A stretch of DNA of 64,000 nt from Planctomycetota bacterium (GTDB lineage Bacteria; Planctomycetota; GCA-002687715; CAIWVZ01): assembly GCA_044222185.1 (NCBI GenBank), contig JBGANV010000010.1, positions 32,001-96,000 on the forward strand, given 5' to 3'. The notes under the pieces are model-generated. The model did not search any database, was not told where the DNA came from, and saw only the letters and a program-made list of their open reading frames with translations. Position numbers and translations under genes: made by a program. Shown here piece after piece: positions 1 through 64,000 of the stretch. Within the stretch, counting starts at the first letter, position 1. Each line of letters begins with the position of its first letter.

Positions 1-788
1 GCGGTCACCGACGCCGTGATCCCGGGGATGCGCGCATTCAGCGCCGTCACGATCTCCGCCGCCGTGGGCGAACCCTGCACGGCCATGTCACCGGCCCCGA
101 GGACGAACGTCTGCGTCGCGGCGTTTCCCACGTTGATGATGAGCTGGGAGTTCGCGGCGATGGTGTACACGGCGGAGCCGCCGGTGCCGGAGGTCGGCGT
201 GCCCGTTCCCGGGAGCACCGCCTGCGACACCTCCATGAACGGATCCGATTCCCACAGCTCCGTCGTGGGGCCCGACGTCGGTCCCAGGGCGGGCAGATTC
301 CCGCGGAAGTTGACGGCATCGGTGGCGTCCGGCGGAACGACCGAGTTGAGCTGAACCTTGATGTCTCCGCCATCGGCCGATTGGACCTTCAGCCCCGAGC
401 GCGTGTCGACGAGGTTCTCGCCGCTGTCGAGCCCGAACGTTCCGACGCGCGTGTAGTAGGTGTTGGCGCCGTCGGAGAGGACGAAGAAGCCGTTGCCCTG
501 GATGCCCAGATCCAGGTTTCGACCCGTGTTGAGCAGCGATCCCTGGGAGAAGTTCTGGTCGACGCTGGCGACTTCCGCGCCACGACCGATCTGGATCGGG
601 TTCGTGCCACCGATGCTCGAGCTCGGTGACGCGGCAGAGCGGATCGTCTGGCTCAGGATGTCGCTGAAGGTGACGCGGCTCGACTTGTATCCCGGCGTGT
701 TCGAGTTCGCCAGATTGTTGCCGATCACGTTCAGGTAGTTCTGGTTCGCGCGAAGGCCGGTGAGTCCGGCCAAGAGGGCACTGGTCAT
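1..788 (-). CDS. flgE: Flagellar hook protein FlgE (5' part; runs off the window start)
   Basis: Not in the ORF track because it is open at the edge. Manual translation from ATG at 788 gives MTSALLAGLTGLRANQNYLNVIGNNLANSNTPGYKSSRVTFSDILSQT...NFSQGSLLNTGRNLDLGIQGNGFF...YTRVGTF. This has the rod/hook NLAN-x-NT-x-G[YF]K motif; GGAGG RBS upstream; follows flgD. Confidence 0.93.
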   Translation of the reverse strand, partial: MTSALLAGLTGLRANQNYLNVIGNNLANSNTPGYKSSRVTFSDILSQTIRSAASPSSSIGGTNPIQIGRGAEVASVDQNFSQGSLLNTGRNLDLGIQGNGFFVLSDGANTYYTRVGTFGLDSGENLVDTRSGLKVQSADGGDIKVQLNSVVPPDATDAVNFRGNLPALGPTSGPTTELWESDPFMEVSQAVLPGTGTPTSGTGGSAVYTIAANSQLIINVGNAATQTFVLGAGDMAVQGSPTAAEIVTALNARIPGITASVT

Positions 789-857
789 TTTCGAGTCTCC
801 TCCGAGGTCCTGACGTTCGTTCGACTGTCTTGAATCGATGCGATCCCTCGACGGGGA

Positions 858-1448
858 TCAGCTCTGGTTCTGCTGTGCGGCCACCGCGTTGCCGATCGAT
901 CCGGCGCCCGCAACCGGCCCCGACGAGCCTGCCGTCGTGCCTCCCGTCGATCCGCTTCCACCGTTCGCCGGCGTCTGGGATCCGCCCGTGGCCGCCGGAG
1001 TGGAACCGGCCGCTGGCTGCTTGCCGATGCCGGTGAGGGCGCCGATGGGAATCCGGTTCTCGCCGACGGTCACCATCATCACGCCGTTCTCGACCGTGAC
1101 GGCATCGACGACGCCCGACCGCTCCGTGTTCGTCCCCGACTCCTCCCAGGTCACGTGCTTGCCCACGAGGAGTGCCGCCTGCGACAGCCCCTGGAGGCCG
1201 AGCTGCGACTGCTGGATGTCCACGAGAGACGTCAGCGTCTTGTTCATGTCCGTCTGACCCTCCAGGCTCTGGAAGCTCGCGAGCTGCGAGATGAACGCCG
1301 TGTTGTCGACCGGCGAGATCGGGTCCTGATTCTTCAACTGCGCGACGAGCAGGTTCAGGAAGGACTGCTTGTCGACGGCATCGGCGTTGGTCTTCACCTG
1401 GCTGCCGGGCCGCGTGCTGGCGGAGTTGTTGATGGAGTCGATGCTCAT
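858..1448 (-). CDS. flgD: Flagellar hook capping protein FlgD
   Basis: FLNLLVAQLKNQDPISPVDNTAFISQLASF is the FlgD N-terminal signature; lies between fliK and flgE; low-complexity G/S/T/A tail. Confidence 0.95.
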   Translation of the reverse strand: MSIDSINNSASTRPGSQVKTNADAVDKQSFLNLLVAQLKNQDPISPVDNTAFISQLASFQSLEGQTDMNKTLTSLVDIQQSQLGLQGLSQAALLVGKHVTWEESGTNTERSGVVDAVTVENGVMMVTVGENRIPIGALTGIGKQPAAGSTPAATGGSQTPANGGSGSTGGTTAGSSGPVAGAGSIGNAVAAQQNQS

Positions 1449-1458
1449 GGTTGATTCC

Positions 1459-3174
1459 TCAGACGATCAGATCCACGCGGCCGACGGCCGAGCGCGCGGA
1501 CGTGGAAACGGAATGGCGGGTACGCGCCTCGGAACGCGACGACGTGCGTTCGGCCGCGCCCGCGGTTCGCGCACCGTCGTGGTTGCGCGGGTCGGCTTGC
1601 GAGCCCTGGCCTCCGCGTGCCTGTACATCCAACGAGGCGAGCGAGAGCCCGCTCAAACTGAGGCTCTGCTCCAGGCGCGGGAGCTCGTTCTTCAAGGCCG
1701 CCGCCACGTCGCCCCGCTCGGCGAGGAAACGGACGACGAGCCCCTCCGGGCGTTCGGTGAGGCGCACGTTCAACCGCCCGAGTTCGGGCGGTGCGAGGTC
1801 GATCCTGAATTCGCGCTTGCCCATGGACACCTCGCCGTGGAGACGCTCGAGGAGCTTCTCGACGGTCGCGGGCCAGGTCGATGCGCGGTTGGGAGCGGCG
1901 GACGGCGTCGCCGATTCCGCGGCGACGCGCGTCGTCGGTACGGGCCCGGTCGTCGGCGCGCGGTCGGCCGTGGGTGCGATGGCAGACGTTCGCGACGGCG
2001 TCGCGGAGTTCGTCGTGGGGAGCGTTCCTTCCCCCTGTGAGCCCGAGTCGATCGTGGTTTTCGGATCGGCGACGACGCCATTCACGACGCGCTCGGGAGG
2101 CAGGTCCTTCGTCGCGGGTGGCGGAGCGACGTCGTCGCTCGCGCTCGGTGCAGTGGTATCGGCCTTCGCCGCGCCGACTCCGCCGACCTTCTTCGCCGGC
2201 TCGCGCACGGATCGCGCCGGAGCCGGGACGAGCGCGGCTCGAGCTGCGGACTCCTGCGCTGCCACCGGCTCGACGGGGCGCGTCGTGGTGGGGGAGGCGT
2301 CGCTCGAACTCGCGGGCGCGACGTCGGGCCGCTGGCGGGTCGTCGGCTCGACCGACTTGTCCGGAGCGTTCTCCGACGGCGCGGCATCCGCGACCGCCGG
2401 CTCCGTCGGCGCGGGCTTGGGGTCGGCCGTGGGCGTCGGGCGCCCTTCCACGGGGCTCGCGCGGTCGGGCTGCGCCGGCGTCTTCGCAACCGCGACCTGC
2501 GACTCGACCGGATCGGGCTCATCGGTCGGATTCGAATCGGGCGCGACCACGGTCGCCTCGACGAACGCCGGGCGCACCTCGGGACGAACCCGCGGCGTAG
2601 CCGTCGAGAGGGCCGTCGGCGATTCCGTGTCGTCGGTCTGGTCGCTCGCCGGATCGACCGGGGCGACCGGGACGACGATCTGCAGCGGCTCCGTGGAGAG
2701 CGCCTGGGCGGCGGCGAGCGCCGCGGCGTCGACATCGGCAGATGGTCCCGCGTCGCTCGATGGCGTCGCCGCTACCTGGGACTCGCTCACGTCGTCTGCG
2801 GCGTCGGCCTCCGACGCGTGGGGGTCCTTCGGGGCTGCGACGACGTCGGCCCTGCCGGACGTGCCGTCCTCCGCGGTCTCGTCCTGAGTTCGAGCCTCGC
2901 GTGCCTCCAATTCGGGTTCGCCGCGCTCCTCCCTCTTGGGGTCGACCCCGCGTGCAGCGCGTGTCCGCGGTGCCGGTTTTTGCGACGCCTGGGGTGCCTT
3001 TTCGGCCGCCGCGACCCGTCGGTCGGGGACTCGAGCCGGTTCTCGGGTCGCCCGGGCCAGTTCATGGGCGAACGACGCGCCGGAATCCGGCGCAGCGTCC
3101 GGCGTGGGGCCTACGGTTTTGGGGTTTGGAGCCGAGAAGAGCTTGGCGAGCGTGGAAGAGACGAGGTCGGTCAT
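1459..3174 (-). CDS. fliK: Flagellar hook-length control protein FliK
   Basis: Long P/A/T/E-rich region followed by a C-terminal T3S4 domain (FRIDLAPPELGRLNVRL...LKNELPRLEQSL). Start placed at ATG 3174 because the track start (3213) overlaps the sigma54-like motif. Confidence 0.88.
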   Translation of the reverse strand: MTDLVSSTLAKLFSAPNPKTVGPTPDAAPDSGASFAHELARATREPARVPDRRVAAAEKAPQASQKPAPRTRAARGVDPKREERGEPELEAREARTQDETAEDGTSGRADVVAAPKDPHASEADAADDVSESQVAATPSSDAGPSADVDAAALAAAQALSTEPLQIVVPVAPVDPASDQTDDTESPTALSTATPRVRPEVRPAFVEATVVAPDSNPTDEPDPVESQVAVAKTPAQPDRASPVEGRPTPTADPKPAPTEPAVADAAPSENAPDKSVEPTTRQRPDVAPASSSDASPTTTRPVEPVAAQESAARAALVPAPARSVREPAKKVGGVGAAKADTTAPSASDDVAPPPATKDLPPERVVNGVVADPKTTIDSGSQGEGTLPTTNSATPSRTSAIAPTADRAPTTGPVPTTRVAAESATPSAAPNRASTWPATVEKLLERLHGEVSMGKREFRIDLAPPELGRLNVRLTERPEGLVVRFLAERGDVAAALKNELPRLEQSLSLSGLSLASLDVQARGGQGSQADPRNHDGARTAGAAERTSSRSEARTRHSVSTSARSAVGRVDLIV

Positions 3175-3212
3175 GTGGAATCCCGAGGCAGGCGATGCCT
3201 TCATCACCCGCA

Positions 3213-3229
3213 TTGCAGGATCCGTACCT
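3213..3229 (-). promoter_or_regulatory. Putative sigma54 (-24/-12) promoter for fliK-flgD-flgE
   Basis: Minus strand AGGTACGGATCCTGCAA = GG-N10-GC, resembling TGGCACG-N4-TTGC; about 40 nt upstream of the fliK ATG; A-tracts further upstream (3280-3298). Confidence 0.6.
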
Positions 3230-3540
3230 CTCCGACCGGGTCTCTTTGCACCTCGTCCGTGGTTGGGCTTCAGCCCTCGAAAAAAGGGCTGAAAAAAAGG
3301 GGCTCAACTCCGAGTGCGATCTTCCGAAAAGAAATCGGGACGGGGGAATGGACCTCCAAGGGCGGGTTCCCGGTCCGGAAAGCCTTTCTTCGACGCAGGG
3401 TACGAAGGCGAAAAAAGTTCGCCGATGCCGAAGAGGGGCCTTCAGTGGGGACCCGAAATTCCGAGAAGACAGGTAGCAACGTGGCGTGACTCACCCTGGC
3501 CGAATGGCGTTCAGGGGTCGTCACGCAAAGGAGAGTTCTC

Positions 3541-3834
3541 ATGGACGTCTTCAAGATTGGTGCAGGCGCACCGAAGGCGCCGGAGAGCCGGACCGTGGAC
3601 CGCGACGTCGAGTCGACCAACAAGGGCGAACGAGCGCGGGCCTCTGACGCAGCGGTCGACCAGTTCTCCGCATCGGCGGACGCTGTGTCGGTCGACAACT
3701 TCGTCTCGAAACTCGGGACCGTTACCGATGTTCGCGAAGACGTCATCCGCGGATTCCGCGAGCTCTTGGGTCGTGGCCTCTTGGATTCGGCCGAGTCGGC
3801 CCGCAGGGCCGCCGACGGCATCCTCGATGCCTGA
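3541..3834 (+). CDS. flgM: Probable anti-sigma28 factor FlgM
   Basis: 97 aa; GGAGAG RBS. C-terminal DVREDVIRGFRELLGRG...ARRAADGIL resembles the FlgM core pattern (vR.ekV..lk..I..G....iA..ll). Flagellar context; weak GCCGAT sigma28-like -10 at 3421-3426. Confidence 0.6.
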   Translation: MDVFKIGAGAPKAPESRTVDRDVESTNKGERARASDAAVDQFSASADAVSVDNFVSKLGTVTDVREDVIRGFRELLGRGLLDSAESARRAADGILDA

Positions 3835-3858
3835 CGATCGCCGCACCGCGGCGATCGT
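3834..3858 (+). terminator. GC-rich hairpin right after the flgM-like gene (possible terminator or stability hairpin)
   Basis: ACGATCGCCGC-ACC-GCGGCGATCGT, an 11-bp perfect stem; no U-tract. Confidence 0.35.
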
Positions 3859-4142
3859 GGTGCAGGCAGTGCAGCGCGGCTGAACGCAGCCGATGGCGAG
3901 TCTCGACTGCCGCGATGACGGCGGTTCGGAGCTCGGCGTGTGATTTCCGTGGGCCCAGTACGGGCGAGGCGCGGCTGATCGCGTGCTGCCCATGCGAAGG
4001 GTTCGCGGAGGCTTCCCTTCAATCCGACCTCGCGGTCGAGCTTTGCATTCCCTCGCCGCCCCGACCTCGCACCGGTGACTTCCGGTGTATCCTCCGGGGA
4101 CTTCCCCAGTTCCCGAATCCCCGATCGAGGACTTCACCACGG

Positions 4143-5789
4143 ATGAGTTCCTGCCGCTGGCTCTGGTCTCTCGCGCTCTTCATCACGATCTTCGACGTCT
4201 CGACCGCGCAGGGCGACCTGCGCTTCACCGTGACCGGCACACAGCCCGGTGACGAGTTCGGCTCCATCGTCAGCGGCGCCGGAGACATCGACGGCGACGG
4301 CCACGACGACGTGATCGTCGGGGCGCCCTACGATGCGACGGCCGCTGTTCACGCAGGCAAGGCGACCATCTTCTCCGGTCGGACCGGCGGCGTGATCCGC
4401 GAGTTCTTCGGGACCGCGGCGAACCAGTCGTTCGGATACAGCGTCTGCGGTCTCGGTGATCTGAATGGCGACGGCGTCCCCGAGGTGATGATCGGGCTGT
4501 CGGCCAACGGCAGCACGGGATTGGGACCGGGTGGCGGAGCGAAGGTGTTCTCCGGAGCGGACGGATCGCTCCTGTACACGTTCGCCGGCCAGTTCCTGAA
4601 CGACTACTTCGGCCTGTGCATGGCCGACCTCGGCGACATCGATGCCGACGGCGTGTCCGACATGATCGTCGGGACGTCCATTCCTCCGACCTCGACTCTC
4701 TCCGGGTACGCGCGCGTGTACTCCGGTGCGACCGGCACTCTGCTCCACACGTTCACGGGTTCGTTCGTCGGGCATCGCCTCGGCAACGCCGTGGCGAACG
4801 CCCACGACGTGGACGGCGACGGCGTCAACGACATCGTCGTCGGAGCCATCGGCGGAAACCTGTTCGGTGGCAGCACGGGCTCGGCGTTCGTCTACTCGGG
4901 AGCCACGTTCGCCCAGCTCTACGTCTTCAACGGAACGAGCTATCAGCAGCACTTCGGGTACTCGGTCGCTGGCGTGGGCGACGTGAACGGCGACGGACGC
5001 GGCGACATCCTCGTGGGGACGTACCGCTCGAACGCCATGGGCTACGCCAAGGTGTACTCGGGCTTGAATGGCGCCACGCTCTGGACCTTGAACGGCGATG
5101 TCGTCGGCGACGCGTTCGGTCACACGGTCGCGTCCGCAGGCGACGTCAATGGCGACGGCGTCCCCGACTTCATGGTCTCGGCACCCAACGCCCATTCGGG
5201 CTCGGTCCTTCAGGCCGGCAAGGTGAAGATCTTCTCGGGTGCGGGCGCGACGCTCCTCGCCGCGCGCTTCGGCACGTTCGCTTCCATGCACCTGGGGTAC
5301 TCGTTCGCAGCAGCCGGTGACGTCAACGGGGACCAGGTCGGCGACGTGATTCTCGGCACGCTCGTGCCGGGGACTCTCGGTCTGCCAGGACGGGCCCTGA
5401 CTGTGAGCCTCCTCACCGCCGAAGCGTTCGCGCAGAACGTGGGTGGGACGCAGTCGCTCTCGTTGGCGTGGCAGCCGGGCCGACCGGGGCAGGTGGGGAA
5501 CGGCACCGCCGTGACGATGGGCGCTGAACCCGGCTCGATCGGTGTGATCGCCGTGAGCGGTGGGACGGGGCTCGCGTGGTTCGACCTCATGCCGCTCGTG
5601 GTCGATCCGGCATCACCGGCATTCTCCTATTTCCCCGTCGCCTATGACGGCGCGGGAGCGCTCTCCATCCCCGTGAACCTCCGCACGCCGGCGCTCGCGG
5701 GAGTGACGATCTACGCACAGGCGATCGCCGTCGACTCGCTCGGAGTGTTCTCGTCTTCGAACGGGATGATGCTCTACTTCGGGCTGTGA
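4143..5789 (+). CDS. Secreted FG-GAP (integrin-alpha-like) beta-propeller protein with a C-terminal beta domain
   Basis: Signal peptide MSSCRWLWSLALFITIFDVSTAQ; about 7 repeats of FG.SV...GD[IVL][ND]GDG..D.[IL][IV]G[AT]; C-terminal ...PALAGVTIYAQA...SNG. Start moved to ATG 4143. Confidence 0.9.
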   Translation: MSSCRWLWSLALFITIFDVSTAQGDLRFTVTGTQPGDEFGSIVSGAGDIDGDGHDDVIVGAPYDATAAVHAGKATIFSGRTGGVIREFFGTAANQSFGYSVCGLGDLNGDGVPEVMIGLSANGSTGLGPGGGAKVFSGADGSLLYTFAGQFLNDYFGLCMADLGDIDADGVSDMIVGTSIPPTSTLSGYARVYSGATGTLLHTFTGSFVGHRLGNAVANAHDVDGDGVNDIVVGAIGGNLFGGSTGSAFVYSGATFAQLYVFNGTSYQQHFGYSVAGVGDVNGDGRGDILVGTYRSNAMGYAKVYSGLNGATLWTLNGDVVGDAFGHTVASAGDVNGDGVPDFMVSAPNAHSGSVLQAGKVKIFSGAGATLLAARFGTFASMHLGYSFAAAGDVNGDQVGDVILGTLVPGTLGLPGRALTVSLLTAEAFAQNVGGTQSLSLAWQPGRPGQVGNGTAVTMGAEPGSIGVIAVSGGTGLAWFDLMPLVVDPASPAFSYFPVAYDGAGALSIPVNLRTPALAGVTIYAQAIAVDSLGVFSSSNGMMLYFGL

Positions 5790-5853
5790 GCGCGGATTCG
5801 GGTTCTCCCGGCTCTCCTCGGACTGACGTAGCATGCCGCCCGAGGAGACGATC

Positions 5854-7392
5854 ATGGTGCAACGATTGCCGGGCCCCGGCGGCGACGTCTACGGGGTCAT
5901 GCCCGCCGCGGTCATCAGGATAGCCGTGGTGCTGGTGCTGCTGTTCGGCCTCACGGTTTCACTCTGGGTGTGGTTCGATTGGCGCATCGAAGTGGATCAG
6001 GGCCGCTACGCCATCCTCGTCGCGAAAACGGGCGAGGACCTCACCAACGATCAGCTCCTGACGCCGTCGCCCGAATTCAAGGGAATCGAGCCCGAGGTGC
6101 TGCGCGAAGGACGCCACTTCCGGAACCCGTACTCCTACGACGTCATCGGTCCGCTCGATGCCGTCGTCATCCCGTCCGGGAAGGTCGGGGTCCTCGTTCG
6201 TCGATTCGGAACGCCACTGCCCGACGGCGAGATCGTCGCGCGAGCGGCGACCGAGAAAGGGATCGTCGCCGATCCGCTGCAGCCGGGGCGTCATTACGTC
6301 AACACGCTCGCGTACGACGTCACCCTCGCCGATGCCGTGTCGATCAAGCCGGGATACGTGGGCGTCGTGGTCAACCGGGCGGGAAGCGCACCGAAGTCGC
6401 CGAACACGCTGCTCGTCGAGCCGGGTGAACGCGGGATCCAGCGCACGGTGCTCCAGCCCGGCCTTCACTACTTGAATCCCCACGTCTCGGAGGTCGTCGA
6501 GGTCGACGTTCGGTCGCAGAAGTTCGAGATGAGCGGACCGGATTATTCGATCCTCTTTCCGTCGCTCGACGGCTTTCAAATCCGTGTGGATGGCACCGTC
6601 GAGTGGGCCGTCGACATCGCGCGGCTGCCCGAGCTGTTCGTGAAATTCGTCGACATCGAGGACGCGAAGACGGGCGGGATCAAGAACGTCGAGAGCGTCC
6701 TCATCCTGCCTTTCAGTCGTGGTTACGCGCGACTCGTCGGATCGACCCATCCGGCCGTGGACTTCATCTCCGGTGAGACTCGGTCGGCGTTCCAGACCGA
6801 GGTGTTCAATCGGCTGAAGAGCGCGTGCGAGGCCCAGGGCGTCATCATCCGGTCCGTCGTCGTGCGCAACACGACGCCGCCGGAGGCCGTCAGGCTCCAG
6901 TACCAGGCGCGCGAGATCGCCAAGCGCCAGCTCGACCAGTACAAGGAGCAGATCAAGACCGAGCAGGCGCGCATCCAACAGAAGCTGAACGAGCTTTCGA
7001 AGGAGCGGCAATCGCAATTCGGCACCGTGCGGCAGGACATCGCCGGTACGGTGCGAAAGGCGGAAGAGAATCGCGACGTGAAGCTCACGCAGGCGCAAGC
7101 GGCCCTCGAGGTGGCGCGCACGCGGTTCGACGCCGCGAAGAAACAGGCCCAGGCCATCCGCGACAAGGGGCTCGCGGAGGCGGCCGTCGTCGTCATGCAG
7201 AACACGGCGGAGGCGCTGGCGCTCCAGCAGGAGGTCACCGCGTTCGGCGATGGCGCCACGTTCGCCCGATACAAGCTGCTATCCAAGCTCGCCCCGGCCA
7301 TTCGCAAGGTGTTGAGCAACACGGACGGAGCGTTCGCCGAGCTGTTCAAGGCCGTGTCCACGCCAGCCGCGCAGCGGAAGGTGGAACGATGA
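5854..7392 (+). CDS. SPFH/band-7 family membrane protein A (TM + 3 repeated modules + SPFH core + coiled coil)
   Basis: N-terminal TM; three V.IP.G.VG.....G...KGI....L.PG.H..N modules; SPFH2-like FPSLDGFQIRVDGTVEW; Q/E/A-rich coiled coil. GAGGAG RBS precedes ATG 5854. Confidence 0.88.
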   Translation: MVQRLPGPGGDVYGVMPAAVIRIAVVLVLLFGLTVSLWVWFDWRIEVDQGRYAILVAKTGEDLTNDQLLTPSPEFKGIEPEVLREGRHFRNPYSYDVIGPLDAVVIPSGKVGVLVRRFGTPLPDGEIVARAATEKGIVADPLQPGRHYVNTLAYDVTLADAVSIKPGYVGVVVNRAGSAPKSPNTLLVEPGERGIQRTVLQPGLHYLNPHVSEVVEVDVRSQKFEMSGPDYSILFPSLDGFQIRVDGTVEWAVDIARLPELFVKFVDIEDAKTGGIKNVESVLILPFSRGYARLVGSTHPAVDFISGETRSAFQTEVFNRLKSACEAQGVIIRSVVVRNTTPPEAVRLQYQAREIAKRQLDQYKEQIKTEQARIQQKLNELSKERQSQFGTVRQDIAGTVRKAEENRDVKLTQAQAALEVARTRFDAAKKQAQAIRDKGLAEAAVVVMQNTAEALALQQEVTAFGDGATFARYKLLSKLAPAIRKVLSNTDGAFAELFKAVSTPAAQRKVER

Positions 7393-8903
7393 AACGCATC
7401 CTTCTCATGACCTTGGTCGTCCTCGTCATCCCCGCGCTCGTCGTCGGGTACTTCGGCATCTGGGAATGGGGGATCTGTCGCAACTACTGCGACGTCGGGC
7501 GCAGCCTGCGCCTCACGCGCAAGACGGGCGTTCCTGCCCCGAACGACGCGTTTGCGGGTCCTGGTCAGATGGGCGTCGTCGAACAAATGCTCGGCCCGGG
7601 GCGACATTTCGTGAACCCGTGGGACTACGACGTCGTCTCGGTCGCGGACACGGTGATCCCGGCTGGCAAGATCGGCGTCGTCATGTCGCGCGTGGGGCGT
7701 GATCTTCCCCCCGACCGCTACCTCGCAGGGCCGGGCGAGAAGGGCATCCAGCGCGCGGTCCTCACGCCGGGAACCTGGCGCGTGAACACGCACGGCGCGA
7801 GCGTGGACGTCGTCGATTCGGTGCACGTTCCTGCGGGATACGTCGGCGTCCAGACGATGCTGGCGGGCGCGAACAAGGGCGTGCTCCCGAACGTCCTGCA
7901 GCCGGGGACCTACAACCTGAACCCGAAGCAGTTGAAGGTCGAGATCGTCGAGATCGGATACCGCGAGCTCTCGGTGAAGACCGACCTCGACCCGCGGGGC
8001 TCTCCCGTGGAGGGAACGGGCGTCTCGTTCCCCACGAAGGACGGGTTCCGGATGTTCATGGACATCACGGTGATCTGGGGCGTCATGCCGGAGAACGCTC
8101 CGCGCGTGATCCGCGAATACGGTCAGGTCGACGAGGTCGAGCAGAAGATCATCGTCCCGCAGCTGGACAGCGTCTGCAAACTCCAGGGGTCGCGCGACAC
8201 CGTGCGGCAATTCATCGTCGGGCAGGATCGCGAAGCGTTCCAGAAGGCGCTGAACGACGACCTGAGTCGCGTGGGCAAGGAGAAGGGGCTCGACATCCTC
8301 CTCGTGCTCGTCCGCGGCATCTATCCGCCGAAGGAAGTGCTCGAGCCGATCCAGCAGGCACGTCTCGCGGACGAGGAACGGCAGACGCTCGAGGTCCGCA
8401 AGGACACGGATGCGGAGGCCGCCAAGCTCGAAGAGGCGAAGAAGAAGGTCGAGATCATGACTCGCGACTTCACGGCCGAGACGACCAAGCTCGTCGAGAC
8501 CGAGCGCGCCGAGGGGGCGAAGAAGGCGGCGAATCTGGAGGCGGAAACGGAGCGGCTCGTCGCCGACATCGCCGCGCAGACGGCGACGATCGAGGCCGAG
8601 CGGACGAAGCTCCTCGGCCAGGCGGAGGCCGACGTCGTCGAGGCGAAGCGGCGCGCGGAGGCCGACCGGTTCCAGCGCTACGTGAAGGCCTACGGCGATG
8701 GTGCGACGTACAACATCGCGAAGTTCGCAGAGAATCTGCCGGAGAATCTCGAGATCGAATTCCGCTATTCGGGAGCCGGAACGTTCTGGACCGACGCGGG
8801 GAATGGCGGGCAGCGCGTCGATCTCGATGATGCGGCGACGAAGCTCCTCCTCGAGTTCCTCCAGTCGCGCAAGACCGCCCCGCCTGCGGAGAAGAAGCCA
8901 TGA
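7389..8903 (+). CDS. SPFH/band-7 family membrane protein B (paralogue of A)
   Basis: ATGA overlap with the stop of gene A; starts MKRILLMTLVVLVIPALVVGYFG; three repeated modules; FPTKDGFRMFMDITVIW; AEAE-rich coiled coil. Confidence 0.88.
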   Translation: MKRILLMTLVVLVIPALVVGYFGIWEWGICRNYCDVGRSLRLTRKTGVPAPNDAFAGPGQMGVVEQMLGPGRHFVNPWDYDVVSVADTVIPAGKIGVVMSRVGRDLPPDRYLAGPGEKGIQRAVLTPGTWRVNTHGASVDVVDSVHVPAGYVGVQTMLAGANKGVLPNVLQPGTYNLNPKQLKVEIVEIGYRELSVKTDLDPRGSPVEGTGVSFPTKDGFRMFMDITVIWGVMPENAPRVIREYGQVDEVEQKIIVPQLDSVCKLQGSRDTVRQFIVGQDREAFQKALNDDLSRVGKEKGLDILLVLVRGIYPPKEVLEPIQQARLADEERQTLEVRKDTDAEAAKLEEAKKKVEIMTRDFTAETTKLVETERAEGAKKAANLEAETERLVADIAAQTATIEAERTKLLGQAEADVVEAKRRAEADRFQRYVKAYGDGATYNIAKFAENLPENLEIEFRYSGAGTFWTDAGNGGQRVDLDDAATKLLLEFLQSRKTAPPAEKKP

Positions 8904-9346
8904 ATCAGTCTGCGGCGTCGGTTCAATCGGCCGGCTCTGCGAGGTTCGATCCGCTGACGTTTCGCGCGGGGCGCCGGCGCTTGAAGCTGCTGGGGTGGAT
9001 CGTCCTGTGGGGCGGCTTCCTGCTGATGACGTCCGACTTCACCACCGGCTTTCCCACGCCGCTGACCGGGCCGCGCGTCCTCATCATTTGGGGGCCGGTC
9101 CTCGCGTTCGGCGTCTGGTTGCTCGTTCAGGGCTATCGCATTCCGTTTCGCGAGGTGCTGCTTCTGGCGGACGCGCATGGTCATCGGCTCGACGTGCCGA
9201 CGATCATGCGTGAGCTCTACGTGAGCCCCGCCGTCGCCGAACACATCCTCGATTCCGCCGTGAAGCGGTTCGGTCACAAGGTCGTGACGGTTGCACCCGA
9301 TCCCGAAACGAAGGTGAAGATCTACACGTTCTACCCGCCCCTCTGA
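8900..9346 (+). CDS. Small 2-TM membrane protein with a possible C-terminal winged-helix-like domain
   Basis: ATGA-coupled to SPFH B; two hydrophobic segments; C-terminal LDVPTIMRELYVSPAVAEHILDSAVKRFG...KIYTFYP has an HTH-like pattern. Confidence 0.65.
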   Translation: MNQSAASVQSAGSARFDPLTFRAGRRRLKLLGWIVLWGGFLLMTSDFTTGFPTPLTGPRVLIIWGPVLAFGVWLLVQGYRIPFREVLLLADAHGHRLDVPTIMRELYVSPAVAEHILDSAVKRFGHKVVTVAPDPETKVKIYTFYPPL

Positions 9347-9351
9347 AAACC

Positions 9352-9692
9352 GGAGCGCCACGCTTCGCGTGGCTGGACCGCGAGGCGTCCCGCCTCGCGC
9401 GAGTGTGGAGGTGTGCGGACCGCGTGAGGAGTGCGCGGGTGTCGAGCGAGAGGTGGGGAGGGAATCCCCGGCAGGCCAGAGCCCTGCCAGCCTGCCGCGC
9501 TGGAGCCCGGCGTTCCGCGCGGCGAGGGGAGCGCCACGCTGCGCGTGGCCGGACCGCGAGGCGTCCCGCGTCGCGCGAGTGTGGAGGTGTGCGGACCGCG
9601 TGAGGAGTGCGCGGGTGTCGAGCGAGAGGTGGGGTGGGAATCCCTGGCAGGCCAGAGCCCTGCCAGCCTGCCGGGCCGGTGCCCGGCGTTCC
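9352..9692. repeat. Two tandem REP/REPIN-like units (period 176 bp)
   Basis: Units 9352-9516 and 9528-9692 are near-identical; each begins GGAGCGCC and ends GGCGTTCC, with internal hairpins; located between convergent genes. Confidence 0.9.
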
Positions 9693-9714
9693 GCGTTTTT
9701 CTTGAAGGGGGTGG

Positions 9715-11199
9715 CTATCGGATGAAATTCAGCAACGAGATGCTGTTCAGGCGGCTCGTCACGATCAATGACGCCTGATAGACCGCCTCTTGTTCCTTCA
9801 TGTTGATCATCACGTCGGCCAGATCGACGTCCTCGACGTTCGATCGGCGGCTGGCCAGATCGATCCTCATGTCGGCGAGGCTGTCAGAGAGGGAACTCAG
9901 CCGAGTGGACGTGCCGGCGGCTTGCGACGTCGCCGCGAGGACGAAGTCCTCGGCGTCCTCCAGATCGCCGAGGCGTTGCCTCGCCTGGCCAAGCGCGGCA
10001 TCGATCCGTGCCGCGGTCCCGGTCGTTCGCAGAGCATCGCGAATGGCGATCAGCGACGAGAACACGTCGAACGTGCCGGAGTAGCTCACGTCATCCGTGC
10101 CCGCCTGCGTGATGTTCCGCGAGTCGACGTGGGTGACGCTTCCGTCGATCGAGTTGATGATGCCTTGTCCGCCGGACGTGAAGTCGATCGGCGTCGTGGT
10201 GGTACCGCCGTCGAGCGAGAGCGTTCCGGTCGCCGTGAGCGTCACGGCGCCGGAGAACGCCGTCGTCGCGCCGGAGAAATCCAGGTAGACCTTCTGTCCG
10301 TTCGGGCCCGTGACCGCGAGGTTCGTGTCACCCGTCGTGAACGTGACGGCGGTGCCGCCGTCGAGCGTCACCGTTCCGCCGCCGCCCGCATTCACGGTCA
10401 ACGCCAGCGAGTGCCCGCTGCCCAGGATCGTGTCACCGGCCGCGCTCGACGCCCCGAGACGGAGCCCTGACGCGTGCGCGGACGTCGGACTCGACGGCGT
10501 CCCGAATGACGTCGTCGAATGAGCGACGAGCAATCTTGCGCGCCCCGTTCCCGAGTCGGTACCCGATCCGCGCGCGGCCCCGGTCGTACCTGAGAACGTC
10601 GTCGCTGCGCGGGTGCCCCCGCCGAGCAGGCGCGACCCGGGAATGTTCTGCGCCGTCTCGAGCGATGGCCCGACGCTCAGCGTGTTCTCCTGATCGTCGC
10701 CGTGATAGAGGACTCGCTCGAGCCCGTCGGCACCGATGCTCCGTACGAAAGGCGCCGTATCGGTCCGCGAACCCGCGAACAGGAAACGGTCATCGATCTT
10801 CGCGTTCGCCGCCGTGAGCATCTGCGAGATGAGGGAATCGAGCGCGTTGGCCGCGATCGCGCGGCCCGAGTCGTCGAGCGTCCCGTTCAACCCCGCGATC
10901 ACGTGCGCCTTCGCATCCTGGAACGCGGATGCGAACGATCCGAGCTCGCGCGACGTCGCATCGATGGACGTCTGGGCTTCGCTGATGTTCCCGCCGAACT
11001 GCTCCAGGTCGCGCTGGAGCCGTCGAATGCCCAACAGTCGCGCCGTGCCCGACGGATCGTCGGACGGGCGACTGATCCTCCGGTTGGAGGAAAGCTGCGA
11101 CTGGTAGTGGGAGAGGTCGCTGTAGTTGCGCTGCAGGTTCGACAGCGCATCGCGATAGGAGATATTCTGCGTGATGCGTGTGGTCGGCATGGTGATCAC
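9715..11199 (-). CDS. flgL: Hook-filament junction protein FlgL
   Basis: Flagellin-like termini (QLSSNRRISRPSDDPSG; EDVDLADVMINMKEQEAVYQASL...SLLNFIR); FLFAGSRTDTAPF; follows flgK. Confidence 0.95.
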   Translation of the reverse strand: MITMPTTRITQNISYRDALSNLQRNYSDLSHYQSQLSSNRRISRPSDDPSGTARLLGIRRLQRDLEQFGGNISEAQTSIDATSRELGSFASAFQDAKAHVIAGLNGTLDDSGRAIAANALDSLISQMLTAANAKIDDRFLFAGSRTDTAPFVRSIGADGLERVLYHGDDQENTLSVGPSLETAQNIPGSRLLGGGTRAATTFSGTTGAARGSGTDSGTGRARLLVAHSTTSFGTPSSPTSAHASGLRLGASSAAGDTILGSGHSLALTVNAGGGGTVTLDGGTAVTFTTGDTNLAVTGPNGQKVYLDFSGATTAFSGAVTLTATGTLSLDGGTTTTPIDFTSGGQGIINSIDGSVTHVDSRNITQAGTDDVSYSGTFDVFSSLIAIRDALRTTGTAARIDAALGQARQRLGDLEDAEDFVLAATSQAAGTSTRLSSLSDSLADMRIDLASRRSNVEDVDLADVMINMKEQEAVYQASLIVTSRLNSISLLNFIR

Positions 11200-13538
11200 C
11201 TCACGAGATTGACGAGCGTGTCACTGACCTCCGCCATCGTCTGGGCGAACCGTGCCGCGACCTCGAAGCTCTTCTGGTAGGCCTCCAGGTTCAGGAGCTC
11301 TTCGTCGATGTTCACGCCCGAAACTGATTGAAGTCGATTCTGCGCCTGATCCAGCAGAAGCTGCTGCGTATCGACAGTGGTCGACGCGCGTTGCGCGTTG
11401 AATCCGGTCTCCGAGATCAGCGCGTCGAGACGCTCCTGCACGGAGCGCTCTCCGAGATCCGACAGCCTCCGCGTCCGCGTTCCCACGAGCCGCGCGATGT
11501 TCGTCGAATCGCCGGCGCCGCCTCCGATGCCCGTCGCGAACAGGTTCGAGTTCGCGGAGATGTCGGCGTTGATGGCGATGTCGTTGGCATCGCTCCCGGA
11601 GAAGAACGAGTTCGTGCCCGTCGCGGTGAGCACACCGCTCGTGTCGCTGTCGGCGATGGCGTCGATCTGCAGGAACTCGTTGTTCGTGGAATGGACCATC
11701 CCCGCGCCCAGGCTGACGCGCACGCCATCCGCAATCTCGAGAGGTGTGCCCGGCGAGTAGCCCGAACCCACCGCCAGGTTGCCTACGAGGGTGCCGTCCG
11801 AATCGAAGACCTGCATCGTGAGCCCTGCGGTCTGCCCGATCACGCCCGTGGACGACGGCCGGAGCGTGAACGATCGGTCCAAGCCGCCCGAGAACGTGCC
11901 AGTGACGCGCACGTCGACGGCATTGTGCTGTCCCGTCTCCAGGGTCGTCGGCAGCTGGAGAGTCGCGGCGGGCGAGCCCGTTCCATCCGTCACCTGGAGC
12001 GTGCCGCTCGTTCCGCTGGTCGTGCTTCGGAGGACGAGTTTTCCGGCGACCACGGAGGCCTGCGCGCCCGAAATCTGTGCGTTGATCGCCGTCGCCACCT
12101 CACTCGCCGTGGCACGGGACGGGTCCGCGAACGCGGACGCGTTGAACGTGATCGTCTGCGCCGGGCCGCCATCCGTGCGGATGCTGAACTGCGAGCCCGA
12201 GGTGATCGAGAGGGGGAACGTCGAGTTGGCCACGAGCGTAGCCCGGTCGCTGCCCAACGAGCCGCCCGTGTTCGGGGTGGGATTCAGCCGTGCAGAGAAA
12301 TCGAACTCGTATCCCGTGTCGGCGCTGATGCGAAGTCGTCCGCGACCGTCGATCGAGGCCGTCAGGTTCGGGATGCCGGAGATCGCCGCCTGGAGATCTC
12401 CGACGGTCGTCGTCGCGGTGTCGATCGGGATCCGGATCTGCTCCGTCGTGTTCGTCGAGGTGTTTCGGACGTTCACCGTCAGGTTGCCGTCGTTGACTTC
12501 GAACGGCAGGCCCGCGGACGCGATCGACTCGTCGAGAACGCTCCCGCTCTCGTTGACGTCCTGGAACGCGTTCGTCGCCACGACCGTCGAGTATCCACCG
12601 GAGGGCGGCGTACCCGTCGCGTGAACGTGGTTCACCGCCTCGATCAGCTTGTGAGCGAGCTGATCGAGGATGTCGACGTGGTCCTGGCCGATGCTGGGCT
12701 CGAGCTGCATCAACCCGGCCAGTCGCCCCGCTCGCGGCTCGAAGGGCGTGGTCGATCGACCGGCTCGAAGCGCGACCGGCGCCGTCGTCGCGCCGCTCGA
12801 TTGCACCGCGATCGGATGCGCGGAGCTGGGATCCAGGAGTACCTGGCCACCGCTGGTGACGACGATCTGCCCCGTCGCCTGGCGATTGACGGCCACGTCC
12901 ACGGAACGCGAGAGCTCGAGGAGAAGCTGGTTCTGGCGATCCTGGACGTCGGACGGAACCTCCGCGCCGAAGCCGCTCGTGACGATCGTGCGGTTGACCT
13001 CGGCCAGGTTGTTCAGCAGCTGATTGACCTTGGACGTCTCCTGACGGATCGCGTCGCGCACGTCCGTGTGGATCCGAGACAGGTTGCCTCGGGACCCCCT
13101 GAATCCCTGAACGAGGGACTGTGCCTTCTGGATGACGGACGATCGCACGGCCGGATCGGAGGGCGACGATCGAAGCCCCTCGAGCGACGAGAAGAAATCG
13201 TCCATGAGGCTGCCGACGCCGCCGTTGCCGGGCTCGCCGAGGGCCGACTCCACGTCCGTGAAGATCTCGCTCTGGGCGGTCGCGAAGCCGAGCTCCTGCG
13301 ACTGCGATCGAACGCGCGCCGTGAGGAGTGAATCACTCACGGCGTCGATCGAGGCGAGGGTCACGCCGTTGCCGACGAGGAGATTGCTCCCGATGGGAGA
13401 CGGTGCGGAGGGCGAGAACAGGACGCGCTGGCGGGTGTAGCCAGGCGTGTTCGCATTGGCGATGTTGTGACCGATGGTCTGCAGCGCCACTCGCGCCGCC
13501 GAAAGGGCGGACAGGGCCGTGTTGAAGCCGAGGCTCAT
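11196..13538 (-). CDS. flgK: Hook-associated protein FlgK with a large central insertion
   Basis: GHNIANANTPGYTRQRV at the N terminus; SVSGVNIDEELLNL.AYQKSF..AAR at the C terminus; 780 aa. Confidence 0.96.
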   Translation of the reverse strand: MSLGFNTALSALSAARVALQTIGHNIANANTPGYTRQRVLFSPSAPSPIGSNLLVGNGVTLASIDAVSDSLLTARVRSQSQELGFATAQSEIFTDVESALGEPGNGGVGSLMDDFFSSLEGLRSSPSDPAVRSSVIQKAQSLVQGFRGSRGNLSRIHTDVRDAIRQETSKVNQLLNNLAEVNRTIVTSGFGAEVPSDVQDRQNQLLLELSRSVDVAVNRQATGQIVVTSGGQVLLDPSSAHPIAVQSSGATTAPVALRAGRSTTPFEPRAGRLAGLMQLEPSIGQDHVDILDQLAHKLIEAVNHVHATGTPPSGGYSTVVATNAFQDVNESGSVLDESIASAGLPFEVNDGNLTVNVRNTSTNTTEQIRIPIDTATTTVGDLQAAISGIPNLTASIDGRGRLRISADTGYEFDFSARLNPTPNTGGSLGSDRATLVANSTFPLSITSGSQFSIRTDGGPAQTITFNASAFADPSRATASEVATAINAQISGAQASVVAGKLVLRSTTSGTSGTLQVTDGTGSPAATLQLPTTLETGQHNAVDVRVTGTFSGGLDRSFTLRPSSTGVIGQTAGLTMQVFDSDGTLVGNLAVGSGYSPGTPLEIADGVRVSLGAGMVHSTNNEFLQIDAIADSDTSGVLTATGTNSFFSGSDANDIAINADISANSNLFATGIGGGAGDSTNIARLVGTRTRRLSDLGERSVQERLDALISETGFNAQRASTTVDTQQLLLDQAQNRLQSVSGVNIDEELLNLEAYQKSFEVAARFAQTMAEVSDTLVNLVR

Positions 13539-13539
13539 G

Positions 13540-14085
13540 TCAGATCTCCCGCGAGAACCGTGGTCCGACGCTCACCGGATCGACGGGCTTGCCGCCTGCG
13601 CCGTAGGAGCGGACTCGTGGCGAGCCGTCGCCGAACAGCACGTGCAGCAGGGCGCGGTTCGTATCGAGGGCGTGCCGGATGAGGACGTTGATGCGACGAT
13701 TGAGCCGTCCGACCTTCTGAAGGACGTCTCGCAGCCGTGACGTGTGAGTCGTGAGTTCGTCCCGATCCGCGTCGTCCGCATGCTCGATCACCGTCTGCAT
13801 CGTGACGAGATCAGGGGCAAGCCCGAGGCGGCGTCCGACGAGCGCCATGATCCGCAGGCGGCGTTGCGTGAGCTCTTCCATCTGCGCGAGGAGAGGCTCG
13901 GCCTCCGTGAGGAATTTCTGGAGCCCCGGCACGTCCTGTTTGACGATGAGTCGTTCCTTTTCCGTCATGCGGTCGAATGCGTGGGACTGTGCCGCCACCT
14001 CGTCCTGCAGGTACGAGCTCAGCTGCGCCGCATCGGCGCTCGTGAGTCGGACCGGCGCTTGCGCGGCGCTCGTGAATGGGTTCAT
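13540..14085 (-). CDS. flgN: Flagellar export chaperone FlgN
   Basis: Helical 181-aa protein (EKERLIVKQDVPGL...LNRRINVLIRHAL...SYGAGG) directly upstream of flgK. Confidence 0.8.
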   Translation of the reverse strand: MNPFTSAAQAPVRLTSADAAQLSSYLQDEVAAQSHAFDRMTEKERLIVKQDVPGLQKFLTEAEPLLAQMEELTQRRLRIMALVGRRLGLAPDLVTMQTVIEHADDADRDELTTHTSRLRDVLQKVGRLNRRINVLIRHALDTNRALLHVLFGDGSPRVRSYGAGGKPVDPVSVGPRFSREI

Positions 14086-14087
14086 CG

Positions 14088-14462
14088 TCAGGGCTCCGTT
14101 CCGGGCACATCGATCGGTGGCGTCGCCGGCTGTGCGTGGGCGAGCGGCTTGCTCGCTGCGCCTGCCATGTTGCGCGACACGAGGTCCTTCAAGCCGAAGC
14201 CGCCTTGACGGGCGATCTCGCGGCCGAGCGATTCCTCCAGCATGCCGCCGTAGACGTCCGAGCCCGGACCGCCCCCGAAGAACGACCCGTTGTCGAGAGT
14301 CTTCGACATCTCCTTGACGATCAGCGAGGCGAAGAGACCTTCCACTTCCTCCGCGGCCTTGGCGGCGGGGAGGTGCTTCAGGCGTTCCACGCCGCCACCC
14401 GGGGAGGCGAGGCCGTCGCTGATGCGCGCGGGCGTCACTGCGATCGATGTGTCGATCCTCAT
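14088..14462 (-). CDS. flgJ: Rod-binding protein FlgJ (N-terminal domain only, no muramidase)
   Basis: ATGA overlap with the flgI stop; AAEEVEGLFASLIVKEMSKT...FFGGG..SDVYGGMLEESLGREIA..GGFGL matches the rod-binding motif; 124 aa. Confidence 0.85.
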   Translation of the reverse strand: MRIDTSIAVTPARISDGLASPGGGVERLKHLPAAKAAEEVEGLFASLIVKEMSKTLDNGSFFGGGPGSDVYGGMLEESLGREIARQGGFGLKDLVSRNMAGAASKPLAHAQPATPPIDVPGTEP

Positions 14463-15559
14463 TGAACCTCCAGATCCACGACGAGTGCCCCGTTCGCCTT
14501 GAGCATTTGGAAGATGGTGATGAGCTCGCGCGGCGAGACGCCGAGGGTGTTCAGCGCACGCGCGAGTTCGCCTGCCGTGGTGACTCCCGGCAGAGCGCGC
14601 ATCTCGATGCCCTTCTCGGCGATCTTCACGTCGGAGCGGGGGACGACGGCCGTCCGGCCATCGCTCAGGGGATTGGGCTGGGAGACCTGCGGTGCCTCGG
14701 CGACCGACACGGAGAGGCTTCCCTGACTGATTGCGCAAGGGAGGATCGTCACGTTGTCGCCGGCGACGATCGTTCCGGTGCGTTCGCTGATGACGACCTT
14801 CGCCTTGGCGTCGACGGCGACGCGGATGTCGTTCAGGCTCGCGAGGAACGGCACGGGGTCATCCTTCGCGGCGGGCGGCGGGACGACCACGATGGTGACG
14901 CCGTCCACGGCCTTCGCCGCCTTGGGGAAGATGCGGTTGATCGCGTCCACGACGTTGCGTGCCGTGACGAACGACGAGTTCCGCAGGCGCATCCGGACGT
15001 TGCCTTCCTCCGTCAGGATCTTCTGGGGGATCTCGCGCTCGATGATCGCGCCACCGGGAATCCGGCCCACCGTCGGGTGGTTGATCTGCTCCTTCGTGCC
15101 CGATCCCCCCTGGGCGCCGGGCGCGCCGTTGAAGACGGGGCCGCTCGCGACCGCGTACATGTCGCGCCCGTTGGGTCCCATGAGCTGGGTCGGCAGGAGC
15201 TCGCCACCGAACAGGTTCGACGCCTCCCCGAAGGCGGAGACCGTGACGTCCACGCGGTCCCCGTTTCGCTTGAACGGCGCGACGGTCGCCGTCACGGTGA
15301 CGACCGCGAGGTTGCCGGATTTGATCTGCTCTGGCGAGATGTTGAGGTTCATGCGCCGGACGAGGTTCGACGCCATGGTCCGAGCCGCGGTGCCCGAATC
15401 GCCGGTGCCGTTCAGACCGGACACGAGCCCGAGACCGATGATGACGTTGTCGCGGACGCCGTCCAGCTCGGTGAGGTCGCCGAGCTTCGCCTGCGCGAAG
15501 GTGCGCGGCACGGCCAGCGCGACGACGAGCGACGTCAGAAGTAGCGTCTTTCCGTTCAC
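14459..15559 (-). CDS. flgI: Flagellar P-ring protein FlgI
   Basis: GTG start at 15559 with GGAG RBS; GVRDNVIIGLGLVSGLNGTGD; VVISERTGTIV; LNTLGVSPRELITIFQMLKANGAL. Confidence 0.96.
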   Translation of the reverse strand: MNGKTLLLTSLVVALAVPRTFAQAKLGDLTELDGVRDNVIIGLGLVSGLNGTGDSGTAARTMASNLVRRMNLNISPEQIKSGNLAVVTVTATVAPFKRNGDRVDVTVSAFGEASNLFGGELLPTQLMGPNGRDMYAVASGPVFNGAPGAQGGSGTKEQINHPTVGRIPGGAIIEREIPQKILTEEGNVRMRLRNSSFVTARNVVDAINRIFPKAAKAVDGVTIVVVPPPAAKDDPVPFLASLNDIRVAVDAKAKVVISERTGTIVAGDNVTILPCAISQGSLSVSVAEAPQVSQPNPLSDGRTAVVPRSDVKIAEKGIEMRALPGVTTAGELARALNTLGVSPRELITIFQMLKANGALVVDLEVQ

Positions 15560-15570
15560 GGCGGATCTCC

Positions 15571-16161
15571 TCAGAACGGCCAGATGAAGTCGAGCAATTC
15601 GCCGAGCCAGCCGCGATTGGTGTTGCTCGTCAGCGCACCCTGGCCTTCGTAGGCGACGGACGCGTTCGCGAGCTGCCACGAGTTGATGGCGTTGTCGGGC
15701 GTGATGTCGAAGGGGCGCACGATGCCCGTGATGCGCATGACCTTCGTCTCACGGTCGATCGTGACGGTGCGTTTGCCCTCGACGACGAGGTTGCCGTTGG
15801 GCTGCACGTCGATGACGACGACCGAGAGCCGAGTCTCGAAGCTGCCCTCCTTGTCGTACTTCGCCGAGCCCTTGAAGTCGCGTTGGTCGCTGCCTGCCAG
15901 GTGCGGAAGCGTGCTGAACGCATTCGGCATGATGTCGAAGTTCGTCAGCACCGCGTCCAGGCTCGCGTTGTTCTTGAGCTCCGTGTCTTCCTTGTTCTTG
16001 ACGGACTGCTTCTCCGCGATGACGACGGTGAGAACGTCACCGGTGTTGCGCGCGGTGGTGTCCGCGAAGAGCGAGGGGACGGGGCGATCCGTATTCCAAA
16101 GGGACTGAGCCGCGGCCGCGGCACAGATCACGAGGGGGATGACGAGGGCGTGGATTCTCAC
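15571..16161 (-). CDS. flgH: Flagellar L-ring protein FlgH
   Basis: GTG start overlapping the flgA stop; LFADTTARNTGDVLTVVIAE, VIDVQPNGNLVVEG, GIVRPFDI..DNAI.S..LANA, GWL..LLDFIWPF. Confidence 0.94.
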   Translation of the reverse strand: MRIHALVIPLVICAAAAAQSLWNTDRPVPSLFADTTARNTGDVLTVVIAEKQSVKNKEDTELKNNASLDAVLTNFDIMPNAFSTLPHLAGSDQRDFKGSAKYDKEGSFETRLSVVVIDVQPNGNLVVEGKRTVTIDRETKVMRITGIVRPFDITPDNAINSWQLANASVAYEGQGALTSNTNRGWLGELLDFIWPF

Positions 16162-17153
16162 GGGTTGACCTCCGGGGATTCGGCCGGTGCGCTGACGTCG
16201 ACGGTTCGTGAATCGACGACGGTCGCGTGGATGAGCTTGTTCGACGTGACGTTGGTGACGGGAATGCGCTCGCCGGGCGCACCGGCGGCCATGGTTCGTC
16301 CGAGGGCGGTCACGCGCAGCCCGCCGATGCGGATGCGGATCGTGACGGCGTCGCCGCGCTCGACGACGGGGCGGGCGCGAAAGTCGCGCGACGTGAGCGC
16401 CTGCCCCGCCGCCACGCGCCGCGCGAGGACCAGCCCCGCGGCCCGGTCTGGCGAATCGAGGGCGCCCATGCCGACCGTCGAGAGGTCCTGTTCGTTCGTC
16501 GTGATGTCGTCGGAGCGCAGCGTCTGGCCGGGCTGGAGATCGTGCGCGGCGACGAGGACGCGCCCGCGCCGGCACACGTCCATGACGAACGGCATCGCGC
16601 GGCGTTCCTGTCCGTCCGACAGGCACACGATCTCGAGGCGGACGACACCGCAGAGCGCACCCTGTTCCTTCGTGCGGACGAAGACGCGCGTCGACCAGCG
16701 TCCGGCGACGCAGAGGAATGGCTCGGGGAGGGGCGCGGCGCCGAACTTCGCATCGCTCGCCTTGTCTCCGAGAGACCGCGCGACGAACTGCCGTCCGAGG
16801 GACGCGACCTGCTCGCCGCTGAGCGAGATGGTCTTCAGGGAGACCTGCGTCGATTGCGCGCCGTCCCATTCGATCGTCGCGCGTCCGACGTCAGCCGCGC
16901 GGACCGCCTCGGTGAGCGAGTCGCGTGAGATCACCAACGTGCGGCCATTGGCGGGCAGATCCAACAGGCGGATGTTGCGGATCGCCACCGCCGCCTTGGC
17001 GTCGACGCCGTCCACCTGGGCGACGTCTCCCAGGTTCAGCTCCAGCCCGGCCGCCTCGGCCTTGGCCTGCTGGCGGATCCAAACGAGCGCGGGCGCATCC
17101 TGCGCGCTGCCGAGCGAGGCGATCACGAACGCTGCGAAGAGGAGTCGGCTCAT
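16158..17153 (-). CDS. flgA: P-ring formation chaperone FlgA
   Basis: Signal peptide; SAF-like VLVAAHDLQPGQTL; VVERGDAVTI.....GLRVTALGR.M..GAPGERI.V.N..S.K. Confidence 0.9.
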   Translation of the reverse strand: MSRLLFAAFVIASLGSAQDAPALVWIRQQAKAEAAGLELNLGDVAQVDGVDAKAAVAIRNIRLLDLPANGRTLVISRDSLTEAVRAADVGRATIEWDGAQSTQVSLKTISLSGEQVASLGRQFVARSLGDKASDAKFGAAPLPEPFLCVAGRWSTRVFVRTKEQGALCGVVRLEIVCLSDGQERRAMPFVMDVCRRGRVLVAAHDLQPGQTLRSDDITTNEQDLSTVGMGALDSPDRAAGLVLARRVAAGQALTSRDFRARPVVERGDAVTIRIRIGGLRVTALGRTMAAGAPGERIPVTNVTSNKLIHATVVDSRTVDVSAPAESPEVNP

Positions 17154-17163
17154 TTCGTCTGGC

Positions 17164-17943
17164 TCACCGTGCGATCTGGTTGACGGTCGCGAGCATCTGG
17201 TCGCTCGTGTTGATGGCCTTGCTGTTCACCTCGTAGGCGCGCTGCGCCAGGATGAGGTTGATCAACTCGGTGGCGATGTCGACGTTCGAGCGCTCGATGT
17301 TGCCTTGGACGATCGTGCCCGCGCCGGATTCGCCCGGCGCGGCGGTCGTCGGTGTCCCCGATGCGGGTGTCTCACGGAACGTGTTGCCGCCCTCCGATGC
17401 GAGGCCGGCCGGGTTCGTGAACGTCACGAGGCTGATCTGGCCCAGCGACGAGATCGTGTCGCCGACTCGGGCCGTCACGGTGCCGTCGGTGGAGATCGTC
17501 ACCTGGGCGCCGGTGGGGATGGGCGAGATGGCCGGCGTGAGTTTGAGGCCGCGAGCGTTCACGAGATTGCCGTCCTTGTCCGGCATGAATCCGCCGTCGC
17601 GGGTGAAGAGACGCGCGCCGCCCGGGCCGGCCAGTTCGAAGAAGCCCTCGCCGGAAATGGCCATGTCGAGCGAGTTGCCCGTCTGCACGGGGTTGCCGGC
17701 CGTGAAGTTCTTCACCGTCGCGACCAGCTGCGTGCCTGACCCGAGCTGGACGCCAGCGATCGTGCTGCTGTCCTTGTTGGCCGCGCCCGGATTCGACGGG
17801 TTGACGTAGAGGAGGTCCTCGAAGCGCGCGTCGGACCGCTTGAAGCCCGACGTGTTGACGTTCGCCAGGTTGTTGGCGATGACGTCCACCTGGCTTTGCT
17901 GCGAGCGCATGCCGGTCGCAGCCGTGTACAGAGCTCTGAACAT
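17164..17943 (-). CDS. flgG: Distal rod protein FlgG
   Basis: Starts MFRALYTAATGMRSQQSQVDVIANNLANVNTSGFKR (ATG 17943); ends ERSNVDIATELINLILAQRAYEVNSKAI.TSDQML. Confidence 0.96.
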   Translation of the reverse strand: MFRALYTAATGMRSQQSQVDVIANNLANVNTSGFKRSDARFEDLLYVNPSNPGAANKDSSTIAGVQLGSGTQLVATVKNFTAGNPVQTGNSLDMAISGEGFFELAGPGGARLFTRDGGFMPDKDGNLVNARGLKLTPAISPIPTGAQVTISTDGTVTARVGDTISSLGQISLVTFTNPAGLASEGGNTFRETPASGTPTTAAPGESGAGTIVQGNIERSNVDIATELINLILAQRAYEVNSKAINTSDQMLATVNQIAR

Positions 17944-17960
17944 GGATTTCCTCTTCTGCT

Positions 17961-18665
17961 TCAGCCGCGGAGGCGTTGTTGGATGGAGTCGGCGATGGTC
18001 TGCATGGCGCGGCTCGCCGTGTCGTAGCCGCGGTGGATGGAGATCATCTCCACGAGGCCGGTGACGGCGTCGTGGTTCGGATACTCGAGGTGGCCGGGGA
18101 GGATCTTCGGGGCGACGACCGCCTTCGGGCCCGCACCCGACGGCGCGCGGAACATGGTGTCCGACACCGCGACGAGTTGATCCTTCTTGTCGAAGTCGGT
18201 GATGCGCAGCTTGCCGACGGCGGAGCCGTTCTGCATCACCGCGCCCGAGGCGTCGATCGTCACCTTGCCGTCTTTTGGCGATGCGACGATGGGGCCCTGT
18301 TCGCCCAGCACCGCATACCCGGCGCGTGTCGTCAGTTGACCCGCGGCGTCGAGGGTGAAGTCGCCGTTGCGCGTGAACGCCTCGCCGCCCGGCGTATCGA
18401 CGCTGAAGAACCCGTCCCCCGCGATGGCCGACGAAAGCGGGTTGCCGTCGTCGCCGACGAAGATGCCCTGCGAGAAGTCCACGACCGCTTCGTTGCGCGT
18501 GGGCTTCACGCGGCCCGAGTTCATCGCCTCGTCGAACGATTTCGCCGACGGCGAGCGCGTCTTGTACCCGGGCGTATGAGCGTGCGCGAGGTTGGCCGTG
18601 GAGTAGTCGAGCCGCTGCTCGAGAATCTTCATCGCGGCCGCAGTGTGGAGCATTCCTCGGTTCAT
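17961..18665 (-). CDS. flgF: Proximal rod protein FlgF
   Basis: MNRGMLHTAAAM...TANLAHAHTPGYK; AIAGDGFFSVDT...FTRNGDF; upstream of flgG. Confidence 0.88.
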   Translation of the reverse strand: MNRGMLHTAAAMKILEQRLDYSTANLAHAHTPGYKTRSPSAKSFDEAMNSGRVKPTRNEAVVDFSQGIFVGDDGNPLSSAIAGDGFFSVDTPGGEAFTRNGDFTLDAAGQLTTRAGYAVLGEQGPIVASPKDGKVTIDASGAVMQNGSAVGKLRITDFDKKDQLVAVSDTMFRAPSGAGPKAVVAPKILPGHLEYPNHDAVTGLVEMISIHRGYDTASRAMQTIADSIQQRLRG

Positions 18666-18707
18666 GGGTGATCTCTCCGTTCGGAGTTCTTGCGTCCACC
18701 CGCCATT

Positions 18708-18723
18708 CGCAACTTCGAGGCCG
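18708..18723 (-). promoter_or_regulatory. Putative sigma54 (-24/-12) promoter for the flgF-flgL operon
   Basis: Minus strand CGGCCTCGAAGTTGCG = GG-N10-GC with TTGC at -12; about 43 nt upstream of the flgF ATG. Confidence 0.6.
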
Positions 18724-18879
18724 TGTCCCCTCAAGCGTCTCTCGCGAGATCCGACACTGATGGAATGTGGGCGGAAACTCCGCCCGTTCTCAGCGCGCCG
18801 TCGCGATTCGCGACACTCGCCGCGCGCCCCTCACCGCCGGAAGGGTTTTCGGGGTCGGAGGAAGAGTTTTCCCTACCGC

Positions 18880-19419
18880 GGAACGCCGCGTTTCGCGCGG
18901 CTGGATCGGCGGGGCTCCGGCCCAGCCGCGGACTGGCCGCGGGATGTCGCGCGATGGTGTGGTGTGCGGCGGGGGCTGTCAGCCACGCGGTGGTTCGTCG
19001 GCGATCAGGCGAGCCCGGAGGTCTCGCCATCCGACCGGGCTCCCTCGTCGGACTCGGGAATCCCGGCGTTCCGGAGCGCCGCGTTTCACGCGGCTGGATC
19101 GGCCGGGCTCCGGCCCGGCCGCGGACTGGCCGCGGGATGTCGCGCGGTGGTGTGGTGTGCGGCGAGGGCTGTCAGCCATGCGGTGGTTCGTCGGCGATCA
19201 GGCGAGCCCGGAGGTCTCGCCATCCAGCCGGGCTCCCTCGTCGGACTCGGGAATCCCGGCGTTCCGGCCCGGCCGCGGACTGGCCGCGGGAGGTCGCGCG
19301 ATGGTGTGGTGTGCGGCGAGGGCTGTCAGCCACGCGGGGGTTCGTCGGCGATCAGGCGAGCCCGGAGGTCTCGCCATCCGGCCGGGCTCCCTCGTCGGAC
19401 TCGGGAATCCCGGCGCTCC
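18880..19419. repeat. Three tandem REP/REPIN-like units (193, 193 and 5'-truncated 154 bp)
   Basis: Units 18880-19072, 19073-19265 and 19266-19419; bounded by GGA[A/G]CGCC and GGCG[T/C]TCC; near-identical interiors. Confidence 0.9.
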
Positions 19420-19443
19420 GGCGCGCGCTTGCGGCGCCTCGCC

Positions 19444-21846
19444 CTACAACTCCCCCGTCAGCGCCGCGAGGAAGAGGGGGAAGGTGGACCAGGTCTGGAA
19501 GCGGAAGAGCGGCGAGAACCCGAAGAGGTAGACGACGCCGCGACCGACGCGCACGCGGACGATGGCACCGCGGCGGGCGAGGAAGCGCGTGCCCTCGGCG
19601 TAACCGGCGAGGCGGAGGTCCTTGGTGTCACTCCACGAGGCGATCGTCTCGGCGACGATGAACGGGTCGCGCTCGCGCTCGTTCAGCCGGCGGAACGCCT
19701 TGCCTCCATCGAACATGGCCGGCACCCAGGTGCGGGGGAGTCCGAGCCACGTGGCGACGGGCGGGTTGATGTCGAGCCTGAGCAACGCACCGGGCACGTT
19801 GATCTCTCCGGGCTCGGTTTCGGTGACGGCGTTCACGACCGGGAGATTGAACTGCTTGATGGCGAAGGCCGTCGAGTCCTTCAGCGCGATGAGCGTTCCG
19901 CCCTGCTCGCGCACGAAGCGGTCGATCCACCGCGCGCCGGCGTCGCCGATGCCGCCCTTCACCTCGGGCGGCGTGGTCGACGAGGTGGCGCCATTCAAGA
20001 TCAGGTCCGTGGACAGGTCGGGCAGGATGAGGACCTTCGGTGCGAGGACGGGTTGGGACTCGGTCCCGTGGTCCGAGGCGAGTGTGCGGATCGCCGCCGT
20101 CGACAACGAGCGGATCTCGATCCCGAACTGATCGAAGAAGAAGCGCGTCCAGCCCTCGTCCATCGACGCGGTCCACGGCCGATAGACGGCGAACGCGCCG
20201 GGCTCCTTCGCGGCGAACGTGCGGGCGGCCTGAACCCCGCGAAGGATCACGTCCGAGCTCGTGTCGTCGGGACGGAGCTCGACCGCACCCGCCGCGTCGA
20301 CGAGTCGGATCGACGAGGCCAGGATCGCCCCGCGCTGCGCCGCCGGTACGAGCCTCACGTCGAGGTCGAGCAAGAGGCGCAGGTCGTGCGCTGTGACGTC
20401 GTAGGGTTTGCGGATGCGCCCACCGGGTCGATCGCGGACTTCCGGATAGGGTGCGCCGTCCAGCATCGCGCGTGCGAAGGCGAAATACGGTTGGGCCGAC
20501 GGGATGAAGAGCGCCGACGACTCGACGCGAGACTTCTGCACCTGCATGGGCCGCGTGGTCCGATAGACCTCGAGCCCCGCCAGCGCCATGATGTCCATGA
20601 GCTTGGACAGAGCGGCAACGGAGCTCTGCTGCGCCGGGATGATGAACCCTCCCAGCACCGGATCCGGCTCGCACGCCTTCTGGAAGACCCGATGGAAGTT
20701 GCGAAGCCACGTCTCCCGCTTGGCGCTCGCGTGTCGCAGAAGAGCGAAGGCCGCCTCGTCGTTGTACCGGACGATGTCGGCGAGGGTCCAGCGCTTGCCG
20801 ACCCACGCCGTGGGATCGGTCTCGGTCGGCTGTGACGAGGGCCGCGACGCCGAGCGCGACGTTGGTTTCACGTCGACGGACGACGCCTGCCGGCACGATG
20901 CAATCTCGGTCAGGATCCGAGCTCCGCCGTGGTAGTGCATGAACGCGCGACCCGGTGTCCAGCCGTCGAAGAGCTGGTTGCTGACGACACCCGTGCACCC
21001 GCGCTCGATGAGGTCCTTCCGCATCGACGCGCCCAAGTCCTCGATCTCCTCCACGAGGATCGGATCGACGTTCGGCTCGATGGGTGACTGGTAGGGGGGG
21101 ACGAAGATGCGGGGCCCGCTCTCGCCCATCTGGTGCATGTCGAGCACGATCTGCGGGCGCCACTTGTCGTGGATCTGCTCGACCGTCAGCCGCGACTCGA
21201 CCTGCGTCAGCATGAACCAGTCGCGGTTGTTGTCGTGACCGACGTAGCGGTTGTAGAGATCGGGCATCGGGCAGCCCTCGTAGGGCGTGCCGACCCATCG
21301 CCGATACCACCGGACCTGCTGGTTGTATCCGTCCGGGTTGTGTGAAGGAGTGAGGAGCAGAACCACGTCGTCGAGGACCTTCAGCCATGCGGGATCCTCG
21401 GTGGACGCCAGCATGTAGGCGATGTTCATCGTGGACTGGGTCGGTCCGACTTCGATGGAGTGGATCGACGCATTCAGGAGCACGATCGTCTTGCCGGACG
21501 CGATGATCGCCTCAGCTTCGGCGGCCTCGATCGCTCGCGGATCCGTCAGTCGAAGGTTGGCCTTGCGAATCTCCTCCAGACGCCTCAGGTTTTCCGGCGA
21601 CGAAATCGTCGCCATGCCGAACCCGAGGCCGTTCGTCGTCTGCCCGATGACCTCGAACCTCACCCGATTCGACACGGCGGCGAGCCGCTTGAAGTAGTCG
21701 ACGACCTGGTCGTAGTCCGCGAGTTTGCACTCCGCGCCCGGCTTGAACCCGAGCACCGATTCCGGCGTGGGGAGCTGCGGAGCCTGCGGCCGGGCCGCGT
21801 GAACGGCCAACATGAGTCCCAGGAGCAGACGTGTCGTGCGGGGCAT
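19444..21846 (-). CDS. Secreted M14-family zinc carboxypeptidase-like protein
   Basis: Signal peptide; LLNASIHSIE (HxxE), HNPDG, GHDNNRDW and LDMHQMG zinc/substrate motifs; C-terminal GATase-like region (DEGWTRFFFDQF). Confidence 0.9.
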   Translation of the reverse strand: MPRTTRLLLGLMLAVHAARPQAPQLPTPESVLGFKPGAECKLADYDQVVDYFKRLAAVSNRVRFEVIGQTTNGLGFGMATISSPENLRRLEEIRKANLRLTDPRAIEAAEAEAIIASGKTIVLLNASIHSIEVGPTQSTMNIAYMLASTEDPAWLKVLDDVVLLLTPSHNPDGYNQQVRWYRRWVGTPYEGCPMPDLYNRYVGHDNNRDWFMLTQVESRLTVEQIHDKWRPQIVLDMHQMGESGPRIFVPPYQSPIEPNVDPILVEEIEDLGASMRKDLIERGCTGVVSNQLFDGWTPGRAFMHYHGGARILTEIASCRQASSVDVKPTSRSASRPSSQPTETDPTAWVGKRWTLADIVRYNDEAAFALLRHASAKRETWLRNFHRVFQKACEPDPVLGGFIIPAQQSSVAALSKLMDIMALAGLEVYRTTRPMQVQKSRVESSALFIPSAQPYFAFARAMLDGAPYPEVRDRPGGRIRKPYDVTAHDLRLLLDLDVRLVPAAQRGAILASSIRLVDAAGAVELRPDDTSSDVILRGVQAARTFAAKEPGAFAVYRPWTASMDEGWTRFFFDQFGIEIRSLSTAAIRTLASDHGTESQPVLAPKVLILPDLSTDLILNGATSSTTPPEVKGGIGDAGARWIDRFVREQGGTLIALKDSTAFAIKQFNLPVVNAVTETEPGEINVPGALLRLDINPPVATWLGLPRTWVPAMFDGGKAFRRLNERERDPFIVAETIASWSDTKDLRLAGYAEGTRFLARRGAIVRVRVGRGVVYLFGFSPLFRFQTWSTFPLFLAALTGEL

Positions 21847-21941
21847 GGCGCAGAGAGTATCACCAATCCCGCGCTCGGACGCCGGTTCTTGCCGCGCTCC
21901 CAGCCGGGATCGGACCTTCAGCGGCTCCAGGCGCCTGATCG

Positions 21942-22829
21942 ATGGTGACAGGGAGGAATTGCCGTCGCCGTGCGGCGACCGCCCGGAATTTCGTGCAAGC
22001 GCTCATCACTGAACTCCGATCACGGTTGCGAGCCGGAACCATCGAGGTGCCCGTGCTCGGAAGCGTGGCTCTGGAGATCCTGTCGCTCGTCACGGCGGAA
22101 GGATCGACGGCCAAGCAGCTGTCCGACGTGGTCCACCGCGATCCGGCTCTCGCAGCCCAGGTGATGCGGATTGCGAACTCGGCGATGTTCAGCCCGCTCG
22201 AACCGGTGCGCTCACTGAACGAAGCCGTCACGCGTCTGGGATTCGGAACCCTGCGCGACGTGGCCGTCGCCTCGTCCGTCCGGTCGAAGGTGTTCTCGTT
22301 CGGTGAGTTCGCCGACGTCGCGCGCGATCTGTGGCGGCACTCGCTCGCGACGGCGGCCATCGCCCGCGAACTGGGACGCCGCCAGACCGGCGATGGCGGA
22401 ACGGCGTTCCTCTGCGGTTTGCTCCACGATCTCGGCAAGGCCGTGGCGCTTCGCGTCGTCGCCAAGTTCATCGAGGATCCGGTGGGACGTCGGGGCAACG
22501 ACGAGATCTGGCGGATCGCCGACGACTCGCACGGCGAGGTGGGCGCCCACGTCGCGCACGCGTGGAAGCTCCCGCCCGAGGTCGTGGATGCCATCGAGAA
22601 CCATCACCACTGGCGCGAGTCGCGGGGTGATCAGTCGCTGTGTGCGATCACCACGCTGGCGAACGACTACGCACACCAGATGTGGCCGATTCCCGAGGCC
22701 GAGCACGAACCTCTCGACGGCAAGGAGGAGCACGTGATCATGCGTGCCGTGGGAATCCCCCTCAGCGCCGTCTCGCGCGTGTTCGATCTGCGAGCCGTGG
22801 TCGAGGCGCTGGTCGTCGCGATCGGATAG
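21942..22829 (+). CDS. Stand-alone HDOD-domain protein (start uncertain)
   Basis: DPALAAQVMRIANSAMF, EAVTRLG, LWRHSLATA, AFLCGLLHDLGK, HGEVGA.VA.AWKLP...AIENHH. Confidence 0.9.
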   Translation: MVTGRNCRRRAATARNFVQALITELRSRLRAGTIEVPVLGSVALEILSLVTAEGSTAKQLSDVVHRDPALAAQVMRIANSAMFSPLEPVRSLNEAVTRLGFGTLRDVAVASSVRSKVFSFGEFADVARDLWRHSLATAAIARELGRRQTGDGGTAFLCGLLHDLGKAVALRVVAKFIEDPVGRRGNDEIWRIADDSHGEVGAHVAHAWKLPPEVVDAIENHHHWRESRGDQSLCAITTLANDYAHQMWPIPEAEHEPLDGKEEHVIMRAVGIPLSAVSRVFDLRAVVEALVVAIG

Positions 22830-22857
22830 CTCGCCCTGGCGTCGAGACGCGCCGGAT

Positions 22858-24384
22858 CTACCCGCGAAATCGCTGGATCACGGCGTCTGCGCGGCCCAGG
22901 TCGGCAGCAGAGACGACGTCCGTGAGCAGCCGCGGGAGACGTCTCCGCAGGGCGTCGTCGGCCGTGCGGGCCCACTCGTGTCGCGCAAGCCACGCGATCT
23001 CGGCTTCCGACTCGGGGAGCGTCGGTCCCAGCGGATCGAAGCCCAGGCCCAGTGCGCGGGCCTCGCGAGCGAGACTCTCGGCTTCACCACCGAACCGCCG
23101 GACGAGGCGCTCGGCGAGGGCACCTTCGAGCGCGTACGTCGCGACGAGTTCGGCGATCGATCGAGCCGGCCCCGTGGTTCCGCCTGGCAGGCACGTCTTG
23201 CGGCTGAGCGACCCGTCGTCGAGCGTGCGGCGCGCCGTCGGCGCCGCGACCTCGACGAGTTCGCGCGCGATCAACCGCCACGTGGTGAGCTTCCCGCCGA
23301 CCACGTGAACGACGCCCCTGGGTTCTTCGAACACGCTTTGCTCGCGGCTGGTCTTCGACGGTTCTGCGGCGGAGTCCCGGGCGAGCGTGCGCACGCCGCA
23401 GAACGCCGAGATCACGTCGCTGCGCCGAAACGGTGCGCCTCGGAAGACCTGGTTCGCCTCGTCGATCAGCCACTGCACGTCGCGCTCGGCCACGGGCGGG
23501 TCGCCGGGTTCGCCGTCGTGGTCGCGATCCGTCGTCCCCACGAGCATGCGGCCTTCGAAGGGGATCGCGAAGAACACCCGGCCGTCGGAGCGGGCCGTCA
23601 GCGTCAACGCGTGGCCGACGAGCCGCTGCGGCAACATGACGTGGGCGCCGCTCGTCAGTCTCGCGCGGGACTCGGGGGACGCGGAGACACGGCGCCGAAA
23701 CGAATCCGAGAACGGCCCCACGGCAGCGATGATCGCGCGAGCCCGAACCTCGGCCGTACCTCCGCACTCGGCATCGCGCAGGGTGACGCGGAATTCATCG
23801 GGCGGGCCCCCGCGCACGTCGCAAGCTTCGGCGCGCGTCAGGATCGTCGCGCCGCGCTGCGCGGCCGCCCGTGCGACGAGCGCCACGAGGCGCGAATCGA
23901 AGACCTGGTAGTCGAAGTACCGTCCAGTGCCGCGCAAGCCCGTGGTGACCAGCGCCGGCTCGGCGGTGGCCGTTTCGTTCGGGCTCAGCCAGTCGCGCCG
24001 CAGTGCGGTGTGCGACCTCGCCAAGAGATCGTACAGGAGCAGTCCCGTGCGAAGGCGCAGCGGTCCCAACCGTCCCCCTCGAAACACGGGGGCGAGAAAC
24101 GGAAGCGGTCGTACGAGGTGGGGCGCGAGTTCGTGCTGAACGGCCCGCTCCCGCAGCGCCTGCCTCACGAGTGAGATCTCGAGGCGTTCGAGGTATCGGA
24201 TTCCGCCATGGACGAGCTTGCTGGATCGGCTCGACGTCTCGAAGCCGAGATCCGATCGTTCGACGAGGCAGACGCTCCAGCCGTTCAGCGCGGCTTCGCG
24301 CGCTGCACCGACGCCGAAGATGCCGCCGCCGACGACCAGGAGATCGAAGCTCCGATCCGCAGCCTGCTGAAATCGTGCCGTCAC
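22858..24384 (-). CDS. glpD: FAD-dependent glycerol-3-phosphate dehydrogenase
   Basis: DLLVVGGGIFG, TSSRSSKLVHGGIRYLE, FDYQVFDSRL, VGTTD, GGKLTTWR. Confidence 0.92.
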   Translation of the reverse strand: MTARFQQAADRSFDLLVVGGGIFGVGAAREAALNGWSVCLVERSDLGFETSSRSSKLVHGGIRYLERLEISLVRQALRERAVQHELAPHLVRPLPFLAPVFRGGRLGPLRLRTGLLLYDLLARSHTALRRDWLSPNETATAEPALVTTGLRGTGRYFDYQVFDSRLVALVARAAAQRGATILTRAEACDVRGGPPDEFRVTLRDAECGGTAEVRARAIIAAVGPFSDSFRRRVSASPESRARLTSGAHVMLPQRLVGHALTLTARSDGRVFFAIPFEGRMLVGTTDRDHDGEPGDPPVAERDVQWLIDEANQVFRGAPFRRSDVISAFCGVRTLARDSAAEPSKTSREQSVFEEPRGVVHVVGGKLTTWRLIARELVEVAAPTARRTLDDGSLSRKTCLPGGTTGPARSIAELVATYALEGALAERLVRRFGGEAESLAREARALGLGFDPLGPTLPESEAEIAWLARHEWARTADDALRRRLPRLLTDVVSAADLGRADAVIQRFRG

Positions 24385-24435
24385 GACACGCAGTCTATCG
24401 GCGTTCGGCGTGGCCCGCGTGCAGCGCGTTCGCCG

Positions 24436-25737
24436 TCAAGGGGCTGCGTCGCCGGCGAACGTCCCGAACGCAGCGTCGTAGTCGACGGCAGCGGCAGAGA
24501 GCGCAAGCTCGGCTTCGACGACGGCCAAGCGGGAGTCGGCCTCCGCGCGGGCCGCCTCGAGCCAGTCGGCGAACCTGCCGCTGCCCGCGCGAAACAGCTT
24601 CTCGGCGGCATCCACGAGTGCGTGCTTGCGCTCGGAGGCTGCGCGGTGGCGCGCGAGGATCTCCTCGGCAGCCGCGACGGCGTCGTCGGCGATGACCGCC
24701 TCGCGGACGACGTCACGCGCGGTCCTGCGGAGCTCAGCTGCGGCGCCCAACAGGGCGGCGCGGGTGCCCTCTTCGACTTCGGCTCCTGAATCGAAGATGG
24801 GAAGAGCGAGCGTGACCTCGCCCACACCGCGGTTCTCTCCGTCGATGCGGCGGTAACCGAAGGAGAGCGCTGGAAGGAGCGCCACGCGCGACGCAGCAAG
24901 CTGGAGCCGAGCGAGTGCCGCGTCGTAGCCGGCCCGTGCCTCGGCGGTTTCGGGGCGGCGCGCGGTCGCGCGTTCGAGGCGCTCCTCCATGGGCGTCGCG
25001 CGATCGATGGGCGCTGCCGTCGGAACATCGTCGGTCTGGATCGGAACCGGTCGCTCCATGCCGATCGCGAAGGCGAGTGAGATCTCCTGGGCCCGCGCGT
25101 CGAGCTGCGCCTTCGTCTCCTCGGACTGCGCGTCGGCCAGGTCGACCTCGGCTCGCGTCACGTCGATTCGCGGAGCGAGGCCTGCGCCGGCGAAACGGCG
25201 CGCGGCGTCCATTGCTTTCGTCGCTGCGGCGACGCGGTCGCTTGCGAGCGCGCGGCGACGGCGCGCGGCGAGCAAACCGTCGTAGGCGCGGCGTACGGAG
25301 ACTTCGAGATCGGATCGCTCCTTGCGGAGCCGTGCGATCTCCGACCGCAGCTCTGCCGAGGCGATCGCCTCCTCGTACGGTCGTGCCAGGAGCTTCTCCA
25401 ACGCGTAGCCCAGGCTGAACGTCTGCTGGACCGGTGATGGCGCGCCACCGAGCGCGAAGTCCTCCCACGACGCCGTGAGCTCGGGATTGGGTAGAAGTCC
25501 CGCCTGGCGCGCGGCGGATCGGGCCATGCGGAGCCGTGCCTCCCAGGCTGCGACCGTCGGCGCGCTCTGGAGCGCGAGCTCGACGCATCGCGCCCTGGTC
25601 AGCGGGCCTGCAGCGACCTCGGCTCCATGGCCGGGCGCGATTGTCGGCTCGGTGACGGTCCCGCAGCTCGCGACCGCGATGGCGATCGCGAGCCGCGCGG
25701 CGAAGGCGCGGAGCGCCCGTCGACGATCACGCCACAT
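24436..25737 (-). CDS. TolC-family outer-membrane efflux lipoprotein
   Basis: Lipobox AVASC; PNPEL motif; LALPIFD; helical OEP repeats; follows the RND permease. Confidence 0.88.
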   Translation of the reverse strand: MWRDRRRALRAFAARLAIAIAVASCGTVTEPTIAPGHGAEVAAGPLTRARCVELALQSAPTVAAWEARLRMARSAARQAGLLPNPELTASWEDFALGGAPSPVQQTFSLGYALEKLLARPYEEAIASAELRSEIARLRKERSDLEVSVRRAYDGLLAARRRRALASDRVAAATKAMDAARRFAGAGLAPRIDVTRAEVDLADAQSEETKAQLDARAQEISLAFAIGMERPVPIQTDDVPTAAPIDRATPMEERLERATARRPETAEARAGYDAALARLQLAASRVALLPALSFGYRRIDGENRGVGEVTLALPIFDSGAEVEEGTRAALLGAAAELRRTARDVVREAVIADDAVAAAEEILARHRAASERKHALVDAAEKLFRAGSGRFADWLEAARAEADSRLAVVEAELALSAAAVDYDAAFGTFAGDAAP

Positions 25738-28700
25738 CGTCTGCCTCCGGGTTCAAGCTTCCGCGCGCGAGGGTCGCGCAGCCCAAGGGCACGACGATCA
25801 GCGTGAAGATCGTGGAGACGACGAGTCCCCCGATGACGGCGATGGCGAGGGGCCGCTGCAGTTCGGAACCGGTTCCGAATTTCAGCGCGAGAGGTACGAG
25901 TCCGGCGATGGCCGCGAGCGTCGTCATGAGGATCGGCCGCAGCCGCACGCGCGCCGCCTCGATCACGGCCTCGATGTCCGACATCCCGTCGCGTCGAAGC
26001 TGCTGCGCCGACTCGATCATGATGATTCCGTTCTTCACGACGAGTCCCACGAGCATGATGAGGCCCATCCCCGAGCTCACGTTCAGCGCGACGCCCGAGA
26101 GCTTCAACGCATACAGCCCTCCCAGCTGACCGAACGGCAGCGTCAGGAACATCACGGCGGGCAGGCGAAGAGAGCGGAACTGCGCAACGAGGAGCAGGAA
26201 CACGAGGCCAGCGCCGATGCCGCATACGAGCATCATGTTCGCGAACGTGTCCTTCTGGCTCGCGGCCTGACCACCGAACTCGACGCGAACGGACGGGTCC
26301 CTCGGGATCGCGAGCACGGCCTTTTCGACGGCGGCCGCCGCCGATCCCAGGTCGCGCCCGGAGACCGCGGCGGTGACCGTGACCATGGGCGTCTGGTTCT
26401 CGCGGGCGAGCTCGTTCTCGTTCAGCGTACGTTCGAACGTGGCGAGGGATGAGATGGGCACGACGCCGAGGCCGTCGCCGGACCTGGGCGCGGGAAGCAT
26501 CACCGTCGGCGGCGCGTCCGTCGTCGCGCGCGGCGATCTCCACGCGTCTCCGACGCGCACGCGGACGTCGACGAAGATGTCCCGCTGCTGGAGCCTCGTG
26601 GCCACGATGCCGACGAGCTGTGCGGTGGTCTCCTCGGCGATGGCGGCGTTGGTGAGGTTCACCCGGGCGGTCTCGTAGGGGTTGGGGCGCCAGCGCAGTT
26701 CGGGGCTCCCGAACGAGACACCGCTTGCGACGTCGACGACTCCCGGAATCGATTCGAGTGCGTGCTCGACGTCGGCAGCCGCGGCCTGCAGCGTCTTGTA
26801 GTCCGAACCGAGGAGCTTCACTTCGATCGGTTCGGGATTGCCCGCCAGGTCGTTGATCGTGTCCTCGATCGCCTGCACGAACTCGAATTCGGACTGCGGC
26901 ACTTCGACGGCGAGCCGCTCGCGAAGATCGTCCATGACCTCGGCGATGCTCCGGTTGCGTTCCTCGCGAGGCTTCAGACCGATGAGGAAGTCGCCCGTGA
27001 ATTGTTCCGTCGCGAAGAAGCCCAGCTCTGCGCCCGTGCGCCTGGAGAACGATCGGATCTCGCCCACGCTCGCGAGGATCGCTTCCACGCGCCGGCATGC
27101 GGCATCCGTCTCGGCGAGGCTGGATCCCACGGGCAAGGTGTAATCGAGAACGAACCCGCCCTCGTCCATCTGGGGGAAGAGCCCCGTTTCCGTCTCGCCG
27201 AGTCCCGCGAACCCGGCGACGAGCACGGCTGCGCAGAAGATCCACGCGACCGTTCGATGGCCCAGCACCCCGCGGGCGAAACCTCCGTAACGGTCCTGCA
27301 GCCAGGTCATCCAACGCCGGGGCTTCGGCGCACGCGGCATGCCGATCCTCGTCGCGAGCAGGAGCGGCGCATAGACGAGCGATACGACCGCGGAGGCGAC
27401 GATGCTGACGCCGAGCGCCAGGCTCAGGCTCCGGAAGAATTGGCCGACGACGCCTTCGAGCAGGACCAGCGGCAGGAACACCACGACCGTCGTCAACGAC
27501 GATCCGACCACGGCGCCAAAGACCTCCGTCACGGCATGACCGATGACGCGCAGGCGCTCCGCGCTGGCGGATCCCGCCTTTTGGAGTCGTCGGGCCACGT
27601 TCTCCGTCGTGACGATGGCGTCGTCGATGACGAAGCCGATGGCGACCGCGAGCCCGCCCAGGCTCATCAGGTTCAGCGATTCGCCCATGAGCGGGAACAT
27701 GGCGATCGTGAGTGCGACGGACACCGGGATCGCGAGGCCCGCCACGATCGTCATTCGGAGGTCGCCGAGGAACACGGCGATCACGAGGATCGAGAGCAGC
27801 GCGCCGAGTCCGATGGCGTCCTCCACTCCCGCCACGGCGTCGTTCACCAGGGTCGCCTGGTCGTAGACGGTTTCGATGGACCCGCCGCCGGGGACGTGGG
27901 GGCGTTCGTCCGCGAGGATCGCGGCCACGTCGCGCGAGAGATCCGTGACTTTCCCTCCGTCACGAAGGAAGACGCTCACGACGGTCGCATCGACGCCCCC
28001 GCCGGTGACGATCGTCGTCTGCTCCGCCGTCGTTTCGACGATCGAGCCCAGGTCGGCGAGTCGGACCGGTTCGTCGTTTTCGCGTGCGACCGCCACGTCG
28101 CCGAGCTGCGAGGGATGTTCCACCAGGCCGTCGACGAGGATCTGGTATTGCAGGCCCTCTGCGGACGATCGGCCCACGGACGCCTGGACGTTGGCGTTGG
28201 CGAGCGCATCGACCACCTGCTTCGCCGAGATTCCGGTCGCCGCGAGTCGGACGGGGTCGGCCTCGAATACGTACTCGCGGCGGTCACCGGACTGCACGGT
28301 CACCATGAACGCATCGGGCAGGCGCGCGAGCCGCGGCCGCAGGTTCAGCTCGCACCATTCCGCGAGGCGGGCACGCGCGACGGGGTTCTTCGCATCGCCC
28401 CGGCCCGGGAGCACGTTGAAGCTCATCACCGGGAACACGGCGGGAGTCTGCTGTTCGATGGTCACCTTGCAGTCGGCGGGCAGTGCTGCACCTGCGACGC
28501 GAGCCCGCACGAGGGCGAGGGCATCGCGCATCTCGACCGTCGGGCGGAAGTCCAGCGAGAACTCGCTCGCGCCACGGATGGTCTTCGACCGGACTCGTTG
28601 GAGGTCGGGCACTGCGCTGACCGCCTGTTCGATGGGCCGTGTGACCTCGAGGAGCATGCCTCGGACGGGGTTCTCACCACGCTCGACGATCACGGCGATG

Positions 28701-28831
28701 CGCGCGAACGCGACGCGGGGGTAGATGCTGCGAGACGACGTGAACGTGGCGCGCACGCCGGCCGCAGCGAGCAGCGCGAGAAGGACGAACAGCGCCCGAC
28801 GGTGCGGGCGCGCGCGCTCGACGATCCTCAC
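25727..28831 (-). CDS. RND efflux permease (CusA/CzcA-AcrB superfamily)
   Basis: 1034 aa; NLMSLGGLAVAIGFVIDDAIVTTEN; RLRPILMTTLAAIAGLVPLA; GSELQRPLAIAVIGGL. Confidence 0.95.
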   Translation of the reverse strand: MRIVERARPHRRALFVLLALLAAAGVRATFTSSRSIYPRVAFARIAVIVERGENPVRGMLLEVTRPIEQAVSAVPDLQRVRSKTIRGASEFSLDFRPTVEMRDALALVRARVAGAALPADCKVTIEQQTPAVFPVMSFNVLPGRGDAKNPVARARLAEWCELNLRPRLARLPDAFMVTVQSGDRREYVFEADPVRLAATGISAKQVVDALANANVQASVGRSSAEGLQYQILVDGLVEHPSQLGDVAVARENDEPVRLADLGSIVETTAEQTTIVTGGGVDATVVSVFLRDGGKVTDLSRDVAAILADERPHVPGGGSIETVYDQATLVNDAVAGVEDAIGLGALLSILVIAVFLGDLRMTIVAGLAIPVSVALTIAMFPLMGESLNLMSLGGLAVAIGFVIDDAIVTTENVARRLQKAGSASAERLRVIGHAVTEVFGAVVGSSLTTVVVFLPLVLLEGVVGQFFRSLSLALGVSIVASAVVSLVYAPLLLATRIGMPRAPKPRRWMTWLQDRYGGFARGVLGHRTVAWIFCAAVLVAGFAGLGETETGLFPQMDEGGFVLDYTLPVGSSLAETDAACRRVEAILASVGEIRSFSRRTGAELGFFATEQFTGDFLIGLKPREERNRSIAEVMDDLRERLAVEVPQSEFEFVQAIEDTINDLAGNPEPIEVKLLGSDYKTLQAAAADVEHALESIPGVVDVASGVSFGSPELRWRPNPYETARVNLTNAAIAEETTAQLVGIVATRLQQRDIFVDVRVRVGDAWRSPRATTDAPPTVMLPAPRSGDGLGVVPISSLATFERTLNENELARENQTPMVTVTAAVSGRDLGSAAAAVEKAVLAIPRDPSVRVEFGGQAASQKDTFANMMLVCGIGAGLVFLLLVAQFRSLRLPAVMFLTLPFGQLGGLYALKLSGVALNVSSGMGLIMLVGLVVKNGIIMIESAQQLRRDGMSDIEAVIEAARVRLRPILMTTLAAIAGLVPLALKFGTGSELQRPLAIAVIGGLVVSTIFTLIVVPLGCATLARGSLNPEADDVA

Positions 28832-30195
28832 TTGCGTTCACCTGCGGGCGCGGATTCGGCAGCGCGAGATTCTGGTGACTCGGCGACGACGGCCGTGTCG
28901 TCCGGGAGGTTGTATCCGCCGTCGACGATCACGAGCGTGCCCGGCGCGATCTCACCGTCGATGGCGATTCGTCCGCGCGCTCGACCGAGAATCTTCACGG
29001 GGACCCTGTGGGAATGTCCGTCCTGTATCGTGACGACGACCTGTTCGTCCTCCGCGCGGAGGATCGCCGCTTCGGGCACGAGAAGGGCGTCAGCGATTCG
29101 GCCGGATTCGAGCTCGCCGCGCACGACGAGCCCCGGCCGCAAGGGCGGGTCACCTGGGGCGGGGACGACGATCACGTCCACCATCCCTGCCGCAGACACG
29201 CCGTGCCCGATCGCGACCACGGCACCGCTGCCCGAGTCACCGAAGGTCGCCGTCGAGCCGACCGCGATGCGCGCGACCTGCGGTGCTGGGACGGCGAACG
29301 CGATGAGGCGTCCTGGCAGGAGAATCGACCCGAGCGACGTCCCCGCTTCGATGCGATCGCCGACGTGTGGGACGAGCGCGGTGATGCGGCCGGCCGCAGG
29401 TGCCGCCACCGTGCACTCCGTCAGCACGAGCTCCGCATCGGCGACGGCCGCCCGCGCGGATGTCACGCTGGACGCGAGGGCCGCACGCTTGAAGGACGCG
29501 GCCTTCTCGGTGAACGCGGCGAGGGTTCGTGTCGCGGCGTCACGCTCGTCGGCCTTGCGTTGGACCTCCTGTTGCGCCTCGAACAGCTCGCGTTCCGCGA
29601 TCAGGCCGTCCTTCAGCAGCGGTTCGAGGCGCGCGACCTGCGCCCTCGCCACGCGCTCATCGACCTCCGAGCGGTTCTTCGCGGCCTGGAGGTCGAGGCG
29701 CTCACGGTCCTTGCCGACGGCATCGAACTCGGCCAATGCGTTCTCCGCCTGCTCGAGGGTCGCGCGCAGCTGGACGAGCGACGCGAGCTGAGGCGCTGGG
29801 TCGATCTTGCAGATCAGGTCGCCCTTTCCGACGTCCCGTCCGGCCACGGTTCCGACCTCGATGACGCGACCACTGGCCCGTGATGACAGGCCGATGACCG
29901 CCGCGTCGTCCGCGAGGACACGACCGAGGGCGATCGTCGTCGTGATCAGCACGCCTTTCGCGGCTGGCGCGGCCTCGACCTTCACGCCCGCGTGGTCGGC
30001 TTCGTGCTCGCCGGTCGCCTTCTCCTCCTGCTCGGTCGTCGCCTGTGGGGCGGCGGGATGAAGGAACCTCGGGATCGCCCATCCGAATGCGGCGCCGGCC
30101 AGAAGCAGCGCGAAGCCCGCTGTGATCTTCGTCCAGGCGGTCGTCTTCGATCTCGCGTTCGAATCGCTGCTGCTCAATCGATCTCCCGTGCGCAT
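28828..30195 (-). CDS. RND periplasmic adaptor (membrane fusion protein)
   Basis: N-terminal TM; lipoyl halves (SSRASGRVIEV, VAAPAAGRI); long hairpin; ALLVPEAAIL; VIVDGGYNLPD. Start uncertain. Confidence 0.9.
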   Translation of the reverse strand: MRTGDRLSSSDSNARSKTTAWTKITAGFALLLAGAAFGWAIPRFLHPAAPQATTEQEEKATGEHEADHAGVKVEAAPAAKGVLITTTIALGRVLADDAAVIGLSSRASGRVIEVGTVAGRDVGKGDLICKIDPAPQLASLVQLRATLEQAENALAEFDAVGKDRERLDLQAAKNRSEVDERVARAQVARLEPLLKDGLIAERELFEAQQEVQRKADERDAATRTLAAFTEKAASFKRAALASSVTSARAAVADAELVLTECTVAAPAAGRITALVPHVGDRIEAGTSLGSILLPGRLIAFAVPAPQVARIAVGSTATFGDSGSGAVVAIGHGVSAAGMVDVIVVPAPGDPPLRPGLVVRGELESGRIADALLVPEAAILRAEDEQVVVTIQDGHSHRVPVKILGRARGRIAIDGEIAPGTLVIVDGGYNLPDDTAVVAESPESRAAESAPAGERK

Positions 30196-30277
30196 GGCTG
30201 GTCGCGGCAAGTTACAGGAGGAGCGAGGGACCCGCCACGGGTCGCGAAGGTTCTGCCGTCAGCCATTCGGTGCGAGC

Positions 30278-30823
30278 ATGGCGCCCATGCCACCGACACC
30301 GCGCTACGGCGGACTGGATGACGACCTCGTCTTGCGGCCCATCGGCCTCGTGAGGTCGCCGTTCGTGGTCCACGCGGGGACGCCGCGCCAGCCGGGCGTC
30401 GGTGAGATCGTCGACGGTGAGATCGTGCTTCGCCCGGGGCTTCAGAATCTGCTCAAGGACTTGCGCGGGTTCAGCCACGTCTGGGTGCTGTATTGGTTCA
30501 ACTACAGCCGCGGCTGGAACGAGATGGTCAAGCCGCCGCGGGACACGCGCAAGCGGGGGTTGTTCGCCACGCGATCGCCCCATCGGCCCAATCCCATCGG
30601 CATGTCCGTCGTGCAACTTCTGCACGTTCGCGGGTGCCGCCTGCGGATCCGAGGCCTCGACATGCTGGATGGCACTCCCGTGCTCGACCTGAAGCCCTAC
30701 GTGCCGTACGCCGATGCGATCCCCACGGCGAAGGCCGGGTGGGTCGACGCGCTTCCGCCGGAGCCCGGGCCGGATCACCGGACGGCGCGCGGGCGGGCGA
30801 GGGCGCGGCAGCCAGCGGACTGA
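30278..30823 (+). CDS. trmO: tRNA m6t6A37 methyltransferase TrmO (TsaA/YaeB)
   Basis: PIGLVRSPF, L.GFSHVWVLYWF, RGLFATRSPHRPNPIGMS, GLDMLDGTPVLDLKPYVPY.D. Confidence 0.93.
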   Translation: MAPMPPTPRYGGLDDDLVLRPIGLVRSPFVVHAGTPRQPGVGEIVDGEIVLRPGLQNLLKDLRGFSHVWVLYWFNYSRGWNEMVKPPRDTRKRGLFATRSPHRPNPIGMSVVQLLHVRGCRLRIRGLDMLDGTPVLDLKPYVPYADAIPTAKAGWVDALPPEPGPDHRTARGRARARQPAD

Positions 30824-30927
30824 TTCCCCTCGCCATCCTGGCGCAACCGGCGCGAAAACGACGCGACCCCCGCGTCGGGCAATCCCGGGCGGGGGTCGTT
30901 CGTGCGAGCGGACGTGCGTGGCTCAGG

Positions 30928-31404
30928 TCACTTGATCGTGCCGACGAGAGCCGTGGTGAAGTTGTGGGTCGTCCGCGACTCGTTGGTCACGTAGGCCTGG
31001 ACGATGAACTGCACGCCGATGAGGTTCGGATCGTTGGGGAACGTGTAGCTCATCAGCGTCGACTGCCCGGGGAGGATGCCGCCGGTGAGCGGGCCACCTT
31101 CCGAGAAGATGTGGAACGGGCGGTTCTGGTTGATGAAGAGGTCGCCGCCGATGCCGGTCATCTGGTGCTGGACGTTGTCCCAGGGGGCGTACTCCTGCCA
31201 CACGGTGCAGAAGTAGCCTTCGATCCCGACCGCGCCGGCCTGGATCTGGAAGATCGAGGTCGTGCCGAGGGTGAAGCTGTCGGTCGGGGTCAGGTCGACG
31301 AGGCGGCAGCTGGAGGGCACGCCCATTTCGGCGGACTGGGCGAGGGTGGGGAGGGTGACGAGGGCGAGCAGCAGGGCCGAGGCGATGAGGGTGTTGCGAC
31401 GCAT
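30928..31404 (-). CDS. Small secreted protein consisting mainly of the P.L.GV....QA C-terminal-type domain
   Basis: AGGAG RBS; signal peptide MRRNTLIASALLLALVTLPTLAQ; ends PNDPNLIGVQFIVQAYVTN...ALVGTIK; strong GC3 codon bias. Confidence 0.8.
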   Translation of the reverse strand: MRRNTLIASALLLALVTLPTLAQSAEMGVPSSCRLVDLTPTDSFTLGTTSIFQIQAGAVGIEGYFCTVWQEYAPWDNVQHQMTGIGGDLFINQNRPFHIFSEGGPLTGGILPGQSTLMSYTFPNDPNLIGVQFIVQAYVTNESRTTHNFTTALVGTIK

Positions 31405-31546
31405 GACGTGTCTCCTGGTTCTTCTCGCGACCGCGGGAGTGCGGTCGACTGGCACCTACACCGTGTGCCGGCGGGCGGAGGCATTACACGCGAGCCCGAA
31501 TTCCGCGGTCGGCGGCGGGCGAGCCGTGCCGGTACGATGGCGGCCC

Positions 31547-33739
31547 ATGGAACTCGGACCCGGCCGTTGGCTGCTCGCTCTTCTGTGCTCGTGCGGAATC
31601 GCCTGGGGGCAGGTGCCTCCGGGGCCGGCAGCGGGCAAGGCCGCCCCCGTGACGAGCTTCTCGTTCGTCCACGCCTCCGACACTCACGCGCCGGACTCGC
31701 GCAGCACGGCGACGATCGCCACGATCCGGCACGACGCGCCCATCGAGCTCACTCCGTTCCGGACGACGGCGCCCGCGCCCGAGTTCGCCATCACGACGGG
31801 CGACGTCACGGAGTTCGGTGGGTCAGCGGCCGGCCGCGCCGCGTTCGAGTCGAACGCGGCGGCGTGGAAGTCCATCGGGTTGCCCGTCTGGTACACGATG
31901 GGGAACCACGATGCGACCTGGGACTGTCTCCGGTCCCGGCTGCGCGAAGTCCAGGGCGGCGCGAACCTCGCGTTCGAGAAGCACGGTGTGAAGTTCCTGC
32001 TCCTGGACTCGTCGACGCCGCAGGACCCACGACCGTCGTTCTCCGCCGAGGTGATCACCTTCGTGCGCGACGAGCTGGCGAAGACGCCGCTCGCCACGCC
32101 GCTCGTGCTGGCGTTCCATCATCCGCCGGACGGAACCGAGTTCGCGAGCCCGCATGACCATCGGCGGCTCTTCGATCTGCTCGAAGGCCGACCCGTGCTC
32201 GCGATCCTCGCCGGACACGGACACACGGTGTGGCACCGGGTCATCGACGGCGTCGACACGGTGGGCGGCGGATCCACGTTCCCGAAGAGCGGCACGAATC
32301 GCGGGTTCAACGTCGTCGCGGTCAAGGACGGGACGCTGCGCGTCGCGTTCGCCGAATTCGACAAGAAGGGCGCATTCCGACCGGTGCTCGAGAAGAGGAT
32401 CGACGGCGTGCTTCGCAACCCGCTCGCGATCGACGCGCCGCGTCCGGACGAGTCGTTCGAGCGCGAGGCGATCACGGTGCGTGCGACGGTTCGGACGGAT
32501 GCGGTGTCGCTCGATGCGACGGCGCAGATCTCCGGCCGCGGCGAGCCCGTGCCGCTGCGGGTCCACGCCGGGCGAGGCGAGGCGACCCTCGAGGGGACGT
32601 TGCCGATCACTGGCGTTCCAGCGGGTGAAGCCGTCGTCGTCGTCACGGTCAAGCTTGGCGGTGAGGCCGTCTGGATTCGAACGGCAGCCGTCCTCGTGGC
32701 CGCCCGCGACGCGGCGCTGCGTCGCCGCTTCCGCGTGGAGCTGCCGGGGAGCGTGCGTGCCCTGCGGCTGTTCGGCGACGTTCTGCTCGTCGGGTGCGGC
32801 GACGGCACGCTGCACGGCCTCTCGCCGCGCGACGGTCATCGCGTCTTCGCGGTGCGGACCGGGGGCGAGATCCTCAGCCGACCGCTCGTCCTGGGCGTGC
32901 GCGCGTACTTCGCGTCGGGGGACGGCAAGGCGCGCGCCATCGACGCCCGTGGCGGCGTCGCCTGGGAGACCGACCTCGGTGCCCCGGCGTACGCCGAGCC
33001 CGTGATGGTGGGTGGCCTCGTGATCTTCGCGACGAACGCGGGGATGCTGCATGCTCTGGATCCCGCGACGGGCACGGTGGCGTGGTCGCTCGCCGCCGCG
33101 AAGTACGCCATCGAGGCCGCGCCGGCCACCGACGGGACGCGGCTCGTCTTCGGGGCGTGGGACGAGCTCGTCCATTCGTATCTGCCCGACGGCAACGAGT
33201 GGAGCCGAGGCCTGCGCCTCGAGTGGGCGCACCCGAGTGCTGGTGCGGCCGTCGGAGCGCCGGGGGTCCGCCGCTACTACAGCCCGGCGGATGCCGCGCC
33301 GGCCATCGTCGGCGACCTCGTCTACGTGGCGGATCGCGCCTACCAGCTCACGGTGATGAACAAGCGGACCGGCGAGCGGCTCGCGCAGCACAAGGACGTC
33401 TCGGCGGTCGTCCCGGCTCGCGACGGGCGGCACGCGGTCGCCCGGGGCACCGACGACACGCTCCGTCTCGTCGACCGCGGCGAAGTGACGTGGAGCGTGC
33501 GGGCCGAGACGGGCGTCGCACCCATACCGCCCGTCTTCGTTCCGGGGTCCGACCGCATCCTCGTGCTGAGCAACCGCGGGGTCGTCACGCTCGTGGCGCC
33601 GCACGACGACAAGCCCGTCGCCGTGCGATCGGTCGCGGCGGGAAGCTTCACGTTGGCGACGCCCGAAGCCACGTCCGACGCCGTCTTCGTCGGAGCGCTC
33701 GACGGGAGCCTCACGGGGTTGGAGCTTCCGAAGGAGTGA
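31547..33739 (+). CDS. Secreted calcineurin-like metallophosphoesterase fused to an Ig-like linker and PQQ-type beta-propeller repeats
   Basis: Signal peptide; motifs DTH, TGDVT, MGNHD, FHHP, GHGH; C-terminal ALDPATGTVAW-type blades. Confidence 0.88.
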   Translation: MELGPGRWLLALLCSCGIAWGQVPPGPAAGKAAPVTSFSFVHASDTHAPDSRSTATIATIRHDAPIELTPFRTTAPAPEFAITTGDVTEFGGSAAGRAAFESNAAAWKSIGLPVWYTMGNHDATWDCLRSRLREVQGGANLAFEKHGVKFLLLDSSTPQDPRPSFSAEVITFVRDELAKTPLATPLVLAFHHPPDGTEFASPHDHRRLFDLLEGRPVLAILAGHGHTVWHRVIDGVDTVGGGSTFPKSGTNRGFNVVAVKDGTLRVAFAEFDKKGAFRPVLEKRIDGVLRNPLAIDAPRPDESFEREAITVRATVRTDAVSLDATAQISGRGEPVPLRVHAGRGEATLEGTLPITGVPAGEAVVVVTVKLGGEAVWIRTAAVLVAARDAALRRRFRVELPGSVRALRLFGDVLLVGCGDGTLHGLSPRDGHRVFAVRTGGEILSRPLVLGVRAYFASGDGKARAIDARGGVAWETDLGAPAYAEPVMVGGLVIFATNAGMLHALDPATGTVAWSLAAAKYAIEAAPATDGTRLVFGAWDELVHSYLPDGNEWSRGLRLEWAHPSAGAAVGAPGVRRYYSPADAAPAIVGDLVYVADRAYQLTVMNKRTGERLAQHKDVSAVVPARDGRHAVARGTDDTLRLVDRGEVTWSVRAETGVAPIPPVFVPGSDRILVLSNRGVVTLVAPHDDKPVAVRSVAAGSFTLATPEATSDAVFVGALDGSLTGLELPKE

Positions 33740-33741
33740 CG

Positions 33742-35592
33742 ATGGGAATTCCTCGCGGTCTTCTCGTCGCCCTCGTGTGCGTCTCGGCTGCCATGGCCCA
33801 ATCCCGCCCGGCGGGTCTCGAGCGGATCTACGTCGTCCCCGCGAGCCATTGCGACGTCGGGTTCACGGATACCCCGAGCCGGGTGGCGGCGAAGCGGCTC
33901 GCGACCATCGAGGCGGCCGTGGACGCAGCCGATTCGGACCCGGCGTTCCGTTGGACGCTCGAGGTCGGGTGGGACGCGGATCTGTTCCTCGACGCTCACG
34001 GCGTGCGAGACCCGCTACGCGACCGATTGCGCGCCGCCGTCGGCCGCGGGCAGATCTCCGTCGGCGCGCTCTACGTCAACGCTCACATGTTTCTCATGGG
34101 GCCGTTGCTTGCCGAGGTCGCCTGTCATCTCGAACGGTGCGAGCGTGAACTCGGCATGCGTCCGACGGTGGCGATCCTCGACGACGTGCCGCGCGCGCCG
34201 CGACGCCTCGTCGACGTGCTGGCCAGGCGGGGCGTGAAGGCGCTCCTGTGGGGGCCCAACGACGCCTTCACGACGCCCGCGCCCCTGCCGCGCAACCGAC
34301 CCTTCATCTGGGAGGGGCCGGACGGCGGTCGCGTGGTCACGTACATCTGCGACGGCTCGTACACGAATGCGTTTCAGCGATGGCTCCTCGATCCACCGGT
34401 CGCGCGTCTGTTCGAGGCCGCGGATGCTCGGTCGCGACCCGACGACGCCGAGGCGACCGCCTTCGGCATCGCCCGTGAAGCGAAGGCCTTGCCATCGTGG
34501 TGTTCGATCGCTTGCACGTTGCATGCGTTCGACAACTGGGACGCGGGCGCCGCGCGCCTTCTTCCGAGCCGCGTCGCGCCGTGGAACCGGTTGCGCGGAG
34601 GGACGGGGCCTGCTGCTGGCGGACCCGAGATTCGCGTGGCGACGCCGGAGGACTTCTTCCGCGACGTCGAGCAGCGGTTCCACGATCGACTGGAGGTCGT
34701 GAAGACGGATGTCGGTGGGCATTGGGAGCTGGTTCGGGCCGGTGTGCCCCTGACGACGGCGCGTCTCACCGGATTCGTCGAGCAGTGGGCGCGCGGCTCC
34801 ATCACACTCGACGAGGCCGGGGTCCGTGCGACCGTGCTCGCGTTCGATCACAACCTCGCGGCCGGGCCGCCCTGGCCTGGCATGTTCGACGCCGATGGCG
34901 CCATCGCTCACAACCGCGAGGTCGCCGAGCTCACGTCGAAACCGGCCCGTGCGGCCGGCGTGCCGTGGACCGAGCCGAGCGGCGCGCGGCCAGAGACTGC
35001 CGCGTCGCGTCCCGTGCCGCCGCGACGCATGTCCCCCGCGTGGCTCGACGCGCGGGACGGCCGCGGCGTGGAGCTCCGGGTCGCGCCGTCGTGGCTCGAA
35101 CCGTCGTTCGGCGGGGGAAAGGCGGTCGCGATGCCGGGCGTGTCGACGGTCTCGGGAGCGGGGGGTGTCTCGAACAGCTCGTGCGTCGTCGATCGGGGCC
35201 GGTTCGTCGCTGCGGTCGCCGGCGCGGAGATGGTGGACGCCGGGTGGTACGTCCCGCTGACGTTCGCGACGCCCGATCTGCGCTGGCTCGACCTTCCCGA
35301 GCGTGAGCGGCTGCGGATCGGGCCCGATGCGGCCGTGCTGGTCGTCCAGGGTCGTCCGCGGCTCAGGCTGTCCACGCATCCGGGATTCGCGTGGGCGATC
35401 CAGGATGACCCCGCGCGGCCTGGGCTTGCCGCGCTCTCGGGGCTCGTCGTCCGACACGGGGAGAAGACAACGGGAAAAGACGGCAAACCGGTCGTCTTGA
35501 GCTTCCCGCAGCTTTATCCGGGCGAGCCCCAGACGTTCGACGCGCACCTCGAGATCGTCGATCTCGCCTCGCCCGACTCGCGTCCACGTTGA
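33742..35592 (+). CDS. Secreted GH38-N-like (alpha-mannosidase fold) glycoside hydrolase-like protein
   Basis: Signal peptide; IYVVPASHCDVGFTD (HxD), FRWTLE, G.ISVGALY, AILDDVP, PFIWEGPDGGRV, FDH. Confidence 0.72.
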   Translation: MGIPRGLLVALVCVSAAMAQSRPAGLERIYVVPASHCDVGFTDTPSRVAAKRLATIEAAVDAADSDPAFRWTLEVGWDADLFLDAHGVRDPLRDRLRAAVGRGQISVGALYVNAHMFLMGPLLAEVACHLERCERELGMRPTVAILDDVPRAPRRLVDVLARRGVKALLWGPNDAFTTPAPLPRNRPFIWEGPDGGRVVTYICDGSYTNAFQRWLLDPPVARLFEAADARSRPDDAEATAFGIAREAKALPSWCSIACTLHAFDNWDAGAARLLPSRVAPWNRLRGGTGPAAGGPEIRVATPEDFFRDVEQRFHDRLEVVKTDVGGHWELVRAGVPLTTARLTGFVEQWARGSITLDEAGVRATVLAFDHNLAAGPPWPGMFDADGAIAHNREVAELTSKPARAAGVPWTEPSGARPETAASRPVPPRRMSPAWLDARDGRGVELRVAPSWLEPSFGGGKAVAMPGVSTVSGAGGVSNSSCVVDRGRFVAAVAGAEMVDAGWYVPLTFATPDLRWLDLPERERLRIGPDAAVLVVQGRPRLRLSTHPGFAWAIQDDPARPGLAALSGLVVRHGEKTTGKDGKPVVLSFPQLYPGEPQTFDAHLEIVDLASPDSRPR

Positions 35593-35674
35593 CTGCGGGC
35601 CGGCGTGCGCGTTGGTCGAAGCGAGGGAAGTCCTTCCATGGCGCAGGATCCGTGCGCTACAACCCCACCCAACG

Positions 35675-38600
35675 ATGTCTTCCCGCTTCCTCGAACAGCT
35701 CGAAAAGAAAGTCCTGGTCTTCGACGGTGCCATGGGGACGGCGCTCCACGCCTTCAACCTGCCGCTGTCGGACTATCGCAACCTCGAGAACTGCTCGGAG
35801 GTCCTCTGCGACACGCGCCCGGACGTGGTCCAGGCCGTGCACGAGGGCTATCTCGCAGTCGGAGCCGACGCGGTCGAGACGAACACGTTCGGCGGCGGGC
35901 GGCTCGTTCTCGCCGAATTCGGGTTGGAGTCACGGACTCGTGAACTGAATCGGATGGCGGCTGAAATCGCGCGCGCCGCCGTGCAGAAGCACTCGACGAA
36001 GGATCACCCGCGTTTCGTCGTGGGATCCGTCGGTCCCGGCACGAAGCTGCCCACGCTCGGGCACGTGGAGCCTCGCGTACTTCACGAGTCCTTCCTGGAG
36101 CAGGGCCGTGGGCTGCTCGACGGCGGCGTGGACCTGCTTCTGGTGGAAACCTGCCAGGACCTCCTCCAGGCGAAGATCGCCGTTCAGGCGATGCTCGACG
36201 CCATGGCGGAGTGCGGCCGCAGGGTGCCGCTCATGTGCCAGGTCACCATGGAGACGACCGGCACGATGCTCGTCGGCTCGGAGATCTCGGCGGTCATCGC
36301 GGCGTTCTCCGGCTTCCCGCTGATCGCGCTCGGCTTGAATTGCGCGACCGGGCCTCGCGAGATGACGGAGCACATCTCGGTGTTGAGCTCGAGTTCGCCG
36401 TTCATGATCTCGTGCCTGCCGAACGCGGGATTGCCCGAACTCGTGGACGGCAAGACCCGATACCCGTTGGAGCCCGAAGAGCTGGCGCGCTGGCTCACGC
36501 GGTTCGTCGACGAGTTCGGCGTGCGGATCGTCGGCGGGTGCTGCGGGACGACCTCGCCGCACATCGCGGCCGTCGCTCGGGCGTTGGGATCCCATGCCCC
36601 GGTCCGCAAGACGCCGGTCGTGCGACCGTCGGTGTCGAGCATCTACAAGGCGGAGACGTTGAAGCAGGACACGTCCGTGCTTCTCGTCGGCGAGCGGACG
36701 AACTCCAACGGATCGCGCCAGTTCAAGAAGCTCCTCGAAGCGGGCGACGTGGACGGCATGGTGCGCATGGCCCGCGAACAAGTGGCCGAGGGCAGCCACG
36801 TGCTCGACGTCTGCACGGCTTACGTGGGGCGCGACGAGGTGAAGGACACGGAGAGTGTTCTCCGCCGGTTCCGGACGGACGTGCGCGTTCCGCTCATGAT
36901 CGACTCGACGGAGACGCCCGTCATGGAGCGCGCCCTCGAGATGCTCGGCGGGCGGTGCATCATCAACTCGGTCAACCTCGAGGATGGGGAAGGGCGGTGT
37001 GACCGCGTCTTCGGACTCGTGAAGCGTCACGGCGCAGCCGTGGTCGCGCTCACGATCGACGAGGAAGGCATGGCGAAGACCGCAGATCGCAAGATCGCCA
37101 TCGCCAAACGGCTCTTGAGCATCGCGCAGACTCGTCACGGGCTCCGCGCCCAGGACATCCTCTTCGATCCGCTCACGTTCACCATCTGCACGGGCAACGA
37201 GGACGATCGCAAGCTTGCGCTCGAAACTCTCCGCGGCATCGAAATGATCGCGAAGGAGATTCCGGAGGCCGGCATCCTGCTCGGACTCTCGAACGTGTCG
37301 TTCGGGCTTCGTCCCGCGGCACGGCACATCCTGAACTCCGTGTTCCTCTTCCATGCGCAGGCGGCCGGTCTCACCGCAGCCATCGTCCATGCGGCGAAGA
37401 TCATGCCGCTGAACAAGATCGACCCGCAGCAGCGGCAGGTGGCCGAGGACCTGATCTTCGATCGTCGTCGACCCGGGTATGACCCGCTCCAGGTGCTGAT
37501 CGCGCTGACGCAGGATCTCGCCGAGGAGAAGAAGGTCGATCGCGCGTCGCTTCCGGTCGACGAACGCCTCAAGGCGCGGATCATCGACGGCGACCGCGTG
37601 GGGTTGGGGGACGATCTCACCGAGGCGCTGAAGACTCACACGGCGCTGTCGATCATCAACGAGATCCTCCTGGGTGGAATGAAGGTCGTCGGTGAGCTGT
37701 TCGCGACCGGCGAAATGCAGTTGCCGTTCGTGCTGCAGTCCGCGGAAACGATGAAGGCCGCCGTCGCGTTCCTCGAGCCGCACATGGATCGCGTGCAGGG
37801 CGACAGCAAGGGCCGGATCGTCCTCGCCACGGTGCGCGGCGACGTGCACGACATCGGCAAGAACCTCGTCGACATCATCCTCACGAACAACGGCTACACG
37901 GTGTTCAACCTGGGCATCAAGCAGCCGCTCGAGTCGATCCTCGACGCGTACGACAAACACAAGGCGGATGCCATCGGGATGTCGGGCCTGTTGGTCAAGT
38001 CCACGGTCGTGATGCGTGAGAACCTGGACGAGATGCAGAAGCGGGGCATGAAGGTGCCCGTGATCCTGGGTGGCGCGGCTCTGAACCGGAACTACGTCGA
38101 GGACGACTGCCGGCGGAGCTACGCGGGCCGCGTCGAGTACGCGAAGGACGCCTTCGACGGTCTGCGCCTCATGGAGGACGTTTGCGCGGGCCGCAACGAC
38201 GCGGCCCCGGCGCCGGTCGTTCGTCGCACGGGTCGCGGTGGCGGACGCACCGACTCGACGGGGACGGCTGCCGCGTGCGCGATCGAGGAGTCCCGAGGCG
38301 AGGAGGCGATCCGACGGGACGTGGTCGTTCCCAGACGCCCGCCGTTCGGCGTCCGCGTCATGGAGCACGTGCCGATCAAGACTGTGGCCGCGTATTTGAA
38401 CGAGATCGCGCTCTTCCGCGTCCAGTGGCAGATCCGCCAGAAGAAGATGACGCCGGCCGAGTACGAGGCGTTCCTGGATGCGGAGATGCGGCCCCGGGTG
38501 CGAGCACTGCTCGCGGAGTGTGAGCAGCGCAAGATCCTCACGCCGAGGGCGGTCGTTGGCTACTTCCCGTGCGAGGCCGACGGCGAGTCGCTGCGGGTCT

Positions 38601-39118
38601 ACGACGCGGCGGGTGCCGCGGTCGTCGAGACGTTCCATTTCCCGAGGCAGGTGGGAAAACGCGGGATCTGTCTTTCGGACTACTTCCGCCCGGCCGGCGC
38701 GGGGGAGAAGGACGTCATCGCGTTCACGGCGGTCACGGTGGGTGAGCAGGCCTCGTTGGAGACGGCGCGGCTGTTCCGAGAGGATCGCTACCAGGACTAC
38801 CTCTACCTGCACGGGCTCTCCGTCGAGATGGCGGAGGCGCTGGCCGAATACGTGCACCTGCGCGTGCGAGCCGAGCTCGGGATCGATGCAGAAGACGCGT
38901 CGACCGTGGCCGAGCTCGTGAAACAGCGCTACCGCGGCCGCCGGTATTCGCCCGGCTATCCCGCGTGCCCCGAGCTCTCGGACCAGGAGAAGATCTTCCG
39001 CCTGCTCAACCCCGAGCGCATCGGTCTGCGCCTGAACGAGGAATTCCAGCTCGAACCCGAGCAGAGCACCACCGCGATCGTCGTTCATCACCCGCAGGCG
39101 TCGTACTTCTCGATCTAG
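35675..39118 (+). CDS. metH: Cobalamin-dependent methionine synthase
   Basis: VFDGAMGT; Zn ligands GLNCA and GGCCGTT; GERTNSNGS; B12 motif GDVHDIGKNLV; RYSPGYPACP. Confidence 0.98.
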   Translation: MSSRFLEQLEKKVLVFDGAMGTALHAFNLPLSDYRNLENCSEVLCDTRPDVVQAVHEGYLAVGADAVETNTFGGGRLVLAEFGLESRTRELNRMAAEIARAAVQKHSTKDHPRFVVGSVGPGTKLPTLGHVEPRVLHESFLEQGRGLLDGGVDLLLVETCQDLLQAKIAVQAMLDAMAECGRRVPLMCQVTMETTGTMLVGSEISAVIAAFSGFPLIALGLNCATGPREMTEHISVLSSSSPFMISCLPNAGLPELVDGKTRYPLEPEELARWLTRFVDEFGVRIVGGCCGTTSPHIAAVARALGSHAPVRKTPVVRPSVSSIYKAETLKQDTSVLLVGERTNSNGSRQFKKLLEAGDVDGMVRMAREQVAEGSHVLDVCTAYVGRDEVKDTESVLRRFRTDVRVPLMIDSTETPVMERALEMLGGRCIINSVNLEDGEGRCDRVFGLVKRHGAAVVALTIDEEGMAKTADRKIAIAKRLLSIAQTRHGLRAQDILFDPLTFTICTGNEDDRKLALETLRGIEMIAKEIPEAGILLGLSNVSFGLRPAARHILNSVFLFHAQAAGLTAAIVHAAKIMPLNKIDPQQRQVAEDLIFDRRRPGYDPLQVLIALTQDLAEEKKVDRASLPVDERLKARIIDGDRVGLGDDLTEALKTHTALSIINEILLGGMKVVGELFATGEMQLPFVLQSAETMKAAVAFLEPHMDRVQGDSKGRIVLATVRGDVHDIGKNLVDIILTNNGYTVFNLGIKQPLESILDAYDKHKADAIGMSGLLVKSTVVMRENLDEMQKRGMKVPVILGGAALNRNYVEDDCRRSYAGRVEYAKDAFDGLRLMEDVCAGRNDAAPAPVVRRTGRGGGRTDSTGTAAACAIEESRGEEAIRRDVVVPRRPPFGVRVMEHVPIKTVAAYLNEIALFRVQWQIRQKKMTPAEYEAFLDAEMRPRVRALLAECEQRKILTPRAVVGYFPCEADGESLRVYDAAGAAVVETFHFPRQVGKRGICLSDYFRPAGAGEKDVIAFTAVTVGEQASLETARLFREDRYQDYLYLHGLSVEMAEALAEYVHLRVRAELGIDAEDASTVAELVKQRYRGRRYSPGYPACPELSDQEKIFRLLNPERIGLRLNEEFQLEPEQSTTAIVVHHPQASYFSI

Positions 39119-39168
39119 GCAGGAAACCGTGCGTGCCCGGTGTCACGGGGACCGCGTGTGCGTGATCG

Positions 39169-39358
39169 CGGCAGGGCTGGAGCCCTGCCATCCAGCCATG
39201 CAGAGCATGGCGTTCCGACGGAGCGCCAGGTTGAACCTGGCCGGATCGGCAGCGCTCGAGCGCTGCCGGGAACGTCGTGGGCGCGCGAGACGGTGGCTGT
39301 CGGCGATTGCCGGCAGGGCTGGAGCCGTGCCAACCGGCCATGCAAAGCCTGGCGTTCC
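39169..39358. repeat. REP/REPIN-like half unit plus a full 139-bp unit
   Basis: Half unit ends GCCATGCAGAGCATGGCGTTCC at 39216; full unit 39220-39358 runs GGAGCGCCAGGTTGAACCTGGC...GGCGTTCC; lies between convergent metH and msrA. Confidence 0.82.
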
Positions 39359-39379
39359 GGCGCTGCCGAGAACGTCGGA

Positions 39380-40066
39380 CTACTTCGGCAGGCCAAGCTT
39401 GTCGAGCTTGGGCGCGATCACGAAGCGACAGTAGCCCTGGGACTTGTTCTGCATGTAGTAGTCGCGGTGGTACTCCTCGGCAGGGTAGAAGATCCCGGCC
39501 TGCGTGATCTCGGTGACGATGGGGGACGCGAAGTGTCCCGAGGCGTTCTCCTCGGCCTTGCTCTTCTCGGCCGCCAGACGTTGCGACTCGGAGTGGTAGT
39601 AGATCGCCGACCGGTACTGGGTGCCCTCATCCGCGCCCTGGCGGTTCAACGTCGTAGGGTCGTGGAGCTTCCAGAACCACGCGAGCAGTTGCTCGTATGA
39701 CAGCCGCTTCGGGTCGAAACGGATCTGAAGGGCCTCGGCATGGCCGGTGTCACCCGTGCAGACCTGCTTGTAGGTCGGTGCGGGGGTCGAGCCTCCGGTG
39801 TAGCCCGGCATGACGGAGATGACGCCGTCGACCTGTTTCAGCACGGCTTCGATGCACCAGAAGCACCCTGCCGCGAGCGTTGCGGTTTCCGATTCAGCAC
39901 TTGAGCGCGAGGCTGCGGCGTCTGTCATGGGGCCGGAACTCCGAGAGGGTGTCGACGGGGCATCGGAGCAGCCGCTGGCGACGATCGCGAGAGCGACGGA
40001 GGTCGCCGCGCTGCGAACGAGCGAGCGGCAAGTTCGGGAGCGTCGTTGGATGTGACTCATGGGCAT
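39380..40066 (-). CDS. msrA: Peptide methionine sulfoxide reductase A with a lipoprotein-like signal
   Basis: AGCFWC, GYTGG, TGHAE, HDPTTLNRQG.D.GTQYRS, FYPAEEYH..YY, GYC; N-terminal LAIVASGC. Confidence 0.95.
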   Translation of the reverse strand: MPMSHIQRRSRTCRSLVRSAATSVALAIVASGCSDAPSTPSRSSGPMTDAAASRSSAESETATLAAGCFWCIEAVLKQVDGVISVMPGYTGGSTPAPTYKQVCTGDTGHAEALQIRFDPKRLSYEQLLAWFWKLHDPTTLNRQGADEGTQYRSAIYYHSESQRLAAEKSKAEENASGHFASPIVTEITQAGIFYPAEEYHRDYYMQNKSQGYCRFVIAPKLDKLGLPK

Positions 40067-40153
40067 GTCGACAGTATCCGATGCCGACGAACGGGTCGGG
40101 GTTCCGCTCCGGTCGGGGTTTCCGCGAGCTCAGCATGCTACGGTCCGCGCACC

Positions 40154-40786
40154 ATGGAACTGCCACTGGAGTCCGAATCCGCCCAGCGCCGCGCCCGAAC
40201 GTTCAATCGCCTGAAATCCGAAGGCGTGACCCCGCCCCGAAACGCCCCGGATGCGTTGACGACGAAGGACCTCGAGCGCCGAAAACCCGCGGACGTCGCG
40301 GATCGCGTTCTTTGTCTCGTCGCCGTCGCGACCAAGGCGTCGGGAGGGTCGACGGAGGACGTGAGCGCGCTCATCGAGCACTTCAAGCTGGCGAAGAAGC
40401 TCACGGCCGCCGAGCGCGCCTACCTGGACTCGGTCGAGGCGGACCCGCAGCTCGCGATCGAGATGACCTGGCGGTGGGAGAGTGCGGCGGCGCTCCTTTG
40501 GACGCTCGGACACCTTTCGGACCTCGGCAGGCCGGATCACGAATGCGAGGTCGCCCTCATCTCTCGCACGATCGAGAAGCTCGGGCGCGAGGGCCTCGCG
40601 AAGCAGGGCAAGTCGCCGCTGACGGTGGAGATCCTCGACGAGTTCGACGCCCAGCTCTGCTACTGCGCCGTCGCGACGTCCGCCATCAACGCGGGCAAGC
40701 GCCCGCCCACGAAGCTGAACGCCGGCGTGATCGACGAGCGGCGCCTCGCCCTGGAATGGGTGCTGACGGACTGCGAGTGGGAGTGA
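40154..40786 (+). CDS. DUF4272-like protein
   Basis: Pattern R.LCL..VA.KA...LT..ER.YL...WRWE.A.ALLW.LG...ERR.ALEW, recalled as typical of DUF4272. Confidence 0.65.
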   Translation: MELPLESESAQRRARTFNRLKSEGVTPPRNAPDALTTKDLERRKPADVADRVLCLVAVATKASGGSTEDVSALIEHFKLAKKLTAAERAYLDSVEADPQLAIEMTWRWESAAALLWTLGHLSDLGRPDHECEVALISRTIEKLGREGLAKQGKSPLTVEILDEFDAQLCYCAVATSAINAGKRPPTKLNAGVIDERRLALEWVLTDCEWE

Positions 40787-40835
40787 TCCCCGGGAATCTG
40801 CCGCGCGCGGAGGGCGGCGCGGCGCCCGGCGCGTC

Positions 40836-41906
40836 TCACTCGCCGGCGGAGACGCCGTCGCCGAGGCGGTCCCGGATCACCTCGATGAAGAGATCGACGA
40901 GGTCCGGATCGAAGATGCGGCCCCGCTCCGCACGCAGGAGGTCGATGGCCTCCGGAACCGGCATCGGCAGCCGATAGGGGCGCTTCGACGTGATCGAATC
41001 GAAATAGTCTGCGACGCACAGGATCCTGGCTTCGACGGGAATGTCGACGGAGCGCAACCCGTCGGGGTAGCCGCTCCCATCCCACCTCTCGTGGTGATGG
41101 CGAACGGCGAGGCGGATGTTCTCCGCGAGGAATGCCATGGGCCGAAGCATGTAGTCCCCGATCTCGGGGTGCCGTCGGATCGAGGTGAACTCCTCCTCCG
41201 TGAGTTTGCCCGGCTTGTTCAGGATTGCGTCGTCGATGGCGATCTTGCCGACGTCGTGCAGGAGCGCGGCGTCGTGGATCTGGCTCAACTGCGACTCGGG
41301 CAGTTGCAATTTTTCTCCCAAGGCGCGCGCAAATGCCGCCGTGCGCCGCCCGTGCCCGATGTTGAACTTGTCGCGTTCCTCGATCGCTCGAGCCAGCGCC
41401 ACCGCCGTCTGCATGGCGGCCTTGGCCTCGAACTCGCGCTGCTTCTTGAGATTGGCCAGTTCTTCCGCCTGGCGTTTCAGCTGCTGGCGCTCGCGTGCCC
41501 GCTCGATCGTGAGGAGGATCTTCTCGAAGTTGAACGGCTTGGTGAAGAAGTCGTAGGCGCCGCGGCGCATGGCCTGGATTGCAAATGAGATGTCGAGGTA
41601 GGCGGTGATCATGATCACCTCGACGCTCGATTCCATCTCCTTCAATTGCAGCAGCAGGTCGAGTCCCGACACGCGCGGCATGGAGATGTCCGTCAGGACG
41701 AGATCCTGGCGGTTGGCTGCGAACAACTCCTTCGCGACGATGGCGTCCTCCGCGCTGTCGACCTCGAAGCCGTGGTGCTCGAGGTAGGCGGCGAGGGACT
41801 TGCGAATCCCGCTCTCATCGTCGACCAGAAGAATCCGGTACGGGCGATTCTTCAGCGCCGGCGGACTCGACGGAGTCGTCGGCGCGGTTTGGACATCGAC
41901 GGTCAT
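40836..41906 (-). CDS. Response regulator with an HD-GYP cyclic-dinucleotide phosphodiesterase domain (RpfG-like)
   Basis: REC domain (ILLVDDE, LVLTDISMP, ITAY, FTKPF); LLHDVGK, HHERWDGSGYPDGL, VADYFDS.TS.RPYR. Confidence 0.95.
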   Translation of the reverse strand: MTVDVQTAPTTPSSPPALKNRPYRILLVDDESGIRKSLAAYLEHHGFEVDSAEDAIVAKELFAANRQDLVLTDISMPRVSGLDLLLQLKEMESSVEVIMITAYLDISFAIQAMRRGAYDFFTKPFNFEKILLTIERARERQQLKRQAEELANLKKQREFEAKAAMQTAVALARAIEERDKFNIGHGRRTAAFARALGEKLQLPESQLSQIHDAALLHDVGKIAIDDAILNKPGKLTEEEFTSIRRHPEIGDYMLRPMAFLAENIRLAVRHHHERWDGSGYPDGLRSVDIPVEARILCVADYFDSITSKRPYRLPMPVPEAIDLLRAERGRIFDPDLVDLFIEVIRDRLGDGVSAGE

Positions 41907-42014
41907 GACCGCGTGAACCGGGGCAGGGGAGTGGTGTTCATGGAACTCGCGACTGTGACGGATCGGCGAACGATCGAGTGTTGGGCAGGGAATCCATCGA
42001 GCAGTCGGGGCGGG

Positions 42015-42043
42015 ATTATAGAGTCGATTTTGGAGTTTTTCAG
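42015..42043 (-). promoter_or_regulatory. Putative sigma70 promoter of the HD-GYP gene
   Basis: Minus strand CTGAAA-N17-TATAAT in an AT-rich intergenic stretch. Confidence 0.55.
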
Positions 42044-42088
42044 TTCTTTCTGGATCCTCTCAGCAACTTTTCCACATGTTGTTTCGGA

Positions 42089-42856
42089 TCACTTCGGAGG
42101 CGCGGTTTCCTTCAACGTGAATGAGTCCCCCAGATAGAGGCGTCGCACCGCAGGGTCCGCAACCAGTTGTTGTGGTGTGCCCTCGCGGAGGATCTTCCCG
42201 TCGCCGATCACGTAGGACCTGTCCGTTATCGACAATGTTTCGCGCGCGTTGTGGTCAGTCAGGAGGACCGCCAAACCTGCATTCGAGAGATCTCGCACGA
42301 TCGACTGAATTTCTTCGACGGCTTTCGGGTCCACTCCAACGAACGGCTCATCGAGAAGGATGAGCATCGGCCGGCGCGCGAGGACCCGCGAGATCTCGAG
42401 GCGTCGCCGCTCACCGCCCGAAAGCGTGTCCGCGCGTTGTGCCCGTCGCCCCGTCAGGTGCAATCGCTCGAGCATCTCGTCGACGATCTCGGCGCGGTCG
42501 GTCTTCGTGAGCTCGGGCATCCACTCGAGTACGGCCTTCAAGTTCTCCTCGACGGTGAGGCCGCGGAACACGCTCGGCTCCTGTGCGAGGTAGCCCATGC
42601 CGCGTCGCGCGCGTTCGTGAATCGGTGACTCGGTGACGTCCGATTCGTTGAACGTGATCTGGCCGCCGTCGGGCCGCAGCAGCCCGATCATCATGCGGAA
42701 CGTCGTCGTCTTGCCCGCTCCGTTGGGCCCGAGCAAGCCGACGACCTCGCCGGCGGCGACGTGGAGCGAGACCCCGCTGACGACGGTCCTGCGGCCGAAT
42801 CGCTTCTCCAGCTCCGTCGCGACGAGCAGCGGCGGCGTCTGAGTGGGATCGTTCAC
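42089..42856 (-). CDS. lptB: LPS export ABC ATPase LptB
   Basis: GLLGPNGAGKTT, GYLAQEPSVFR.LTVEENL, LSGGERRRLEI, LDEPFVGVDP, TDHNARETL. Confidence 0.95.
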   Translation of the reverse strand: MNDPTQTPPLLVATELEKRFGRRTVVSGVSLHVAAGEVVGLLGPNGAGKTTTFRMMIGLLRPDGGQITFNESDVTESPIHERARRGMGYLAQEPSVFRGLTVEENLKAVLEWMPELTKTDRAEIVDEMLERLHLTGRRAQRADTLSGGERRRLEISRVLARRPMLILLDEPFVGVDPKAVEEIQSIVRDLSNAGLAVLLTDHNARETLSITDRSYVIGDGKILREGTPQQLVADPAVRRLYLGDSFTLKETAPPK

Positions 42857-44415
42857 CGCAGGATCCGAGGTCGGACGAAGAACACGATGGCGGCGCGACC
42901 GACGACGTAGGCACGCGGGGTGTAATGGTCGTAGACGGCGTAGACGGTCGGATCCACCGCGTTGATGTCATCGACCTCCGGCGCGCGGACTTCGTTCGTG
43001 ATGGGATCCAGGATGTCGAAGAGCTTCGGCCGCAGGTGATGCAGGTTCCCCTGCACGTCGATAAACGCCGGCTTGTTGTCGTCGTTCATGAACGGGTTGT
43101 GGCCCCGCCGCACGTTCTCGATGCGGTCGGAAACGGCCTCGAAGTCGCCATCGAGGATCCGCCCCGGGTCGGTCGGGCTCGTCCGCATGCGGATCCGGGA
43201 TCGCCGCCAGCCTCGGGCGTCGAGGGAATTCGGCGAGTTGTCGCCCAGCATCAGGTACGAGCCCTTGGGGACCTCGAACTCGTCGGTGTGACCGTCGAAC
43301 CTGGTGTAGTGCACGTCCCGGAAGATCGCGATGCGCGACACCGCGCCGCTCCCCGTGTGCACCCCGAGTTTCACGATCGCTGCGCCGCGGTTCCCACCCG
43401 CGACGTCCACGGGCGCAACCACGTAGTCGTAGCGGAACACTTCGCGGCCGTCGATGCGGACGACGATGCGGTGGTCGACGTGATCCACCTCGATCGGTGT
43501 CGATGTGCCCGGCTTGATCCTGACGGCTGCGAACTCGGCCGTCGTCAGGTCCTTGGATCCATGGAGCGCGCGTGATGCCTGGCCTCCGTCGACGCCGCAT
43601 TCGACGCGTATCGACTGCCCGGGCTGCGCTGGATCGTGAACCTCGACGACGATTGCGCCGGCGCCCGTGTCTGGCTGCGCGTCGAACCGCACGCGCACGT
43701 CAGCCACGGCCTCGTCGCCGCCCTGCCGCCCCTTCGCGTCGGCCGCGTTCGGGTCCGTGCGAGCGTTCGTGATTCCGGACCGCGTCTTGATGAGGCGGTC
43801 CCCGTTGGCCGTCGCTTTCAGCACCACCGCCTTGCGGGCCGCGTCGAACTCCGGATCCGGGTCGGCGCGCGAGTTCTCCGTCTCCACCTGCCAGCGCGCG
43901 ATCAGTTGGGCGCGGGTCAGACCATCGACCTCCTCGCTCGGGATGACGGGGTTCGCGTCGAAGATCGCGTCCTGGACCGAGTCGGGCTTGCGCGTCACGG
44001 CGAAATTCGTCCCGCCCGTGGGGTCGGCATAGACCTGGCCGTGCCAGAGCTTGATCCGTTCGCCCGAGAGCCCCACGGCGCGCTTCACGTAGTTGACGAG
44101 GCGCGAGAGCGGGTACTTGAAGACGACGATGTCGTACCGCTCGGGGTCATTGACCATGTAGGCGAACCGATCGACCAGGATGCGGTCGCCCATGTCGCCA
44201 CGGCCGATGATCACCGGTTCCATCGACTCCGTGGGGACCTGGAACGTGTCGAAGGTGAACTGCTTCAGGAGCAGCGCCATCGCGATCGCGACGGTGAAGC
44301 CTTCGAGCTGGCGTCGCAGGAAACCTGGCGAGTTGGTCGTCGCCGAGCTCGGGGCCTTCCGGAGTGTGACCCCGGCGATCAGTTCGGACGTTACGAGCGA
44401 AAGCCAGCTGCTCAT
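42853..44415 (-). CDS. lepB: Signal peptidase I with a large inserted beta-rich domain
   Basis: Catalytic Ser (VPTESMEP) and Lys (NYVKR); LGDNSPNSLDAR; follows lepA. Confidence 0.92.
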   Translation of the reverse strand: MSSWLSLVTSELIAGVTLRKAPSSATTNSPGFLRRQLEGFTVAIAMALLLKQFTFDTFQVPTESMEPVIIGRGDMGDRILVDRFAYMVNDPERYDIVVFKYPLSRLVNYVKRAVGLSGERIKLWHGQVYADPTGGTNFAVTRKPDSVQDAIFDANPVIPSEEVDGLTRAQLIARWQVETENSRADPDPEFDAARKAVVLKATANGDRLIKTRSGITNARTDPNAADAKGRQGGDEAVADVRVRFDAQPDTGAGAIVVEVHDPAQPGQSIRVECGVDGGQASRALHGSKDLTTAEFAAVRIKPGTSTPIEVDHVDHRIVVRIDGREVFRYDYVVAPVDVAGGNRGAAIVKLGVHTGSGAVSRIAIFRDVHYTRFDGHTDEFEVPKGSYLMLGDNSPNSLDARGWRRSRIRMRTSPTDPGRILDGDFEAVSDRIENVRRGHNPFMNDDNKPAFIDVQGNLHHLRPKLFDILDPITNEVRAPEVDDINAVDPTVYAVYDHYTPRAYVVGRAAIVFFVRPRILR

Positions 44416-44496
44416 GGCGACGAAGTCCTCCCGGGACGGCCGGGAAGGATGACCGCATGGCGCTGGCGCGGCAAGAGGGCGCGGAGCCCTCCCGCG

Positions 44497-46304
<1,808 letters not shown>

Positions 46305-46308
<4 letters not shown>

Positions 46309-46922
46309 GGCCTCGGGCTTTTGGCGAGGATCGCGGGCAGGGCTTCTCGGAGCTTCTGCAACGCGATCCCGCGGTGTGAGATTCGGTCCTTCTCGTCCGG
46401 CGACAGCTCCCCGAAACTCCTCGGTCCGGTCCCGACGAGAAACAGCGGATCATACCCGAATCCGCCCGAACCTCTCGGCTCGCGCGCAATCCGTCCCTCG
46501 CAGGTTCCCGACGTATCGAACAGCACGCGTTCGGGGGTGGCGAGGACGAGGACGCACCGGTATCGGGCGGTCCGACGGGCATCGGCCACGTCGCGGAGTT
46601 CGTGGAGGAGTCTGGCGTTGTTCGCCGCGTCGTTCGACGGGCGGCCGGCGAAGTAGGCGCTGTCGACTCCGGGCTCGCCCCCGAGCGCGTCGACCTCGAG
46701 ACCCGAGTCGTCAGCGAGCGTGAGTAGGCCCGTGAACCGGGCGTACTCCAGCGCTTTCGCCGTGGCGTTTGCGAGAAACGTCCTGTGCGGTTCGTCGGGG
46801 GAAGGCGGCGGCGGATCGAAGTCGGACGGACAGACGATCTTCACGCCGCGGCCGTCGAGCCTCCGGCGTAACTCCGCGAGCTTCTTCGCGTTGCCCGAAC
46901 CGACGAACAGGGGCGTCGTCAT
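46305..46922 (-). CDS. rdgB: dITP/XTP pyrophosphatase (Ham1 family)
   Basis: GSGNAKKLAE, ADDSGLEVDALGGEPGV.SA, GFGYDPLF, KDRISHRG. Confidence 0.95.
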
Positions 46923-47647
46923 CAGGCCCCGTCCAGCGCGTGCACCTGAGCGTGGAAGACGCGCCGGATTCCGCTCTCGGCCAGGCTCAGGGCTCGGGTG
47001 AAATCCGCGCCGGTGAACGGGTTCTTCTCCGCCGACGCCTGGACTTCGACGAAGCGGCCGTCCCCCGTCATGACGACGTTCATGTCGGCGTCAGCCTGGG
47101 AGTCCTCCGGATAATCGAGGTCGAGCAGGAGTTCGCCTTTGACGATGCCGAGCGAGATCGCGCCGACGGCCGTGCGAATGACCGGGCGTGCCACCTTGCC
47201 CTCGCGCGTCAGTCGCCGCACGGCATCGCAGAGGGCCACGTACGCGCCGTTGATGCTGGCCGTTCGCGTGCCACCGTCCGCTTCGATCACGTCACAGTCG
47301 ACGTGCAGCGTGCGCTCGCCGAGTGCGGCAAGGTCGACGATGGGCCGCAGCGAACGGCCGACGAGTCGCTGGATCTCCGCGGTGCGGCCGTCGACCCCCG
47401 AACCGCGGCGGCCCTCTCGCGGCTTCCGTCGCAACGTGGACCCGGGAAGCATGGCGTATTCGGCGGTGACCCATCCGCTCCCGCGTCCGGCCATCCAGTC
47501 CGGAACGGATTCGTCGACACTGACGGTGCAGATGACGCGGGTTCGACCGGTCGAGACGAGGCACGACCCTGCAGCGGAACCTATGAATCCGCGGTGGAAC
47601 GAGATCTCGCGAATGGCGTCCGGGGATCGTCCTTCTTGCCTGGGCAT
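46922..47647 (-). CDS. rph: Ribonuclease PH
   Basis: Starts MPRQEGRSPDAIREI (ATG 47647); GWVTAEYAMLPGST, GRTAEIQRLVGRSLR, DCDVIEADGGTRTASI, LDLDYPEDS.AD.DMNVVM. Confidence 0.97.
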   Translation of the reverse strand: MPRQEGRSPDAIREISFHRGFIGSAAGSCLVSTGRTRVICTVSVDESVPDWMAGRGSGWVTAEYAMLPGSTLRRKPREGRRGSGVDGRTAEIQRLVGRSLRPIVDLAALGERTLHVDCDVIEADGGTRTASINGAYVALCDAVRRLTREGKVARPVIRTAVGAISLGIVKGELLLDLDYPEDSQADADMNVVMTGDGRFVEVQASAEKNPFTGADFTRALSLAESGIRRVFHAQVHALDGA

Positions 47648-47776
47648 GGCGCGAGGTTGTAGCTTGCGTTCCTCGCGCGGCGAAGGCGTTTTTGGTCGGG
47701 CCGCCGTCGTTCGAGGAGTCGTCGCCGGTCTCTCGACGACGACCGTGATCACCCTCCTGGCGGGGCGGGACGCGAA

Positions 47777-49093
47777 ATGAATGGAAGCGACACACAACGC
47801 GACGGCCCGGAAAGAGCGCCGCCGCCATCCGATCCGCGCGCGCGGCTCCGCGAGCAGGCGCTGAAGCAGAAGCGCCGCACGAGGTTCCTGACACGGACTC
47901 GAATCGCCGTCTGGGCCGTCGTCCTCGGTCTCGCGTTGGTCTCGAAGTTCGCGCTGAAGGCGCAGTGGGACCGGATCCTGAAAGGCGGTGGCGGTGGCGG
48001 TGACGGTGACGGTGCCGGTGCCGACGTGGCCGCCGAGGCCGAGGGTACATCGGGTGCGTCGAGGTGGATCGTGAGGCGATTCGACGAAATCGCCGAACGC
48101 GACGGAAGCCAGCTGCGGTTCGTGCCCGTGAGGGTCTTCGGCGCCGTCGGAACGGGGCCGCCCGGTGCGGCGCCCATTTTCGTCACTTCGAACATCGGTA
48201 GGTGCGACTGGATCGAGTATCCCGCGGCTGCCGCCGCCGGCGCGCGAGCCTTTCCCACCGACGGGGATGTCGTCGACCTCGACGTCGTCTCGCGTGATGC
48301 GGGAGCCGAGTGGCCCGATGAGCTCGTCCTTGGGGTCCGTGTCGGCGATCTCGTCGGTGCGACGCGCGGCGAGCTGTGCGTCGTCGGACTCGACGGGGCG
48401 CGCCGCCTCTGTCGGGTCTTCCCCAATCCGGTGAACGCCGTCGCCGGTGGCGTGCTCCGCGACGTCGGCAAGGTCTATTGCGCACTGCTCGGAGCCGGCG
48501 AGGTCGTCACGATTCGCGCCGACGGACGGGTCCTCGCGCACGATCGGCTCGAGCACGCCGTCGACCGGATCTGGATCACGAAAGGCGACGAGTCGACCGC
48601 CGCGGCGATCTGGTGTCGGGGGCGCGACGGGAGGCCCTTCGCGACGGATCTCCCGAAGGATCGACAGGCCGGCGGAGTGATCGACGCCGCGCGGGATGTT
48701 CCGGTCGAGCGCGTCACTGCGGCCGCGTGGGCCGGACGCTTCGACGATGCGACGTCGCTGCTCCACCAACAGGGGGTGGTGATCGGCGCCGGGACTCCCA
48801 GGGAGGATCTCGCCGTGCTTGCAACGACCCTCGCGCTCCGGGGATTCGAACGGCGCGAGGCCGCGAACCTCGTGGTCGCGATCACGGACGTCCTGGCCGC
48901 GTCCGAGCTGCCGGGCGCGGCCCGGGCGCGGGCCGCCGTCGTCTGGGCACAGGGAGAGGCTCGGCTCTTCCTGCGCGAGGCGGGGGCCTCAGCGTCGGCT
49001 CGGACTGCAAGCGGACTGTGTCCCCCAACCGATGATCGTCTTCGCCGGCTCATCGAGGACCTGGATGCCCGCGCACACCAAGCGGGACTTTGA
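47777..49093 (+). CDS. Hypothetical single-pass membrane protein
   Basis: Basic N terminus, one TM (IAVWAVVLGLALVS), Gly-rich linker, beta-rich middle and helical C terminus; fills the gap between rph and the kinase gene. Confidence 0.6.
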   Translation: MNGSDTQRDGPERAPPPSDPRARLREQALKQKRRTRFLTRTRIAVWAVVLGLALVSKFALKAQWDRILKGGGGGGDGDGAGADVAAEAEGTSGASRWIVRRFDEIAERDGSQLRFVPVRVFGAVGTGPPGAAPIFVTSNIGRCDWIEYPAAAAAGARAFPTDGDVVDLDVVSRDAGAEWPDELVLGVRVGDLVGATRGELCVVGLDGARRLCRVFPNPVNAVAGGVLRDVGKVYCALLGAGEVVTIRADGRVLAHDRLEHAVDRIWITKGDESTAAAIWCRGRDGRPFATDLPKDRQAGGVIDAARDVPVERVTAAAWAGRFDDATSLLHQQGVVIGAGTPREDLAVLATTLALRGFERREAANLVVAITDVLAASELPGAARARAAVVWAQGEARLFLREAGASASARTASGLCPPTDDRLRRLIEDLDARAHQAGL

Positions 49094-49112
49094 TGCCGCC
49101 TCGGCCTATCCC

Positions 49113-50600
49113 CTATGACCGTGCGGACGGCGTGGCGGGCAGCGTCACGCGAATCGTCGTCCCAGACCCGATCGCGCTCGATGCGCCGACGGTGCCGCCG
49201 TGATTCGTGACGATGGCCTTCACGAGGGAAAGTCCAAGACCGGCGCCGCCGTGGTCGCGGCCGCGGTCGTCGTCGACACGGAAGAAGCGGTCGAAGATCC
49301 GCGGCAGCTGCTCCGGCGCGATCCCGATGCCCTCGTCGCTGACCTCGACGACGACGTGTTCGTTCGAACGTGACACGCGGACGTTCACCGTGCCGGGACG
49401 CTCGCTGTAGCGAACGGCATTCGCGATCAGATTGCTGATCACGATCCCGAGCTGCTCGCGCCGGCCGAGGACGTGAGTGATTCCCTGTGCGGTTACCACG
49501 AGACGGAGCTGTTTCTCCGTCGCCGTCGGGCGGTGGACGGCGGCGGCCTCCTCGGCGACCGGTGCTATGTCCACGTCGGTCAGGTCCTCGGTGAGCGTCT
49601 GGGCATCGGCGCGTGCGAGCGCGAGCAGGGCTTCGGTGACCCCCTCGATCCTCCGGATCGCGGAGAGGATGTCGACGAGCGTGTCGCGGTACTCCTGCGG
49701 TTCTCGAGGCCGGCGGAGCGCGACTTCCGCCTGGCTCTTGATGATCGCGATCGGCGTCCGAAGTTCGTGCGAGGCGTCGGCCGTGAACCGGCGTTCGTTG
49801 TCGAACGTGGCCCTCAGCCGATCGAACGTCGCGTTGAGCGTGTCCGACAGTGAGTCGAGTTCGTCGCGCGTGCCGGGTTTGGTGACGTGATCGTTCGGAT
49901 CCTCCAGTCGGATCCGGGCCGCCGCCGCCGCGATCCTGCCGATGGGGTCGACGATCCGTTTCGCTGCAAACCGCCCGGAGAGCACGCCAAACGCGATGAT
50001 GAACGGCACGCTCACCGCCATGCTCGCGACCAGCGCTTGCAGTGCTCCCTCGATGCCAGCGAGGTCCTGGGCGACCACGACGATCACGTCCGGCGGGGTG
50101 ACCTTCGTCTGCTCTGCGATGGGGAGTGACGTCGCCAACGACGACATGAGCGTGCCCTGGCGACGGGCGGCGTGGACGCGGACCTCTCTGCCGTCGGTCG
50201 GATCCACCACCGTGTCCGTCAGGCCGGCGTCCCGATCCTCGGCCGCATCGAGCTTCCGCTGGATCTCCGAGATCTCGACGGGGAACCGGTGCTCCGGGGT
50301 GTTCGGGGAACCGGCGATCAACCGGAGAGTCGCCGCGTCGTGAATCACGAACCGCAGGCGATGTTCGCTCGCGCCGAAGCGTGCGCGGACCTGTTGGGGC
50401 AGTTCGACGGACACCTTCTGCCCGTCGGTTCTCGTCACGTTCGCCAAGATGTCTGCCCAGTCGTCGAGACTGGCGTCGAGCGCTTCGACGAGGCCTCGTC
50501 GGGTCAGCGTGTAGATGAACACGGAGCGCACCACGATCACGGCGAGAAGCGTCGCCACGAGCCAGACGACGATCTTCGCGCGGATCGAGAGCGCTTTCAC
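49113..50600 (-). CDS. Two-component sensor histidine kinase (HAMP, HisKA, HATPase; CusS/QseC-like)
   Basis: GTG start overlapping the regulator stop; two TMs; RFTADASHELRTP H-box; NLIANAVRY, DEGIGI, IFDRFFR, GAGLGLS. Confidence 0.94.
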   Translation of the reverse strand: MKALSIRAKIVVWLVATLLAVIVVRSVFIYTLTRRGLVEALDASLDDWADILANVTRTDGQKVSVELPQQVRARFGASEHRLRFVIHDAATLRLIAGSPNTPEHRFPVEISEIQRKLDAAEDRDAGLTDTVVDPTDGREVRVHAARRQGTLMSSLATSLPIAEQTKVTPPDVIVVVAQDLAGIEGALQALVASMAVSVPFIIAFGVLSGRFAAKRIVDPIGRIAAAAARIRLEDPNDHVTKPGTRDELDSLSDTLNATFDRLRATFDNERRFTADASHELRTPIAIIKSQAEVALRRPREPQEYRDTLVDILSAIRRIEGVTEALLALARADAQTLTEDLTDVDIAPVAEEAAAVHRPTATEKQLRLVVTAQGITHVLGRREQLGIVISNLIANAVRYSERPGTVNVRVSRSNEHVVVEVSDEGIGIAPEQLPRIFDRFFRVDDDRGRDHGGAGLGLSLVKAIVTNHGGTVGASSAIGSGTTIRVTLPATPSARS

Positions 50601-51277
50601 GACTGGAGTACGCGGATCACGTAGCCGAGGCCGCGGACGGTCTGGATCAGCTTCTCCCATGGGTCACGGTCGACCTTCTTGCGGAGTCCGGCGATGCAGA
50701 CCTCGACGGCATTCGGGTCGCAGTTGGCATCGTTGGGCCACACCGACGCGATCAGGCGCTCCTTCGAGATGATCTGCCCGGCGTGGGTCATGAGGTATTC
50801 GAGCACCTGGTACTCACGCGCGGTGAGAGCCAGCTCCGTTCCCGCCCTCGTGACGCGGCGCGCGGCGGTGTCGATCGACAGGTCCCCGACGGTGACCACG
50901 CTCGAAAGTCCCGCTGACATCGTTCGCAGGAGGGCACGGATGCGCGCCAAGAGCTCATCGAAGGAGAACGGCTTCGTCAAGTAGTCGTTCGCCCCGGCGT
51001 CGAGACCGGCGACGATGTCTCGTTTCGTGTCCTTTGCGGTGAGGATCAGGACCGGCGTCCGGTTCTTCTCGCCGCGAATGCGCTTCAGGAGGTCCATCCC
51101 GGACAGACGCGGGAGCATCAGGTCCAGGATGATCATGTCGTAGGGACGCGCGCGAAGGTTCGAGTACCCCGTTTCGCCGTCATGTGCGACGTCGACGGTG
51201 AACTGCTCGTCGGTCAGGCCTCTGCGGAGGGCCTGCGCGAGCGCCACCTCGTCCTCGATCACAAGCAGTCGACTCAT
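50597..51277 (-). CDS. OmpR/PhoB-family response regulator
   Basis: LLVIEDE, IILDLMLP, LILTAK, DYLTKPF, LTAREYQVLEYL, IQTVRGLGY. Confidence 0.96.
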   Translation of the reverse strand: MSRLLVIEDEVALAQALRRGLTDEQFTVDVAHDGETGYSNLRARPYDMIILDLMLPRLSGMDLLKRIRGEKNRTPVLILTAKDTKRDIVAGLDAGANDYLTKPFSFDELLARIRALLRTMSAGLSSVVTVGDLSIDTAARRVTRAGTELALTAREYQVLEYLMTHAGQIISKERLIASVWPNDANCDPNAVEVCIAGLRKKVDRDPWEKLIQTVRGLGYVIRVLQS

Positions 51278-51630
51278 GGATGTCGTCTCCCAGGATTCAG
51301 ACTATGTGCTGGAACTGTGCAAACGCTGAGTAGGTCAGGGGATAGTCCGGCTCCGAACAAGCACGCCGCAGCTGTGCCTAATCCACACACGCGCGGTGAC
51401 TGTGAAGTACCGCTTCTTCAAACGCTTACGGCTTCTCAGTCATTTGCGCGAAACCGTCAAAAAACTGAGAACAGGTTCCTGACTCGAGGTGCTGCGTCGA
51501 GCGCGGCGGCATCCTATCGTGTTGCTGTTGCGTCTCAAATGCGTTGAGACTGGATGCATCGCGAGTTGGTCTCAGTTTCAAATGAGTCCACTGCGTGGCG
51601 CGTGATCGATATGCACGAAGCGACGAACGG

Positions 51631-53634
51631 TCAGCGCGTCGTCATTGCAGCGAACTGCGACCGGTGCAGCGCGAAGTACGTACCTCGCTGCGCAACCAAC
51701 TCGGCGTGTGTTCCCGACTCGATGACTCGCCCGTTGTCGATCACGAGGATGTTGTCCGCGCGCTCGATGGTCGAGAGACGGTGGGCGATGACGAGGGAGG
51801 TCCGACCGGTGAGGAGATTCCCGAGCGCCTCCTGCACCAGTTGCTCCGAGCGCGTGTCCAAGTTCGACGTGGCCTCGTCGAGGATCAGGAGCGAGGCGTT
51901 CTTCAGGATCGCGCGGGCGATGGTGATGCGCTGCAGTTGTCCACCGGAGAGGCTCGCGCCCCGATCGCCGACCAGCGTCTCGTATTGATCCGGCAACGTG
52001 AGGGCGAACTCGTGGACGTGCGCCGCCTTTGCGGCGGCGAGGACCTCTGCTTCCGAGGCCTCCGCGTTCCCGTAACGGATGTTCTGCGCGACCGTCGTGT
52101 TGAAGAGGAACGGCTGCTGCGACACCACGGCGATCTGCCGCAGGAGACTCTGCCGCGAGATGTTCGCGAGAGGGTTGCCGTCGATGGTGATCTGGCCGCT
52201 CGTCGGCTCGTAGAAGCGCATGAGGAGGTCCGCAATCGTCGACTTCCCCGCACCCGAGGGGCCGACGAGCGCGACCATCCCTCCGGCGGGAATCGTGAAC
52301 GAGATGTTGTCGAGGACGATCTGATCCGGCGTGTCCGGGTAGGCGAAGCTGACGTTCTCGAACTTGACGCTCCCCTTGATCTGCCCGAGGAGATGGGCGC
52401 CGGTGCGGTCGCCGACCTCACGCTCCGTGTCGATGACCTCGAACAGGCGCTTGGCGCCTGCCAGCGATTCGTTCCAGACGTGGAACGCCGTCGACAGGCG
52501 CTTCAGCGGACGGAACATCGTCGCGAGGGCCACGAGGAAGGCGACGAATTCTCCCGCCTCGACGTCCCACATGCCGTGGATGACGAGCCACCCGCCGCCG
52601 CCCAGTGACGCCCCGAGGACGACACCGTAGGTGATGTCGACGATGGCCTTCGCGCGGGCCTTCGCGCGCACGATCGCGAGGCTGCGTTCGCGGTAGGTGA
52701 CGTTGAGCGCGCGAAACTCGGCGCTCTCGCGCGCCTCCATCGCGAACGCCTTGACGATCCGGATGCCCGCGAGGGCCTGGGAGATCGACTCGGTCGTGTC
52801 GCTCATCGTCTCGAGCATCCGCTTGGTCCGCCGCTGGATCTGGCGCCCGATCTGGAGGATCGGGACCACGACGCCCGGCAGGAAGACGAACGCTGCGAGC
52901 GCGAGCTTCCAGTTCAGATAGAGGGTCGCTGCGACACCCGACACCACGATGAACGGCTGGAGAAGCACTTCCGACACGAAGATGTTCACGCAGAGGTGGA
53001 GCAACTGCGCGTCGTTCGAGAAACGTGACTGCAGGTCCCCCAGCTTGCGTCGCGTGAAGTAGGAGAGGGGGAGCCTCAGGACACGATCGAGCATCTCGCA
53101 GCGCAGGTCTGCGACGACGTGAGTGGCGAGCGCCTTGGCGATGTACTCCGTCGCGTAGGTCGCGATGGCCGCGAGGATCGACGTCACGAGGATCAGGACG
53201 ACGAATACAAGCAGGATGGCGACGTTCTTGTCGCTCGGCGTCGGGATCAGCGTGCCGAACTTCCGCAGGAGGTCGTTGCCGAAGCTGCCGCGCGGGCGCT
53301 CGTAGGCCTTCAGGGCCTCGGCCGGACTGCCCTGCACCCAAACGAGCCTGGTCGGGTCGTAGCGGAGGACGACCGGGCCGCTCTCGGTCATGAAGGCGTG
53401 CTGGCGGCCGCCTTTGCGGTCGATGTCGCCGTGACGGGCGGCGGGGGTCGCGAGGAGCACGTCCTCGACGAAGACCTTCGAGAGCCCGATAGGGACCGCC
53501 TCCGTGACGCCGGACAGCACCATGGAGATGATCGCGAGTACGACCGTCGTCCGGTGCCGCGTCATGTACTTGAGCAACCTGCGCGTGAGTGCCACGCGCT
53601 CGCCCTTCTCCAGACCGGCTTCGACTCGGGACAT
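51631..53634 (-). CDS. MsbA-like type IV ABC exporter (TMD-NBD half transporter)
   Basis: Six-TM domain with a long first periplasmic loop; VGPSGAGKST, LSGGQLQRITIARA, LDEATSNLD, IAHRLSTI. Confidence 0.92.
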   Translation of the reverse strand: MSRVEAGLEKGERVALTRRLLKYMTRHRTTVVLAIISMVLSGVTEAVPIGLSKVFVEDVLLATPAARHGDIDRKGGRQHAFMTESGPVVLRYDPTRLVWVQGSPAEALKAYERPRGSFGNDLLRKFGTLIPTPSDKNVAILLVFVVLILVTSILAAIATYATEYIAKALATHVVADLRCEMLDRVLRLPLSYFTRRKLGDLQSRFSNDAQLLHLCVNIFVSEVLLQPFIVVSGVAATLYLNWKLALAAFVFLPGVVVPILQIGRQIQRRTKRMLETMSDTTESISQALAGIRIVKAFAMEARESAEFRALNVTYRERSLAIVRAKARAKAIVDITYGVVLGASLGGGGWLVIHGMWDVEAGEFVAFLVALATMFRPLKRLSTAFHVWNESLAGAKRLFEVIDTEREVGDRTGAHLLGQIKGSVKFENVSFAYPDTPDQIVLDNISFTIPAGGMVALVGPSGAGKSTIADLLMRFYEPTSGQITIDGNPLANISRQSLLRQIAVVSQQPFLFNTTVAQNIRYGNAEASEAEVLAAAKAAHVHEFALTLPDQYETLVGDRGASLSGGQLQRITIARAILKNASLLILDEATSNLDTRSEQLVQEALGNLLTGRTSLVIAHRLSTIERADNILVIDNGRVIESGTHAELVAQRGTYFALHRSQFAAMTTR

Positions 53635-53644
53635 CGGCGGGATC

Positions 53645-54475
53645 CTATGCGGAATCAGGGGACGTCGCACTCGCCAGATCGACGCCGATGATTCGCGCGT
53701 GCTCCGCCCGGATGCGGACCACCTGCCCAGGGGCCGTCTCCAACGTCAGCCCGAGGACGGGATCGATCTCCCTAACGACTCCTGCCTTCAGATCGCAACC
53801 CTCTTCGATGACGACACGCCGGCCCAGGAGGACGTCGCGTTCCTTGAACTCCGACGCGAGCGCGGCGGGGTTGGATTCGACGGCGTCGAGCCGGGCGTCC
53901 AGCTCGTCGAGCAACGCGGCCGCAAGCCTCTCGCGCGACGGGGGACCCGTGAGAAAGTCCGACAGCGCGGCGGGAGCGACGATTCCGGCCTCGGCGGACG
54001 CCAACTCGAGAGAGCGTGCCGTCGTGATTCCGAACCCCGCGATCGCGAGGCCCGCGGCTGGATCCAGCACGTCGATCAGGATCCCGGCGACCTTCCGCTG
54101 GTCGACCCACACGTCGTTGGGCCATTTCATCCGCGGCGTGAGGCCGCAGGTCCGTGCGATGGCCGCGGCGGCCGCGAGCCCGCAAGCCACGCTGACGAGT
54201 GGCGAGGTGCCCGCGGGCGGTGGCCGGCGTAGGACGACGGAGGCGTAGATGCCGCAGCCTGGGGTCGACACCCACTTCGTTCCGCGTCGCCCACGGCCGC
54301 TGATCTGGCCTTCGGCGATCACCACGGTCCCATCATCCGCTCCGCGGCGGGCGAGCGATGCGGCGAGGTCATTCGTGGAATCGACGAGGCCGAGCAGGTG
54401 CAGCCCGGCGGTGAAACGCGTCGAGTTACAGGCCTCGACGATGCGGGACGCGCGGAGCGGCGTCGGAACGATCAC
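53645..54475 (-). CDS. birA: Biotin-protein ligase (no N-terminal HTH)
   Basis: VDSTND, AEGQISGRGRRG..W, MKWPNDV, RKVAGIL; GTG start overlapping the nadC stop. Confidence 0.92.
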   Translation of the reverse strand: MIVPTPLRASRIVEACNSTRFTAGLHLLGLVDSTNDLAASLARRGADDGTVVIAEGQISGRGRRGTKWVSTPGCGIYASVVLRRPPPAGTSPLVSVACGLAAAAAIARTCGLTPRMKWPNDVWVDQRKVAGILIDVLDPAAGLAIAGFGITTARSLELASAEAGIVAPAALSDFLTGPPSRERLAAALLDELDARLDAVESNPAALASEFKERDVLLGRRVVIEEGCDLKAGVVREIDPVLGLTLETAPGQVVRIRAEHARIIGVDLASATSPDSA

Positions 54476-55377
54476 GCGGCCGGATCCGGGTAGAGGTCCA
54501 GCGAGATGTCGAGGGCTCGGACGGAATGCGTGAGCGCGCCGACCGAGATCCGGTCGACGCCGGTGCGTGCGATGTCGCCGACGGTCGCGAGCGTGACTCC
54601 GCCCGAAACCTCGAGCAGAGACGGGCTCGATGCGGCGTTTCGCCTTCGCACCGCTTCGGCGTGTTGTGGCGTCGACATGTTGTCGAGGAGGATGATGTCC
54701 GGCGTCACGTCCAGGGCGGCGTCGAGTTGCTCGAGCGTCTCCACCTCGACCTCGATGATCGTGCCCGGAGGTGTGCCCGCTCGGGCTTTCGCCACGGCGC
54801 GCCGCACCGCGTCGGCGTTCCTCTCCTCGCCCGCGAAGATGAGGTGGTTCTCCTTGATGAGCACCTGGTCGTGCAGTCCGAGCCGGTGGGTGAGCCCGCC
54901 GCCCACGCAGACGGCGTACTTGTCGAGTGTTCGATGGCCGGGGCACGTCTTGCGCGTCTCCTGGATGCGTGCCTTCGCCCCTCCGACCGCATCGACGTAC
55001 CGAGCCGTTTCGGTCGCGATGCCGGACATCCGCTGGATGAAGTTCAGCGCCGTGCGCTCCAGTGCGAGGAGCTCGCATGCGGACCCACGGAGCGTGGCCA
55101 GGCGCGTGCGGGGCTCGACCCGGTCACCGTCGGCGACGAGAAGCGTGGAGCGGACGGACGGAAAGGCGGCGAGGAGGGGGCCATGCGCCAGCAGCAGGGG
55201 AAGTCCGGCGACCGTCCCCGACGCCTTCGCGACCAGGTGACCGACGCCGCGAGGCCCTGCGCCAACGACGCTCATCGTCGTGATGTCGCGGGCGACGCCA
55301 TCCTCCTCGAGCGCGAGCCGGATCAGTTGCGTCACTGGGGTCGACGTCAACCATCCTTCCGGGTCCAGTTTCTCCAT
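54472..55377 (-). CDS. nadC: Nicotinate-nucleotide pyrophosphorylase (QPRTase)
   Basis: ALEEDG..RDITT, ERTALNF.Q.MSGIAT, ETRKT.PG, HRLGL.D..LIKENH, EVEVE, LLDNM, ISVGALTHS. Confidence 0.96.
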   Translation of the reverse strand: MEKLDPEGWLTSTPVTQLIRLALEEDGVARDITTMSVVGAGPRGVGHLVAKASGTVAGLPLLLAHGPLLAAFPSVRSTLLVADGDRVEPRTRLATLRGSACELLALERTALNFIQRMSGIATETARYVDAVGGAKARIQETRKTCPGHRTLDKYAVCVGGGLTHRLGLHDQVLIKENHLIFAGEERNADAVRRAVAKARAGTPPGTIIEVEVETLEQLDAALDVTPDIILLDNMSTPQHAEAVRRRNAASSPSLLEVSGGVTLATVGDIARTGVDRISVGALTHSVRALDISLDLYPDPAA

Positions 55378-55736
55378 GGCGTCGTCAGATCTTTCTGCCA
55401 CTGATGCAGAAGGCGCGTCCCCACGCCCGGCACCAACAAGAGGTCGTCCGGGCACGTCATGCGGCCGGGGCGCCGCCGCATCTCGCAAATCCGCTGCGCC
55501 AGTCGGCTTCCCGAACCGTCGAGCGTGGCCAAGAAGTACCACGGCGAGGATGCGGGATCGACGGCAAGCGGCTCGATGCGCGCACCGAGGGCCGCGGGCC
55601 GTGAGACGTAGCCGAGCAGTACGAGTGCGGCGGCGGCGAACGAGGCGCCGATCGCAGTGGAGGTCGCGCTCCTTCGTCCTGGCGGAGAAATCGGCGTCAT
55701 TCTTGGGCTTTCTGCCGGGCGGTGTTCGAGGCTCAT
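55347..55736 (-). CDS. ComEA-like membrane-anchored helix-hairpin-helix protein
   Basis: TM segment, then LATLDGSGSRLAQRI...R...DDLLLVPGVG, a double HhH motif. Start uncertain (55736 or 55700). Confidence 0.72.
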   Translation of the reverse strand: MSLEHRPAESPRMTPISPPGRRSATSTAIGASFAAAALVLLGYVSRPAALGARIEPLAVDPASSPWYFLATLDGSGSRLAQRICEMRRRPGRMTCPDDLLLVPGVGTRLLHQWQKDLTTPWRNWTRKDG

Positions 55737-55955
55737 TCCTGTCTGTAGACGCTTCGAATGAATCCAACGTCCTGTCGGTCCGGCTAATACGGCGACGGCC
55801 CGGGATTCGATAAGGGTCCTGAGTCGTCTCATGCCAACAGGCGGCGTGAGTGGCTGGAGCGAGGTTCGACGCGAGCCGGACTCCTGCAGTTGAATCCGAG
55901 GCGGAGTGTGCGCGGCCGAGCGCCACATTCACCCAGTGACGAGGCGAGAGAGGCG

Positions 55956-56291
55956 ATGGCAACGATCACGAAGAAAGAGCTGGTGAACCGGATCTCCGAG
56001 CTCACCAAGCAGACCAAGATCATCACGAAAGACGTGATCCAGCTCTTCCTTGACGAAATCGTGAAGGAGCTGGGTCGCGGCAATCGGCTCGAGTTCCGTG
56101 AGTTCGGCGTCTTCGAGGTGAAGCAGCGCGCGGCGCGCAAGGCACAGAACCCGCGCACGCTGCAGAAAGTGAACGTCCCGCCGAAGCAGGTCGTGAAGTT
56201 CAAGGTCGGCCGGAGCATGAAGGAGGCGGTCGAGCGACTGCTCGCACAGAACGCCCAGCAGCCCAAGAACGGACAAGTCCCCGGCGTCTGA
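55956..56291 (+). CDS. HU/IHF-family DNA-binding protein
   Basis: TKKELVNRIS, RLEFREFGVFEVKQRAARKAQNPRT..KV.VP.K.VVKFK.G; GAGAGG RBS. Confidence 0.95.
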   Translation: MATITKKELVNRISELTKQTKIITKDVIQLFLDEIVKELGRGNRLEFREFGVFEVKQRAARKAQNPRTLQKVNVPPKQVVKFKVGRSMKEAVERLLAQNAQQPKNGQVPGV

Positions 56292-56421
56292 CACTCTGCG
56301 CCCCTGCCCGACGGGCGCGCCCCGCGAAGAGCGCGGTCGGACGGCGCGGGCACCGTGGCATGGCGGCGCATTTGTCGCGTGTTAGCCTCGCGCCCCGCCC
56401 AATCGGCGCGGGTGTTGCGCC

Positions 56422-58494
56422 ATGGACAGCCACGCTTTGGGCGTTCTCGAGTTCGATCGGATCCGCTCGGCTCTTCGCGGACACGCGACCTCGGACCTTG
56501 CGCGGCAGGTCATCGACGCACTGGAGCCTTCGGGCGACGCTGCCCGGCTGCGGCTCAGCCTCTCGCAGGTCGATCAGGCGCGGTCGTTCCTGGATGCGGG
56601 AGAACCGCTGCCCGTTCGCGGTCTGCGCGACGTGACGGGACTCGTGGCGCGCGCGCGGCACGCCAACCGTCCGCTCGAACCGACCGAACTCCTCGACGTC
56701 ACGTCTTTCATCCAGTGCGTCCGGGAGTTGCACGAGTGGCTCTTCGAACGGCGACTTCGGGCGCCGGGCCTTTGGATGCTCGCCGAGCGCATCCTCGATC
56801 ACACGCCGCTGAAGGGCGCGATCGATCACGCGATCGAACAGCCGGGAGCGGTGCGTGACGACGCGTCGCCGAGGCTCGGGCAGCTCCGCGCGTCGTGTCG
56901 CAAGATCGAGGAGAGGATCCGATCGATCATGGAGGAGATCGTGGATGCACCTCGCGTGCGCCCGCATCTCCAGGAGCGCGGGTTCTCCGTGCGCAACGGG
57001 CGGTTCGTCCTTCCCATCCGCCTCGAGATGAAGGGGCACGTGCCGGGAATCCTGCACGACAAGAGTGCGAGCGGTTCCACGGCGTTCATCGAGCCTCGCG
57101 AGGTGGTTCCCCTGTCGAACGAACTCGCGGAGGCGCGCCTGGACGAATCGCGCGAAGTCACGCGGATTCTCTACGAGCTCACGCGCCAGGTCATCGACGA
57201 CCTCCAACGGCTTCAGTACTCGCAGAACGTGGCGGCGTGGCTCGACTTCACCGCAGCGCGTGCGGCCTTCAGCCGCGAAGTCGACGGGTGCGCGCCGTCG
57301 ATCTCGGAGGACGGCGTGATCCGGCTTCGGCATGCGCGCCATCCGCTGCTCGTCCTTCGAGCGCGTGCCGGCGAGATCGATCGCCCGATCGAGCCGCTGT
57401 CGCTGGAGATCGGGCGTCGGTTCAGGATGCTGGTCGTCACCGGCCCGAACACGGGCGGCAAGACGGTCGTGTTGAAGACCGTCGGTCTCATCCAGGCCAT
57501 GTTCCAGTGCGGGCTTCACGTCCCCGTCGCCGAGGGCAGCGAGCTCCCGATCGTGGCCGACGTGTTCGCGGACATCGGCGACGAGCAGAGTCTCCAGCAG
57601 AGCCTCAGCACGTTCTCCGGGCACGTGCGCCAGATCGCCCGCGTGCTCGAGCGGGCGGGGCCGAACACCGTCGTGCTCCTCGACGAACTGGGGGCCGGGA
57701 CCGATCCGGTCGAGGGCGCCGCTCTCGGCCGTGCGATCCTCGAGCGGTTGCTGGTTGCCGGTGCGCGCACGATCGTCACGACTCACCTCGGCGTCCTGAA
57801 GGGCTTTGCGTTCTCGCACGCCGACGTGGAGAACGCGGCGATGGAGTTCGACCCGGAGACGTTCCAGCCCACCTACCGCCTGATCGTGGGGCGTCCGGGG
57901 AACAGCAACGCGCTCCTCATCGCCCGCAAATATGGGATCCCGGAGGACGTGGCGAAGTCCGCCGAGGTCGCCGTCCTGGGTCAGCGCGACTCCTCGCACG
58001 AGCTCATCGAGGGCCTCACGCGCTCCCGCGAAGCCGTGGAGAATGCGCGACGAAGCAGTGAGGATCTCGTCGCCGACGCGCGTCGCAAACTGGCCGAGGC
58101 CGAGAACCGGCTGCGAGAGGCACACGCCGAGAAGGGGCGGCTCGAGGTGGAGGCCGACGCTTCGTTGCGCCGTGTCTTCAACGAGTTCTCCGATGCCGCG
58201 CGGTCGCACCTGAACGCGCTCAAGAACGTGCCGCGGGCCCTGGTCCCGGAGGTCGAGGCCCTCGAGAAGCTCTTCCGCCAACGGGGCGAACTCCCCACGC
58301 TCGGCGACCGGCGTCGCGAGTTCCTCGCCGCCATCAAGAAGGACGACCAGGTGTTCGTGCCGAAATTCAACCAGATCTGTCGCGTGAAGAAGATGAACCG
58401 GAGCGAGGAGCGACTGACCGTCCAGTACGGCGCGCTCGTCGCCGAGATCTCCTTCGACGACGTGTCGTTCGTCACGCCCCCGACCCCTTCATGA
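56422..58494 (+). CDS. mutS2: MutS2-family ATPase lacking the C-terminal Smr domain
   Basis: LEFDRI, RNGRFVLP, HDKSASGSTAFIEP, TGPNTGGKT, DIGDEQSLQQSLSTFSGH, LDELGAGTDP.EG; ends after a KOW-like domain at 690 aa. Confidence 0.93.
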   Translation: MDSHALGVLEFDRIRSALRGHATSDLARQVIDALEPSGDAARLRLSLSQVDQARSFLDAGEPLPVRGLRDVTGLVARARHANRPLEPTELLDVTSFIQCVRELHEWLFERRLRAPGLWMLAERILDHTPLKGAIDHAIEQPGAVRDDASPRLGQLRASCRKIEERIRSIMEEIVDAPRVRPHLQERGFSVRNGRFVLPIRLEMKGHVPGILHDKSASGSTAFIEPREVVPLSNELAEARLDESREVTRILYELTRQVIDDLQRLQYSQNVAAWLDFTAARAAFSREVDGCAPSISEDGVIRLRHARHPLLVLRARAGEIDRPIEPLSLEIGRRFRMLVVTGPNTGGKTVVLKTVGLIQAMFQCGLHVPVAEGSELPIVADVFADIGDEQSLQQSLSTFSGHVRQIARVLERAGPNTVVLLDELGAGTDPVEGAALGRAILERLLVAGARTIVTTHLGVLKGFAFSHADVENAAMEFDPETFQPTYRLIVGRPGNSNALLIARKYGIPEDVAKSAEVAVLGQRDSSHELIEGLTRSREAVENARRSSEDLVADARRKLAEAENRLREAHAEKGRLEVEADASLRRVFNEFSDAARSHLNALKNVPRALVPEVEALEKLFRQRGELPTLGDRRREFLAAIKKDDQVFVPKFNQICRVKKMNRSEERLTVQYGALVAEISFDDVSFVTPPTPS

Positions 58495-59975
58495 GCGGCG
58501 CGACGATGGATCCGGTGGTGAAGAACGTGCCGACGCGCGTGGATCGAGCCGTAACGGCCGTCGTGTTTCTCGCATTCGTCGGCTGGGCCGGCGTCCTCGC
58601 TGCGCGCGCGCGCGGTGTCATGGAGGCCGACGAAGTCCTTCATTGGCTCTACGCGCGACACGCGCCGGCGAACCCCTGGAATTTCCTGCACGTGTGGGCG
58701 CGGCCCGTCTGCACGGCCCTGATCTGGCCAGTTTCGGGGCTTGGACTTGACGCCGCGCGGTGGATCTCGGTCCTCGCGGCGGGCCTCGCTGCGTTGGCGG
58801 CGTGGCGCGCGGCCTCGACCTGCGGGTTCCCCCACGCGCCGTGTGCGATCCCCCTGACGTTCGCGCAACCGCTCTTCTTCCAGCAGACGTTCGGCGTCTG
58901 GACGGAGGTCGTGTTCTCGGCGTTCGCGGGCGCGTGGGTGCTTGCCGCCGTGTGCAGGCGGCCGGTTCTGATGGCGCTGATCGCAGCCGCAACTCCGCTG
59001 GTGCGCCCCGAGGGCTTCTTCCTCGTCGTCCTGACCATGGGAATGGCTGCGGTCGGATGGGTGCGCGACCGAAACGGCCACGTCGCACGTCGATCGGTGC
59101 TCATCCTTGCGCCGAGCCTGATTGCCGCCTGGGCGATCGCCGGGTGGATCGGATCGGGCGATCCCCTGTGGCTCGTGCACGCCTGGCCACCGAACTGGGC
59201 GCCCGACCAGGCCTACGGGCGCGGCGACGTGAGCTGGCTGTGGCAGTCGCTGGTCCAGGTGCTTCCCGTGTTCTCGCTGCCCCTGTGCGCGATCGGCCTC
59301 GTCCTGTCGATCCGGCAGCGGACGTGGCCGGCTGGGGCGTTGCTGGTCGTCATCCTCGGCCTTCACACGACGCTGTGGGTGCTCGGGCGCTTCGGAACGG
59401 CCGGCTACGCGCGGTACTTCGTGACGCTGGCTCCGGCGTTCGCCTTGTTGGCGTGCGGCGGCCTGGATGTGCTGCTTCGCGTCTGGCGGTCGTCCTCGCG
59501 CGCGATCGTCACGACCGTGGTCGCTGTCGCCGCCGCCGTCGGGTTGCTCCGCCATCCGACTGCAGTGGACCCGCCCACCATGCCTCCGGATGGCCGACTC
59601 CTGGCTGCCGTGGGCCGGTGGATCGAGTCTCGCGAACCCGGCGCGCTGGTGTACTCGGCGCACCCGTTCACCTATCTCGAACTCCCACGCATCCCGTCCG
59701 ACCGCTTCGCCGATTTCGGAAACCTGAAGCGTCCCGTGCTGGAGTCCGTGCCGCCCGGTTCCTGGCTCGTCGTGGAGGACCGCTTCTACCGACCGATCGC
59801 AAACGGCCCCGAGATCGATGCCCCGACCATGAACCCGCCGGAGCGGGAGCTTCCCGGGTTGGGGTTCGTGCGGGTCGAGGTCCCGGACCTCGGGGTCGAC
59901 ATGCGAGTCACCGACCCGCGACAGGATCCGGCACTGGAGCACATGCACCTCGCGGTCTACCGTCGGGCCAAGTGA
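58491..59975 (+). CDS. GT-C fold (ArnT/PMT-like) polytopic glycosyltransferase 1
   Basis: EADEVLH acidic motif after TM1, WARP, WTE, RPEG, GY.RY; about 10 TMs. Confidence 0.75.
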   Translation: MSGATMDPVVKNVPTRVDRAVTAVVFLAFVGWAGVLAARARGVMEADEVLHWLYARHAPANPWNFLHVWARPVCTALIWPVSGLGLDAARWISVLAAGLAALAAWRAASTCGFPHAPCAIPLTFAQPLFFQQTFGVWTEVVFSAFAGAWVLAAVCRRPVLMALIAAATPLVRPEGFFLVVLTMGMAAVGWVRDRNGHVARRSVLILAPSLIAAWAIAGWIGSGDPLWLVHAWPPNWAPDQAYGRGDVSWLWQSLVQVLPVFSLPLCAIGLVLSIRQRTWPAGALLVVILGLHTTLWVLGRFGTAGYARYFVTLAPAFALLACGGLDVLLRVWRSSSRAIVTTVVAVAAAVGLLRHPTAVDPPTMPPDGRLLAAVGRWIESREPGALVYSAHPFTYLELPRIPSDRFADFGNLKRPVLESVPPGSWLVVEDRFYRPIANGPEIDAPTMNPPERELPGLGFVRVEVPDLGVDMRVTDPRQDPALEHMHLAVYRRAK

Positions 59976-61438
59976 ATCCCGCCGCCCCGCGTCAACGCCT
60001 GTCCGTGGTCGCCGTGTGTGCGATATTCGTCGGGCTGTCGGTGGCGAGCAGCGTTCGCTCGACGGCGTTCATCGAGGCTGACGACGTCACCCACTACCTC
60101 TACTCGCGCTGGTTGTTCGAGTATCCGCGCAAGGCCGTGGACATCTGGGGAAGGCCGCTCGTCACGCTGTTCTACGCGCTTCCGGCGCAGCTCGGGCCTC
60201 TGTCGGCGCGGCTGGGTTCGATCCTGCTCGGCCTCGTCGCCGTGTGGACGGCGTGGCGCGTTGCAGCCAGTTCGGGCCTCCGGCGCGCGGCCCTCGTCGT
60301 CGCCGCGACGCTCGGCCTCCCATACGTCTTCACCCAGACCTGCGGGATTCTGACGGAGCTCCTGTTTGCGGCCCTGCTGGGCCTGGGGTTCGTGGCATAC
60401 CGTTCGAGCCGTCCCAGGGCGGCCGCCCTGGCGTGGTCGCTGCTGCCGCTCGCGCGTCCCGAGGGCTTCTTTCTCGGTCTCCTCTTCGGACTCGTCTTCC
60501 TGTTCGCCCGGCGTGCCCACACGACGCCGCGACTCTCGCCGGCGCGCTTCGCCAACGCCATGCTGCTCGGCAGCGGCACGGCGGTGTGGTGGCTCTCGGG
60601 TCTACCGATCTATCGCAGCGCGGCGTGGCTGATCGAGGAATGGCCGAAGAACTGGGCCGTCGAAAGCGTCTACGGGCACGGCCACCCGCTGCACTTCGTC
60701 GGGTTCCTCGCCGTCGTCGTGACTCCGGCGCTGATCCCGCCGTTCGTCGTCGGTGCTCGCGTGGCATGGCTTGCGGGCCGACGACTCGAATTGCTCGTGA
60801 TCGGTTTCGTCGTGGGCCTGCACGCGACGCTCTGGACGCTGGGCCTGTTCGGCTCGGCGGGATATCCGCGCTACCTCGTGACCGTCGCGCCGCTCATCGG
60901 CGCGGTCATCGCGCTCGGGATCGAGCGACTGTTTGCGGGGTGGACCCGGCTCCGATCCGCCGCTTCGACGGAGACGCGGTGGAGACGGTTCGAGATCGGT
61001 AGCGCGGCACTGCTGGCCACGGTGCTCATGTTCTGGCCCAACACCGGTCCCGTGCTCGGAGACGTGGACGTGAAATTCCTCACTGGGGTCTGGCCGTGGT
61101 GTTCGGCCTACCGCGCGGAGCATCCGACGATGCGCTTCGTCGTCGACCACCCGGCGTTCACCATGATCGGCGACTTCGATCCGTTCCGTCGCGGCTACCA
61201 GTTCAAGCCGAAGTTCCTGGACTATGCCGAGGTGGGCGACGTGGCCGTATGGGAGTCGAAGTTCGCCGCCCGTTACTCCGGCATCCGCAAGGAGGATCTG
61301 GCCCGGTACGGCTTCGAGCCGCTCCCGCGCGAGCTGGCCGTCGGTCCCGGTCCACACGCATGGGAGGCGCCCCGGCCTCCAGGCGGTGACCCCGAGCTCG
61401 CCGATTTCCAGTGGGACGTCCTCATCAAGCGGCGCTGA
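59972..61438 (+). CDS. GT-C fold glycosyltransferase 2 (paralogue of 1)
   Basis: GTGA overlap with paralogue 1; EADDVTH, WGRP, LTE, RPEG, WP.NW....YG.G and GYPRY are shared with it. Confidence 0.75.
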   Translation: MNPAAPRQRLSVVAVCAIFVGLSVASSVRSTAFIEADDVTHYLYSRWLFEYPRKAVDIWGRPLVTLFYALPAQLGPLSARLGSILLGLVAVWTAWRVAASSGLRRAALVVAATLGLPYVFTQTCGILTELLFAALLGLGFVAYRSSRPRAAALAWSLLPLARPEGFFLGLLFGLVFLFARRAHTTPRLSPARFANAMLLGSGTAVWWLSGLPIYRSAAWLIEEWPKNWAVESVYGHGHPLHFVGFLAVVVTPALIPPFVVGARVAWLAGRRLELLVIGFVVGLHATLWTLGLFGSAGYPRYLVTVAPLIGAVIALGIERLFAGWTRLRSAASTETRWRRFEIGSAALLATVLMFWPNTGPVLGDVDVKFLTGVWPWCSAYRAEHPTMRFVVDHPAFTMIGDFDPFRRGYQFKPKFLDYAEVGDVAVWESKFAARYSGIRKEDLARYGFEPLPRELAVGPGPHAWEAPRPPGGDPELADFQWDVLIKRR

Positions 61439-62054
61439 TCCGGAGCGAGCGCGCGGTGCGCGGCTACCATGGGCCCCATGGTGCGTCCTGAACGCGAACG
61501 AAGCCGAAGCCGCGGAATGCGGCCGAGGATCCGTTCGCGATGCCGTGTTGAACCTGCGGGTGTGAGTCCCGTCGCGGTAAGCGCCGCAGCGCCGCGTAGC
61601 GGATCCCGGATGCGAGGAGAGATCCGAAGCATCGAAGCGGGATGTCGAGAGCCCGGCGTGGACCGTAAGGCCTGCGCGCGGGGAGCCACGTCTTGGGCCG
61701 AATGCGAAAGCGTGAACCTTGCAGGCTCGTGACATTGGTGCCCGAAAGGGCGGGCAAGCCGAGCCGGTCATGTCGCGGCGAAGGCAACAGACCGCGCCCA
61801 GAAGCGGAGCGGCGCAGGCATCTCCCGAGGTATTGATAACGGCACGAGATGACCGCTCGACACGGAACAGGAGAGACCCTACCCGGCGGACCTCGTCAGC
61901 CGCAGCCGCTTCCTATGAGCCACAAGGGAAAGGGGAGCGAGTCGGGAGGGAGTCCGAGGAGCCCGTAGTACTGCCGACATCGGAGACCAGAACTCCGACG
62001 GAGGGAAGGGGCTCTGCTTTTGTTGCGTCCGCGGACGGGGGTAAGCGCGCGGGC

Positions 62055-63419
62055 ATGGCCGCAAGGCCCAACAACCCCAAAGAAGAAGCGCGAGAACTCC
62101 AACGCGGACTCTTCATGGCTGCCAGGCGCAGCCCGGTGCGGCGCTTCCACGCTCTCTTCGATCGGATCTCCAGGAGTGACGTCTTGGAGGAGGCGTGGCG
62201 GCGGGTTCGGAGCAATGGTGAAGCTGCCGGCGTCGATGGGGAAAGCCTCAAGATGATCGAGCAGAAGGGCGTCGAGGGGTTCCTCGAGGGCCTCGCGGCG
62301 GAGTCAGGAGCGGGACGCTATCGCCCAAAGCCGGTGAAGAGGCGAGACATCCCGAAGGCGGACGGGAAGCAGCGGTCGCTTGGGATCCCGACGGTGCGAG
62401 ATCGGGTGGCGCAGATGGCCGCGAAGATCGTGATCGAGCCGGTCTTCGAGGCCGACTTCAAGGACTGCTCCTTCGGGTTCCGTCCGAGAAGAAGCGCAAC
62501 CCAGGCGTTGGAGGCGATCCGCCTGCTTGGGGGTCGTGGACACCGCTTCGTCGTGGATGGCGACATCAAGAAGGACTTCGACAGCATCGATCAGGATCTC
62601 CTGATGGAGCGAGTCGCACCACGGATGTGTGATCGGCGTGTGCTCAAGCTGCTGTGGCAATGGCTCACGGCGGGCGTGATGGAGGAGGGCGAAGTGAGGA
62701 CATCCGTGGCGGGGACACCGCAAGGCGGCGTGATCTCACCGCTGGCTGCCAACATCTACCTGCACGACCTCGACAGACGCTGGCATGGCGAATGCGGGCA
62801 CCTCGGGAAACTCGTGCGGTACGCGGACGACTTCGTCGTTCTCTGCCGTACGAAAGCCGCGGCGCAGTCGGCCATGGCGTGGCTGAGAGAGGTGCTTGGG
62901 TCGTTGCGCCTCGAACTGCATCCGGACAAGACGAAACTGGTCGAACTCGGAGTGCACAAGGAAGGGTTCGTGTTCCTCGGCTGTCATCTGCGGTTGGTGC
63001 GCTCGGTGTTCAAGAACCGTGCATACCGCTTCCGGTGGCCGTCGCCGCGGGCCATGAACTCGATCCGAACACGCATCCGAGAGCTGACCGATCGCACGCG
63101 ATGGGCATGGAGGCAGGACCTCGACGCAGTCGTCGCGGGCCTGAACCCGGTCCTTCGCGGGTGGGTCCCTTTCACGCCGAAAGGGTGGGCTCCGTTCAGA
63201 GTGAAATCACCAGCATCGGAGAAGTTCCAGGAGATCGATCGGTACGTCTGCGAGCGGCTCACGAGGCTGCGGGCAGGATGGCACCGCAAGATCTGCCGCA
63301 AGGACCGACCGAGTCAGTTCCGGCTGAGGGACTGGTCACACCGCCGCTTCGTGCAAGAACACGGACGTCACAAGTTGCTCGGGACCGACCGTTACCCGGG
63401 AGGAGCGAACGCCGCATGA
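62055..63419 (+). CDS. ltrA: Group II intron reverse transcriptase/maturase (no endonuclease domain; possibly degenerating)
   Basis: RFHALFDRI, AGVDG, IPK.DGK.RSLGIPTVRDR, SFGFRP, GTPQGGVISP, VRYADD, FVFLG, LNPVLRGW. Start at ATG 62055; upstream sequence is ribozyme domains I-III. Confidence 0.93.
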   Translation: MAARPNNPKEEARELQRGLFMAARRSPVRRFHALFDRISRSDVLEEAWRRVRSNGEAAGVDGESLKMIEQKGVEGFLEGLAAESGAGRYRPKPVKRRDIPKADGKQRSLGIPTVRDRVAQMAAKIVIEPVFEADFKDCSFGFRPRRSATQALEAIRLLGGRGHRFVVDGDIKKDFDSIDQDLLMERVAPRMCDRRVLKLLWQWLTAGVMEEGEVRTSVAGTPQGGVISPLAANIYLHDLDRRWHGECGHLGKLVRYADDFVVLCRTKAAAQSAMAWLREVLGSLRLELHPDKTKLVELGVHKEGFVFLGCHLRLVRSVFKNRAYRFRWPSPRAMNSIRTRIRELTDRTRWAWRQDLDAVVAGLNPVLRGWVPFTPKGWAPFRVKSPASEKFQEIDRYVCERLTRLRAGWHRKICRKDRPSQFRLRDWSHRRFVQEHGRHKLLGTDRYPGGANAA

Positions 63420-63431
63420 GAAAACCATCGG

Positions 63432-63524
63432 GAAGCCGTGTGCGGGAAACCCGCACGCACGGTTTGAATGGGGGCGACAGGAAACGGAGCTACGAAGGCC
63501 ACTGCGCCTGAGGTCCATCCCATG
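63432..63524 (+). ncRNA. Group II intron domains V and VI
   Basis: GAAGCCGTGTGCGGGAAACCCGCACGCACGGTTT is a 34-nt domain V, followed by the GGGGGCGACAGG...CCTGAGGTCCATCCC stem. Confidence 0.92.
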
Positions 63525-64000
63525 AAGCGCCTTCTTTTCCGCACGGCCGGCGAGTCCCACGGCATGGGCTTGCTTGCATTCATCGAAGGGCTTCCGTTCG
63601 GGACACCGATCGACGTGCCCTTCATCGACGCCGCCCTGCGTCGGCGCCAGGGAGGCAAGGGGCGGAGCCGACGGCAGCAGATCGAGACCGATTCGGTCCG
63701 GGTCTTCGCGGGGTGCAAGCGGGGCCGCACGCTTGGGGGGCCCGTCGCGCTCTGGGTGGGCAACAAGGACGTGCGGATCGACGAGTACCGCAGGATCACC
63801 CGCCCACGCCCAGGTCATGCCGACCTGGCCGGCGCGATCCGCTTCCTCACGACGGACGTTGCCGACGTGATGGAGCGCGCCTCGGCACGGGAGACGGCGG
63901 CTCGGGTCGCCGCCGGCGCGCTGGCTCAATCCGTGCTCGACGAGGTGGGGATCCGGACCTTCGCCTGGGTCCGGGGGATCGGCGGGATCGATCTCGCGGG
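63522..64000 (+). CDS. aroC: Chorismate synthase (5' part; runs off the window end)
   Basis: Not in the ORF track. Manual translation: MKRLLFRTAGESHG...RRRQGGKGRS...RPRPGHADLAG...ERASARETAARVAAGA. Confidence 0.96.
   Translation, partial: MKRLLFRTAGESHGMGLLAFIEGLPFGTPIDVPFIDAALRRRQGGKGRSRRQQIETDSVRVFAGCKRGRTLGGPVALWVGNKDVRIDEYRRITRPRPGHADLAGAIRFLTTDVADVMERASARETAARVAAGALAQSVLDEVGIRTFAWVRGIGGIDLA

Follow-up and report, generated by a model that had tools for sequence, protein, structure and literature searches.

Group II introns that lie directly after start codons and end in a start codon: an aroC intron and its lineage

By the usual account, group II introns of bacteria persist because they keep out of genes. 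In the window analysed here (the whole 64,000-nt stretch of DNA), a group II intron instead follows the first codon of aroC, with one ATG immediately before it and a second ATG as its own last three nucleotides. The locus therefore raises the question of whether this symmetry is an accident of one insertion or a property by which such introns choose, and are tolerated at, their targets. The original prediction favored the latter, proposing an element that homes to start codons and donates a translation start.

The aroC intron and its relatives

Table 1. Positions of the aroC intron's features and their supporting evidence
Feature	Position	Strand	Basis
-10-like TAnnnT hexamer TACCAT, 7 nt before the ATG of aroC	61465..61470	+	sequence; putative leaderless promoter
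IBS1, CATG	61477-61480	+	EBS1 partner in the 5′ exon
Host start codon of aroC (ATG), which closes the 5′ exon	61478..61480	+	covaries with the EBS1 loop, 52 introns
Group II intron, 2044 nt, 5′ GUGCG ... 3′ CCCAUG	61481..63524	+	Rfam matches, lineage comparison, EBS1-IBS1 and EBS3-IBS3 covariation
Domain I core, Rfam RF02003 (group-II-D1D4-4)	61554..61668	+	57.4 bits, gathering score 49, E 4.9e-11
EBS1 hairpin GCCG-GTCATGTCG-CGGC; loop GUCAUGUCG, whose CAUG (61769-61772) is the partner of the exon CAUG	61763..61779	+	covariation
Candidate EBS3, U in the motif GGUA-U-UG; partner A63525, first 3′-exon nucleotide	61833	+	covariation
Intron-encoded protein (IEP), 454 aa, RT and maturase, YADD motif, without endonuclease domain	62055..63419	+	ORF list, Pfam
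Domains V and VI	63431..63524	+	Rfam RF00029 (Intron_gpII, D5-D6) at 63431-63523, 46.4 bits, gathering score 40
SD-like GAGG in the domain VI 3′ strand, 8 nt (63514-21) before the ATG	63510-63513	+	sequence
Branch-point candidate, bulged A63517, 8th from the final G	63517	+	RF00029 alignment
Intron's own terminal ATG, in frame with aroC codon 2	63522..63524	+	sequence, lineage NTG ends, EBS3-IBS3
aroC (chorismate synthase) 3′ exon, continuing past the window end	63525..64000	+	Pfam PF01264, 6.4e-45

The left junction is read as CCCCATG (61478-80) followed by GTGCG (61481-85) and the right junction as GAGGTCCATCCCATG (63522-24) followed by AAGCGC, and excision of 61481-63524 (2044 nt) yields ATG-AAG-CGC, that is MKRLLFRTAGESHG. 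These junctions and this deletion, together with the hairpin, the GAGG and the branch A, had been predicted, and every coordinate matched. The RF00029 alignment contains both a catalytic-triad domain V (AGC-containing) and a domain VI with a bulged A; the IEP, encoded in domain IV, matches RVT_1 (1.9e-34) and GIIM (2e-4; 21.7 bits, just below the curated cut-off of 23), with no Pfam match to an HNH/En domain; and the Chorismate_synt profile matches from the ATG at 63522 onwards (6.4e-45). The intron is intact and probably mobile. There is one full copy in its own genome, where an aroC query also finds a single match, and contigs from an independent metagenome study (run X2) span both junctions with the intron in place. 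The contigs of three DNA runs and one RNA run contained no joint bridging 61481-63524 and no spliced RNA; those of the single RNA run matched only conserved intron pieces. No unoccupied aroC locus turned up in a close relative, the nearest genomes being ~65% identical in AroC. The original prediction had also looked to the intron-less aroC of relatives, which in three genomes of the same family starts with ATG AAA CGN (MKRLGFRTAGESHG).

IEP scans collected 160 loci. The IEPs of the lineage are 52-65% identical to that of the window intron, and where its hosts are named they are Actinomycetota, Acidobacteriota, Planctomycetota and 'Deltaproteobacteria' MAGs. In 50 of 51 loci the whole intron measures 1927-2044 nt. 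A start codon closes each of the 52 5′ exons that could be read (ATG 41, GTG 9, TTG 2), and NTG is the last triplet at all 65 readable 3′ ends (ATG 60, GTG 5), compared to none of 55 outgroup introns. Because the same arrangement recurs across the whole lineage, the ATG-ATG arrangement at aroC is not due to chance, and the predicted kinship with introns placed directly behind host start codons, with ATG or GTG at their own 3′ ends, is borne out. Further, the two codons are unequal in 11 of 50 loci, so the NTG pair is not a target-site duplication.

On a FastTree phylogeny of 131 full IEPs, a single change suffices to explain the NTG end. The NTG clade has 66 rows (62 NTG and 4 cut ends), with one more NTG intron (L120) branching beside it; its support of 85 is not starred and comes from FastTree only. 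The sister clade has 60 rows (54 AY and 6 unreadable 3′ ends) and consists of endonuclease-less introns of Bacillota (Paenibacillus, Brevibacillus, Cohnella, Lachnospiraceae), whose IEPs are 42-50% identical. A domain I of the Rfam D1D4-4 type occurs in both clades, and their domain V and J5/6 are closely alike; in contrast, all 54 readable sister introns end in CU(C/U)UAC, a canonical AY, with no start codon after it. A full-text literature search found no paper that ties the Rfam D1D4-4 model name to a named bacterial intron class.

The single full copy in the genome could be taken as the sign of an ordinary aroC-specific homing intron, where the ATG-ATG symmetry would be coincidental. However, relatives occupy at least 17 different target gene families identified by Pfam, every one at its start codon, and NTG is found at all readable 3′ ends; the variety of target genes and the lineage-wide NTG ends refute this explanation, which has next to no chance of being correct.

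RmInt1-type introns, which are class D, resemble the present lineage in having an IEP without an En domain and an EBS3 that follows EBS1 within domain I. RmInt1 relies on EBS1, EBS2 and EBS3 to home to a long target on an IS element, and we know of no association of RmInt1-type introns with start codons.

The original prediction also pointed to a lineage related to the Azotobacter groEL intron, reported to target translation start and stop signals. That intron belongs to a IIB1 clade (Avi.groEL, EcKTE56.groEL) found at start and stop codons (Michel et al. 2007, cited in Gomes et al. 2025, PMC12584367), which is characterized by a large 5′-subterminal subdomain Ia (300-700 nt), an RT of the CL1 lineage with a C-terminal En, long canonical EBS-IBS pairings that include EBS2a, proteobacterial hosts and gene-specific retrohoming; the first G of the groEL intron converts UAA to UAG (PMC12584367). 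In both groups the insertion site is inside or beside a start or stop codon and an intron end completes a translation signal; the host gene's promoter expresses the IIB1 introns, as is also predicted for the present lineage. The present lineage is nevertheless a different clade. There is no room for subdomain Ia, as 73 nt separate the window intron's 5′ end from its Rfam domain I match, and the distance from the 5′ end to the GGGTG motif is 29-78 nt in the 34 relatives measured. Moreover, the IEP contains RVT_1 and GIIM only, with no En; only a 4 bp EBS1 pairing and EBS3 are detectable, in contrast to the long EBS1 and EBS2 pairings of IIB1; the targets are many unrelated genes; and the hosts are not confined to proteobacteria. 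A literature search returned the IIB1 clade as the sole start-codon precedent and, judged by title or abstract, no relevant paper linking group II introns to leaderless genes, and a text search of Toro and Martinez-Abarca (2013) found no mention of start codons. The start-codon introns form a large, distinct and apparently undescribed group II lineage.

Base pairing with the exons and the splice register

The EBS1 hairpin is conserved in 53 aligned introns with visible covariation of its stem, and its loop covaries with the exon, identifying the CAUG hairpin as EBS1 in agreement with the original prediction. In particular, loop position 291 pairs with exon position -3 in 50 of 52 introns, including four G:C compensations (A:U 41, G:C 4, G:U 5, U:U 2), and an EBS1 loop with CAC occurs exclusively with exons ending in GTG (4/4); loop position 292 is paired with exon position -4 in 47 of 51 introns, using two Watson-Crick types. 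The EBS3 column (intron position 353) and exon position +1 form AT 10, TA 6, CG 16, GC 3 and GU 3 pairs, with 12 unpaired (n = 50); all four Watson-Crick types are present and the strict fraction is 0.70, which none of 300 shuffles reached (maximum 0.56). For exon positions -5 to -9 the covariation scan returned no partner, and an IBS2 partner is not detectable. By comparison across the lineage, base pairing thus covers only ~5 nt of the exons: EBS1 (loop CAUG) reads C-(A/G)-U-G, whose last three bases are the start codon, and EBS3 reads the first base of codon 2.

Because the EBS3-IBS3 covariation uses the nucleotide after NTG, the 3′ splice site is placed after the NTG, with predicted intron ends of UG and not the canonical AY. 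The register is accordingly GUGCG...AUG, as had been proposed, and its predicted ligated product is ATG-AAG and not a frameshift. Since the intron end is itself NTG, spliced and unspliced RNA offer the same reading frame; by comparison across the lineage, the spliced RNA is expected to carry the host NTG and codon 2, and the unspliced RNA the intron NTG and codon 2. A UG 3′ end also tests ideas on 3′ splice-site choice.

The intron could instead start one base earlier (G-GUGCG or GUCGCG), end in a canonical AU and split the start codon as AU/G. The G is invariant on both sides and the ligated product would be identical; the Rfam D5-D6 model stops at CCCAU, position 63523; and a precedent is described in PMC12584367, where the groEL intron splits a stop codon between its second and third positions. 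The 5′ ends of 53 introns are GUGCG (39), GUGUG (3), GUACG (4), UCGCG (6) and GCGCG (1), and the six UCGCG introns, which suit no register cleanly, would then begin with G; the GUGCG of the window intron fits the group II 5′ consensus GUGYG. However, the EBS3 covariation uses the base after the G and not the G itself, and the EBS1 helix includes the G, which forms a C:G pair in all members. Moreover, the distance from branch A to the intron end is an outgroup-like 6 nt only with an ...AAUG end, and the GTG ends (5/65) would place a G, not an A, in the penultimate position. The shifted register is quite unlikely on this evidence.

A start codon at the intron end

The proposal that the donated start codon is usable gains support from two fossil fragments, each a domain VI with its ATG, in the intron's own genome. 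Because each is the sole start of an intact gene (420 and 495 aa), the donated start can work; translation from the ATG of a complete, unspliced intron is a prediction. The fragments keep the ATG and an upstream GAGG at a spacing like that of the window, and have neither EBS1 nor domain V. In the genome records of Embleya and of locus L031, a search for solo fragments of domain VI with NTG found only full copies.

The Shine-Dalgarno motif predicted at the intron end is present in the window as GAGG, but it is not a feature of the lineage as a whole, where 19 of 65 3′ ends have an SD-like motif. This scarcity, and the position of the terminal NTG beside the domain VI helix, make translation from unspliced RNA less certain for most members. 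A search of the assembly for a 16S 3′-end motif gave no match. The original prediction also raised the possibility that folding of domain VI, or splicing, might gate aroC expression; the fold of 63431-63545 has a non-canonical minimum-free-energy structure with a z of -1.5, which has no bearing on such gating through the SD.

The terminal NUG might instead be kept for a reason internal to the ribozyme, for example EBS1 pairing at some step, with its use as a start codon a by-product. Consistent with this, A or G at the third-last position can each pair with the EBS1 U, and a GUG end occurs in 2 of 4 introns with a CAC EBS1, compared to 2 of 47 CAU introns with a readable 3′ end; however, the CAC/GUG link rests on tiny numbers, and most members end in AAUG or UAUG, where only 3 nt could pair. 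The fossils, which serve intact genes and retain ATG and GAGG with EBS1 and domain V gone, also argue against a ribozyme role, and we regard it as very improbable. On the favored reading, the lineage stays harmless through a second start codon in its own non-canonical 3′ end.

Genes and promoters at the insertion sites

Across the lineage, the introns occupy the first codon of working genes, e.g. aroC, aroB, rmlC, queC and maf, so that a populous lineage does the opposite of avoiding genes. The targets are genuine gene starts. Among the 36 loci where 60 codons or more follow the terminal NTG, 28 have an in-frame ORF that is at least 60 aa long or open to the contig end, compared to 9/36 and 18/36 in the control frames; no long ORF follows the NTG in the other 8. 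A Pfam family matches 21 of 34 downstream ORFs, many of them starting at profile position 1-5, and the target families include RmlC, NRDE/TANGO2, QueC, Maf, CoA-transferase III, DUF72 and AroB.

The original prediction did not mention a -10-like box abutting the target start codons. The hexamer TAnnnT is found with a spacer of 6-8 nt before the start codon in 42 of 48 flanks (24, 14 and 4), and at any other offset in at most 2 flanks each; the strict form is missing in 6 of 48. The same box precedes intron-less orthologues of aroC (3/3), a HutI-like gene (4/4) and the 495-aa gene (2/2); in the intron-less aroC of relatives, TAATCT or TAGCCT is followed by 8 nt and then ATG. Because the box abuts the start codon, also in intron-less orthologues, the target genes look leaderless, with putative transcription starts at or near the start codon. 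Sites of this type form a modest peak in the intron's own genome, and such genes are a minority.

Overall, we consider it probable that an endonuclease-less intron lineage of the D1D4-4 type integrates right after start codons that have a -10 box 6-8 nt upstream. The host promoter would fire at or next to the 5′ NTG, and the intron would be transcribed with a 5′ exon of ~3 nt. Splicing would restore the original leaderless mRNA; where splicing failed or the intron decayed, the intron's own NTG would keep the gene translatable, and, in the window's subclade, the GAGG in the domain VI 3′ strand could aid as a Shine-Dalgarno site. The two fossils represent this intron-donated start state, fixed in evolution.

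The box could also reflect survivorship only, where introns insert with low specificity at any CATG followed by N, recognize no promoter feature, and persist as the copies on promoter-abutting start codons, at which the intron would be transcribed and the host gene would stay expressed. The short pairing of ~5 nt, with exon positions -5 to -9 lacking a partner column, fits such a scenario, as do the 8 of 36 loci without a long downstream ORF and the donated NTG, which makes start-codon sites uniquely harmless. However, the box is present in 42 of 48 flanks. Genes with such a box make up a minority of the intron's own genome. Of the 8 loci without a long ORF, the 5′ flank can be read in 6, and the strict box is present in 4 of these 6. 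Moreover, other harmless sites, namely intergenic DNA and IS elements, which are described as typical for bacterial introns in PMC12584367 and PMC4424553, are not seen in the lineage. Survivorship alone is thus an unlikely explanation.

We would guess that some property of the promoter or the initiation complex, e.g. the single-stranded non-template strand, serves the RNP in finding its sites. Such targeting would parallel class C (IIC) introns, which insert after Rho-independent terminators or attC sites (PMC12584367, PMC4424553) and combine a short IBS1 with a terminator hairpin. Class C and the present lineage have in common a short IBS1, an undetectable IBS2, and a target that is a functional DNA motif rather than a gene sequence; they differ in that the class C target is a hairpin, while the present flanks show a -10-like box and a start codon with no hairpin, and in the lineage's NUG 3′ end and Rfam D1D4-4 type.

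The relevant part of a 2015 review lists only three target specificities, namely homing sites, terminators and attC (PMC4424553). We tentatively propose, as a possibility with a less than even chance, that the present lineage has a fourth: its RNP would be led to the point where transcription of leaderless genes begins, perhaps by reverse-splicing into the non-template strand exposed in the open complex, and the intron would supply a start codon of its own, accompanied in one subclade by an SD and in another possibly by a -10-like box. Leaderless genes would in time become leadered and SD-dependent, a conversion suggested by the two fossil fragments, which would show a route for mobile introns to rewrite translation initiation. 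If the promoter link is mechanistic, a retroelement would here be locating its DNA target in a new manner, and the arrangement would lend itself naturally to the design of promoter-proximal integration in which ~5 bp of pairing can be programmed. These proposals are testable in a cultured host, as the lineage member of Embleya sp. NBC_00896 has an identical junction pattern.

The intron at aroC and its lineage

Re-reading the sequence confirmed every element that the original prediction had described at aroC, namely the two junctions, the interval between them, the hairpin, the GAGG and the bulged A. The window element is a genuine group II intron; the maturase domain of its intron-encoded protein (IEP) scores just below the Pfam cut-off, and a Pfam search found no endonuclease domain in it. 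The frame opening at the right-hand ATG encodes chorismate synthase (Pfam, 6.4e-45), with aroC giving a single match in the window's genome for the query used. As anticipated, aroC is uninterrupted in the three same-family genomes that have it, where it begins ATG AAA CGN (MKRLGFRTAGESHG), 12–17 nt past the stop of the same upstream gene; the window intron therefore sits exactly at the aroC start codon. The same intron occurs at the same site in X2, a run of an independent activated-sludge metagenome study, with C63516T, a change from CCA to CUA, the lineage consensus around the branch A; 25 differences from the window are listed across the 2.5 kb.

Features of the window intron, its target and the related fragments (window coordinates, or contig C7 of the window's genome, G000; a slash marks a junction)
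Feature	Position or content	Strand	Basis or remark
Left junction	...GGGCCCCATG (61478-80) / GTGCG (61481-85)	+	sequence reading
Right junction	...CCTGAGGTCCATCCCATG (63522-24) / AAGCGC	+	sequence reading
Intron interval between junctions	2044 nt	+	sequence reading
Hairpin GCCG-GTCATGTCG-CGGC	61763-79	+	sequence reading
GAGG	63510-13	+	sequence reading
Bulged A (branch-point candidate)	63517	+	sequence reading
Domain I, Rfam group-II-D1D4-4	61554-61668	+	57.4 bits
Domains V-VI, Rfam Intron_gpII	63431-63523	+	46.4 bits
IEP ORF, 454 aa	62055-63419	+	Pfam RVT_1 1.9e-34
-10-like box TACCAT	61465-70	+	7 nt before aroC ATG, sequence reading
Fossil 1	G000 C7:640107-640175 (L002 about 1501-1569)	-	before 420-aa HutI-like amidohydrolase gene
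Fossil 2	G000 C7:263026-263092 (L003 about 1501-1567)	-	before 495-aa protein gene, signal peptide

Scans of species genomes with the window IEP and of metagenomes with a six-IEP lineage alignment yielded 80 loci each, and a profile of the last 100 nt located domains V-VI in 139 loci. In 62 of these the 3′ end reads CUACC(A/U/C)(A/G)UG or a close variant; inspection by eye added the window, L120 and L181. All 65 readable lineage 3′ ends are NTG (60 ATG and 5 GTG), while contig ends cut four further members of the clade. Another 55 introns with full IEPs end in CU(C/U)UA(C/U), 54 of them in a sister clade (mostly Bacillota). On a tree of 131 full-length IEPs (FastTree as the only method; 30 partial IEPs excluded), one change suffices for the NTG and AY states: a clade of 66 rows, with moderate support (85), holds 62 NTG and 4 cut ends, L120 (NTG) branches beside it, and the 60-row sister clade (support 99) holds 54 AY and 6 unreadable ends.

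Further, the 5′ junction is readable in 53 lineage loci (the 5′ part is missing in 16 of 69), and all 52 5′ exons with at least three bases end in a start codon (ATG 41, GTG 9, TTG 2), as had been predicted for homologous introns. The 5′/3′ codon pairs of 50 loci are mixed (ATG/ATG 37, GTG/ATG 7, GTG/GTG 2, ATG/GTG 2, TTG/ATG 2), and the 3′ NTG therefore moves with the intron and is not a target duplication. The lineage's named hosts comprise an Embleya strain (Actinomycetota), plus MAGs of Acidobacteriota, Planctomycetota and 'Deltaproteobacteria'.

Intron length is 1927–2044 nt in 50 of 51 loci; L136, at 2800 nt, extends about 800 nt beyond all others. Six introns from several subclades (L113, L114, L116, L133, L160 and L166) start UCGCG, not GUGCG, directly after the host NTG. 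Group II introns very rarely begin with anything but G. GUACG begins four lineage introns and GUGUG three. An apparently intact member, L201, lies in the cultured actinomycete Embleya sp. NBC_00896 (NZ_CP108777.1, about 1251829-1253800, minus strand), with junctions TACGGT-gcgtcc-ATG/GTGCG ... CTACCAATG/ACC, in a stretch without features in the (incomplete) gene table. The remaining AY-ending intron, L004 (G000 C1:30776-34251), is another full-length group II intron in the window's genome, unrelated to the first; it has the same Rfam domain I type, ends normally (GUGCG...CUAU), and is inserted in one unit of a roughly 170-bp tandem repeat and not at a start codon.

Exon pairing and splice register

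The proposal that the CAUG hairpin is the exon-binding site EBS1 is borne out by the alignment. The hairpin is kept in 53 of 53 aligned introns, with visible compensatory changes in its stem and the loop N-U-C-A-U-G-U-C-N. An unbiased covariation scan of each exon position against each alignment column links exon -3 to intron position 291 (window 61771; A:U 41, G:C 4, G:U 5, U:U 2) and exon -4 to position 292 (C:G 42, U:A 3, G:U 2, unpaired 4); the four CAC loops (L115, L145, L183, L187) all belong to the nine GTG exons. For exon positions -5 to -9, the all-column scan found no partner column. Since the -4 base pairs yet would be absent from a leaderless transcript, the pairing argues for recognition on DNA.

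Moreover, position 353 (window U61833, within GGGGUA-N-GG) is the partner of the base that directly follows the terminal NTG, a pairing in which all four Watson-Crick types occur, 35 of 50 pairs are strict and 3 more are G:U; the best column reached at most 0.56 in 300 shuffles versus 0.70 observed, and in several of the 12 misfits an extra base beside the column would pair. The intron-binding site IBS3 is, by definition, the first nucleotide of the 3′ exon, and a partner directly after the NTG therefore places the 3′ splice site after the G. As originally proposed, the intron thus reads GUGCG...AUG and its splicing would yield ATG/AAG. A register that splits the start codon as AU/G, to which the end of the Rfam model (...AU) and the six UCGCG starts lend some weight, is improbable given the pairing at position 353. 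Within the GUGCG...AUG register, the branch A lies 6 nt from the intron end, as in the outgroup (7 nt in the window). GUG 3′ ends are found in two of the four CAC-EBS1 introns (L145 and L183, against L115 and L187) and in 2 of 47 CAU introns whose 3′ end is readable; these small numbers hint that the terminal codon may track the target start codon or EBS1.

Target genes, -10-like boxes and known introns

Downstream DNA of 60 codons or more is available at 36 loci. In 28 of them the frame of the terminal NTG gives an ORF that is at least 60 aa long or open to the contig end, compared to 9 and 18 in the other two frames; the eight without one are L034, L116, L129, L136, L140, L148, L159 and L167. 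Pfam matches, often from profile position 1-5, were found in 21 of 34 downstream ORFs (at least 40 aa), including RmlC, NRDE/TANGO2, QueC, Maf, CoA-transferase III, DUF72, DUF2062, AroB, an RF-1-domain protein, a sulfatase with signal peptide and a FitA-like antitoxin. The downstream frames are real genes starting at the insertion point and, as their families vary, the targets are many unrelated genes whose common trait is position. L034, a second copy in the Acidobacteriota MAG of L031, is decaying: a stop codon interrupts its IEP, and the frame downstream runs for only 25 codons.

A TAnnnT hexamer lies upstream of the start codon in 42 of 48 distinct 5′ flanks (at least 30 nt), with a spacer of 6 nt in 24, 7 nt in 14 and 8 nt in 4; any other offset has it in at most 2 flanks, and the six exceptions are near-misses or have no box. 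Two bases before the hexamer, G is overrepresented in the manner of an extended -10 element. Conservation is limited to T1, A2 and T6, and the spacer length is variable; this pattern is typical of a sigma-70-type -10 element and not of base pairing or fixed protein contacts. Intron-less orthologues carry the box as well: TAATCT or TAGCCT 8 nt before the ATG of aroC (3/3 related genomes), TAGAAT, TACCAT or TACGGT with a 6 nt spacer in the HutI-like orthologues (4/4), and TAAGAT or TAGGAT, also at 6 nt, in those of the 495-aa secreted protein (2/2). The box is therefore a property of the genes and not of the intron. Across the window's genome, box sites form only a modest peak (127–186 per spacer at 6–9 nt versus 34–119 elsewhere), so 42 of 48 is an enrichment over background. 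A box about 7 nt away suggests that transcription starts at the start codon itself, making the targets leaderless-looking; such promoter-abutting targets are a new observation of this analysis.

Gomes et al. 2025 (PMC12584367), citing Michel et al. 2007, describe an IIB1 family that is monophyletic and sits at start or stop codons; the original prediction had mentioned a lineage of this kind, related to the Azotobacter groEL intron. As described by Gomes et al., all IIB1 family members have a subdomain Ia of 300–700 nt, and the family combines a CL1 reverse transcriptase bearing an En domain with canonical long pairings and proteobacterial hosts. Compared with that description, the present lineage lacks the family's defining features: its introns leave no room for subdomain Ia, the window IEP has no En domain, the pairing is short, and its target genes are diverse, with hosts that include Actinomycetota, Acidobacteriota and Planctomycetota. 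The groEL introns of the IIB1 family split the stop codon, the intron G making UAG (PMC12584367), so it was already known in principle that the end of an intron can complete a translation signal. The lineage resembles class C introns in joining a short IBS1 to a functional DNA motif. A passage of a 2015 review (PMC4424553) names just three bacterial target specificities. In the literature searched, nothing was found linking group II introns with leaderless genes or a start-codon 3′ end, and an earlier description of the lineage seems rather unlikely.

Fossils and the donated start codon

Besides one full intron copy, the window's genome holds two fragments, each about 65 nt long and homologous to the J5/6, domain VI and ATG part, with 81–82% identity to the window intron (nhmmer E-values 1.4e-7 and 8.5e-4). 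Domain V is absent from both, and both retain a GAGG before the ATG at a spacing like the window's. Each ATG opens a directly adjoining, intact gene; the HutI-like gene has no other in-frame start, since it is preceded by a stop 5 codons upstream. In relatives, orthologues of both genes are box-type and without the fragment. The most likely reading is that each fragment is the fossil of an intron that had inserted at a leaderless start codon and whose 3′ end became the translation start, in line with the proposed donated ATG. No other evidence at hand speaks as strongly for a terminal ATG that can function without splicing, and intact copies may likewise be translated from their NTG.

A Shine-Dalgarno sequence (SD), which the original prediction made part of the donated start, does not extend across the lineage: an SD-like GGAG, GAGG or AGGA at 5–10 nt spacing is present in only 19 of 65 3′ ends, mostly in the window's subclade. 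Overall, the earlier interpretation was largely right, namely on the start-codon lineage, EBS1, the register and the donated ATG; it is corrected as regards the SD and the family to which the intron belongs, and extended by the promoter link and the fossils. The comparisons establish the intron's anatomy, junction rules that hold throughout the lineage, the covariation, the layout of the targets and the fossils; transcription starts, splicing, translation from the NTG of intact copies and the targeting mechanism are inferred.

A 30-row subclade (e.g. L156, L159, L165, L170, L173, L174, L181 and L186) has the SD-like motif in 0 of 28 ends; there, the 3′ strand of domain VI reads (T/C)AnnnT 6–7 nt before the terminal ATG, with a strict TAnnnT at spacer 6–8 in 9 of 28 and AnnnT at spacer 6–7 occurring 29 times. 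Such an end may mimic a -10 box and restore leaderless initiation, or match a box by chance in an A/T-rich region. At aroC, CTACCATG (window 61464-61471), 6 nt upstream of the start codon that the intron occupies, resembles the lineage 3′-end consensus CTACC(A)ATG; it carries an ATG of its own (61469-71), which starts 9 nt ahead of the host ATG and shares the aroC frame (MGPM-KRLL). This stretch overlaps the TACCAT taken as the -10 box, and could be a remnant of an older insertion or a chance match.
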